A stretch of 60,185 nt of DNA, filler included, from Sphacelaria rigidula (taxonomy: Eukaryota): the NCBI GenBank assembly GCA_964200075.2. It is 4 parts of 4 records of this genome, joined end to end, with 100 filler letters (N's around TTAATTAATTAA, not from the genome) between each part and the next. Parts side by side here need not be neighbours in the genome. Positions count along the whole stretch, not along the records: positions 15,080 to 30,051 come from CAXNAA020001969.1; 3 more parts are not named here. One strand, written 5' to 3'. How positions within the stretch are numbered: the stretch's first letter is position 1; each line of letters starts with the position of its first letter. A program made the position numbers and the translations under genes. The notes under the pieces were generated by a model that was not told the origin of the DNA, made no database searches, and worked only from the letters and a program-made list of their open reading frames with translations. This document shows, piece after piece, positions 1 through 60,185 of the stretch.

Positions 1-114
1 AAATGATATTTAGTATTGTGTGAGGTGGATGTGGTGCTGGAGGCTCCCAGCCTGTTGTCCCCTAGTATATTGCCGAGGCGTTAGCGGATGCGGTCAGCTG
101 CCGTGTACAGAGAT

Positions 115-1010
115 CCTTGGCATGGAGACTGCTGAGATGACGGACACACCGCCCCTCGAAGCTCATCACCTACCATGATTACATGCATGATGTCATGTTC
201 CGTGTCGTGTGCCTCGACTATTCACCACTGGTCCGGGGAAAGTTGGCGAGGCGTGAGATAATGTTGCTACTTTGGCTACAGGCTGTTGCTGCCGTGTCCT
301 CATGTACTGTACATACTGGAGATGTGCTTGAGCTTCGCCGGCATCCGAGGTCATCGGAACAGGGCGGGCAAGGTCCAGAGGCACATGCGCAACCTCGTTA
401 ACAACACGCGATCTTACAAATTAGGGATGGATCTTTTATTGGGGATGAGAAACCCGGCGGATTAAAATTTTCCTATCCACACCAAATCTTCGAAATATTG
501 TTCCATTTCTTCATTTTCTGATAGCTATTGACAACTGCTACACGCCACAGAAATTTTGATTTCGATCACCGAAATGTCGGGGTCCTAGGTGAAAAACCAA
601 TTTCGGAACCATTTTGGCGTCCGTTCGGACACCCGGAATTCCCCAAACTTGATATTTCACCCAGGACCCCAACCTTTCGGTGATCGAAGTCCAAATTTTC
701 TATGGCGTGCAGCAGTTGTCAATAGCCATCAGTAGGTGAAGAAATGAAACCGTATTTCGAAAATTTGGTATCGATAGGAAGATTTTAATCCGTCGGGTTT
801 CTCATCCCCAAGAAAAGATCCATCCCCAATTTGTAAGATCCCGTGTTTAATCCCAACGGATTTCTCGGTTTTTGTTAGTGTTCGTTCATCAATTTCTTTC
901 AACAAGACATGATTTTTTTCGAAAAAATCGCCCTCGGGGAGGGAGGGGGCAGGGGAGCGGCTCCGTGTCCGAAAAAATGATCTCGACAGACCCTCGGCTT
1001 CGCAGATAAA
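115..1010. repeat. Dispersed repeat family A, copy 1 (split by MITE 403-847)
   Basis: GCTCATCACCTACCATGATTAC...ATGTTCCGTGTCGTGTGCCTCGACTA...CCGTGTCCGAAAAAA is collinear with 15110-15600 once the MITE is removed. Confidence 0.8.
403..847. mobile_element. Fold-back MITE (AACACG(G/C)G...CCCGTGTT family), copy 1
   Basis: Nearly whole-length palindrome AACACGCGATCTTACAAATTAGGGATGGATC...GATCCATCCCCAATTTGTAAGATCCCGTGTT; TAA at both flanks; empty site in the paralogous repeat near 15405. Confidence 0.9.
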
Positions 1011-2584
1011 AAACCGCTTACAGAGGAGTCATGCGACGGTAGGGGGGGTTGAGCATTCGGGCCCAGATGTTTCTAATTGAGGAGGCTCCTGAAGTAACGC
1101 GCAAAATTTACACAAAAATATGGATCAGGACATTCTCGATTTCAATTTTGATCGGGATACCCTTAGCTCATTGGAATGCTAAAATAGTCATGGCGTGCTC
1201 TCATATATGTCACAAGTCGTTTATTGGGTGAGGTAGAGGGCTTCCTAAAAATTCAACCTCATAACTATTTTGTGCACTCCTACCGTGGCATGAGTCATAG
1301 AACGCGCACCGTGAATTGAGCACTACTGTAGGGCCGACTTTGTGCCCGCCGACAGGCATGCATACACTGCCGCTACCACGAGCCCTCGCTGTTCCCTCGT
1401 TTTCACTAGTGTTACGGATCGGTGCCACCTCTCGATGTACTTAAAGGGTCCCCTCTCGCAAAGGGGTCTTCATCACAGCACCACGATGTCGCCCCCGTCT
1501 TAATTCCCCACCGAATGGTCGTCATGAGAGCATCACATTACAACAGTAGTGCACACGGTATGTATCTTGTCCTTGTATTCTTCGCGTGTCTTACTGTAAA
1601 AGTAAAAATTCTTGTCATTTTCCTACTAAACAACCTCCGATGATTCTCCCAATCGCCGCTGCAGGGTAGCAAACCCATCAGGTCTACCCAAAGCGCAACA
1701 CGCTGCAAAGTCAGACAAGGGTTATGATACCTGTGCGCACCGTCACCCAACGCTGTTTATAATTGAATGGCCATCCATCGACGGCGGATTCCACAGGACG
1801 AAGGGGGGCAAACGACTTTCTTCGAGATTGCATTTTGTGTGCACTCGTGGCTTTCCTCAAGTATTTCACTCGGAACAATATTTTTGTGAGATTGACAGTC
1901 TAGGATGAAGTTGAGCGTGAGAAGCCGTCAATTAATAAATTAAATAGTTTCAATTCCGAAATGCCCCTCCACGAGACCCGATACACTTCCTGTAGTAGCA
2001 TGCTACTAAAGCCTTTGGTATCCCCGAGTGAGGTATCGACCTGGAGCTGTAAGCACACGGCAGTGCTACAGGAAAGACAAAACACACACAAAACGAAAAA
2101 TTGTACAAGGTAGAGTGAAATATAGAACTCACATTTAATCAACGCGAGACTCTCCATCTCAGGGAAACATTGTTTCTACGGATATATTCATGGCTTTTTA
2201 GGAAGTCGCTCCTTCACAGGAAGAACGGTTCACGTAGCCGCCGCCCCGCTCTCCAGTTTCATCCCTTTTGGGGGGAGGGGGGGCAGCACACTTACACCCC
2301 CCTTCCGTTCTTCGGAACGTTCATGGTCTCAAGGCATCAACCCATCTCTCCCTCGTTACACGCCATGCAAATTATTATCGCGAATTGAATGAGCACTTGC
2401 GCACCGCGTTGATTCTAGTCCAATAAACTTTGCTACACGAGTTCTCACAATTTCCAAAGACGGAAATCAGAGATCTCCAGGGAACAATCAAAAATGTGTC
2501 TACGGAGAATCGAACCCGCATGTTTTGACGACGACCCGAGACCGTTTCTTACGGTTGGTATTTTTGAGGGGCGTATTTTCCACT

Positions 2585-2865
2585 TTTTGGGACATTTGAC
2601 ACGGTTTTTGATCCATAAACAGGAAATATCGCGATCACACGTTATGGGACACTCAAGATCACCCCACTGGGAGTAGATTATTCTCAACTATTGGGATATT
2701 TGACACGCTTTTTGACCCCTAAACAACATATGCCGTCATCACACGTCTTGGACACTTCACATCACCCCACCAAGCGTGGCTCTAAAACCCTACTGTTGAT
2801 GGTATGATGCAAAGTGTCCAAGACGTCATGGCGATACTCCCTGTTAAATCGTGTGAAATGTCCCT
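2585..2865. repeat. ~104-bp tandem duplication plus inverted partial copy (probable subterminal repeats of a non-autonomous DNA element)
   Basis: GGGA(C/T)ATTTGACACG..TTTTGA...ATCACACGT...ATCACCCCAC occurs twice; inverted partial copy AGTGTCCAAGACG...AAATGTCCC follows. Confidence 0.55.
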
Positions 2866-3490
2866 AATTTGGAAAATTTGTCTTGAAAAAATATGAACCA
2901 TAAAGAACAGTATAATGTAACAATGGTGTAACTTGTACCATTAGACCACCGATACCCGGTGGTTGTATAGGCTTAAAGGTGAACAATATTACGAGCGACG
3001 CGGCGGCAGCCCCCCCGCCACCTGGACCAAGTCGCCGCCACCCGCTTGCCCCCGCCGTACGGTTTCGTAGGGTGGCACAGTTTCCGTGGCCCTTCAACAG
3101 TAGTCGTACAATTTTTTTCCCGCGCAGGGATGGTTATTGTGCGCCGAAATCTCCGGTTTGTGGGATTACTCTTGCCTCGTGTTGACTACGGTATGTGCGG
3201 GCCGGAATACAGGAGGAGGAAGGCGCCTTCGGTGGTTACTTGCAAGCTATCCCATGCGCTCGTAGGATGAACACCTGTCAGCAGCAAATTCGACGGAGAG
3301 GCATCAATATCACACCATTCGGATTGCGTCGGGTGAACCATGACCAACAATTAACGACAGGCCTACAGCAGCGAATAATCGAAATTGAGGATGGAGATTT
3401 TCACTGAGGATGTGAACCCGGAGAATTAAAATCGTTGTATCCATATTAAACCTTCATAATATGGTTCCAATCCTCCACCTACTGGTACCT

Positions 3491-3590
3491 ATTTACAACT
3501 GCTACACGCCCTACGAATTTGGATTTCAAAAACCGAAATATTGGGGTCCCACGTGAAAAATTAGTTTCGGAGAATTCCAGCGATCCGATC
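3491..3590. mobile_element. Internal fragment of the AACACGGG MITE family
   Basis: ACAACTGCTACACGCC...ATTTGGATTTC...CCGAAAT..TGGGGTCC matches 531-620. Confidence 0.65.
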
Positions 3591-4084
3591 GTGCGGGCTC
3601 AGGAAAAGCGGAAAAAGCCGATTGACACATTGGTAACGAACTGGTTCCGCCTCCTGATTGGCTGATATTGCATCCGATCACCTAGTCAACCAATGCACGC
3701 CTTTGTTCGACAAACTTTCGCGTGATATTTCTCACCATACGAGTTGAACACATTTGACCGACCCTCTGCGTCTGTTCGTTGGACAAAACTAATACAATGG
3801 CGATGGGGGGACGTTTTCGGTACAAACATGGCGTATGTCTGTGGATTCTTCTATGGCCTTCCGCCGTCAAAAATGGTTGCCGTCGGTCTTTTCTGTTCCC
3901 ATATTTTCTTCTTCGTCGGGGCTTGAGATTATGAGACGTCCGACCCGAGGACGGAAGGAGAGGGTCCCTAATAGGTTAAAAACGATGGCGCGAACACATG
4001 GTATACCTACACAGAAGTGTAACAGCATTTGATCGAGACGAGCTCTCCTTGTAAATCTGAAGAAATAATACCCCACAAATGTAC

Positions 4085-4240
4085 ACACCATCATGCGCGT
4101 GCGTCTTCAGCTTTGCGGTAGGGGGTGCACCATTGACATTGCATTTTATGCTTTTACCACAAAACGTACAAGTAACCATACATGGAGCGTGCCCAGTATT
4201 TCGACAGACGAACGCCTCCTGAACCATATCAGACTGAAAA
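4085..4240 (-). pseudogene. BED zinc-finger-like fragment (probable hAT transposase relic)
   Basis: ORF 3976-4326 contains VQEAF...VTCTFCGKSIKC...TAKLKTHAH (C-x2-C...T-x2-L-x2-H, BED-like). Confidence 0.5.
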
Positions 4241-6610
4241 TGCCTTGCGCCAAGCACGAGCGATGAAGACAAGCAAGCATGAGCACCCGCGAATCGGTGG
4301 GATATTTGCCCAAACTGCGCGCCCAATTCGCTCTTTTGGCGATCTTGTCTTCACCTTGTCCACAGACAAAAAATAAACCAAACAACCAAAGTCCTTTTGA
4401 ACACGGAATTTTACGAATTGGGGGGATGGATTATGCCAACCCAAACGAAGGAACCTCGAAAATGACGAAAAGGAGGACACGGAGCCCGCGTCTACGCCGG
4501 CATGTCGACGGTTCATCAGACCTTCATGTCATGCAAACGAAAAATGACAAGAAAGGCGCTCACACCTGTGTCCCCACCCTCTGAATCGACCAAACGCCCT
4601 GGAGAAATCTCGGCCAAAACGACCTGCGTCCTTGTCTGACTAGCTAGCTCTACCGTCCCTGCTCAGGAGTGCACCTTACTCGAGGAGTAGGAGGCCCTGC
4701 TGAGCTGTAAATTTACCATCGTCTCCCGGCACAATCAGCGTTGCATCTCGTTTCTCGCGGACTTCAATGGACACGCAGTGCAACTGGCGCTGCCTGCGTC
4801 CAGCTCCGAGCCCCCGGGGAAGTTCATCCTGCTCGCAGCGCTCCATCGGGAGTATGCCGCCAGTAGTCGGACATCAGACCCCGGTTTCCTAGCACCGTTA
4901 GTATCCACCCACCCGCAACGAACGCACGTCGCGGACGCAGTGAGTTGTGTTTGCTTCCTCCCCTCGCGGAGAGCGTAAAAACAAATCTGGCGCGCAACAC
5001 AGGCATTCGCAGGTTGGCGCCCAACCTTCGCTTACTCGTGCTTCTGCCGCTGCCCCCGTGAGTTTCATCCACTCCCGAAATGCCGCCGCATCGGCAACCG
5101 CCTCTTCATCGGCGAGATGCTTGTAGGCAAGTGCGGCGCCTGATGTTAACCGCGGCCGTTGACGGCAGGCGCAGCAGAAAAAATTGCCAGAATGAACGGG
5201 GCTGCCGGGGCACACCTCGCACAGCATGGGCCATGTCTCTGTAGACCCACACGTCGCCTTTCCACGCGGGAAATATTTGCGCTTGCGCCTGTTCGGCGAC
5301 TGCAGGCCACCCTCCCACTCATGTCATTCACCTGCCGAGCTGGGTGACCTTTGCCGCCCTGCCCCCCACATTAATCATGCCAGCAATCCAGCGCCACCTT
5401 CCCCATGTGCTGCAGGTTGTCCACCAGTGCGTGAGTGCGTATCGTCAGCCAAGGACGGTATGCAGGAGCCTTGGGTGGTGTCGTTGCCGTCGGTTGCACT
5501 ACCCGGTGACGGCTTTAACTCGCTCACATCACCAGGATAACCCCGAACCTGCGGCGAACGCCCGACGACGGCCCCGTCTCCCTCTTCCGCCATGATACGG
5601 CCGGGTTCGGCCGTCTACGCAAGTGGGGACTCAGCAATTAGTGGAGGTGGACGTTCCGGCCCCACCACACTCCTGTGCGGACCGTCCGTGTGGACGATCC
5701 TACCTGCGCCCGCTAGCATGCGCCGCGATAGCATAAGTGGTGGTAGTGTTAAAAATCGTGCATCATGCGTCGTAAACATCAAGTGGGACTGCAGTATGCG
5801 TCAAGACGCGCGTTACAATGGGGTGATGCCCCCCACGACGGAGGAATCAAGCAAGACATCTGTGACATATCCGCATGGCGAATGATTTGTCCATGCTCAC
5901 TACTAGCGCTCGGCGGGTACAAACACTAGGCGATAAACGCTTCATATGGCAGCAGTTGAAGCAACCGGTTCCACAGCATCTATCCCTCAAGTTGCAGCCA
6001 CTGAGGATATATTTCCTCTGTCCCTGTGCGTACGAGGTATTGTGTGCAAGGGCCTCAAACTCTGTGGGATTGTTTTTCCAGTGAAATATTCGGCGTTTCC
6101 GGAGTTGAGACGCTATTATATCGGCATTTGCCATGCCCGCCACGCGACCGACCAGCCTCGAAGCATACCATTCGTCACCAACATTGCACCCCTACTCCGG
6201 GGTAAAAGACAAATAGCTTTACCTGAAAAAAAGAGGTGTTCCTCGGTCTGTCTCTGCATGTTTGAAAACTACACACGCGACCTGTAGGTCCCGTATCATA
6301 TCTTTTGGAGAACTGACGTGTTTTCCTCTACAGATGCATGGTTGCGGCTGAGTGACAAGAAAATTGGGGTGTGCAACGTCACCGACAGGAAGCCAAGGCA
6401 ATTTCACTCTGCAGTGTCACCCGGGTGGGTGCAATGCGCTCAATGTACTAATTACGCATGCTATGTTGTTTGTTGTTTTGCGGTTAGCGAAAAATGGGCA
6501 CCTGATTTTTGGGCTTCAAAATAGCATGATGTGCCGGACCTTCCAGCTTCCTTGCCGATTAAATACTTCCTCTGTCCTATCAGCGAAGCGCGTTTTGATC
6601 ACACGGACCC

Positions 6611-6716
6611 TTAACCCTTGAACACCGAGAGCAGGTCATCTGTTGAATCGGCATCAATTTCACCTGAAAAAAGTACGCATGATCCAGATGGACTACGTTC
6701 GCGGTCTAAGGGTTAA
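6611..6716. mobile_element. 98-bp piggyBac-like mini-MITE with TTAA flanks
   Basis: TTAA|CCCTTGAACACCG...CGCGGTCTAAGGG|TTAA; homologues at 7611-7715 and 43302-43423. Confidence 0.8.
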
Positions 6717-7610
6717 CCGTGTCCAATGCCGTAGGCGGTTTTGTTTTTGAAATCTTTGGGTTTTTCTAGTTGAATCATATTCTTTTTCTTTCTTCTGTTT
6801 GCGCAGCAGCCAGCGTGCGCGAACGGCCGATAAACGATCAGTCGGCCCCCAAATGGCCATATTTCGCCAATTTTCCAAAACACAAAGGAAAACTCTGGGA
6901 GCCCGAAAAACGGCAAAAATCGCGAAAAAAAGCAGAACAGGCCCTCGTCCTCCGGTTTATCGCTGGCATACGATCGCTACGCCTAGTCCGAAACCACTCA
7001 TCAACATTGCGGCCTTCAATTGCTTCAAAACAGGCCAAATTCGTCGAAATTCGTCCAAAATGTACAGATTCGACGTAATCTGGTCGAAATTTGGCCATGT
7101 TTGGCCCAACGATTCTAAGGTTGTAGGTAGATTATTTTGTTTTTGTTTTTTCCAGTGGCCGTCTCCACAACTCTGTAGTTTCAACGAACCTAACCACAAC
7201 ATCGCGAGCACCTCCGTTGGCGAGGTACAGCCAATCCTCCATAACGGACTGTACTTATGGGACAAAGTATTTTAGTTGATCTTTGAGAAAACAACAAAAA
7301 TACTTCAATGCCAGGACGCACTCACGTGACGACAGCAGTGCTCGCTGTGAACTGATAGAAATCACACCAAGCTTGTCCTCTTTGAGCACCGCAATCAGCG
7401 TTACGTCAGATGAGGGCATTCATTGCCTAGGAGAGTCTTGTACAGGAACACATGCCATGATTGTGGGCTGCTTCAATGGCCTACGTCGTTCGAAAAACAG
7501 CCAGTCGAAACGTTAACCAGTAATGGACTGGATAACACCTGAGCGGAGGTGCCTGTGACTGGTTTCATCCGAGTGCTTTTTAGCAGCGAGGTACTCTGTA
7601 AAAGTATTCT

Positions 7611-7715
7611 CCCCCTTTGACCGCGAGGGTTGGTCACCTGCTGAATCGGCATTAACTTTCACATGAGAAAAGTGTGCATGGTCCAGATGGACTGCCCTCG
7701 AGGTCTAGGGGTTAA
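7611..7715. mobile_element. piggyBac-like mini-MITE, copy 2 (left end decayed)
   Basis: Shared core GGTCACCTGCTGAATCGGCAT...TCCAGATGGACT; right end GGTCTAGGGG|TTAA. Confidence 0.7.
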
Positions 7716-9222
7716 TTCGTTGATTCAAGAGTTGAATAACGGGTGAAAATTAAAGAATGATACGTGACATAAAACATGTCTCTGGGTTTCTCCATCTGGA
7801 AATAGTCACCACTGCTCCGTCTAGGTGTCGTTCAGTATTGACGATTTTTCGCCGGCTCACCCGTTGACTCAGTGTTCCACTTCATTGTGCACGAATTGCA
7901 AGGCACTTTCGAGGGTAGACTTACCCCATAGACAGCACTTAGCTTTGCGTCACTCGAGTAGCCTGGAGGTGTCCCTTGCGAGCAGCTGTGGCGCACTCCA
8001 GGTATCCCGAGGACATCCGTTGATCCTGGACCACTTGAGCAACTCATGGTTGTCCTCCTTCTGCTGCCGATGGTCATGCATATTCCGACTATGGACATCC
8101 ATCCACTTCGCACCATGTGAGCACCTCAATGCGTCCACGCGTAGCAGGAGGGGAAGATGTGAGCACCACGAGGCATTCCCTTTCAGTAGCTTGGAAAACG
8201 TCCCTCGTTCGAAGGACACTCGTTGCCTCCGCACCAAAAGCGCACCAAGAGGTGTCTTCCTTGAGCAGCCGCACGATGTGTGAAAAATCCATGACTCACT
8301 CCGAGTAGAGAGTAGGGCGTTTAACCGACCTCCGAAAGCTGCTACGGCGCATGTCTTCGCATCAGTGGCACCCCATGTTCCTAGCCCGCGCCAGCCGTGA
8401 AATAGCCTCTACATGAAGTCGATATAAGTGGCATATCGCATGAGGAAGCACGACCTGGCGTGGCCCTCGCAGGTCTGTGGACGACCGAAGCAGCGACAGG
8501 GGCACAGTTACGGTACCTTACGATAGTCGTCTCAGGCACCAGCCACTCCTCCAGCGCTTGAAGAAAGACCCCGGCTGCGAATAAGTAGTTTTCACTGTCG
8601 GCGAATGGAATTAACCGCATACGGGCGTCGAAGTGGCATCTCAGCGATTTCGTGGGATATTATCACTACCTCTATTGCCCCTGGTACATGATATATGTTC
8701 AGCTTGCCTGTGCCGCCCAGTGCTGCTGCGACACTCCAGCCGCTTGACAGACAGACAGACAGTGTCTCGCCAATCCTTGACACTTGACACGGCGGAATTT
8801 CTCCGTATGTAGCAGAGATATGTCACTGTGATGAAACCTGTGCGTCAACGTCTGTGAGAAACTTGTGCGCAGGCAGCAGGCAGCTGCTGGAGGCGAGGTG
8901 TGGGGGGGCGGGTGGACGACCGAGCACCGAGCACCCATCGAGTGCGGCTAAACTTGTTCAAATTGTTATTTCTCATCACAACATTTGATTGATACTACAT
9001 TATCAGACCCGCATGTTCATGTTGTGCTCATTTGTATCTGCTGCCGTGCCATGCGTTGTGGCTCTGACTGTACTGTCTGTACTACACAGAAGGTCATTTC
9101 CATTGGTTCCCTGTGAGCTGTCTTGGTCCATTACAACGCAACGTCAAGTATCGCGTGAGCGTACACAGCACACATCGTTCCAGAACGCACCAGCGAAACA
9201 AAACTCCTCATCCTGTCTCCAG

Positions 9223-9711
9223 CTGGCCTTTGTAACGCTGCAGGCTGCGCGACACGATCTACTTGGCTGCGACGTGGTGTTTGAAGATCCTGCGTATGCC
9301 AGAACCGCAGGATCAACCAACAAAGCTGAAATACACAGCAACATCAAAATGCTGAACAGTTTACAGGAGCTTCTTGAGAACGCACAAATGCCGGCATCAA
9401 ATGAAGTGGACCAGAGCGACGTTGTATGCATGACCGCAGGGCGCCGCCGTCGCGCCCACGCGGGCGCTGGTAAGGTCGGCCTCCGCACAATGAAAGCACT
9501 CGTTGTTTTACTCCTGCTTCGTTATGGGCCGCCACCGCCTGTAGCAGAGGCTCTAAAGCTGTCTGCCATAAAGGACGATCGTGGGCACGTAGGCCTTGGT
9601 TTGTTGCGTGCGGTGGAGGTTGTTCGGGGACGCTATGAGCGCGCGTGGGCGTTGGTGTCGTCACCTGAGCCTAGCGCGGACGACCTCGATGCTGCTCTCG
9701 ATCTACTACAG
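9223..9711 (+). CDS. Putative internal exon of a host gene (TPR/alpha-helical repeat-like protein)
   Basis: Acceptor TCCTGTCTCCAG at 9222, donor CAG|GTATGT at 9712, 489 bp open in the frame of ORF 8989-9729. Confidence 0.6.
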
Positions 9712-10151
9712 GTATGTGTCCGCACTTGAGTTGCCGTCGATATCCTTGAAAATCATGGTCTGCCGTATTGTATTGTACTGTGCTACCCTTGTAGTTAGCC
9801 TCACTTGTGTTCGTGTGTGCGTGTTGAGGTCGTCTCGAGTTGATACTGAGCCACGTGATCATGTCACTAAATCGTGTGCAAATCTTGGCCGTATACTCCC
9901 TACGACCCTGCTCTATCATAATGGAGTGCACTGGGCCCTCTGTTAGGGTTTTGTCATGTACACTACGTGCCTTGTATAGAGCAGCGCGTTCGTTCGCCCG
10001 TGGGGGTCGACACGTGGGGCGGTCGATGAACAGCGACAAACGCATGCAAAAAAAATCGGGCAACACGTGTTTACATCTGTCACACATATGATTTTCACGA
10101 CAATGAACCCAAGTCTTCCAACGTTGCATCCCCGAATCATCCCCACAACAG

Positions 10152-10596
10152 ACCAATTCCAAACAATGGGAAAGCCTAGAGCCTGCAGTTAGGCTGTGGA
10201 CAGAGCGCGAAAGCTCAGAGACCACGCCGGAGGAGGAGGGGGGGGTGGCAGGGAAAAGACAATCTAGTGAGAGCAACAGCAATCGAAAATCTTCGAGAAA
10301 ATTGGATCCCAAATCTGATACTGCTGCTACAGCTGGTGCAACAGCTTCGACCGTTAGCGAAGATACAACTGATACAGCACCGCGTGACACAAGCGCTCAG
10401 GACACACCGACCATATCGGAGACTACATCGCGCATCTACGAAGAGGCAGCTAGCTTGCTAGCCCACAATCGTGCAGTTTTGGGGCAAGCGCTGGCGCGCT
10501 CAGGCCACACGGATCGAGGGATCGAACATCTGGAGGCTGCCTGTCCTGAAATCATGAGATATCAGCAGAACGCGCAAGGTCGACGCGATAGTAAAA
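10152..10596 (+). CDS. Putative next exon of the same gene (TPR-like helix pair)
   Basis: Acceptor CCCCACAACAG at 10151, in phase with the previous exon; encodes ...NRAVLGQALARSGHTDRGIEHLEAA; candidate donor GTGAGT at 10597 (alternative at 10579). Confidence 0.55.
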
Positions 10597-13500
10597 GTGA
10601 GTATAATAATGGTCGGCAGATATTCATGTTTTCATCTACGCGACAGGGCATTGCGCTTGGCCCTAGTTGTTGTTGATAGATTTTCCATGCATCACACGTT
10701 CTGCCTAGCTGTAAGGCCACGGTATAGGGTTGCTTCAGTCGGGGAAGGGGGGCGGGGGTTGGGCGCGGGGGGGGTTACCTTCCTGGCGATGTTCAACTGA
10801 CCGCTCTTCTTGGCGCGCAGGTTTTATATTGACGTCGCTTTTGTAAGGGACTTGATGTGACCAGTGTCAAAATGACTCATCACAAGTGCTCACGCAACCT
10901 CAGATTTCAAGATTTTGTATGAATGAACCCGTGCACGTTCCAGGGCCCCCCTCCTTGTGCTACGTTGCTTTCATTGGGATAAGGGATGTCCTGCTGGTAC
11001 CGAAGCTATCGGAGAGCCAGCATACTGTTGTGCAATGTAGGCCGGACTATCGTACATCAGGTTGCGGCATGTTTTTAGAACCGGCTGAGTTGCACACTGG
11101 ATACGACTGAGTTATTTGTGTGCCCAATAGAGACAGCCCACCGACCGATTCAGGTGCAACACGAGAGATCAACAGGCGTAGCCAGTTCAACTCGGAAAAT
11201 TTTATCCGGTCGTTTTTTGAACTTTTAAATTCTCCATGTGCCCCCTGAGTGTACGTTTTTTCTTCGTTGGAATTGTAATCTGTATCACTGTATCACTGAC
11301 TACCTGCCGTTCTGAGTCCGTGTTCCACTGACGAATGTCTTGTCAAACAGTGTACAGGACGGTCTCTACAACAGTAGGTACCTCCGTCTGAGACTTGTGG
11401 TCGATCTGCCCAACGTCATCATGTCCTTCTACTGCACCACAGACCACGGAGCATGTGTCTCACCCCCCAGCATCCTCTACTTTTCTTCCTCTCTAAACCC
11501 CGTGACAACCTGGTTGTGCACCGCACATGATCACTGAGGTATCGCCATAGACTGCAATAAACGGCAGTTTTTGTAGCAGCAAGGAGGTTTGGGCTTCGAT
11601 GCAATTAGCGGCGTGTTACTGAACAGGCCCTCGGGCGTTTCGAGCGTATTTGAAGTTTCGAGCAATGTACTACACGCAACTATCAGGCGTGAGACGTAAC
11701 TGTAATATTCAAATATTATCAAATTTTCTCCCCCATTGGTGTAACCTTCCTCCGTGTGACCCCGACTGGCGCGCCCACAGATGCGGAACGGTGTAGGTGC
11801 CCAGCGATTGTTGGATGGAAACACACGCACATGAGAGGTACATTCCCTATCTTGTTCAACATGAGAACATGAAGACAAACACAGTGCCATATCCGTGGCA
11901 ACTCTATTACAGTACGAGATGTAGTCCCCAGCCTGTACGAGTACAAGTGTATTGCATCGCACCAGCAGTCGTACGTGTACCCTCTCTGTACTATTACTGT
12001 TGTTTTTGTACATGTTTCTACTCTGTCCCGTGTCCTCTCCGTACACACCAGCATGTCCTCCTTTTTTTCTGGGCACAGTACACCAGTAACGAAGTCATGC
12101 CCCCCCGATCCTCACCAGACCACGGCACCGATACGGAATCACCACAAGTTTGCTTCGCCAGCGGGGCAGGGGCCATCTGTCGTCTCCTCTGATGAGTGTT
12201 GGCAATCTATATCTTTGTGCATGTGTACCCACGGCCGTCTGTCTAATCGATGAGCAATTACTGTACATACTACACCGTAGATCCTAATTATCTCAACACA
12301 TCTTTGTCATCGGATTCACTCAGAGAAGGCACAAGCCACAGCAGATTGTCGGTTTGGGACGATTGCCTCAGCCCACTTCCTTGCCCAACGAACCAAGTGG
12401 TTCGACCGCCACGTGAGGTACGACCATAAATCTCTTGAAAGCAATGCTCTTTTCGGGCGATTCTCGCAGCGCCGATGTCTGCGGGAATACAACCCTTGGC
12501 AAGTATTTCCTTGACGGAGAGATTTGCTACAACTACAATTTCAACGAAGGTTGCCTCTATTGATAGCGCGCTCTCCGGATAGTCCGTGCGCCCAGTGTTG
12601 ATTCTAGTTGTCATCGGATTATCGACTTCTCGAACAAACCCGATATTGCGGTATTCTGAACAGTGGAATGCCCCGACACTGCGGCCCGCGATATGAAGCC
12701 ATATTTTCGCTGTACGGTACATATTTCTGATGATAACACCGGAATCATTGTACTTACGAAGCCCTCTCCCGAAGCGGACGGGCGCAATTCAAGCGCACGA
12801 CTGCATACCTAGTTGCCGGCATCCACCACCTACCTGCTCATCACACATCATGCCCTTCGCGGATGTAGAGTGGTGTATACTTCTTTTTGTGGAGCAGATG
12901 GCCCCCAGTGCACGTGAGTGCGGACGTGAATGGCCGTCTCAGTTGTATTTGTGAAATCGATACTGTTGTTGTAGGTGCTTCAGTAGAAGACTGCAGCATT
13001 GTCAAACATTTTCATATTTGAAAATGATGTGGAACATTGAAATGAGTTCCAAGTCGACAATAGTGCTTTTCCCTGATTTTTTCCTGACCAAAAGTGATGG
13101 CGAATTGCTTCTTTACGGACGACCTCATGCTCCCCGACCTCCCGAACTGGTTTTGGGGGTTTCACGTCTTCCGTTCCCCCTGAGGGTTCGTGCGAAAGCA
13201 CTACTTTTGGGCTAGAAGCGTCCCTTTTCTCACCCCGAAATTGAGGCAAAAAAATGGTACTTTCGTACACACCCTTCCGGTAAGCGGAAGACGGGAAATC
13301 CCCCAAGGATGGCTTCGGGGAATTCGAGGGGGAGCGTGAGGGTCGTCCATTTGAAGCTCGTTTGCCATGACTGTACATGGCAAAGTGTGTTTTGAAGTTG
13401 AAACTCACTCAAATGTTCAACGTCACTTTTGAAGATGATGTCTTGGGAATGTCCACCTTTTTGTTTCTTGTTTTTTCACGTTGCTCCACGTTTTTTTATG

Positions 13501-14396
13501 TTTTGCGTTTGATCTGTACGCCGTCTACTCTGTTCTGCACTACAAACACTTCACTTCACGTGTTGTCGCAACGCCACCGCTGCAGTGTGTTCATTTTGTA
13601 CAAAAAATGCTGTACTGGGTACTTTTCGGTACAAAACTGCCGAAATAAGATGTTTGAGATCCTTGTGAAATGGCCCCGCCGGGACGTACTGCTGAGTATT
13701 TAATGACCAAATATTAGATGATACTCCCGGCCAATACAGTAGAGCAGATCTCTCCGGAATGGCACAGTCACACGAGGCCCGTGTTACGGCAGGATATCGG
13801 CGCTCAATCGCTCCCAGGGGAATTTCTTGGATAACATTACCGCATCACAAACAAGCGGGTTTACACTGCTATGGCGTGTCTTCCAGCACGTCTTGCCAAC
13901 AAGAAGTTGGCCAGCTAAAAGAAAGTGTGGCGCAATTCAATATATGAGTGATTTTGACTTATTTTGCGGGATTCATGGGGCCGTCCGTGTCTCAATGAAG
14001 CAAAAAATTAGGAGCGGGAGAAATAACAGGCATGGTTGATTTGTAGTCGGCGCAACCATAGACCCGCCCGGCGATCAAATAGCATGCTGCCTTGTTCCCT
14101 TTGGCGCTTCTTCTCATGGTGTCGATAAGACGCGGTCTAAGGTCCAAGCGAATGTTGGTACCCGTTGCTAGTTCGGACAACTATCAAGTCCAACACATGA
14201 TGTATGCTACCCACGAACAGTGAAACAACCTCCTTGCTATATACACCGAGTTTGTTCGCAGTGTGGTCCGAAGATGGTCTGGAGATGATAGCCTTGGCCA
14301 CAATTCCTAGCCAACTGATCGATGATGCATTTGTGCTTCATTTTGTGTTGATGCAGCCTGAAGCAGTGCTGTTTATTCCCCCCCCTACCGCCTGGT

Positions 14397-14461
14397 GCTT
14401 CGTCTCGAAAGGGATGCGTGGTCAATGGTCAAACGACTAAGGCAAGCAACAGATGAGTACG

Positions 14462-14492
<31 letters not shown>
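14397..14492 (+). mobile_element. Severely 5'-truncated 3' end of the poly(C)-tailed LINE
   Basis: CGTCTCGAAAGGGATGCGTGGTCAATGGTCAAACGACTAAGGCAAGCAACAGATGAGTACG followed by a long C-run; same tail as at 44740, 52635 and 57688. Confidence 0.8.
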
Positions 14493-14496
<4 letters not shown>

Positions 14497-15023
14497 CCGC
14501 GCGGGACCCCGCGGCGGCCCGCTCCCCCCGTGGGGGGGGGNNNNNNNNNNCGCCCCCCCCCTCCCGCCTGGTCCGGCGAGAACCCGGCGTGCTTCGTACC
14601 GGCTGTGTAGGGGCGGACCCCCGATAGGGTTGGCGTCGGTTGGCAATGACGCTATAAAACACGCCACTCACTGCGTACGCTGGGCAACCAGGTTACTGTT
14701 TTTTTGCGCGCTTGCGTTTGTTTTGCGGTAAGCATGATGGAGGTCGAGCCAGATCATGTTGTGCGGCGTGGGAGAACCTCAACTCCGCACGATGAGGATG
14801 ATCGTACCACGTGGTGTTTGAGTGGCAAGGCACCCATGAGGCGGTGTATGAGCCGTGGCTGTCCCAGGAAGTGGCGATACTAGATAATGAAGCAACTCAT
14901 TGTAGGCTGTCATCCAAACGCAAGATATTCAGTAGGCCTCGGGCCGAACACTCTTAGCAGGATGCAGCTCACCCTTCATNNNNNNNNNNNNNNNNNNNNN
15001 NNNNNNNNNNNNNNNNNNNNNNN

Positions 15024-15035
15024 TTAATTAATTAA
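15024..15035. other. Artificial scaffold linker in an N-gap (also 30096-30107 and 45165-45176)
   Basis: Identical TTAATTAATTAA (stops in all six frames) centred in three N-runs. Confidence 0.9.
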
Positions 15036-15109
15036 NNNNNNNNNNNNNNNNNNNNNNNNNNNNNNNNNNNNNNNNNNNNCGCGGCCGGTGGCGGGCGCGG
15101 GCCGCTGGC

Positions 15110-15600
15110 CTTTCCAAGTCGCCCTGGCCTGGAGACCCCGTGCGGACACCCCGCCCCCCCCCCCCCCCCAGCTCATCACCTACCATGATTACATTCATGG
15201 AATCATGTTCCGTGTCGTGTGCCTCGACTACTCACCACTAGTAGTCCGGGCAAATTTGGCGAGGCGTGTGAGGTAATCTTCCTACTTTGGCTACAAGCTG
15301 TCGCTACCGTGCGCTCGTGTATTCTACATGGATGTGTGTGAGCGTTGCCGGCATCCGAGGTCATCGAAACAGGGCGGGCAAGGAGCAGAAGTAAATATAC
15401 GAACCTCGCGAAGCCCGCCAGACTTCCCGGTTTTTGATCAATTTCTTTCAACAATTTCAACAACAAAAAATCTTGAAAAAAAACCCTGAAAAATCGTGAC
15501 AATTTTCGAAGAATGCCCTTCGGGAGGGGAAGGAGGGGGGGGCTTCCGTGTCCGAAAAAAATCCGTTGACAGACCCTTGGCGCCGAATAGATATATCCCA
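15110..15600. repeat. Dispersed repeat family A, copy 2 (no MITE)
   Basis: Collinear with 115-402 plus 848-1010. Confidence 0.8.
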
Positions 15601-15649
15601 TCATCCACCATCAATCATGCTATAAATACCAAGACATTTGGCGTTTACA

Positions 15650-17560
15650 CAAACCATGATCATTCGATCAGCGGAACCAACCTACTATCTATAGTACGCG
15701 TAGTTATTTGCAGAATTAAAGGCAACGAACTCTGTTGAACGGTACCGAACTGAAGTTCATTCAACCTCATGACCTCCACGGTGGGTGATATCGAGTCGGC
15801 AGAACCACTTGCACTTGAAAAAACTACTAAACGCGCAGCTAACCCACCCTGGCGGCCGGAGGGTTAATCACACGCTCGGTACTGTGTGTAGTACACAATC
15901 GTGTCCATACAGCCGGATTTAGGATATGATGGGGGCGACAGCTCATTGTTGGAGATGTTGTTACAGCGCCACGATGCCTTCGCTGCTTCGCGGCGAGTTG
16001 GGTTTTGAACAACTCAGGTGCCAGCTTGTTATTTGTCAAATAGAATCCAAGGTAGTTGTCTTCGTGATGATTCATGCAACCAACATATTGCATGGGTAAT
16101 GCCTCACCACCAGTACACGATGTCTTTTGGATATACATGAGGCCCACTTTGGCGCCTGTCGAGCGTCCGCAACAGGCAATACTCGGGACACCTTGGAAGT
16201 GCACATTCATACATGGTCGATACCACTGTACAATTGAAAACGAGTTTATTTCGTTTGCCATGTACCGTGTCATGTGACACATCCCAGAGCTCATGTTGCT
16301 GTCTTCACATCAAGAAAAACGTCTCACAAGTCCAAAAGCAATATAAATATATATGTGCATGTGTACTATATATAGAGTCCTCTCCTTACCACACCCGCAT
16401 TGTTCGCGTGCTCAAGCACCGGCAGTACGCGACGTTCGTGTATAATACCTTGCGCCCACGGGAACCGAGGAACCGATGCGTGTACGCCGGGTCCAAGCCC
16501 TCCCCATTGACGATTCCGTGCTCCCCGCCTGCCGTCACGAGAGCGCAGCAGAACATGGGTGTAGACGTGCATTTGGGTCAGTTCAGTGGATGACACCACC
16601 ATGAGGCACGACTAGACGACGCGACGTGTAGATTTTAACCCGCACAAGTGTTGATGAGCAGTGTTCCAAACAGCAACATAAACTACCCCGTACATTTAGT
16701 ATCAATGCATTCTAAAGTTTTACTCTCCGACATCGGGTCCTGCGCCCGACCTCGTCAGTCAGACCGCAGACCGGGGTGCTGAGTCAATTACTGTTGCCGT
16801 GTCCACTGGGTGATCACCTCTTGTTTCAGGTGAAACTTTTGGGGTTTCCACCAACCACACCACGTAACAAAAGATCTAAGTTTCGGCAGATATCACAAAT
16901 CACAGCGCGAGTTGACCGGCACCTGCTGTACCCCACTCATCATCGAGATACCGTCTACTCGGACAGAAGCTCACCACCGCCTTGCTCTTCTTCGAGTATG
17001 CGCGCGGCATAGACACGTATGTAGGAGCATATGATACGATCGACAGGGGGTAGCGGCAGCAAAGAGGAGGAATCATGCATCATGTATTCCGCATACTGCA
17101 CGTTCTTGCGCTTGGCATTTTTCACCAATCATATCTACCTGAAAGTTCAACATGCACGTGCTGATTACAGCCACCAATGTCCAGAAGTTGAGGGTCGATT
17201 TCCTCACGGTGTGGTGCGGCGTCAAAACACCAACCTGTGCAGCAAGATACCAATGTATTGCTGTGATCTGCAGCCTAGGCTTTGGAGATACGCATGACCA
17301 GTGTCGATATATTGATTGACTCACACGTTGATAAAGTTATGCTCGAATCGAGGTCAGCCTAATCGCGCTGGGAGAAAACTCTTGACCAGACTCCCGCCCT
17401 TGCTCGTCCATTCACAAATGAGAGGCCACCTTCTACCGCCACTACACGATATGACAAATGAATGCCAACAATGGGCACCTGAAGCAAGTGGGAGATTTCG
17501 GTCGTGTCAACTCACGCGTGGGTGACCCGTCGAGCACGATGCAAAATCTGGATCACCTTG
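15650..17560 (-). pseudogene. Highly decayed LINE reverse-transcriptase relic
   Basis: KVGLMYIQKT...NYLGFYLT in ORF 15839-16294 resembles the LINE RT C-terminus (GL.IN..KT, YLG); weak PIVGIHLSYRV near 17470; boundaries uncertain. Confidence 0.4.
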
Positions 17561-17616
17561 CATCACCAGCAACACTAACAGCGCTAAAACTAGCCGATAT
17601 GAGCGGCAAGTGGGTC

Positions 17617-17841
17617 TAGTCCCTGTAATGCTTGAGAGGACCGCGTGCTTAGAGGACCGCGGCGTAGTCCAAAACACCCCAGGATCGGCGTTTTTTTACA
17701 CCAATCGGGCCAGTCCCTGCAGGTACCACGCCCCTGACCCTAACCCCAACACCAACCCTAACCCTAACCCCAACCATGCGGAAATTCAAATTCAGATGCG
17801 GTCCTCTAAGCACGCGGTCCTCTCACGCATTACAGTCCCTA
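17617..17841. mobile_element. MITE with ~44-bp TIRs and internal telomere-like (CCCTAA) repeats
   Basis: CTGTAATGCTTGAGAGGACCGCGTGCTTAGAGGACCGC ... GCGGTCCTCTAAGCACGCGGTCCTCTCACGCATTACAG; TA at both outer ends; CCCTAA-type array at 17731-17775. Confidence 0.8.
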
Positions 17842-19634
17842 TCCAGGTACTTTGAGATATAATTTATCAAGCAGGTCGCCTGTTCAATAACCCGACCACG
17901 CGTAGAGCTTGAGATCCTGGCAACCAAGTCGTCACATGACACACATTGAATGGATACCCGGTCAGTCGTTCACCCCGCAGCTCTAAAGAAACACGCCAAA
18001 CGCTCGATCCCTGTCCTCGATACTAATACCAGTCGCCAGGTGCGAATCAAGCCCACGCGCTACGTCAGTACATCGGTCTTTTGCAAAACTTCAAGACACC
18101 TGTACTGTCACAAGCAACCGAACGGTGTCGTGACATCACTACTACCAAAAACCAACCCCCCAGAAAGATTCGTGCTGACCTTCAGCTTCAACTGCAGCAG
18201 TGGATGCCGATGCCATTCCCAGCATCAGCAGCACGAAGGTCGCTGTCTCGCCTCTGATCTTCATGATGATTAGGTTACCCTTGCCCTTCAGAACTGGAAC
18301 TAACAGCAGGTAAGAGAGGTACAACTGCTCTCGTGCGCTACGCCAGAAGAAGAGTAGATGTTCGAGGGAATGAGAGGGTGAGGGATTGTGGCGTTCGGTG
18401 GGGAGGGGGGGGGGGGGGCTGGAGACGACTAAGGAGCTAAGGAGGAACATTTGAATTATTTGGCCGATGTCGTGCGGTAACCATATCTTTCGTAATATTT
18501 CCCCGAATTTCTCACATAGGTCGGGGTATTTTCGGTATAGTTTGGTGCAGGTCTGAAAACCCGCACCAGAGCACCGAATCAAGAAGACGCGAGTGTATCC
18601 GCATCGAGATTGTTCCCGAACAATCATCATGTCGTTCAACAGCAGTTGCGTAGGTATGTGATTGAGGGGTGTCACACCAACTTCCATTGTCAGCTCATTC
18701 ACAACAGAGATGATGAATAAATGACGAGAGTCATATCGAAGATCGCGCCGCAGAGTGGAGCACAGCTTAGTACAGGACAGCACAGGGTGGGACAACGTAG
18801 CGCCGTTCAGTTTGGCGCAGTGTAATAATACATAGCATAGTTGTGTAGTACCCGAACTAGACCGGGACCGCTGGGTATATTTCGTTGATGACGTGAGTTG
18901 GATATCTCTGAGTCGTTGCGCGTGATCCCTCCCACACTTGTGCTCGGGACTTGTCGGGACATGAATTTTATCTTATATCCTCGCCCGGTAGGGGTCACGC
19001 CGCCGCAGCTGGCTACATGCAGTACTTTATTACGTGAAGTGGTGGTGGTCGCTCAAGTTGGGCCTAATTTACTAAAGGTATGGTTTACCAGGAATGACGA
19101 TAAGCCGCACACAGAAAAGGAGCATGGGTACCAAATACTCTTGGAGTAGCGGTTGACTTACGTTGTTGCGGGGGCCAGGAAGCTCGACATGGGCACGGTA
19201 CTGGTCTGTAGGGCCGCTGTAGCTTCATCGAGAGTAGACAAGGATCCGCCCGGGGTACGCTTAGTAAGGGCACTACATATCCACGGTCGGACGTGCTATC
19301 ACCGACCGAATCTATGTACACGGAACAATGGAGGCATCATCTTAAATCTAAAGCCCTCGATGTAATTGTATAACTCACTGCGAAATATATCGAGTTCGAG
19401 AGATCTCTCATGTGTTCAAATAACCTATTCCGAGTCGCAGCACCTAAGATTTTTGTTATTTCGCGCAGCATAATTCACCCGGCGGGTATATCAATGTGGA
19501 AATATACGTAGTTCTGGGGTGGCCGTGGCGATTTGGTTCGTGGGCAAAGCCATCGCACGTGATAGAAGCTCACGGAAACATGAGGACACGGTATTCATGT
19601 TCACACATAGAGCGAAGACCGTCGAACATCATAC

Positions 19635-19707
19635 GGGATCGATTTTCATCACCCTTCTTACTGTATAGAAGGGATCGATTTTCATCACCCTCCTTCCTGT
19701 ATAGAAG
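19635..19707. repeat. 36-bp tandem duplication
   Basis: GGGATCGATTTTCATCACCCT.CTT.CTGTATAGAA x2. Confidence 0.8.
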
Positions 19708-21564
19708 TATACCACGACAAGTAATATATTGCTCAATTTTTGAATGGCGAAATTACACACCAAATCAGCACAACTTTGCTGGATGAGAAAGACCAGGTTT
19801 TACGGCAGGTGATGATGTGAATGTAAAATGTTACTGTTCGCCCGCATCACGCGTGAGGGAGATCTGAGACCACCTGACCAATCAATCGTTATGACAGGGG
19901 AAAATCTGCCCGAACCGTGACATTTGGGATTATTACTTTCCGTTTCAGAAATTGCAAACCTGGCCAGGCATTCATGGAGCCAAGGTTAGCAAAGCCAGAC
20001 GAGGTGACTCGAGCGGCACGACGACGACGTATTCGAGGAGGATAGTGAGGGTTTCAAAACTATAAAATTCAGGCAGCCGTGACTCCCGCATATGGGGGCG
20101 TATTTGGCTACTGCACAGTATACTCGCAGCAAACTCTCCTACAACTCTGATCGCGCGTTTGAAAAGCAGTTGTACTCGTCCCACATTTTTTCTCCCCCAA
20201 CAAATCGCCCAACAAGAAATAACGATGCTTGACAAATTTTCTCCAAAAAAAAGAGGGGGTAACCGTTTTGTACGACAAGAAGCGGCCCTTGTATACAAGA
20301 AGTGGCCTTTTTTTAGCACCAAGTCCTGCAGAAGATCGGAGATGTAAGGTAGGCAGGTAGTAGTGTACCGGTGACCGGTGATGAACGGTCGGATACGAAA
20401 CTCCGAAGTATCCTGCGGGCCCGGTCCTAATATCGTAGCAAGTATGTTGCCATCTTCGAAATACATGTTCAACTCAATCTACGAAGTGCGCGCTCAAGTG
20501 TTACCCCTATTATTATTACTCGCATCAGTTCTCTCTTTTTTTTTGTGAAGTTTCAATTTGCTCGTATTTCCTGATTTTTTTCGTTCTTGTGTCGTTTCGA
20601 AAACGTTCCACATATTGGTAGTAGAAATGACCGATGCCGCGATAGCCCCTCCCCGACCCAGCCCAAAAACTGTAGTGAAGAAGAAAGGGCCATACAGCGC
20701 GTGAAATTGGTTTCAGATTGCATGAAGCACGTCATTCAGGCGACATTGGTGTGAGCGATTCCATGGGTGGAAGTCCCCACCAGCTCGCGGTGTGCTCTGC
20801 TCTTGTCCATTCTGAGAATATGAGAGACTCTGCCTCCTCGAACCAGCACCTTTCTTGGGGGGGGGCGGGGGCTCTGACGATCTATCGTGTCAAAATTTCA
20901 GCGTCAACATCCACGGTATGGTCGTCAAGCCGGTACACCATCGGCTAGTTTGGGCGTACGTGAAGGCCAATTCTTACCTTCGGTAATTTTTGGGCGATGG
21001 GTGTTCCACATTTTACACGTTTTTTTATCTCCAAAAAGAGAACACCGCCATCACACATCCTGGAAACTTAGCATCACCCCACTGCCCCACTGAGAGTCGA
21101 GCCCACTTTTCCGGTTCGCTTGGCGAGCAATGCTACGGTAGGGGTGCACTTTTTTCGCGAAATTTTGTCAGGGGCTCCTAATGATTCCAGACGCACAATA
21201 ATACGGGTCAGGGCATCGCCGTTTGCAGATTTATTCGGGATACCCCCAGCACATTGGAATAGTGATCCTGGCGTACTCTCGCATATTTTTATAAGTCGTG
21301 TTTTGGATGGGATAAGGGGCTCCTAACAATTATAATCTCAGAAATTATTTCTGTACCCCTACCGTAGCATCACTCGAAGGGTCTCGATATTTTGGTGGCG
21401 GTCTTGCTTTGGGGGGGGGGGGGGTATAGCGCAGTTGCATGTAGTACTTCTCCCTTGTGCAGTGATAAACAACAGTTGGCTCGGAGGTTCTCTCCCATTA
21501 TGAAGCTTATGACGAGCTTGATGCAATCTTGCAGCACGACCAGTGTGCTCTTGCCTGGGCATGT

Positions 21565-23692
21565 CAGGACGACGTTATAATAGACATTTGGCTCACATTC
21601 GAATGGACGGGATCCCCCGGCTACTGGGGACTCCTATCACAGGCCACTGAACACGCACACTGCAATACCACGATACTCGACGCCGCAATACTCGAAGAAG
21701 GTAGAGAGATGACGAAACACGTGACCATAGTTGAGCCCTGGGAAGAAGGGGCGCCTACACAGGTCCCGCCCGACGCTGCCATTCCCCCAGCAAACGGGGG
21801 GGCGACTACACGACCCCTTTTTCGCTAGCGTGTACGTGATGACAACATCCTAGGAAGGGTACAGCACGGCGCGCAAGATAAACTGGCGCTAGTCGCCTTA
21901 GCTTCGCTAGCCTCAGATCTCATCAGGCTGTTCGGTCTCGGAGAGCCGAGCGAATACCCATTCTTGCACCCCAAAAAGTACAAACTAGGAAACCAGCGTA
22001 TAACACGGGATCTTGCAAATTGGGGATGAATCCTATATTGGGGATGAGAAACCCGGAGAATGAAAATCTTCGTACCCACACCAAATCTTCGAAATACGGT
22101 CTCATTTCTTCACCTAATAATAGCTTTTGACAACTGCTAGGCACGATAGAAATTTGGATTTCAATCACCGAAATGTTAGGGTCCTGGGTAAAAAAACAAT
22201 TTCGAAACTATTTTGGCGTCCGTTGCGACACCCGGAATTCCCCAAAATTAGATTTTCACCTAGGACCCCAACATTTCGGTGATCGAAATCCATATTTCTA
22301 TGGCGTGTGACAGTTTTCAATAGCTATCAGTAGGTAAAGAAATGGAAACACATTCCGAATATATGGTGCGGATACGAAGATTTTTATTCTCAAGGTTTCT
22401 CATCCCAAATATAAGATCCATCCCCAATTTATAAGATCCCGTGTTGTAGACGCCTTGGGATTCACGATCGACACACACACTATGGCGATAGCGGTCACTC
22501 GAGAAAAGGTCGAAGCTATCAAAGGATTGCTGGAGCGCGACTGGCCCACGGACAAGACACGCGCGACCGCGCAAGACGTACTTAGCATAGCTGGAAAACT
22601 CTGGAACCTCATGTTTGTTGTGAGACCCGGAAAATACTTCGTATGGCAACTACTACGCCTCACTGACCTACACGTAGCTGCAAAAAAGAAATGTAAGGTG
22701 AGACGGACAGGAAATCATGGATGGAAATTTCATGAGGATATCGCTTTTTGGAAATGGGCTATCGCAGAGAACCTGGTGCATCGCGGTGAATCGCGTAGCG
22801 CCCCGTTCTTTGCCCACACCAAACGCACCGCATCTTGTATGTACATCTCCGATGCGAGCCTGGAAGCGGTTGGAGGATACTGCCCAGAGCTCGGCTTATT
22901 CTGGCGGTACTCCTTACCACATGAGCTCACATGCGAACTGAAGAGAAAAGCAAGAAATAGAGAGACCTGCGCAATCACGATCAGTCTACTAGAACTGTGT
23001 GGAATGTTCATGACCGCCTGCGCCATCCAGATGTTTAAGGGCGAAACGCCCACAGAGGGAGGGGATTCAATCCTGATGCGCGGCGACGACTCGTCGGCCA
23101 TACACTGGGTAGATAAATGCGGGGGCAGTCAAAAGAAAATGCTGAAACTGTTTTACATCATTATTTTGTTTTATTGAGGAGAATTATTCAGGAAAAGCTC
23201 TTAATATATTCTATTTAGCTTTTTCATACACAACTTACTGTTGAAGTTCTACCAGACCTGTGTGGAACGTTCATGACCGTCTGAGCTATCCAGATGTTGA
23301 AGGGCGAAAGGCCCACACAGAGAGGGGATCCAATCCTGGTGCGCGGCGACAACTCGTCGGCCGTACACTGCGTGAATGAATGCAGGGGCTCGAAAGACAG
23401 ACGCGCCGACCTCCTGATGAGAATGATGGGTCGCATGAAAGTCGCAACCGCGTGGTGTACCATAGCGGAAGACATACCCGGCGTCGAAAACGAACTAGCA
23501 CACGGCATCTCGAGATGGCCGGAGTCGGAGGTGGCCGAGAGGGTAGCACGGTTATCAGGAAACCTCAATTGGAAGCAGCAAGATCTAGGAAATCGAGGTA
23601 GAGAGATACTCGAAATGATTCTGCAAAAAAAAACCCTGGAGCACAGGCTAGACGAACAGATGTGGAACATAATGTCCCGACAAGAAGACTGA
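21565..23692 (+). pseudogene. RT-RNase H of the YR retrotransposon (frameshifted, MITE-interrupted)
   Basis: LTFEWTGSPG; frameshifted YV(D)D at ~21832; DALGFTIDT; RNase H YISDAS...ISLLEL...RGDNSSAV...IPGVENELAHGISR. Confidence 0.85.
22002..22445. mobile_element. AACACGGG fold-back MITE, copy 2, inserted in the RT
   Basis: TIRs AACACGGGATCTT / AAGATCCCGTGTT; GTA at both flanks; removal restores ACC AGC GTA GAC GCC TTG GGA (TSVDALG). Confidence 0.9.
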
Positions 23693-23709
23693 ACCTACGC
23701 TGAACTCGT

Positions 23710-24799
23710 GATACCATTGCAGGACAACAGGGAGGCCCCGCCAGGGACGAGAAGGGCATTGGAAAGCTAGTAGAACTGCTAGCCCACGCGCCAATTAACG
23801 TCAGCACAACAAGCGGGTACGAGAAAAGATTCGAAACGTGGTCCGAGTGGAGGGCTTGTCGAGAAAAGCCTGTATATATGTCAAGGACCGACGGCGAGGC
23901 TAGCGCGGTAATCGATATCACTGAATTCATCGCGTGGTGGCTTTTCACCAACCAAAACCAGAGGGGGACACTGCGGGGGTATTCGTTAGCGATAAGCTTT
24001 TACCAAAGGATGTATAACGGTTGGGAGTTACCTATGAAACACTGTATGGTAGCGGCCGCGCTCAAGGGAGTTGATCGAGCACACGGAAAATCGGAAGTAA
24101 GGCCCCGCGTGCGAAAACCGCTGACGCTATCGCTATTGGTAGAAGTGAGAATGCTAGAGATGAAGACGACACAGAGCCGAGTCACATGGATACGCCTAGC
24201 CCTATCGTATTTCCTTCTGTGTAGAGTCTCCGAAATCTGGGCATACAACAATGGTTCGGTACATCCAGACTTTTGCCTCCGGAGGGTAGACCTTACCTTC
24301 TTCAGATAAACTCCCAAGTGATCGTGTCAGACAGGGGCCTGGCTGTTAGGGTCGAGGAGCGTTTTAGAGCCTCTAAGGCGGACCAAAAATGCCCAGGAGC
24401 GGTTGTAACTCGAACAAGAGTAGGGGGAAGTGCACGGGGCACCGAAAGATTTGAAGACATGAGGGCGCTAGAGCTCTTACTCGAGCTGCTTAACTACCGC
24501 TCAGAGTTGGGGGCAGAAGCTCCACTGATGCAGACCGTGGGTAAGACCGGATGGGTAGCAGTCACTCGGGCCCGCGCGACGAGCGCGCTTAGGCCAAAAA
24601 TTTCCAGTACGGGGAGAGACCCGACGCGGTACGCGCTGCACCCCGGTAGGATCGGGGGGGGGACACATCTAGCGACGCAGGGGGCGTCGCAAGTGTAGGT
24701 CTAAGGGCGGGGAGGTGGAAATCGCTGGCCTTCATGACGTACGTAAGAGCGGGGGGCGAAGTAGCGAAATTCGTATCGCAGGCACTCGCTGCGGAGTAA
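23710..24799 (+). pseudogene. Tyrosine recombinase ORF (frameshifted)
   Basis: YFLLCRVSE (catalytic R), FRASKADQ (K), YALHPGRIGG (HxxR), GRWKSLAFMTYVR (W...Y). Confidence 0.85.
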
Positions 24800-24882
24800 A
24801 GTTCGAACAAAGAAAAAAATGAAAAGTGAAGAGAAGAAAAAGGGAAGGAAAGAGGGAATAGATCGGGCTGCCCAATGGGGTA

Positions 24883-25574
24883 AGAGTGACCAACCGCAAG
24901 GGCGGACCAATATTAAGTAAAATAGTCTCGGGTTAGCCCGATAGTTTCCCAACGGCGAGGACGCATTTTTGTCTCGCAGTTTTGTTTGTGTCAGTTTTCC
25001 GTCCTTTCTACATCCCAAATAATCCATAATTCTTGAGCCAAAAGGAAATGGTTGTATTTTGCAAGAATGCGAGGTTTATGTTGGCGGATGAAAAATTATA
25101 TGGGATGTAGTATGCCAATATTGAAACATAATATAAGGGTTCGTGTAGACGAGGCGCCACCGTTGCAGAGTGTTGTTCAAGCGAGCGAGACTGGTCTGAT
25201 GCAAGAGCACCAAAGAAGCAGACAGTATCTCTCGAGACCAGTTGACCAGACAGCGACACGCCAGCAGTCTCAGCAGTACAGTAGTCCCTGGTACTTGATC
25301 GATATTTCCCGCCCACTACCCTATCGCTCAAGGCAGGGAGGCACCAAGGTGCGGATAATATGGGTGAAGTGATGTTGGGGGGGGGGGGGGATTAGAGTGA
25401 CCAACCACGACGGCGGGCCAATATTGAGTGCAGTAGCCTCGGGTTAGCCCGATAGTTTCCCAACTGCGAGAACGCGTTTTTGTTTCGCAGTTTTGTTTGT
25501 GTCAGTTTTCCCTCTTTTCTACATCCCAAATAATCCCTAATTCTTGAGCCAAAAGCAAACGTAGTAGATGCAAG
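24883..25574 (+). repeat. Split direct repeat B1 (24883-25065) / B2 (25394-25574) of the YR retrotransposon
   Basis: AGAGTGACCAACC...CGGGTTAGCCCGATAGTTTCCCAAC...TTCTTGAGCCAAAAG present twice, ~330 bp apart. Confidence 0.85.
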
Positions 25575-26367
25575 CTCCTCGCGGATTTTGACTACAGCCA
25601 GACTCACTTTCTTGCCGATTTTCTGGTCGCTCCATCCTTTTGTCTGCCTTGTCCGCTCCCGGGTAAAACTTTACGCCGTGACGACTCGATTTGAGTTCGC
25701 TCGTAGTAAGGTTGGTAGCGAAGAGTGGACGTCTCTACCGCCCTCGTACTCTTCGATGAGGGGAACCCGCACGCTCGCCGTCGGTCGACATGTGAACCGA
25801 GATTAGTTCAGATCAATCCCCTGCCCCATGGCTAATAGCTCGATCACGTACTTTCACACCCCCTGCCACTTCAGCCACGGACGGTGCTGGCACGCACGAG
25901 CGAAGACAAAGAAGGAAGCAGCAATGAAGCTGAACCTTCTTTTGGGTATTTTAATTCATTCGGAGAGCCGGTTGCTGCGTGTGTGATGCCTTCACCCTCC
26001 GTAAGTGCCTCGTTTGAAAAATGCGACAGTCAAGTATGAGAAGTTCAATCAAGACTCGCTCTGGTCAAAAGGGGCTGAAATGGGGGTGTACTCGTGTGCG
26101 CCCAGAGACGGAAGCGAAACACAACGCCATGAGCACCCATAAAGCTGAAACTTGTTGAGGGCATCTTGATTGACGTGAGAAGGTCGATGTGATGGTTTTT
26201 TCGCGCAGCGCGGCTTCGAATCCATTGGGGAAAAAAAAGTGCGTGGTTCGGAGCTTCAGAATGAGGCCCGGATGTATACGACAGGAAATGACACTTTTTC
26301 AATTCCGGTTCAGTGCAAGCATTTTCAGTCCTGAGGGCCTAGAAGGAAAAATAATACTCGATGAGAT

Positions 26368-26900
26368 CGTGAAACAAATCCGCAACATCTGGGCGAACTG
26401 CAGGTGAGGTCATCGCCGAAATATTCACCCGCAAACTCTGCTCCAGTGCATTGTAAGTTGATATCGCTAGAAGGACACTACCATAACCAATTTGCCGGCT
26501 GGCCAGACTGTCACAGACTGTCAGAACATAGAATCCGCTAGCATTGCTACTGTCTGTACGGGGATGTCACCCCCTTGTCGGGTACGTGGGGAAGGGTCCA
26601 TGGCAGAACGCAGTGGTCGCGTCAAGCAGCTGCATGCTGGGCGTCAAAATTCTCACTCAAAACTTCGATTTGGAGAATGGTTTTAGGTGAGCACAGCAGC
26701 AACTGCTGTGTGTCCAGGTGCTCCTTGGTGCAAGATACGTTTGATTTCTGTTCGACAAATGTTTCCCCCCCAAAACGGACTCAATAGGGGTTTTAGAGCG
26801 AAAAAATGTAGTAAAATACGAGTAGCAAAGATTGAGTCGCGGAAAACCGGTTAGTCTATTTTCTCACCAGGAGCAGACACCGAATTCACTCCGTGAAACT
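26368..26900. repeat. Repeat homologous to the interior of the Harbinger-like element (56100-56610)
   Basis: AATCCGCAA.AT.TGGGCGAACTGCAGG...GATATCGCTAGAAGGACACTACCATAACC...GGCAGAACGCAGTGGTCGC shared. Confidence 0.75.
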
Positions 26901-27536
26901 GGAATGATGTGTGTGCGCCGTCTCGTTACGTTGTCCCTGACTTGCCCATGTCAACATTGGTGAGCAATCGACCAGTGGTGCTGAAATGCGTATTCAGACC
27001 GCGTGCCTTTAGGATTGCATCGGAGTCTGGAACATCCCGGGACCGACGTGTCCGGAGGACCGCTCGGACCTGATTACAGCAGAGAGACCGCGCCCCGAGC
27101 GCACCGAAGTCGCACCTTAATCGACCGAGGGGTAGCGAAGCCAGGCGGGAAGCCTGGAAGGACACGAGGGCGAAGCAGTGTCCCCCGCAAAGGAGGATAG
27201 CAAGGACTTCAGAGCTACAAACTTCAGAAGTCAGACACGAGTGCCTCATGTCATTCTCGCAGGTGTATTGCGGTGTAGAAGAGTTGACACCAGCGGATTT
27301 GAGGGATGCGTCGGCGCCCTCCACATCATGACCGCACCGATGAACGAATGCCCGGTACCTATAGGTAATCTTTGCGAGAGTGGCTCCTAGACGAGTTACT
27401 GGTGTCTGAATTCACGCTTTGAAGTCCTTGCTTTCCTCGTTTTCTGGGCACACTGCGTCGCCGTTCTGTCGCCACCCTCGCGACATGTTGGTCCCGGGGT
27501 GTTCAACCATCGATACCGTCCTAAAAGCACGTTATC

Positions 27537-27965
27537 AACACGGGATTTTACAAGTTGTGGATGTCTTTTGGGGGGGGAAGGAAACCCGGAGGACTAAAAC
27601 CCTTGTATCCACACCAAATGTTCCAAGTATGCTCCTATTTTTTCACTTGATGGTAGCTATTGACAACTACTACACGACATACAAATTTGGATCTCAATTG
27701 CCGAAATGTCGGGGTCCTACGTGAGAAACCAATTTTGGCGTCTGATCGGACACCTGAAATCCTCCAAAAACGGTTCTTCACTTAGGACCCCAACATTTCG
27801 GTTATCGAAATCCAAATTTGTATGGTGTGTATAGTTGTCAATAGCTACCAGCAAGTGAAGAAAGGAAGCATACTCGGAAGATTTGGTGTGGATACGAAGA
27901 TTTTCAATTCTACGAGTTTTCATCCCCAAAAAAAGATCCATCCCCAGTTTGTAAAATCCCGTGTT
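27537..27965. mobile_element. AACACGGG fold-back MITE, copy 3
   Basis: AACACGGGATTTTACAA...TTGTAAAATCCCGTGTT; no clear TSD. Confidence 0.85.
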
Positions 27966-28506
27966 TTGTCTCAACACGCAATTACAGGTGCAATCTGCTG
28001 GTGATACACCTTGCCGCTGCGGGCGCTTGCGCTGGACACAAGTTCCGAAGCATGCCCGTGGCGAAAAGAAGATAATGGTACGGGCAGCATACTGACTTTT
28101 CTTTCTTCTTAACTTCTCTCGCTGCCATGCATGACGACAACTATACAAATATCTTCGGCGCAGTCTATCGAAGCATGACTTACAGAAGTCAGTGAGAAAC
28201 CAGAGACCTCATGATAATCCAGCCTTCAAAGATGAGAGAAAAAAAGCAAAATAACAGGATGCTTGAAACAATCTTACTCAAGATACACGTCGACCGCGCA
28301 ATGACAATCTACACACATGATTTGGCAGCCTCCGCCTCCCCAAACTATACTCACAATAAAAGGATTGTTCAATCGGAATTAGCAAAACGGATGTAAATCG
28401 CAAAGATTTGTACGACATTACGACCCGCGCAAAAGACACATATGTCGAAATAACACCATGTCCAACATCAGCCGGGAAACGAGCGTGCACGGATCATCTG
28501 ATCAAG

Positions 28507-30033
28507 CTATCTCCCTCGCAGGTGAGATAAGGCCGAAGGCACGCGACTAGAGGGGGCAGACACGTCCAACTCTAATTTCATGTCGATGTTCTCCCCTTCA
28601 GACATGATATCATCCCCCGCTGCCACATCAAATACCGGTTCCACCTGCACCGTCCTACGTAGCCGCTTCGTGTTCCTTCCACTTGCAATGCTGCTTCCGC
28701 AGCTCCGCACTCTGGTGCTGGTAGGGCCACCTTTCCTCATACTGTCCAAGCTGCTGGATTGCGCAGCGGCCAGTTTGCTGCCCGTTCTCACGCTCTCGGA
28801 AACAAGCGCAGGCGCAAGAGTCGCTTCAATTTTCGTCTTCGTGCGCGTCTCTGTCCCACCTGAAATGACCTCATCTGCCGCCGCTGCGCTTGCGGGCCAT
28901 CGCGAAGCAGCAGGCGGGGTGGTCGTAGATTTCGCACCCCGTCGGATAGCTCGGATGGCACGCGAGGTGTAAAAAGAACCAGCGGTGAGACCAGCACGGC
29001 TTGTGCTGCGAACGGCACCTGGCGGATGACTTGTGTCTTCACAATCTTCATCGATGCCGACCCCAGTCTTTCCCTCGATAAACTCGTCATATGGGCTATT
29101 TTCGTTTTGGTCATGTCCCACAGCATCAGACGGCATAACTAGGTCATATGCAACATGATGGCAGGTGTCCCCGTGCTCCTGCGCCCGGTTGGAATAACGC
29201 TGCGACGCGCATTCATTGCCGTTCACGGAGATCATCCCGCCGCAGGCATGTATGGCGCAGAACTCCGCCTTCTTGCCACCGATAGCACCAAACGATGCAC
29301 GCTTAGAGCAGCCCTGCTTGCCGCACATCTTCCTCACTACTTGGACCATGCCCGCCTGGGTGTGTGTGGCGCAGAACTCCGCCTTCTTGCCGGCGGCAGC
29401 ACCGAACGATGGATGTTCAGAGCAACCCTGCTTGCCGCACCGCTGGTTTTTTACATCCACCATGCCCGCCCGGGCGTGTGTGGCGCAGAACTCCGCCCTC
29501 TTACCACCAGCAGCACCGAACGATGGTTGTTTTGAGCAGCCCCGCTTGCCGCACATCTTCCTCACTACTTGGACCATGCCCGCCTGGGTGTGTGTGGCGC
29601 AGAACTCCGCCTTCTTGCCACCGGCAGCACCGAACGATGGTTGTTTAGAGCAACCCTGCTTGCCGCACCGCTGGTTTTTTACATCCACCATGCCCGCCCG
29701 GGCGTGTGTGGCGCAGAACTCCGCCCTCTTACCACCAGCAGCACCGAACGATGGTTGTTGAGAGCAGCCCTGCTTGCCGCACATCTTCCTCACTACTTGG
29801 ACCATGCCCGCCTGGGTGTGTGTGGCGCAGAACTCCGCCTTCTTGCCACCGGCAGCACTAAACGATGGATGTTCAGAGCAACCCTGCTTGCCGCACCGCT
29901 TGTTTTTCACATCCACCATGCCCACCCGGGCGTGTGTGGCGCAGAACTCCGCCTTCTTGCCACCGATAGCACCAAACGATGCACGCTTAGAGCAGCCCTG
30001 CTTGCCGCACATCTTCCTCACTACTTGGACCAT
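28507..30033 (-). CDS. EsV-1-7 cysteine-rich repeat protein (7 x 38-aa repeats plus low-complexity C-terminus); 5' end may extend into the gap
   Basis: Repeats C-x4-C-x4-SFG...AEFCATH...GMVDV match the EsV-1-7 motif of brown algae and phaeoviruses; 114/228-bp DNA periodicity; frame stays open up to the N-gap at 30052. Confidence 0.9.
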   Translation of the reverse strand: MVQVVRKMCGKQGCSKRASFGAIGGKKAEFCATHARVGMVDVKNKRCGKQGCSEHPSFSAAGGKKAEFCATHTQAGMVQVVRKMCGKQGCSQQPSFGAAGGKRAEFCATHARAGMVDVKNQRCGKQGCSKQPSFGAAGGKKAEFCATHTQAGMVQVVRKMCGKRGCSKQPSFGAAGGKRAEFCATHARAGMVDVKNQRCGKQGCSEHPSFGAAAGKKAEFCATHTQAGMVQVVRKMCGKQGCSKRASFGAIGGKKAEFCAIHACGGMISVNGNECASQRYSNRAQEHGDTCHHVAYDLVMPSDAVGHDQNENSPYDEFIEGKTGVGIDEDCEDTSHPPGAVRSTSRAGLTAGSFYTSRAIRAIRRGAKSTTTPPAASRWPASAAAADEVISGGTETRTKTKIEATLAPALVSESVRTGSKLAAAQSSSLDSMRKGGPTSTRVRSCGSSIASGRNTKRLRRTVQVEPVFDVAAGDDIMSEGENIDMKLELDVSAPSSRVPSALSHLRGR

Positions 30034-30462
30034 AGCTCGGAAGGGCGTCGTNNNNNNNNNNNNNNNNNNNNNNNNNNNNNNNNNNNNNNNNNNNNTTAAT
30101 TAATTAANNNNNNNNNNNNNNNNNNNNNNNNNNNNNNNNNNNNNNNNNNNNCGAGGAGCTTCCTCTCTGTCGTTGCTTCTCTCTCTGGTGATATCGTCAT
30201 CGACACGCGTGTACACCGCATTTCGTTGGGTGCACCTAGCCAGAGTTGCTTAAACCTTGGACCGCGGTGCCCGTAGTCCATCTCGACCGCGCGTGTGCTT
30301 TGTTCAAGTGAATATCGATGCCGATTCATCAGGTGACCTACTCTCGCGGTCTAACGGGTAACTCCTGCTGCGGAGGTTTGGGAAGGAAGATACTTTCGCT
30401 CTGTCTTACTCTTTCGTATCTTCCCTGCAATAGAGAATGGGACTTCAACCTCATTTTTTGTT

Positions 30463-32058
30463 TCAACCCCAAAAATTAGGATCGGCTGTTTCTCGATCAT
30501 TTTGCACCGGCTTCAAATTTTCGAGCTTTTCAGCTGAAATCTGGAACTGATATTGTGGCTTAGCAATTTGTAACTCAGGGTTTTCTGGGACTTTACGGCA
30601 TATCGGCGCAAGCAACGGCTTGATTTCTGCTTCCTGTCGCTTTTCAAACGCAAACAGCCATGAGAGAGTGTCCGGTATAACATGAAGTTTCCCCGGTTTA
30701 TGTTTGACCGTGAAATCATACGATTGCAATGCGATCGCCCATCGGGTCAACATATTACTTGTATCCTGCATCGCATATAAATATCGAAGAGCGGCATGGT
30801 CTGTTGCACACGTAAAGTGACGTCCCCAGAAAAAAGCTCTGAAATGTTGAATCGCTAGTACGACCGCGTAACATTCTTTCATGGTGGGTGAATAGCGGGC
30901 GTGGGCGTCGTTGAAACGTTGACTGAAGTATGCTACGATTACCTCGTCTTCGCCTTTCCTTTGGGAAACGGAAGCCCCGGCCCCACGGTCTGAAGCATCA
31001 ACGTTTATGATGAATTCTTTCGTGAAATCTGGAAAATGAAGGACGGGTGCCTCAGTCATCATTTTTTTAATTTTCTCGAAGGCTTCATCATGTTCAGTAT
31101 TCCAGAGTTTCGACACTTGTTTCGCCGCTCCTTTTTTTGTGAGATCTATCAGTGGTGCTATGGTTGTAGCCAAGTCTGGTATGAATTTCCGTACGAAATT
31201 TATTGTACCGAGTACTGATCTCAACTCTTTGATGTTGGTGGGTTTCGGCAAGTCGAGGATAGCTTTTATTCTTTCATCACTCACTCTGATGCCATCTGCG
31301 GACAGTACATGACCCAAATATTTGACTTGCTTTGGACCAAATTGGATTTTTGCCGGCTTTAGTGTAAGGCCTGCTGTTTGCAGTGCTTGGAACGTGCTTT
31401 CTAGTAGGGTGAGATGACTCTCCCAGCTTGATGAACAACAAATAATGTCCATATACACTAGTAAGCCACTCATAGGTCCGAAGTGTGCAAATGCTAGTGC
31501 CGTTATGCGTGAGAAGATAAAGGGTGAACACGCTAAAGCAAAAAATGGCAACCGGTTGAACACCTATTTCCCTCTTTGAGTTACAAACGCTGTTTTCTCT
31601 TTTTCGCTTTCCGCTACTGGTATCTGGTGGAACGCACTTTGTACATCGCAAACTGTTATGAATTTCGCCCCCGCTACTGTATCTATGTGACTTTCGATAG
31701 CTGGCATGGGCCATGATTTGCGAATCAAGTTTTTCTTTATCGCTGCTCGATAATCTACGCAAAATCGTGCTGTTCCGTCTGCTTTTGCGACTATTGTAAC
31801 CGCTGATCCCCAGGGGCTTGGGCGTTGTTCGACTATACCATCGTTTTCCATTTGGTCGACGCATTTGTCGATTGCGTCTTGCACTCTGGGGTTTGCTCTA
31901 TATGGTGCTCCGTCTACCGGCTGAGTCCCAGATTTGAGCGGAAAGCGTGCTTCGTCTAACGTACAACAGCCCAACTCCTGCGGATGAAGTGAAAACACAG
32001 AACGGTATTTTGCGCGAAGATCCAGTATTTGGGAGCATTGTTCCGGGGGAAAAGTCAT
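30463..32058 (-). pseudogene. Gypsy RT-RNase H
   Basis: SPWGSAVTIVAKADGTARFCVDYR, DVQSAFHQIP, VYMD(D deleted)II, YLGH, VDASDRGAG, TDHAAL, RWAIALQSYDF; in-frame stop at 31564. Confidence 0.9.
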
Positions 32059-32207
32059 ATTTTCGAAAGCTTTGCGTAAAGCTGGACGTTATTCCTCTTT
32101 CGCATTTCTTCTCTCTGACACCTTATTTCCCGCCATTGTACTGACTATAGCTGGTTTTGTTTCTCGTACTGGGGTGATATAGCCTAAAACCGTATTACGT
32201 TTCAGGT

Positions 32208-32906
32208 TCACATGTCGATTCTACGGATTTGCGATTTGTACCATTGCCGTCTTATTTGTTGCCGACCATACGATGATGCGCGTGAACGCTTGGGGTACAT
32301 CGCGGTTGATCGAATGCCTTCTTCGGTTATAATGCGTGGCTCTACGACGGCTGTTGTTGTTCTTGACGGGTTATTTTCCGTTTCTACTAATGCGGCCATC
32401 TCACTCTGCGGGGGCACGTTGCATTTCTTCGTGAGAATAACTGAAACAGCGTTAGAACAGGCCATACTGACTACAGAACAATGTGCCGTTCCGCGGTGTG
32501 TTGTATTTTGTGCAGGCCGTTGTTTTCGATGCGATGCTTTGATTTTTATACTAGAATCGCGGAATGTTAGCTCTTTCGCTTGCCAGTCGAGTATAGCTTG
32601 GAAAGCACTCATAACGGAATTGTCCAGTAAAAGGCGATCCGGTCCTAGATTAGGTAATACAAACGCTTCTACTGGCAGGGTTTTTATCCCTAACGTAAGT
32701 TCAAAACGTATGAAACCTAGAATTTTCATGGGAGAGCCGTCCGCACTCCTGAAGTCTATCGATCCTGGCGATACTGGCTTTATATCAGCTGCCATTATGG
32801 CCGGGTGTTCATCGATGAACTTTTTGCTGATACAGGGCACATCTGCTGCGGAATCAGTTGTGATTTTTTCAGCGGGGGAGCCGTTTACTCTGGCTGTGAC
32901 TCTCAC
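32208..32906 (-). pseudogene. Gypsy aspartic protease region
   Basis: ITTDSAADVPCIS (DSG-like), SADGSPMKILG, LLLDN. Confidence 0.75.
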
Positions 32907-33355
32907 ACGGGCTGATGCACAGGACAGTGCTAAAGGCGCAACTGTATATCTGGCAAGCGAAGATGCGTTGTAAGAGCCATAACAGGGATCATTTAGGATC
33001 GGGTTTGAAAACGAAGATCGGCGTTTCGACTTTTGTTTTTCTGCAATGAGTTACTCACAAAAGCCGCCTGCGGAGCTAAAAATATAAGTTGCGTCTGTTC
33101 TACGCATTCGCTATTTGTACTCTGCTCTCTGCTGCTATGCTCCTGCTCGTGCTCCTCCCGTGCATGGTTGACCTCTACCCGAGACCTCTTACGTGTTCTC
33201 TGTGGTTGGTCTGCCGTACTGTCAGAAAAATGAAACTCTCCCATCTTACGAGCCAGAGGGTTGACGATTTCGCGTCCTTCTGTTTCCCTCGATTTTATAC
33301 GTAAGGATTTACCGTTTCTGCCCTGATCAGACGAGGGGTCTTCTCTTGGGCGCCT

Positions 33356-35173
33356 TCACGGGTTGTACTTTTTTGCAAACTCTACATGGCTCTGCATATG
33401 GCGGCAATCCGCTGTCTCGTGTGTGTTCTTGTACCTGCATGGTGCGTACTCACAACGGACCGATTTCTTCGTTTTACCGCTCAGCTGCTTGTCGTTGGAT
33501 GTACTCTTATCGTTACTGTGTTTGAAGCGTACTTTTTTCAACTCTCCCCCTGATCTATTCGCGCTCTTGTCTCTGCTAGCAGACCGTTTCTGTGCTCTCC
33601 CTCTCTCTCCTTTGATCGCTTTTCATTGCGACTGAAGATCCGTAAGGATTGCGCCATGATCGGCTATCATTTCCGCTAGCTGTGGACGTAGGGAATTTAC
33701 AGTTGCGGCCGAGACATGGGGAGTGTCTCCAGTTTGGTTTGGCCATGTGCGGAGGTTGTTTTGTTCGTATTTTTTCGCTCGTGCTGTCGCAGTTTGGAAG
33801 TCGAGCGTACTATCTTCTCTCACCATTTCAACTCTGATATGGGGTTTGAGCCCGGTCTCAAATGCTGCTGTTGTGATCACGTCTATTATGAAGCGAAGCG
33901 TGTCGTGGCCAGGAAATTTCACCCGCACGGCCTCGGTCACGAATCTGTCCATCGAAGTCGTACACTCCAGTGCATAGTCGTTTACGTTCTGATCTTGTTT
34001 CTGTTTCAGATCGGCTATCGCACGGGCTAACAGGGCTAGTTGGTTTGGTGGAGAGAAGCGATGGGTGTAGGCCGCTACCCATTCTGTCCATGTTTTCGGG
34101 GCGATGGGTGCGGTATCTTCTCCTCTCGATTTGAGGTCTTGCAGTACAGCTAGTGGGCACCACTCTACTTTTCCGCTTCCGAGAGGGGTGTATAGTTTTT
34201 CTGCTGACCCTCTGAGGATAAGTGGTAAGTGTTTTATGGCGTGCCGTTGTACTGTGGGTTTTGTGCAATCGTCAGGGGCCTGAATCCTAAGTCGATTGAG
34301 AAACGCATCAAGAATTGCTGGCACATCCTCACTCCGTTTTCTTCCTAGGATTAACGTTGATGGAAGATCCGATTGTTTCATCGAAAAAAATGAGTTCTCA
34401 TGGTGCTACAATGGCTTGTAGATGGCGGAGTCAGCACTGAACTAGACAGAGGCTATATGTTGTGGCTGTTTTCTTGTACGTTAGTGACGTTACTGAGGCT
34501 TGCTGGCGGATCTAACGCCAACGTCTCTGAGTTCTCTGTGGATTGGATCGGCGTAGTGTTAGACAGTTCGATCTCGAAATTATCGACTGGATCATTGACA
34601 CTACCTGGGGTTCACTCGTGTTGTTTTGTGGCATCGTACTGTTACCTTGATGTCCTATTTCCGATGCTACTGGGTTGCTCGATTTCGATACCTGTAAAAC
34701 TCCCTGCTCTTGCGGTACCGAGAACCCCAAAGCTTGCATCACCCACGGAGCTGGCTCCGTACCTTCCCCGTCGCTCCTCTCCAACACCCTATATGCGAGC
34801 TCTGCTGCCTTTTCTTTGATGGTGAGTTGTGATGTAGGGGTTGGTGTAGAGGATGAGGATGGATTGGTGGGGTAGCGAAGCACATCAAACCTACCGGTGG
34901 ACACCTGACGGATATCGGTGCTCCGCTCAGAGTCATCAGAGTTGTCGCTGTCGCTTTCCCCCTCGTGGCTATACGGGGTTTGAGCGGGCAGGGTTGTGTC
35001 GGCCGGCGCAGGTACTACTGACTGTGCTGCGCCTCTAGACTCTGCCGCTTTCGCCGCCGAGGTGGAAGCTGATGGCGTGACGGCCGCGGTTGGATGCTGG
35101 AGGGTCTTCGCGGTGACCCTTCCCTGAGTAGTTGTTCTGGTGGGTTTTTTGTGCGCGGATTTCTTCCTCGGCA
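33356..35173 (-). pseudogene. Gypsy gag (frameshifted)
   Basis: TWTEWVAAYTHRF, LKQKQDQNVNDY, FETGLKPHIR; Cys/His cluster CEYAPCRYKNTHETADC. Confidence 0.7.
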
Positions 35174-35221
35174 TGGTGAAAGACGTGTGCCCTACTACTA
35201 GATGTCTTACTTGAGTTCTAT

Positions 35222-35234
35222 TCTGGTGTCGCCA
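35222..35234 (-). promoter_or_regulatory. tRNA primer-binding site of the Gypsy element
   Basis: TGGCGACACCAGA one base after LTR-type end TTACA on the - strand. Confidence 0.6.
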
Positions 35235-35714
35235 ATGTAAGGAGGACGTATCCAAGCGGGGACAGACTAAGGAAGAGGCTGTCCCAAGAGATGCCGTCCT
35301 GATGCCGAAGGAACACCGAAGCTGACGATGATTTCCTCTTGTGAGATGTGGACAAGAAGTGGGTCAGACACAGAGTGGTCGCTGGAGGCGACCAGTTCCT
35401 CGGGGGATGTTGGACCGTCCTGAATATTAGGCTCTTCCTGGCATTACCCCGAGTTGTCTAGTTTCGTTGGCATTACAGGGTCCTCGGGAATCTGGTCCAT
35501 TCGGACCGTTCCCACTTGTACCTGTTTGCTCTGGCTCTTTATACACGTGTGGTCTCAGTCTCTGATATGTCACTGCAAAGATGTATATTGCCGACAATAG
35601 CTCATGTACTGTATAGCTCGTACACAGAAAGTCAGCATATTGTCAGAATATGAAGAGTTGAGTACGAAGAGTCTAAGGTATCAACAGTTTGGATAAACAG
35701 TTTTACGGTGTTTT

Positions 35715-35835
35715 TATATCCCTTCTTTTCTTCAGAGCGTGTTTCAATTTCGTTTTTCATGGGTACGTCTATCATGAGACCACGGCTGGATCATGATCCC
35801 TGGGGGGTCAGTTCAAGTGCGACAATCAATCAATG
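35715..35835 (+). mobile_element. 3' end of (TCAA)n-tailed non-LTR family
   Basis: GGTACGTCTATCATGAGACCACGGCTGG...GGGGGTCAGTT.AAGTGCGACAATCAATCAAT. Confidence 0.75.
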
Positions 35836-36204
35836 AATCATATCATCCAATCATTGCCCAAGACTACTTTTCGAGAGGGTGACATAGCCTTACGCTATTA
35901 TTCTCCGAAGCGGCTCACCTCAAGTGAGCCTACCAGCTTATCATCAATATTCTGTGGAGTAGAGACTGATTGTGTTTGATTTAAGTACCGGCTGGATGAA
36001 GCGCCAAGTTGAAACATACTTTCCTCATCGCACAAGCAAGTGATTAACCAACACTGTGCAGCCTCTGCGAACTCTCTTGTCAGCTTGGTTCATGTGGTGA
36101 ACCGGTTGTTCCTGTCAGGTTTACAGTCGAGCGTTGTGAATTTTGTACACAAGCCACGACAGCCATATATATTCCGACATATTGATACGGCTGAATAGCA
36201 GTCT

Positions 36205-39169
36205 GTGGAGAAGTATATCCATGCTAAGTGGGTATATAACTGGAAGGCTGATGAGTTTGGGTGGCCGACAAAAATGAGGTCAAGACTAGTAGCAAGAGGA
36301 GACATGCAGAGAGCAGACATGGATTTTGGAGAGCTGTATGCCCCTACCGTAGCTGTTTCTAGTGTGTGTTCCTTGACTGCTATGGCTTGTTAAGAGAACC
36401 TTGCACTTCGTCATTTCGATATTAAACAAGCTTTTGTACAGTCCGAGTTGGAAGAGGATGTGTCCATGCTGTTGCCGCCTGATTGCGGTAGCTTGTCTGC
36501 AAAAATTGTTCGTTGCACGGCTTGAAACAAGCAAGTGGGCATTCGCATAATCACTTAGCAACATGTTTGAACGTTTTGGAATTTGATCAATGCTTGGCGA
36601 ATTCGTGTGTATTTCGATTGATGGAGGATAGTAGGGTGATTATCACCATCAACAACGTTTTCGTGAGAATGAAAGTAGAGCGTTGACTGAGAGTGGCTTT
36701 GATAATTCGCTATAACTTGGCCAATTTTTTATCCTCTGTGTGCTTTTCTTTGCCTCCATCACTGGCGTGTTTTTACAGCTACACGTCGATATCCTACTCA
36801 GGGATATCAAGGGCCTCAGTGGCAAGCTACTCCGGAAAGCATATTTGGCCTCGGGGAGGGTCATCTTGGAACTGAAACGATTCATTCACAAATTGACCGC
36901 TTTTCACTCTCAATCGTATCTTCTACTCTCAATCTCACGAAAACACTGTTCATCGTGGTACATGTCGACGATATTTTTGCAGTAGAAGGAGAGATGTGAC
37001 GAGTGTGGTAGGGATCTCAACACAATGGTTCCGGTGAAGAACCTTAGAGACTTGCGTTGATATTCTGGATTGTACTATGAGAGGGACATTGCAAGAGGGA
37101 CTATCAAGATTTGACAACAGACATACGCAGAAGAATTTGCGAAGGAGTATGGTATAAAATTGGGAAAGAGTATTCCCATTTCGGCTGGTGTGAAGCTTGA
37201 AGATTTCAAAGCAGAAGAACAGGCAACGAAATTTCCATTTCGGGAGTTGGTAGGATCACTGATGTGGCTGGCAACTCAAACAAGGCCAGACATATCCAGC
37301 GCAGTACGTCCAGTAGCGAGATATTGTGCCTCTCCTAAACTCATTCATCGGCGCACTGCCCCTGGGGTTCTGAGATATGTGAAGCGTACAAGTTCACTGG
37401 GGGTCACTTTCTGTAGAGATAGCGTACCTGGATTGAACTTCCAAGTGTTTGCGGATGCTGACTATGTAAGCAAGGCAGCTGATAGACGGTCGGTATCTGG
37501 GGATGTGGTAATGTGTGGGAGTGGATGTGTATCTTGGTTTTATAGGGCGCAGAAGTGTGTGACGTTGTCTACAACGGAGGCAGAATATGTTGCTGTAACT
37601 GATATCATCAAGGAGGTATTGTTTTTGAGGCAGGTCTGGCGCTTCATGTTGCCGGGGTGGGAATGCCGTGCGTCCCCGTGTTCGAGGATAATGAGGGAGC
37701 TATAATACAGCTTGCACAGAACCCTGTAACGAACTCCAATTCCAAGCACATTGACGTGTGGTATCATTTTATCAGGGAGTAGGTGGCAAGGAAAGAGACT
37801 TCGATTATACACGTAGCATTGGAATTCCAGTATGCAGACTTCTTAACTAAGGTATTGCCGACGGAAACACTCACATTTCACCTTGATTTCGTGATGAGAG
37901 TAATGTAAATTCTCCGATGTTATCATGTGTTGATTTGATTTGAATAATAATAATTTGGGTCGAGGTTGGATTCACCCGGTATACTGATTTGGTAGTTTCT
38001 CTTTTCTTTATTGATACGAGTTGAATAAATTGGTATATTGATGATTTTTGGTTGTTCCAAGGGAAAATGTGGGAACTGATGATTGATTGAGATTGATATT
38101 CAAACATCAAATTTTTTCTTGTGGTGTACTGACTGACGCAAACGGTTATTGAAACGAAGCGTGGATAGGTTACGAAGAACTGAACATATTCAGGATTCGA
38201 GCTTCCGACTGCAAAAGTAGGCGAGTTTGCGACGTCTATGCGTGGCTGACAAGTAGTTTTTCCTGACGGGATCATGCTCTTTTTTTTTCATTTCTTGGTA
38301 ATATAGTGCTGGACTTGTGTTTGGCGGACATGGAATATTTTTCCGTTTTGAGAATGATCGACAACATCTTCAATTTTCAGGGTAACATTTTGTGAAAGAA
38401 GGGAGGCAGTAGCTATTTTGGATATGTGTTTGAATTTGTAGCAATCGACTCATTGAAACAAGGAGTTGGGGACATCGAAAGTTTTGTGAAAGAAGATGAA
38501 ATTTATTTTTCAGGGAGTTAATTATTTTGGAAGATGGTATATATGTTAAATTGGCATTGCCTCAATGGTATACGGAAGGTGCCTTGCCTGGGATACATTA
38601 TTCTCAGGATAAAATATGAGGATTTGGCTACGAGCAGGGAGGCTGATCGATTTTGCCCGCACCAAGTGTTCCGAAAAGTTTTCCTGGAGTCGAATTGTAC
38701 CTCAATCAATGATCGGGATTAAACGGTAGAAATCAGGTACTAATGGGGCGGATGATCTCGGCGGTTAATCGGAGTATGAAATGTAGTGGAATTCGGTTGC
38801 TGGCACAATGGTGTGCCACAAAGCCTCGGAGCTGAGATATGGGATATCATGGCGCTGAGTTTGTGGTTTACAGAGAAGCGGGATTGTGGTTAATCATGGA
38901 GCTGCAATGTGGTGTTTCGCGAAGCTGGGAGGCGCTTCATTCGCATGTATTTTCGGGAAGGGGTCATATGTGAATTTAATTGTGCGCGCTGGATAAAGTG
39001 CACCCTGATATCACTTCTCCTGTCGTCCCATAGTTTTGGCTCTTGGTGTTCGGGTCTCCAGCTTTGAGAGCATATAGACTAGTATGATAAAAGGTGTATG
39101 ATTTTCAACATTTTCTGCTTTCTATCTGCTCTTGGACCGTGACCGGCCCATGCAGAGTTTTCATTCACG
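36205..39169 (+). mobile_element. Copia relic: RT-RNase H pseudogene (36205-37900), long 3' region, PPT and probable 3' LTR (38969-39169)
   Basis: KWVY..K...RSRLVARG, FDIKQAF, VVHVDD, TRPDI, FADAD...RRSVSG, STTEAEY, SKHIDV, ADFLTK; GGGAAGGGG shortly before TGTGAAT...ATTCAC(G). Confidence 0.85.
36651..36950. mobile_element. 300-bp MITE inserted in the Copia RT
   Basis: TIRs AACAACGTTTTCGTGAGA / TCTCACGAAAACACTGTT; CATC duplicated; removal restores VIITIVVHVDD. Confidence 0.9.
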
Positions 39170-39206
39170 TCACCACGCCGCAAGGCAGGCTTTTGCCTCT
39201 TTGCCA

Positions 39207-41560
39207 TTAGGCTGTACAGAACATGTCCCACAAGTCCTTGTTTACGTAAGGTATACCCTCCGAATCACTCGACACTTTGATGTCTTCCGCTGCCAACAGG
39301 GTCGCCCCTGATGGTGTATTATCCGGTGTGACTTCCTCGGCTACGTCAGACATATCTTCCGAATCATTCAACACTTGTACGTCAGACATATCCTCCGAAT
39401 CATTTAACACTTGGGTACCTTCCGCTGACAACGGGGTCGCACTTGATGGTGTGTTATTGGTGTGAACGTCGAGCTACGTTTGTCGAATGGTATCCATGGT
39501 GCATCGGGGGTAGGGCGGAATTCCTGCTATGGTCAAAGATAGGACGCTCGAGTGTTTGCGGAAGAACGCTGCGCCTAGTACTAATGCATACGGAAAGTCC
39601 TTGACTACACGTACTGCTACGTTGCGTACTTTATCCTCCGGGGGGAAGATGACTGGGGATGTGGAAAAGCCTAGGATTTCCATTGGCGGTACCATGTTTT
39701 CCTCTGGATTCGCTGCTCTCAACACGCCTGCACCTCTCTTATCTAGCTCGCGATCAGGGGTTCCTCCTCACTTACAAATCGAATGCCAGAAAGTACCGGA
39801 CACGGAGGTTGCCCCACCAGCTCCCGTGTCCAACCGGACGGAGACAGGAAGTCGCATGCTCAACTTATGAGGGTGTCAGATTTTCGCCTGTACCCATACT
39901 TGGGTTTTGTGGTTTTTGCTTGCGGCTAATCGTTCGGCGGCTGCCGCAACTTCTTCCCCTCCTTCGAGTATTGGTACGTGGTAATACTCGCTTCCTGTTG
40001 AACTCGTACTACTAGAGAGTTTCGGAGATGACACATTGTTGGGGTTACCACGTGAGCGAGATGCTACCCGGGGCGCGTCTTCACGTGGTGTGTTCTGCTT
40101 CATCTTCGTGGTCGCTCTCGAGCTCGAGTCCGATAATAGCGGAAATCATTTCGAATTGTTCAGGGGTTACAGTGAGACGATGTGATTTTTTGTTGGGTGG
40201 TTCCATTTGGTTATCTCGCTATGTGCGCTTCGCTCCCCCCGGTTGTGACCGAGAGGTCTGAGAGTAAAAACCTTTAGGTAAGATATTTACTTCGTGTATG
40301 TAGGGGCACCGCGGGCGTCTGCATTCTATACAAAAGGCGTGTCGAGAGCAGACTCGTGCGTTGCGTAAGAAATCAATGATCTCCGTACGTGGTGACTCCG
40401 GTCGTGGGAGGCTACCGATCGTTGCAGTGCCTACTTGACCTTGTGTCGTGGTGGCTGAGCCGTCTCTCGGGTATGTATTTTCGCGAGGGATGCTAGTGAG
40501 TTGATGAGGTTTCCCCGAGAAAAGTACGCCATGCTGACCCGGTATTGAGGCGGCCTGATTGGAAAAGGCTGCAATGGTACTCTGACAACTTAGGGTTGGG
40601 GTCGCTGACTGCACGTGGGTGCGCAGTGATGACATGTTAGGCGTGGCTGTTGCGACATGTTCTGCTGTGTTTGATTGATTGGTTGGTTGGTTGATTGTCG
40701 CCCTTTAACTGACCCCCCAGGGGTCCAGCCGTGGTGTCATGATAGATGTACCCAAGAAAAACGAAACTGAAACACGCTCTGAAGACAAGAAGGAACAGAA
40801 AGAAAAACAAATTCGGACAGAATGACGTAGCAGACCAATTCGTAACAAAAAAATTAATAAAAAGGTCAACACAAGCAAGCACAGAAAGAAATGACCGACC
40901 TGACACAAAAAAAGGGAAATAAGAGGGAAGTAAAAAGCAAAAGAGATAAAATACAACAAAACGATAAAAACCCAAAAATAAAAAACTCCAAGGGGCATGT
41001 GTATGAGGGAAAATGGCTGGGCTTGGCTGTATATCCACGCTACCCTTGCTACATGCTGCGATAGCGTTGTGTCTGGCAAGGATTGCCTCATCCAGATCTT
41101 GTTTCGAATTTCCCATCAGTGCACGGAGTTCGGCGATGGACGCTGCGCGAGAAGTATTACGCGAGGAAGGTTTGGTGATAGGTGCTGAGTCTAGGTGTAC
41201 TGTGCTCCTGTTTCCTGTCGAAGGAAATTCTCCCTGCTACCTCTCCTCTGTTGATCATCTTTGCCCCCACTAGGTTCTGCGCTTCTACACGTGAAGGTCG
41301 TAGTTCTAGTGACAACTCTCATTACCTGGTGATGCTTGGTAAATTGCAGACTAGACTAGTCCAAGTCAGAGGTATTGAGTCTGAGTGCTCCTTCAATGAG
41401 GTCGTTGAGGTGGGCTCCGGAGATGTATCTCCAGAATATATCTCGTCGGACGCGTGAGGCATTTCTGAATCTACGGCGAAGGCTCTGCGTAGAGAAAAAC
41501 TAGGCGGCGGGCGGCGGCCGACCAAGCTTCCCCCTGCTGTCTTCTATACAGGGTTATGAT
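39207..41560 (-). mobile_element. Second Gypsy-like relic (gag/protease)
   Basis: - strand LLDTGAG at ~39820-39840; LRAAN...EILG...ALVLGAAFFRKH retropepsin signature; Cys/His cluster CIECRRPRCPYIH; 36-bp in-frame duplication at 39340-39412. Confidence 0.6.
40670..40990 (-). mobile_element. (TCAA)n-tailed non-LTR 3' fragment inserted in the Gypsy-like relic
   Basis: Reverse complement of the 53970-54248 sequence, with (TTGA/TTGG)n tail. Confidence 0.8.
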
Positions 41561-42029
41561 CCACCCTGTAACACGTATCCAAAGGAAATGCCGTCCAACT
41601 TGAAGTACGGGGGTACCTTCTGCCACTCTTGCGAGACTGCTTGGGAGACGCTATCTCGGGAAAAGAAGGGAGCTTTTCATTAATCGCAAGATAGTTGTTA
41701 AAGGTCATTTCTATAATCATCTACATGATCAGGGACCCGCTGTTTGAGAGAGTGATCCCCCCTGTTGAATAGAATAGTGCCCGTCCACACATGAAGCAGC
41801 TCTTTACACAACACAGCGCGACGTGGGCTTCTTCCGGTCCGGGGCACTTGGTCAATAGAGTGCGTGTCCTTCATCCCCACGTACCTACGCGTTGAATACA
41901 TTTAGGCGTGCAGATCGGATACTCCGTAGGATGCCGGAGACATCTTACGCACAAAAGTAGGGAAAATAACGTGGGCACGATTGCAACCGTGAGTCGAGTA
42001 TATGAACGTACAGTACTCTCCATTTTGTG

Positions 42030-42450
42030 CATGTTGGTAGTAGGCGCAAAAGGTCGGTGCAGTACGGACGACTACCGAAGCGACTGGCATCCCGAACACT
42101 AGTGGGGGAGGAGGATCCAGGGCCAGGGTGCCCTGAGCAAAACTCACTGAAGTGCCTGCGGGACGATTTTCAAGCTTTCGGAGCCACGAACGGCTCGACG
42201 GACGACAACCGACAGACGTTCGGAGTCGAAAGTGCCCTTTGGCTTTCAACAGCGAAGGAAGGGGGGTACCACGGCACGCGGGGGTGCTGCAGGGAGCGGA
42301 GAGGTTCATGACCTCTTGGCACAAGATCGAGGAATACGCCAGCCGACTGCATGCGATTAAACGGGAGCTTTGAGGAGAGCAGGGAGGAAATGGAAGAATG
42401 CGCAGCCAGCGTGTACCGAACTGAACATGGCGGAAGTGGCAGGACCCCCC
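42030..42450 (+). pseudogene. 3' end of an RTE-like LINE ORF
   Basis: GRLPKRL...PGPGCPEQNSLKCLRDDFQAFG resembles the RLPK...GRP...W..CL.DD C-terminus of RTE-type LINEs. Confidence 0.5.
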
Positions 42451-43027
42451 ATAATTTGCCCTTGTATTATTCCTTCCTACTATTTGCTGACCTTCATGCA
42501 CCCCTCCCCCGAGGTGGTGTGTGTTGTTATGTGATGTTTTTCCTGCTATGCCTAATATATGCATACTCATAGCTGTCCCTCTAGAGGTAAAGGGATAGAA
42601 CCCTGCGATTCTTATCGTTTTGGCTGGTGATCGTGGTTCTTGAGTTCGGCTCCCTTCCTGTTTGGCTTCGCGTGTTGAGTGGACCAATGAGCCCTGCCTC
42701 CAGCAGCCCGAATGGTCGCATACGGCATCGGAACTTAGGAGGCTAGCATTTTCTTTTCTTCTTCTTCTTTTTCTTCTTCTTTTTCTTCTTCTTCTTTTTA
42801 TTTTTTTTATTTGTGTTGTATCGCGTATGTGTGAATTTTTCTGGGCCCCACTTTATCTTTGACTTTATTTTACCCTAAATTGGGGTACAGTATCAATAGC
42901 TAGCCTGTGACCTCGGAAGGCGTCCGCATCAGATGCCCAGTATAGAGTACCAGGTATTGCGCAGATATTTGAAGGGTTTTTCATGTGAAGACAACAACAG
43001 TACAGTATCGGTCTAGCCCCCATTGAA

Positions 43028-43125
43028 TGACTGATTGATTGATTGATTGGTTGTCGCACTCTAACTGACCCCCCAGGGATCCAGCCGTGGTCACACGGTG
43101 ATAGACGTACCCAAGACAAAACAGA
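43028..43125 (-). mobile_element. (TCAA)n-tailed non-LTR 3' fragment
   Basis: (TGAT)n-GTTGTCGCACT.TAACTGACCCCCCAGGG.TCCAGCCGTGGTC. Confidence 0.8.
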
Positions 43126-43301
43126 AAGAGTCGAACAGCGGGGGGCACTTTCGAAGCCACATCCCTAACACTGCTGCTGCTTCTCATACCGGGATCGTTT
43201 AAATTTACGCGCGTAGGTACGTGAAGAGGACGAGAGTCATGATGCCTCGTTCAGTATACCTGGAAGCTGCCTTGTGCTCACGGTAATCTCGATCCTTGCA
43301 A

Positions 43302-43423
43302 TTAAACCTCTGATCGCGATGGGAGGTCACCTGCGGAATCGGCATCAATTGTTTTTTCAAGTTTTCACTTGAAAATTTATGTGTAATCCAGATGGACTAC
43401 CCGCATCACGGTCCAAGGGTTAA
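43302..43423. mobile_element. piggyBac-like mini-MITE, copy 3
   Basis: TTAA|ACCTCTGATCGCG...CACGGTCCAAGGG|TTAA with shared core. Confidence 0.75.
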
Positions 43424-43453
43424 GCTGGTACAGTGGTCATCCCCCATTACCCT

Positions 43454-44815
43454 CGTAGGGATCTCAAGAAACAGTTTTTGGGATACACACAAAAATAAAG
43501 CAATAGAAAAGGAGGGTAAGGCACAGATGTAGGCAAGATGGACGTGATCCTCGAAGACTCACCTAGATACTAGGATTGAGAGATGTAACAAAATTTGACT
43601 GAACGGTCGACGAGGGAAAGGGACTGCTGAACCCCTTTCGCGATAAAAAAAGGCAAGCACCACAAAAGAAAGGGGTAGAACTGAAACAAATTAATTAAAT
43701 AAAAATTAAGTCCTGTGTTGGCCTTCCTCCTGTGTGACCCCGGCTTGTGCGCCCACATATACCGAAAGGTATAGACCGGCGTCTAGAAGAGATGGGATGA
43801 CAATACACACACACCCTGATGAACGTGATCGTACTAAACGTGGAATATGCAGGAAAAGTATGGAAGGGGAACGTGAAGTTGAAGAAGTTGGAAAATGTAC
43901 AGATGGCAGCAGCTAAGAAAATACTTGGGTGCTCGAAAACGACGAGTGACACAGCTTTGAGTTGGGAATCTACGAAGTGCCCACTTAAAACAGAGACATG
44001 AGGACATTGAGATGGCAATATAGCGTCAAGAAATAGCAGAGATAGAGACTGCCAGCGATAGTTGATAGGGCTGTATGGAAGAAAATGACGAAAGGTCAAG
44101 CTAGAATAAGGTGGGATAGCGAAGTCGAGAAGGTACAGAAGGGCATAGGAGAAAACCAAGAATACTGTGCATAGGTGAAGGGGCGGGTATAAGACAGAAG
44201 TGAAATGCATGATAGAATTGAGGGAAATAAAAATACTCAGACGCAAGAAGACGGGAAAGAACACCTGAAGATACACGGGGTGTTGAGAGAGGGGATAGGG
44301 ATGAAAGCATATCTGTATGGTTCGATGTACGCGGCGAAAAATTGAAACTGCGGCTCCGGGTGGGGGACCTGGACCTGCCAGAAAGAAGAAAGGGATATAC
44401 CAGTAGTATGATAGTCGAGGGGAGAGGAAGTAGATGCACAGAAATGCCCCTTTGGCAAGCAAGAGAGAGCTTATATAGTGGTAAAATGTAAGCAATACAA
44501 GAAGAAACGAGACGTGCTAGTGGGGGAAATGCGGGACGTGAATGAAGGTGACATGAAATCGTTTGATGCACTAGACAGGGAGAAAACGATGGCTATCCTA
44601 GGAGATAGATGGTGGCCACAGATGGCGAAACAGGACGTGGATAAGATACAACATGTGTCAAATGTTCTTCTCATGTATGGAAGAAGCGTGATGAGCACCG
44701 GAATGTTGGAGGTGTCTTTTTCAGGAGGAGGAACGGTGCTCTGTCTCGAAAGGGGTGCGTGGTCAATGGTCAAACGACTAAGGCAAGTAAAAAATGAGTT
44801 TCCCCCCCTCCCCTA
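43454..44815 (+). mobile_element. 5'-truncated poly(C)-tailed LINE with 12-bp TSD
   Basis: LINE C-terminal peptides (NVIV..VEYAGKVW, ILGDRWWP); common 3' tail; CCCCATTACCCT at 43442-43453 and 44816-44827. Confidence 0.8.
43587..43814 (-). mobile_element. Short interspersed repeat nested in the LINE (related copies at 55836-55940 and, weakly, 11745-11830)
   Basis: CCTTTCGGTATATGTGGGCGCAC.AGCCGGG..CACACAGGA.GAAGGCCAACACAGGA; interrupts the LINE frame HLDTRI.RC|.LMNVIV. Confidence 0.7.
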
Positions 44816-45220
44816 CCCCATTACCCTTCCGTCGCGCTGCCCCCGCGCAGGGCACGGCGTTCTTGTAGGCATTGCGTGAGCTTGTTGACCCAGCTCGAAC
44901 ATTTGCGCCCCGTAGAATGACTACTAAATACTGAACAGCTGTAATATCATTGAGCAATCATGTACGTGTGGTTATACTCTAAAAGGGGCACATCAGCACA
45001 ATAAAAACACCCTCGCTCAATGCTTAGCACGCGGTCACCCTGCATGCTGTGGCGAAATCACGCCGTCACGGTTGAGTATATAGTGGATCCTGGATGATGA
45101 CCAGGGGACAAGGGCATCCTNNNNNNNNNNNNNNNNNNNNNNNNNNNNNNNNNNNNNNNNNNNNTTAATTAATTAANNNNNNNNNNNNNNNNNNNNNNNN
45201 NNNNNNNNNNNNNNNNNNNN

Positions 45221-46443
45221 CATATCTCAGATCAAACCGCCGAAAATCCACGGATATCCACGGACGAAATTGTCCTGCATGCCGGATAACTTAGAATTCG
45301 AAGTTTAAAAATGATCGTTCTGTATAAGCGATTCGCCTATATGGTTTTGAAATTGTACTCCGTACTTCATCCGTGCGTTCTCCGTAGCATCACTCAGACC
45401 AATCCGCTGAAAAACCACAAAATCCCACGGATAAATTGTTCCGAATGCCGGGTAAGTTGGAATTCGAAGTTCAAAAATATTGTTCTGGATAAGCACTTCG
45501 CTGATACGGTTCTGAAATTCTGCTGTGAACATGCAAACCGCGCTTTGCACGGACACACACACGCGCGCGCGCGCACCCACCCACCCACCCACCCTACACA
45601 CACACACTCTCTCTCTCACACACACACGAGCGTGCGCCTCGAGCTGGAAGGCGTAATTCGAACTTGGCGTCAAGATCTCCCCTTTCAGTTGGAAACTACT
45701 GTGCTGCTATTGGCGTCATTCTTGAGGAATGTATTCCATGCTCTTTGTTGTGGTGGATAGCCGTAGTCCTGGGTCTAGCGCTGCTGCTATTGCGCGTCTG
45801 CCACCCCACCCCCCGTCACCCTGTCCTGTAGGGTGACATTCAAAATTCAAATATGTACTGTTCATTATTCTCGATTGTTTTTTTTCTTCAAGGGATTCGA
45901 CCTTACATGTGCGCTATTTAATCCGCCATCCCCCCTGTCCAGCAGCTGGAATTCAAAGCAAAACAACTACTTTCGTACTTTTTGGTATTAATCCGCGGAT
46001 CTCCATCCATTTCCCGCGGATAACCGTATCGGTTTCACGGATTACTGCGACGGTGCACCGCGGGGAATTGCCGCGGTTTGTGCGGATTGTTCCACGGAGG
46101 GGGGCAATCCGCTCCGTGAAAAAATCCATGCCACGGATATCCGCTCCGCAATAATCCGTGACATTTTCATTGGCGGATATCTGCCCCGTGAAAATCCGTG
46201 AGTTTTCCCACTGACGGATGTCCGCCCCGCTCCGTACCATATTAAAAAAATCCGCACCGCACCGTGACATTTTCGTTGGCGGCTATCCGCTCCGCAATAA
46301 TCCGTGACATTTTCGTTGGCGGATATTCGCACCGTCATAATCCGTGATTTTCCACACACACGGATATCCGCTCCGCTCCGCTCCGTGAGGTTTCGAAAAA
46401 AAATCCGCTCCGCGGAGCGGATTGTCGTCCGTACACATCCCTG
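45221..46443. mobile_element. One end of a hAT-like non-autonomous DNA element with subterminal repeats
   Basis: Terminus CAGGGATGTGTACGG on the - strand; many CGGATATCCG / ATCCGCTCCGC / ATAATCCGTGACATTTTC repeats; the other end is probably in the gap. Confidence 0.55.
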
Positions 46444-48769
46444 GTAAACACGACCTAAATAAAGTGGGAATTCAAGAGTCATGCGAGAAAGAGGGGGCGG
46501 AAATATGATGCAAATTTGAAGAGTACGTATGGATAGAGAAAAAGCGAGAGGGGCAGAAGTACAAGAGCAGGGTGAGCGATATACAACGGAGGTTTGGAGA
46601 GATAGCAGCAGATGTACATGAGTATAAAAAGCAAGGAGAAGGAATGTTAGTGGGAGATTTTGATGCAAGAGTAGAAAGAGCAGGTCAGCCGGACGATATC
46701 ATTGGGCAATACGGGGAAGGTAAGACGAACACGAACGGGGTAGACATGCTGAATTCCTCGAGCATAACGAGATAAAGACGCTGAACAAAAGAGCACAAAA
46801 GCCAGGGGCGCAATGGAGATAGGCTGGAGAATGCAAGAATAATATAGAACATTCCACTCTTGACTATAGAGTAGTGGATCAGGAAAATAGTAAAGAAATG
46901 GAAGTACGTGTATGCGCGGAGGACGTGGGAACCATAGATCACGACCTAATATGGACAGAAAGCCAACAAACGAGAGCTAAACAAAATAGGCGGGGTAGGA
47001 AGTTGTACAAATGGAGAACCGATAAACCAGATATGGAAATGAGACGGCAAGAGTTTCAAGAAGAGATGGCCAAAAATGCAGTTATTTTTCCGAGCTGTCG
47101 GAATGCGTAGGTACAGGTGATACTGGAATGATAAGAAATCGGGTAGGAGCAAATATTGTAGAAGGATGGGAGTTGGGCAAAAAAATAGCGAGTGAAGTTA
47201 TAGGAAGAAAACTGATGGTATGAGGAAGTAAAAAGAGGCTGTAAGAGTAAGGAGAGCCCCATGCGAGAGGGACATCGAGTAAAACTAGGGCAGGATAGGA
47301 GGTTCACACTAAAGCTCGGAAGGAAGTAAAAAACCTAGCACAGCAGAAGAAGAATGGGGTATGAGATGTAGTAAAAAAAAATCAAGATTTCGATGGCGGG
47401 ATGAGACATGCGTGGGTAGGGATAAAAGTGACAATGAGAAACGAGGCAAGGAACATAAAAATGGTCAGTAGTTCGCAGGGGAAGAGAGAAGTGCTAGTCG
47501 AGCATTACCATAAACTAGAAACACCAGAAACAAACACGGAGTTCGACATAAAATTCGAAAAAGAAATTAACGCGAGGGCGGAGGCGAATGTAGAGGCGTC
47601 AAAATGGGGGAATAGAGGCTCGAAACAATTGCAGAGAGAGTGTACCAGAGATGAAGTAAAGGCGTGAGTAGCTAAACTCGACAACAAAAAGATAGGAGGG
47701 GAAGACGGAAGAGTGAATGAATTTCTCAAGTACGGGGGAGAGGGAATGATTACCACGATGGTTATGCTGTATAGCTGGATCTGGGAAAACGAGTACACAC
47801 CCACGAGATGAGGAAAAGGGGCAGTCGTCAATCTTTTCGAAAAAAGGAGATAAGGCTGACCCAGGAAAGTATAGAGGAATAATGCTACTGAGCACGGTAG
47901 GGAAAACATGCTGTAAGATTCTAAACGATAGAGTAGGAACGATGCTAGAAAAGGAAGACAAAATCAGCGAAGAGCAAGCAGGGTTTAGACCTAACCGTAG
48001 TTGCGTGAACCATGTGTACACACTAGGTAAGATTATTAAGGGTAGGAAAGACACCTGGCTGACAACGTACTGTTTTTTTCTGAACGTGTAAAAGGCTTAT
48101 GACACAGTATGGAGACATGGATTGTGGAAAAAGTTGTGGGAAGCTGGGGTCAGAGGAAAGATATGGAGGATGGTGAAGATGACAGAATGTGCCAAAAGTG
48201 CCATGATGCTAGACGGGGGAATATCGGAATATTTTTATATCTGTCCATAGATAAAGGCGCGGGGCACAAAACGAAACCAACAGACATGGTCGAAGTAAGG
48301 GGAAAAGGAGCGCTCAGACGCAAAGTAGACGAGGAAGAACACCTGGAGATATACGGGGGGTTGAGAGAGGGGATAGGGATAAAAGCATATTTACATGGCC
48401 CAATGGACGCTGCGAAAAATCTGAAACTGTGATTTCGGGTGGGGGACCTGGACCTGCCAGATAGAAGGAAGAGGTATACCAGTCGTCGTATGGAGGAGAG
48501 GGTAGATGGACAGAATTGCCCGTGTGGCAAAGCAATAGAGAGCAGAAGTCATATAGTGGCAGAGTGTGAACTATAAACAAGGAGGAACGGGACGTTCTGG
48601 AGGGGGAAGTGTGGGACGTGAACAAAGATAGCATGAAATGGTTTGATGCGTTAGACAGTAGGGAGAAAAAGATGGTTATACTAGGAGATAGATGGTGGCC
48701 ACATACAGCGAAACAGGACAGGGATAAGGCATGTAAAAGGTTTTGTGTAATGTATGGAAGAAACGTAAT

Positions 48770-49178
48770 TGTGCACTTGTGAGGTGTTTGGTATGGCCGT
48801 GGTGCGCTTCCTCGCAGTGCACCGTTATATAGCGGAGCACGGGAATTGTCACGAGAGATATTGACGGGTTGAACAGGCGGCGTACCCGAGTGGGGCACTG
48901 CATCGCCGTCCTTTGCATTATTCGTTCAGACGTCATCCGCTGGTGTACAGCTCTATTTGAGCCTTCTCTCTCTGAATCTCAGCCCTAAGCCCCAACAATA
49001 GAGCTCACGATATAGAGCTGCGGAGCCGTTCTGGCCTTACTAAACACTGGCTACAGTACTGGTTTCCGGACTGTTCTTGTTGGCACTTTGTACTGAACCG
49101 CAGTGCTCTTACCAGGCTGGTTGACCACATGCCTGAGAACCCACGTATGAGATCTATGTCCGATACATGACCTGCACA
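48770..49178 (-). repeat. 3' LTR of the Copia element
   Basis: Direct repeat of 52173-52581; purine tract adjacent at 49179-49188 on the - strand. Confidence 0.95.
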
Positions 49179-49807
49179 CTCCTCCACTATCGTACAGCGG
49201 TAACATCAGAGAGCTGATACGATCACATCCAACATTCTAGATACGAGACAAACGTATCTAATCGTTGAATGCCATAGAAGCCACGTGGTGGACCTGGACC
49301 CTCCGGACTCGTCCCGACTTCCGACGCCGTTTCTGTTTTGACATATTTCGTCGAGAACGGCAACTTGAACGTTTGTTGGCTATGTGCGAGGTTGTTCCTA
49401 CTCGGCATGCATCCCGCACCCTTGAGTGGTCCATCCACTGCCTTTGTCGTTTCCTTCACCGCGGGCTGTTCCTTCGCTTCTTGGTCAAGGCCAGAACCGT
49501 CCGCGCTCGGCACGGATATAATTTCGAGCTTAGCTCCTTCGTTATCGCCCAGCGTCTCCGGTGGTTCGGTGGTTCGGTCTCGTTTACGATCATCTCCGTT
49601 TAAGGAGGCTTGATCCTCCAGTCTGATCTGCTGCTCCTTTCTTGTCTCGGATGCCTCGGTCATTGGGCCCTCGGAGCGCTCGTCCGCGCTTGGAGTCGCA
49701 CGAGTTACAGGCGCCGCCGGTGGCACCCATGGTCCCAGCGGTTCACCGGCCTCTCGGCTCTGAGACTCGTTGCCCTTCCGTTGATTTTCCTCTTCCATGA
49801 TCACTTT

Positions 49808-52160
49808 TCATCTGTCAGCATCAGGTTCTGTCATGGCTTCTTTCGCTGTCGACGGTTCCTGTGGTGCAGTGACGATTCCGCCTGCGAGCATGCAGAATGC
49901 GCCCTTGTCCTGATCTTGTAGAAGGGTGGCGAGGAGATTTTTGTCATCAGAACTGCTGCCGTCAGAACTTTTAAAACGTTGCTGTGCGTTGTCCCCTCGA
50001 TGCCGTTGCGCCAGTCGACTGGACGTGCGCAGTCCACTATCCGGAGAGGAGCGCTTCGGTGCTGTTGAGTCCTGTGGTGGCCGGTCATAGTTGAAAGGCT
50101 TTCCTGTCAGCCTCTCAGATGGGGTCTCGCCTCCGAGGTACTCGTGGGGCATCTCTGCGGTCTTGATTGCTGCGTCCTCCACAGCGAAGAACCAGTAGTC
50201 CTCTCCGGGTCCCGCTTTCACCACTTGACTGCGTGCTATCCTCATCACTTGTTGAATTGCACGTTCAGCAATTCCATTATTCTGCGGTGTTCTTGGCGGT
50301 GAGGAGCGCCACTTGATGCCGCGATTAGTCAGCACGCGTTGAAATTTGACTGATAAGTTCCCCAGCGCCGTCTCCGCTGATGCATTTGATGGCCACTCCC
50401 TTTTGGGCCATCTCGTCGATATAGGGTCCCGTGGCGTCAGTGGCAGCATCTCGTGTCTTGACTCCAACGACGTGCTTGTCTCAACTGGCCTCGTCCACGA
50501 AAAGCCGAAAATATTTCATGCCCGTGACATCGGCGTGAAAAGGCCCTTCAAAATCAGTGTGCACGACTTCACCCGGTGCTTTGGGACTCCCGCCGCCGCG
50601 GCCGTAGCTGAGCGCCTCGGACTTGCATTTCTTGCAGACGCTGCAGCGCATCTCGGACGCCACCGTGGTAGCGGTTACATCGATCAGCCCAAGCTTCTCG
50701 AGGTGTTTTTGGCAGCCGCATCGATGTGTCCTAAGGTGTCGTGCCAGTCCTTCAATGTGAGGCGCTGCTTCTTGTTTCCGAACGAAGCGTGCGTCGACGC
50801 CGCACGTTTGCCATCTCCCTGCAGCGATGCTGACAGTGCCAGGAACCCTTTATTCTCGGCCAGGGGGATCTCCGGTCCATCCTTTCTGAACCGAAGGTAA
50901 CTCTCCTTCCTGTCTGAATCCACGAATTCTCCTCCGTCACGCCGAATCGTTCCGGTACTCAGCAGCCGGCAAGGTAGCCCAGGGACCCAAAGTACGTCCT
51001 TCACCGTGACCTTTACCGGAGCCTCCTTTCTCCGAGCGTCCACGTGCAATGTGATCTCTCCCATTGCCAGTGCCTGCAGCTGTCCCTTTTTCCGAAATGT
51101 ACAGCTTCGCTTGACCATACGTGTCTTTCTGAGATCCTGTTTCCAGGGAGTCATGTGGACATTCGCTCCCGAGTCGCAGAGAATCGACACCCCTGAGTCA
51201 CTGTTGGTCGACGTGCACATGCATACTACTCGCTCATCTTCGACTACCACGTCCATCGTCATGAATGCCTGCGGTCTGTCCTCCCTCACATTACGTTTGC
51301 CGTTTTGTGGAGGAAGTGGGGACGTTTGTGCGGGGCTCAACCCCGGCGGTCGTTTAGCCGGAGAATCCGTTTTTCATCAAGGTAGGAGCGACACTCCCGC
51401 TACCTATGATTTCGCTTCAAACAGTAGGCGCAATGATTGCTTTCGAGCCTCGAGCCAGTTCTGTTGCCGTCAGTTCCCGATTGAAACGCTACTACTGCCT
51501 CATCGCGGCGTTCCATGTCAGACGTTAGATATGCTGATGGTGCTACGAATGCCGTTTTTAGCTCATCGTACGTCATACCTGGTTGTGTTGTTAGCTGGAT
51601 GAATACTTGTGGAAGCGCCTCCTTGATTCCGAGTAAGAAGGCTGCCCTCTTCGTCTTGTCGGCTTTGGCGTTTCCAAGCGCTTCGAATTCCCCCCAGATG
51701 GTGTCCAGCTTCACCATAAAATCTGCTGGTTCTTCTGCAGAATTGCATTGGAGACCCCGCAGTCTTCGTTCCAATACAAGTAGTTGCACAGGTCGCTCGT
51801 CCTGTGCACGTCCTCCACAGATCCGTTCCATCTCCAGCCAGGCTTCCAGGCCGTCGGGGTTGCCGCCGTGCTCGCATCGTGCGACGATGGTTGCGGCTGA
51901 CCCTTTCGTAGCATGTGCCAAGAGGAACTATTAGGACTGTATACTGCGTTGGTGGGTTTCGTACGCCCTACGCTGGTCGAGTGTTGTGGTCGCTGTCGGA
52001 ACGACCGATGTGGTGTAATCCGGTCGCAGCAGGGGGTATAGTCCCTTTCTCCCCACGTACCCAACGAGGGAAAGTCTCTATGCGTCCCATGTTTCTTGCA
52101 AGTGCCTACGAGCGCCCGTCCAGACTGGTAACTTGCATGAACCTGCCTCCATACTCCTCG
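49808..52160 (-). pseudogene. Copia gag-protease-integrase (frameshifted)
   Basis: DGLEAWLEM (gag), CAYCLKRNH (zinc knuckle), ILCDSGANVHMT (PR), WHDTLGH + CSVCKKCK, VHTDFEGP, TPQNNGIAER (IN), EPSTAKEAM. Confidence 0.9.
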
Positions 52161-52172
52161 AGGCTCATAACC

Positions 52173-52581
52173 TGTGCACTTGTGAGGTGTTTGGTATGGC
52201 CGTGGTGCGCTTCCTCGCAGTGCACCGTTATATAGCGGAGCACGGGAATTGTCACGAGAGATATTGACGGGTTGAACAGGCGGCGTACCCGAGTGGGGCA
52301 CTGCATCGCCGTCCTTTGCATTATTCGTTCAGACGTCATCCGCTGGTGTACAGCTCTATTTGAGCCTTCTCTCTCTGAATCTCAGCCCTAAGCCCCAACA
52401 ATAGAGCTCACGATATAGAGCTGCGGAGCCGTTCTGGCCTTACTAAACACTGGCTACAGTACTGGTTTCCGGACTGTTCTTGTTGGCACTTTGTACTGAA
52501 CCGCAGTGCTCTTACCAGGCTGGTTGACCACATGCCTGAGAACCCACGTATGAGATCTATGTCCGATACATGATCTACACA
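52173..52581 (-). repeat. 5' LTR of the Copia element
   Basis: Followed on the - strand by GGTTATGAGCCTCG, resembling the internal tRNAi-Met PBS of copia-type elements. Confidence 0.95.
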
Positions 52582-53969
52582 GTAATGAGCGCCGGGATGT
52601 TGAAGGTGGCTCTAATAGGAGTAGGAATGGTGCTCTGTCTCGAAAGGGATGCGTGGTGAACGGTCAAACGACTAAGGCAAGCAACAAACGAGTACCTCCC
52701 CACACCCCACACCCCCCACCTCCCACCCTCCACCCCCCACCCCCGCCCTATCGTAGTATCACTCGTCAAGGGAGTCCAACTGGACTATCGCCTCCTGGTT
52801 TACTTTCAGCTCAACACGCACCCACACAGCCTCGCACTGGATACAAGCGTTTTCTTCATCAGCGGGAAAATCCTCCCAGTTTCTGCTCGTGACTCCAAAA
52901 AAGACGTCTTATAATACAGTTTTATTGTGGCACAGTCCATACGAGTATGAATCCACAAAAACAGTCATGGCCCATCGTGTTTAGATTATCTTCGACAACA
53001 CATGACTACCGGAGATACGCTCTGATATGCCTCTACCCTTCATGTATGTGTTTAACTAAAACCGCCATTCGTTAGCCAACCTGCAACTCCTGCTACACAT
53101 TTCCTCCATTCCACAAGATGCTTGAGTAGCACCGGGGCGCGTGAACAGTGCGTGCCCCATGATTACCAAGCCGAACTTCCCGATCTCTTCGAGTAATACG
53201 CCTTACGCGCCTTTGTGCCCTTTCCTACCAATCCCGAACCCCTTGCCATATCAAAATCTTCGAGCCATTCTGCTCCGGAGTCCCAGTGATATCGTCGGTT
53301 CTTCCTCGTCCCAGCGTGTGAGCAATACGTTTTCCCATTTTTTTTTCACATGACGGCACCACCACCGACCAATCCCCCCTTCCTGTTGCCCGAGGCGTTC
53401 ATTTTTTTTATCTTGACAAAAATGGACACTGAAGCATTTTCCCTGAAGAAGAATCCAGCATCCTCAAGATATGCGGCCGACTCGCATGGTCCGTGAGGCC
53501 CGATCATCACCTCATCATCACCCCAGCCACCAGCCACCAGCCACCAACCTGCGTTCTGCATTTTGCAGCGAATGTAGCAGCAGCCCAGAATCTGTGGGTC
53601 GTGAATTTGAGGATCTGATTCCCCATCTTTCACTACTTCAACCACACCGAACCATTCGCAGTTGTTACTCGTGCAGCTCAGGACTTTTCATCTACACGTG
53701 TTCCGCGACGTTAGACCGCTACCGCTAGGGTAGGCGATCTGTTGGATCGGCATCACTGCACCTGACATTCAGGAATGTCAGGGTATCATGCATTAGTAGG
53801 ACTACAACAGCGTGTTCTTATAAAAGCTGACTCTCAATAAGAGGTTACACTCTCATATTGGCCAGCATGATGTTGGGGCCTCCTAATGCTGTAGTAGTGC
53901 TGGGCAAAACCGACACCAGCACACGAACCATTTTGGAACATGTTCTGATTACAAGAACAGAAAATGTTA

Positions 53970-54248
53970 CAACGCCGGTTTGGTTGGTCGTATCTGTTCT
54001 ATTCTGTTTTTTTCTTGTTTTAGGTCGGCCATTTCTTTCTGTGCTTTGCTTGTGTTGATTTTTTCAATAATTTATTTTTGTCACGACTTAGCCTGCTATA
54101 TCGTTCTGTTCAACCCCTCTTTTCTTTTCTGTTCCATCTTTTTTTCTCAGAGCGTGTTTCATTTTCGTTTTTCTTGGGTACGTCTATCATGAGACCATGG
54201 CTGGACCCCTGGGGGGTCAGTTAAAGTGCGACAATCAATCAATCAATC
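53970..54248 (+). mobile_element. (TCAA)n-tailed non-LTR 3' fragment
   Basis: T-rich body plus GGCTGGACCCCTGGGGGGTCAGTTAAAGTGCGACAATCAATCAATCAATC. Confidence 0.85.
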
Positions 54249-54735
54249 TGTAGTACGTACGAGAATGTATTTCCCTGCTTTATCCCAATTCTCACCACTA
54301 ATGATACCTCTCCTCGACAAGGAGGAACTCACGTATTTTTGTTCTTCTCTTAGTTTTGTCTTGTTCTCGTTTGACACTGTTGTGGAGCTCGTGGATAAAG
54401 AGTTCATGGTCAAGTAATGCAGCTTCCATATAGCTTCGTTTATTTGCGTGTTTTGCTTGTATGCGTGCTTCCTCTCTATCTTTTTTTCCGCGGCCGTTTC
54501 ACCGAAGGCATGCTGTAAGGATCACTCATTTCTTCATCATTGAAGTTGTTACCATCGGGACCGGTTGCTCTCTTTGTTTTGCTTTATTTTCCTCCGTTTA
54601 TCTTCGTGTTTATTATATTGTTTGTTTTCCCTTTTTCCCTTTTCTCGACGTCACTCGTTGCCCTTCACTTCGGGTACAACAACTTCAATTTTGTGATCAC
54701 GGCTGGGTTATGTTAATTCGGGGATCAGTGACTCA

Positions 54736-56763
54736 GGGCGTGCTTAGCACATCATTTTTCGATCGAAAGTATGCGGTGGAAAAGGAAACTTCGATCTGAT
54801 AAATTGCCCTGTGCCCAGGGCGCATCCAATTTCAATCTATTTCGGTGTTTGTAACGTTGCGGTCTTGGATTGCGGCGGTGAAACCGGAGTGATCTCAGCT
54901 GGGCTTTGTAAGAAGTGGCTCTAAATTGACGGTCTGCAGCACGCACCCAGGGTATGGTGATGTATCGTTGCACGGAAGCGTAAAGTGTTATTGAAGTATA
55001 AATCGTGTTCGTGCTGTCGCTGTCGCCCTACATTCAAAAGGGTCCACAGCAAGCCGGCGCCGAGGCGCGAGCCGTTTCCCGGCAAATTCCCGCTAGGTCG
55101 TCCCGCACTAGTCGCATCCACTACCATGCCTGTTTACAAGACCACGTACAGGACTTGCTTCCCGGTATGCCATAGACTATCAGTTGCAAACTGCTGCTCC
55201 TCGGGAAGATAGGAGACAGCCCCAAGCGTCAAGCAGCTGCGCGCTGGGCCGTGGGGCCCCATATCGGGAAATGGCGCCATGTTCCCCCCCCAGGTCGCCC
55301 AAACCTCATTCTGGGGACGTTGGAGGGGAGGGGGGGGGGATCTCGGGTACCCTATTCGAGGAGGTGGGGGGTACCCTCCTGATCGATGGATGATGGCGAT
55401 AGTAGTTGCTGTGTATGTGCGCATCGATCTTAAAATACACATCCATGTATTTAAAATACGCTGCTTGCTGCTGTGTTCAACACTGCGTACACGGCGTACC
55501 GACCGCAGCGTGACACCTTCGGCGGTACTACTTGCTCACTGTACAGCGGCAGGGTGCAGGGTGACAATGCACACCGCAGAACGTCACATCCTTAGCCTAT
55601 CCCTATCCTGAATTGATTCCGTGCTGTTCTGTGCACTTCGCCACATCATGAATGCAGCCGTTGTTGGTACCTGCGGCCAACGTGTACGCGATATATCACC
55701 CCTCGTTACGCGCTATAACGCCACATTTTGTAAAGCTGTCCGTGTTGCAGCTACAGCGTGTGTTTGCACCAGGTGGCGCGCGCAAGAGTGAAAGGCCGCC
55801 CCCGCCGCTGTAGTGGCTGCCTACGTAGAAACACTCCTGTGTTGGCCTTCGTCCTGTGTGGCCCCGGCTGGTGCGCCCACATATACCGAAAGGTGGAGAC
55901 CGGCGTCCCGAATAGATGGGACCACAACACACACAACACACTGTGCGCAGTACACTTTTAACATCGTGTTCGTACTGACTGTAGAAATATTTATCCAGGG
56001 TCTGGTACATTTCCACATATGATGCAGGGTCTGGCACATATCCACTTATAGTGCAGGGTCTGGTACATTCCCACGTGCATGTAACGTTACTCAGTGAGGG
56101 CGTGAAAAAATCCGCAATATTTGGGCGAACTGCAGGAGAGGCAATCGCCAAAATATTCATCTGCAAACTCTGCTCCAGTGCGCTGTAAGATGATATCGCT
56201 AGAAGGACACTACCATAACCACGTTGCCGGCTGCCAGACTGTCAGGGCGTAGGATTCGCTAGTATTGCTACTGCCTATAAGGGGATGATGCCCCCTTATC
56301 GGGTACATGGGGAAGGGTCCGTGGCAGAACGCAGTGGTCGCATCAAGCAGCTGCACGCTGGGCGTCCTCATTCAAGACTTCGATCTGGAGAACAGTACTA
56401 GGTAGACAGCAGCAACTACTGTGTGTCCAGATGCCCCTTGGAACAGGGTGCGTTTGGTTTTTGTTTGACAAAGTTTCCCGCCAAAAACCGAAATCAGAGG
56501 GGTTTTAGAGTCGAAGAATTTCGCAAAACAAAGTCGCAATAATCGAGTCGCAAAAAACAAGTCGCAAAACTCGAGTTGCAAAAAACTGTTCAGTCGAACT
56601 GAACCGGAGCACAAACCAAATCCACTGAGTGTAATTGTAATAGGTCGAGATTTCAACTACCGCAGTTTATATTGACGATGGTTAAAATTACGGCCTATCA
56701 GATCGGAATTCTCGTTTTCCCTCGCACTTTTTCGATCGAAAAATGATGAGCTAAGACACACCC
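54736..56763. mobile_element. PIF/Harbinger-like non-autonomous element (~2.0 kb)
   Basis: TCA|GGGCGTGCTTAGCACATCATTTTTCGATCGAAA ... TTTCGATCGAAAAATGATGAGCTAAGACACACCC|TCA; 3-bp TNA TSD and GGG/CCC ends; splits a (TCAA)n-tailed element. Confidence 0.8.
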
Positions 56764-57266
56764 TCAATATGCGACAATCAATCAATCAATCAATCAATCC
56801 TTTTCCTGCTGAATGTCCTCTTGTGCCTTGATCCCTATCCCTCACCCACGACTCCGACAACTTTGGTACACGAGTTCGTGTTTGCTCTTCTCCCATCATA
56901 GATATCTCTCAGCACCCCAAAGTCAGGTCCGTACTCTTAGGGATTGGTCTGTGATATCAAATTGACACTGCAAAATAAACCAAGTATCCCATCAACGAGT
57001 CGCTTCCGTCAGACGACTCTCGAGGGGTTCCCGGATTCTTTGGACAGCCTTGCTGACCTTGGGCAAGTCTACCTAATTTGGCACACTTTTCTCGCCCTGC
57101 TCCTTAAATCAGTCCTGCCACTTGTTCCCCGAACATGCATGGCCGAGAACAAAAAATGCACGGAGCCGTGAAGAGCGTCTCACCCCGAAGAGTTTGTGCA
57201 CGGCCGGGGAGAAGAAGAAGAAAATAAATGTAGCCGGTTGAAAAAATACATGTGATGACGCTTTAT

Positions 57267-57594
57267 CATGGTTGAGATCACATAAGCTCAGGAAGCGTGT
57301 TTGCTGCGCTGTTCACCAACGTTGCGACGCAAGCAGTCATAAACACCATGTTCGTGGTAGAGAGCCCGAGTGCTGTCCGAAGAAAACTGCAGGAAACGTG
57401 ATTCGAACCTCAGACCATCGAAGCAGCGAACCAAACGCTTGAATGGCCCGAGGTCCGAACCACTCTCGCAGTTTCCTCCACGCAGCACTCGTGCTTCCTG
57501 CAACCACGAAGATGATGTGTGTGACTGCTTGTGTCGCAACGTTGGTGGACAGCGCAGCAAACACACCTCCTGAGCTTAGTTGATCTCAACCATG
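57267..57594 (+). ncRNA. Candidate long pre-miRNA / hairpin RNA
   Basis: Continuous imperfect fold-back to a small loop near 57425-57437; no TSD; single copy in the window; strand inferred from G:U pairs. Confidence 0.5.
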
Positions 57595-57687
57595 CTAAAC
57601 GTTCTTGTTAGACGTCGGGTGTCGAGAGACACGACCGTGACATCATCATATCGTAGGAGGGTATAACTCCGCCCCCTGTTCCTGCTC

Positions 57688-57748
57688 CGTCTCGAAAGGG
57701 ATGCGTGGTCAATGGTCAAACGACTAAGGCAAGCAACAAATGAGTACG
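57688..57748 (+). mobile_element. 61-bp LINE 3'-end insertion with 14-bp TSD
   Basis: CCCTGTTCCTGCTC at 57674-57687 and 57749-57762 flanks the poly(C)-family tail. Confidence 0.9.
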
Positions 57749-57762
57749 CCCTGTTCCTGCTC

Positions 57763-58184
57763 ACCAAGTGGACAATCTCCCTGGACCAGCTGCTGTAGTC
57801 TTCCACAGCACCACTGAACATAGGGTACTTTACGCGGCCTTCGCCCCACTCCGAAGTAAGCGGTACTTCCGGCCTGCTGTGCAAGTAGCTGCCATCCACC
57901 GCTGTACCACTCCTGTCGCGATCACCCGCACCAGCATCCACGGTTTAAGCGCCAGACACCCACCTGGTATTTCCACTGTTAGCGTGAGCTGTCGTCGGGA
58001 ACTTCCGTCCTCTTTCAGCCGTCAGGGTCTCGAGAAGCCTTGTGATCGTGTGCATCTGCGTTGGTAGCAGTTGGATCTTCCCGACAACATAGTTGAGCCG
58101 ATCACGGTTTTCACCGACTTGTTCCTCCAATGATGAGTTCGTTCTGCCCTCCTCGGCTACGTTGCATACGCAGCAGTGGACCAC
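57763..58184 (-). pseudogene. Possible gag N-terminal relic
   Basis: Coiled-coil-like SSLEEQV...LLETL followed by YPMFSGAVEDYSSWSR (F.G..DY..W gag-like). Confidence 0.35.
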
Positions 58185-58794
58185 CTAATGGAACGCTAGC
58201 GTGTTGAGATATTCCGCTTACTATTAAAGTATAGCGCAGACCGCAGGTTATAGGCGATGCATCAATGTCGACACGGTGCAGGAGGTATGGCTTCGGGGAC
58301 AAGCCCAGCCACAAGCCGCTCACGTGCAGAAAAGGCGTGAAAGGTTAGATGGAGGAGAGGGGAATTGATTAGCATGGCTACTGAATCGACATGGCATGCA
58401 ATATCTAGTGTTCTGCACGTGTTATACAAAATATCGCGAAGATCCATCTGCTCGAAGAAAAATAACAACAATTGCTTACTCTTGTTCTTCTGTAGCATTC
58501 GAATTAACTTACTCAATAACTAACCTTTCGTACTTTATCTGTTGGATCATCACCGACACTGATGGCTATTCTGGGGTCAGTAGCAACCTCCTTCCTTCTT
58601 CGGCGATGGGACAGGCAGGTAACGACACCCTATTCCTGCTGTCCATCCAGTCTATATTTGATCTTCGGTGGGGGAGGGGGGGAGGGGGGGGGGGGGGAAA
58701 TAATTAACAGATATTTATCCCCCACTCTTTGCGGATGTTAATTNNNNNNNNNNCATGCTGCGCTGTCGGTGCTCAGTGTGGATGTGGTGGCGGT

Positions 58795-58829
<35 letters not shown>

Positions 58830-59077
58830 ATAATTAAGTGAGACTTATCCCGCACTACTTGCGGATTCTAAGTCAGATTTTCGTTCCAGAAACGCTCTCA
58901 ACGACGGGAAAACGGGGTCAATTTCCACAACTTTCCCACGTTTTTTATGCGTTTTTTGTTGTTGTTGTTGGATTTTAACATGTATCATTTCCGAAGTTTT
59001 ACAACATCTCGTACCCCATCGCAGTAGTAATACCGCTGCGCTCAGTTGGTCTGACGAGCCTGGCGTTCTATGATATC

Positions 59078-59400
59078 TTTTTTTTTTATTGTCGCACTTT
59101 AACTGACCCCCCAGGGGTCCAGCCGTCGTCTCACGATAGACGTTCCCAAGAAAATCAAAACTGGGTCCACTCGCTGAAGAAAAAAGAGGAACAGAGAGAA
59201 AAAAAACGGACAGAACGACATAGTAGACGAAGTCCTGACAAAAAGAATAACACTACAAAAATCAACAAAAGCAAAGAACAGAAAGAAATGGCCGACTTGA
59301 AACAAAAAGCAAAAAAGAGGAAGAGAAGAGAAAAGTAAAGAGCAAATAAAATAAAATGAAATAAAATGATGAAAAAAAGGAAAAAGCACAAGGGGTTCAA
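59078..59400 (-). mobile_element. Non-LTR 3' fragment of the (TCAA) family, here ending in poly(A)
   Basis: TTTTTTTTTTATTGTCGCACTTTAACTGACCCCCCAGGGGTCCAGCCG plus A-rich body. Confidence 0.8.
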
Positions 59401-59508
59401 GGCAGCCGAGTAGATACAGATACACACCAGTGGGCACCGCAGAGCCACCGACTAAGGACATAATCAACCTCTATACAACCTCTATGCCCAGAAGATTCAA
59501 CTCCAGTC

Positions 59509-59805
59509 TTTTTTTTTCTCTATCTGGAGTGAGTTATGGTAGATTGTTGGACTCCGGTTTCTACCCGAGGGTTGCCGTCCCTTTAAACAGCGCTGCCCCA
59601 AGCGGTTGGCCGGCTTACAGGCGGGAATATGTGTCTTCATCCTGACGACTGGTGATGTATACCATGTTTTCATGCGTGCATCCCAGACTTTTTCTCAGAT
59701 TATTTCCTTCTGCGGCAAAAGGCGTCAACATGGTCCTTGGAGGGATCGAACCCCGGTTATAATGTTGTTAGATATACAACATATCCACTGAGCTAAACAG
59801 TCAGC
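59509..59805 (-). mobile_element. tRNA-derived SINE
   Basis: - strand A-box TAGCTCAGTGG and B-box GGTTCGATCC, non-tRNA body, A-run tail at ~59509-59518. Confidence 0.7.
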
Positions 59806-60185
59806 GCTGACTATTTAGCCCAGTGGATATGTTGTATTTCTAACAAGTTATACCGCGATAACCCCCCCCCCAACCAGCCCCAAAATTGTCAAGAAGAAAA
59901 CGGTCATTAAGCGCCTCATGTTGGCGACATTGATGAAAACGATTCCAAGTGAGGGAGTTTCCAGCTGTTCGGTGTCCTCGATATGTTATTTTGGTCTACA
60001 TGTAGATCTTGCCTCCTCAAATCAACCACTTCTCTGGGGGGGGAGGGGGTGTACTCATGATCATGTATGCCATAGTCATATTACCATTGACCTCATCCCC
60101 ACAAAGCCAGGACGAAGCACGCCGGGGTTTTGCCGGACCAGGCTCGCACTCAATCACCAAGCGCGAAACGCCGTGGTGTGTTAGG

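Follow-up and report, generated by a model that had tools for sequence, protein, structure and literature searches.

The EsV-1-7 family (PF19114), which includes the Ectocarpus gene IMMEDIATE UPRIGHT (IMM), is built of the same repeat as the gene considered here. According to the accessible parts of the published accounts, the family has expanded in brown algae to 95-335 genes per genome and may represent a novel zinc finger (bioRxiv 10.1101/2024.02.19.579948), and EsV-1-7 genes make up the largest orthogroup in brown algal genomes (bioRxiv 10.64898/2026.04.27.720984). The family, its brown-algal expansion and the label "possible novel zinc finger" are therefore already in print (also PMC7457493, PMC12993054). 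Neither a ligand nor site-specific selection nor a fusion to a nuclease is reported in the accessible text of these accounts, and the literature examined, so far as its text is accessible, gives EsV-1-7 genes, IMM included, no molecular function. One further paper (PMC10112911) has IMM only in its reference list. A literature search, with subscription papers mostly outside its scope, likewise returned no report of site-specific selection or nuclease fusion in EsV-1-7 proteins.

The array in the window

The gene lies within the window, by which is meant the whole stretch of 60,185 nucleotides of Sphacelaria rigidula DNA that was analysed. On the minus strand a frame is open from 30051 to 28507 and encodes 514 residues, which include seven repeats of 38 amino acids and then a tail of 242. 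The features are these:

28507 to 29235, minus strand: low-complexity tail of 242 amino acids plus stop codon, common to about 75 paralogous contigs, without nuclease motif
28570 to 28581, minus strand: MKLE, a terminal psi-K-x-E motif of SUMO-acceptor-like type; of 54 tails, 98% keep its K and 93% its E
28654 to 28668, minus strand: KRLRR, an NLS-like basic motif; K, R, R and R kept in 87-94% of 54 subfamily tails
29236 to 30033, minus strand: seven tandem EsV-1-7 repeats of 114 nt in alternating A and B units (translation, TRF, Pfam)
29983 to 29985, minus strand: codon 17 of repeat 1, the position that diversifies family-wide, recurring every 114 nt
30052 to 30151, no strand: gap in the assembly, with linker; on its upstream side repeat 1 is only 18 nt from the contig end

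The initial annotation had described seven EsV-1-7 repeats on alternating QVVRKM and DVKN.R units, with the triplets KRA, EHP, QQP, KQP, KQP, EHP and KRA following GCS. Translation reproduces the units and every one of the triplets, TRF finds tandem periods of 114 and 228 nt, and PF19114 matches seven stretches (E 7e-97), at 317 bits against a gathering cut-off of 25. The four residues spaced C-x4-C-x16-C-x2-H are kept in 7/7 repeats, and the net charge per repeat runs from +2 to +7. The feature is real, and it is a member of a known family. The scaffold is less constant than was supposed, since the A and B units differ at columns 3, 5, 6, 8, 35 and 36. Variation within units is clustered after GCS, as had been claimed: with the decayed end of repeat 7 left out, codons 16-18 hold 7 of the 22 variable nucleotides (scan-corrected p=0.012), and codon 17 reads R, H, Q, Q, Q, H and R from the first repeat to the last. 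The presence of KQP on both unit types had been held to imply shuffling or conversion. Only two informative bases lie behind it, so the window array is compatible with conversion without implying it; the claim does stand across the family, by the recombination tests given below.

The array starts 18 nt from the end of its contig, beside a gap of 100 nt, which means that the 5' end of the gene is missing. The lost part was sought beyond the gap and elsewhere and was not found. Mis-assembly of the array is not indicated by sequencing depth. Run X1, possibly the source data of the assembly itself, gives about 2.0x and 3.2x the single-copy depth for pieces that the assembly holds 2.0x and 3.1x; runs X3 and X4 fit less well, at about 1.3x and 3.6x for the 2-copy piece. 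One run guessed to be RNA covers 28163-29282; it may be DNA, and no run is recorded as RNA.

Repeated elements lie in the neighbouring DNA. A MITE-like, high-copy foldback of about 430 nt (27537-27965), with nested inverted arms and very high summed depth, begins some 540 nt beyond the gene's stop codon. Past the gap, and on a different contig from the gene, a fragmented retrotransposon, which I take to be Ty3/Gypsy-like, occupies 30463-34405 on the minus strand, with Pfam matches to gag, RT and RNase H in separate frames. Remnants of another, presumably Copia-like, are found at 49808-51373, also on the minus strand, where Pfam gives Pol_BBD and a weak integrase match. An interspersed repeat of about 1 kb (43855-44814) has also been inserted upstream of several EsV-1-7 paralogues, with 74-77% identity.

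A family of arrays in one genome

The window locus is an ordinary, 5'-incomplete member of its family, and its interest lies in the pattern that emerges at the level of the family. A first look at the Sphacelaria rigidula genome (244 Mb) gave 4,575 candidates, of which 150 were scored, and the tail alone as query gave 79 matches. Among named proteins, the nearest relatives come from brown algae, and most are labelled Sphacelaria rigidula; the closest paralogue of the window array (G000:C5290) has 11 repeats. Arrays are present in 146/146 fetched contigs, with 2,029 repeats in all (median 13 per contig, maximum 36), and the genome holds at least 146 related genes; because the contigs were picked from hit lists, canonical repeats and the window's own subfamily are over-represented in the sample. 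In 1,724 cases neighbouring repeats are spaced at exactly 38 residues, and the C/C/C/H residues are present in 96-97% of the repeats, which are basic (mean charge +3). Frameshifts or interruptions affect 33 of the 146 arrays.

Members of the subfamily have kilobases of upstream non-coding DNA in common, which implies that they spread as DNA duplications. Carriage by a coding mobile element gains no support from the shared upstream DNA, in which the 8 loci listed have no obviously conserved ORF. The 16 paralogues inspected have a start codon directly at the array, where translation appears to begin unless spliced exons lie upstream, and no conserved N-terminal effector was seen in them. Many subfamily paralogues (L069, L070, L091, L165 and others) have a (CAG)n run about 60 nt upstream of the array, before the start codon. 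For brown algae, the accessible text of one account mentions an upstream motif CAGCAG (bioRxiv 10.64898/2026.04.27.720984).

Repeats within an array also exchange parts. A PHI-type test detects sub-repeat recombination at p<0.05 in 67 of 128 arrays, and incompatibility climbs with distance from 0.33 to 0.44. This is the shuffling that had been read, on thinner evidence, from the window array.

Beyond the repeats, the tail is the only other part of the gene in view. By consensus pattern, its two conserved motifs are NLS-like (KRLRR) and SUMO-acceptor-like (MKLE). Over 54 subfamily tails, mean conservation is 59%, as against 87-98% at the two motifs. Of 104 long tails, 102 contain the psi-K-x-E pattern (shuffled mean 9.9) and 70 the NLS-like motif (shuffled 3.0), counts that are not independent, because paralogues share ancestry. 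The tail as a whole is near neutral, with dN/dS of 0.94.

Selection at fixed positions

If the arrays were reading something, one would look for variation at fixed places in the repeat, and this had been predicted for the triplet after GCS. Over the 2,029 repeats, entropy is highest at position 17, the middle of the triplet (3.34 bits), followed by 5, 6, 8, 11 and 33, while position 16 is mostly T or K and position 18 is Pro in 74%. Within arrays, columns 6 and 17 tie at a heterozygosity of 0.73; the most variable column is 17 in only 32 of 128 arrays and 6 in 46.

Selection was measured as dN/dS from 501 disjoint sibling pairs in 135 arrays, each repeat used at most once. No pair differed at more than 15 of 114 bases, the 34 repeats that contained stops were left out, and neutral rates were made context-dependent as a correction for CpG. 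Pairings that masked the test codons gave 2.6-2.8; these are biased upward and were set aside. At C9, C14, C31 and H34 dN/dS is 0.04-0.05, the strong constraint on the C-C-C-H residues that had been expected. At position 17 it is 1.66 (95% 1.44-1.91; Bonferroni lower bound 1.27), at positions 5, 6 and 36 it is 1.36, 1.28 and 1.22, and over the repeat as a whole it is 0.65. Positions 16 and 18, at 0.69 and 0.67, are under purifying selection. The excess at position 17 recurs in each subset of arrays: 1.97 within the window's subfamily and 1.52 in the remainder, 1.68 in intact arrays and 1.80 in broken ones.

Three artefacts might produce such an excess. Hypermutable CpG is not its source: CpG and non-CpG transition rates are about the same, and 1.66 is the value after correction. 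Nor is synonymous constraint, since codon 17 has a normal synonymous rate (0.96 after CpG-context correction) and, in 22 paralogue pairs, synonymous divergence (0.178) is not below that of upstream non-coding DNA (0.149). Conversion is ruled out by 24 simulations with duplication and conversion in which dN/dS was capped at 1. Their maxima were 1.26 at position 17 and 1.42 at any site, against 1.75 observed at position 17 with the same estimator; positions 5 and 6 (1.59 and 1.53) lie only narrowly above the simulated range.

Position 17 is thus under diversifying selection, of moderate strength at a dN/dS of about 1.7. Variation is not uniform along the repeat, as the initial annotation had anticipated, and it exceeds neutrality at one fixed position. 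The "tri-residue" of that annotation dissolves, its outer members being conserved by selection and positions 5, 6 and 36 varying fast as well: what remains of it is a single hypervariable residue, 17, joined by another patch at 5/6.

There is a more modest view of these numbers. The array may be a largely non-specific basic clamp on DNA, its variable surface residues under weak or episodic selection, amplified by segmental duplication and turnover and not for new specificities. The near-neutral tail, the overall dN/dS of the repeat, the broken arrays and the copying of paralogues together with kilobases of upstream DNA all sit well with a clamp. It is harder to reconcile with a value at position 17 above that of every neutral-capped simulation. 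The arrays of giant viruses, described next, bear on the same point from both sides.

Predicted structure adds little to this. AlphaFold2 gave the array a pLDDT of 41 on the single sequence and 44 with an alignment of 119 rows. Searched with Foldseek, the low-pLDDT model returned EsV-1-7-like viral proteins at TM 0.14-0.27 (13 matches, E<=0.001) and nothing in the PDB, and a profile search of the PDB with the array alignment returned nothing at E<=0.001. The alternation of variable positions 17 and 19 with a conserved Pro and aromatic residue at 18 and 20 would be in keeping with a single face of an extended strand.

Viral arrays joined to a nuclease-like domain

Then there is the company that the repeats keep. 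Among the 120 best homologues listed, 85 have a C-terminal domain with the pattern PD..E[VIC]DExxH. The same is true of 73 of 80 IMG/VR loci, many of which carry a GVMAG name. In 82 sequences of this domain D, E, D, E and H are invariant, and these residues resemble the EDxHD motif of I-Bth0305I (PMC3239194). The domain has no significant match in Pfam, PHROG, NCBIfam or the PDB, where profile searches with its alignments returned nothing at E<=0.001. Atlas leads all fall under 0.9 (PvuRts1I-N 0.88, DUF559 0.85), and a Holliday-junction resolvase matches at E 2.1. The putative assignment to Vsr/EDxHD-like nucleases is based on the motif and on weak leads that converge. The nuclease motif occurs in 0 of 118 complete host tails, and a single protein query did not find the domain in the algal genome itself.

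At the 50% cluster level, the domain's relatives number 5,133. Scanning 120 of the best 150 found 85 with EsV-1-7 repeats, 5 of C2H2 type (one of which also has EsV-1-7) and 29 with no family. In one protein, P0249, this nuclease-like domain is preceded by seven C2H2 fingers that TGERP-type linkers connect, from which it follows that a classical DNA-binding array and an EsV-1-7 array occupy the same slot. P0249 is in its own right a natural fusion of C2H2 fingers to a putative Vsr-like nuclease, a ZFN-like architecture. A third tandem repeat, of about 17-19 amino acids and unassigned in Pfam, fills the slot in P0134, P0145 and P0232 (pattern C-E-H-x-K...C-x2-C-G-G-S).

Selection on the viral arrays falls in part where it does in the host. 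In 52 non-redundant arrays, 25 of which supplied 50 pairs, position 17 has a dN/dS of 3.3, position 19 of 2.7 and position 6 of 2.6. The four ligand residues show zero non-synonymous changes in repeats that had been selected for intact ligands. Diversifying selection at a fixed position is thus common to the host arrays and to the viral arrays fused to the nuclease-like domain. That positions 6 and 17 independently exceed 1 in the viral arrays is a second difficulty for a non-specific clamp.

If the arrays read DNA, is there a code? The viral gene is found in 45 different neighbourhoods among the 60 loci for which both neighbours are available, as would be expected of a mobile gene. At three loci with the same two neighbour genes, the arrays have 8, 12 and 17 repeats and their residues differ, which disfavours a strict code for one fixed site. 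A TALE-like rule of one repeat to one base, as the initial annotation had in mind, becomes doubtful, and the wide differences at a single locus would suit a clamp. In favour of a code, seven viral loci keep position-specific series of residues such as GKRA-VIAQ-xSPS. These loci (L245, L247, L249-L251, L253 and L256), in which the G/NKRA, VIAQ and xSPS series recurs across several neighbourhoods, appear to be the best candidates for a fixed target site. Empty-site comparison for a viral target gave 1 candidate among the 60 loci. Weighing both sides, I find the clamp unlikely.

A second partner that acts on DNA is a Mariner transposase of Ectocarpus, which has acquired an EsV-1-7 domain at its N-terminus (PMC12477816). 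The nuclease and transposase fusions lend independent support to the nucleic-acid reader that had been predicted from the window array.

The nucleic acid might instead be RNA, read base by base as PPR and PUF repeats do, the arrays acting on viral or transposon transcripts. The repeats are basic and rich in Cys/His, and other CCCH fingers bind RNA. The spacing C-x4-C-x16-C-x2-H differs from that of TIS11-type CCCH fingers, a Pfam zf-CCCH match is absent, and both fused partners, the Vsr-like nuclease domain and the Mariner transposase, come from families that act on DNA. RNA as the ligand is, I think, very unlikely.

Or the array might not read nucleic acid at all. A variable surface that binds viral or parasite proteins, in the manner of an immune receptor (compare the ROCO-LRR and NB-ARC-TPR proteins of brown algae), would evolve in much the same way, and turnover, repeat shuffling and site-specific diversifying selection are found also in LRR/TPR receptors of Ectocarpus (PMC3341825). 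Against a receptor, a signalling domain is missing: Ectocarpus EsV-1-7 genes are described, in the accessible text, as without other Pfam domains (bioRxiv 10.64898/2026.04.27.720984). The repeats are basic, the tail has an NLS-like motif, the known fusion partners act on DNA, and a C2H2 array fills the same slot. A protein ligand seems quite improbable.

Because these repeats are joined in giant viruses to a domain predicted to cut DNA, the arrays are likely to be variable DNA readers, comparable to the zinc-finger arrays of animals. That arrays of the window type read DNA in a sequence-selective manner is the reading I favour, with moderate confidence.

A proposed model for the array and its tail

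I propose that the window gene would encode a nuclear, sequence-selective DNA-binding protein. One zinc ion is predicted to lie at the centre of each folded 38-residue repeat, and the preference for bases would be tuned by position 17 together with 5/6 (in viruses also 19). The repertoire would be renewed, as in KRAB-type genes, by gene duplication, gain and loss of repeats, recombination within them and positive selection, all of which are observed here. The array would correspond to the module that, in giant viruses, targets the Vsr/EDxHD-like nuclease fused to it. Algal copies instead carry the fast-evolving tail, with its conserved NLS-like and SUMO-like motifs, which may recruit chromatin regulators to bound sites.

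The sites themselves would most plausibly be transposons or integrated viruses. This is the weakest step, and silencing of transposons or viruses specifically I regard as a tentative suggestion, open to real doubt. More speculative still, and on balance unlikely, is the full picture in which brown algae independently evolved a surveillance like that of KRAB-ZNF proteins from the DNA-targeting array of a giant-virus nuclease, with hundreds of arrays reading transposon or viral DNA through decodable residues 5/6, 17 and 19 and using a SUMO-dependent tail to silence it. Since IMM is a developmental gene, and a conserved one, not every member of the family can be a gene of defence.

Should the arrays prove to be DNA readers, they would be a convergent counterpart, in an independently multicellular lineage, of the zinc-finger repertoires of animals, and possibly a new modular DNA-binding scaffold. 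Should the surveillance be real too, the scaffold would be programmable and the viral form a natural ZFN-like enzyme. With the evidence from the family, a repeat that had lacked an explanation becomes a candidate modular reader of DNA that can be put to the test. That evidence names residues to mutate, a likely class of ligand and a built-in assay, the nuclease-fused viral form, which makes the function directly testable.

Comparison with known repeat proteins

Three known systems invite comparison. TAL effectors share with EsV-1-7 arrays near-identical tandem repeats that vary at a fixed position. In the window family, unlike TAL effectors, variation is spread over two or three patches and the repeats have Cys/His ligands; a one-to-one code of one residue per base is not supported by the arrays compared.

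EDxHD homing endonucleases resemble the viral relatives only, in which repeated modules at the N-terminus precede the C-terminal PD..ExDExxH domain. I-Bth0305I uses motifs of the NUMOD type and lies within a group I intron (PMC3239194). The window gene, unlike these enzymes, is without a nuclease.

Closest in manner of evolution are the KRAB-ZNF and FiNZ-ZNF genes of metazoans, with hundreds of paralogues, arrays that are long and uninterrupted, birth and death of genes and positive selection (PMC10547256). EsV-1-7 arrays likewise show positive selection at fixed positions of the repeat together with birth and death. They differ in their parts. The window gene has no C2H2 match in Pfam, and hence no such finger with a TGEKP-type linker; in its place is a repeat of 38 amino acids with C-C-C-H residues, and the candidate effector is the C-terminal tail.
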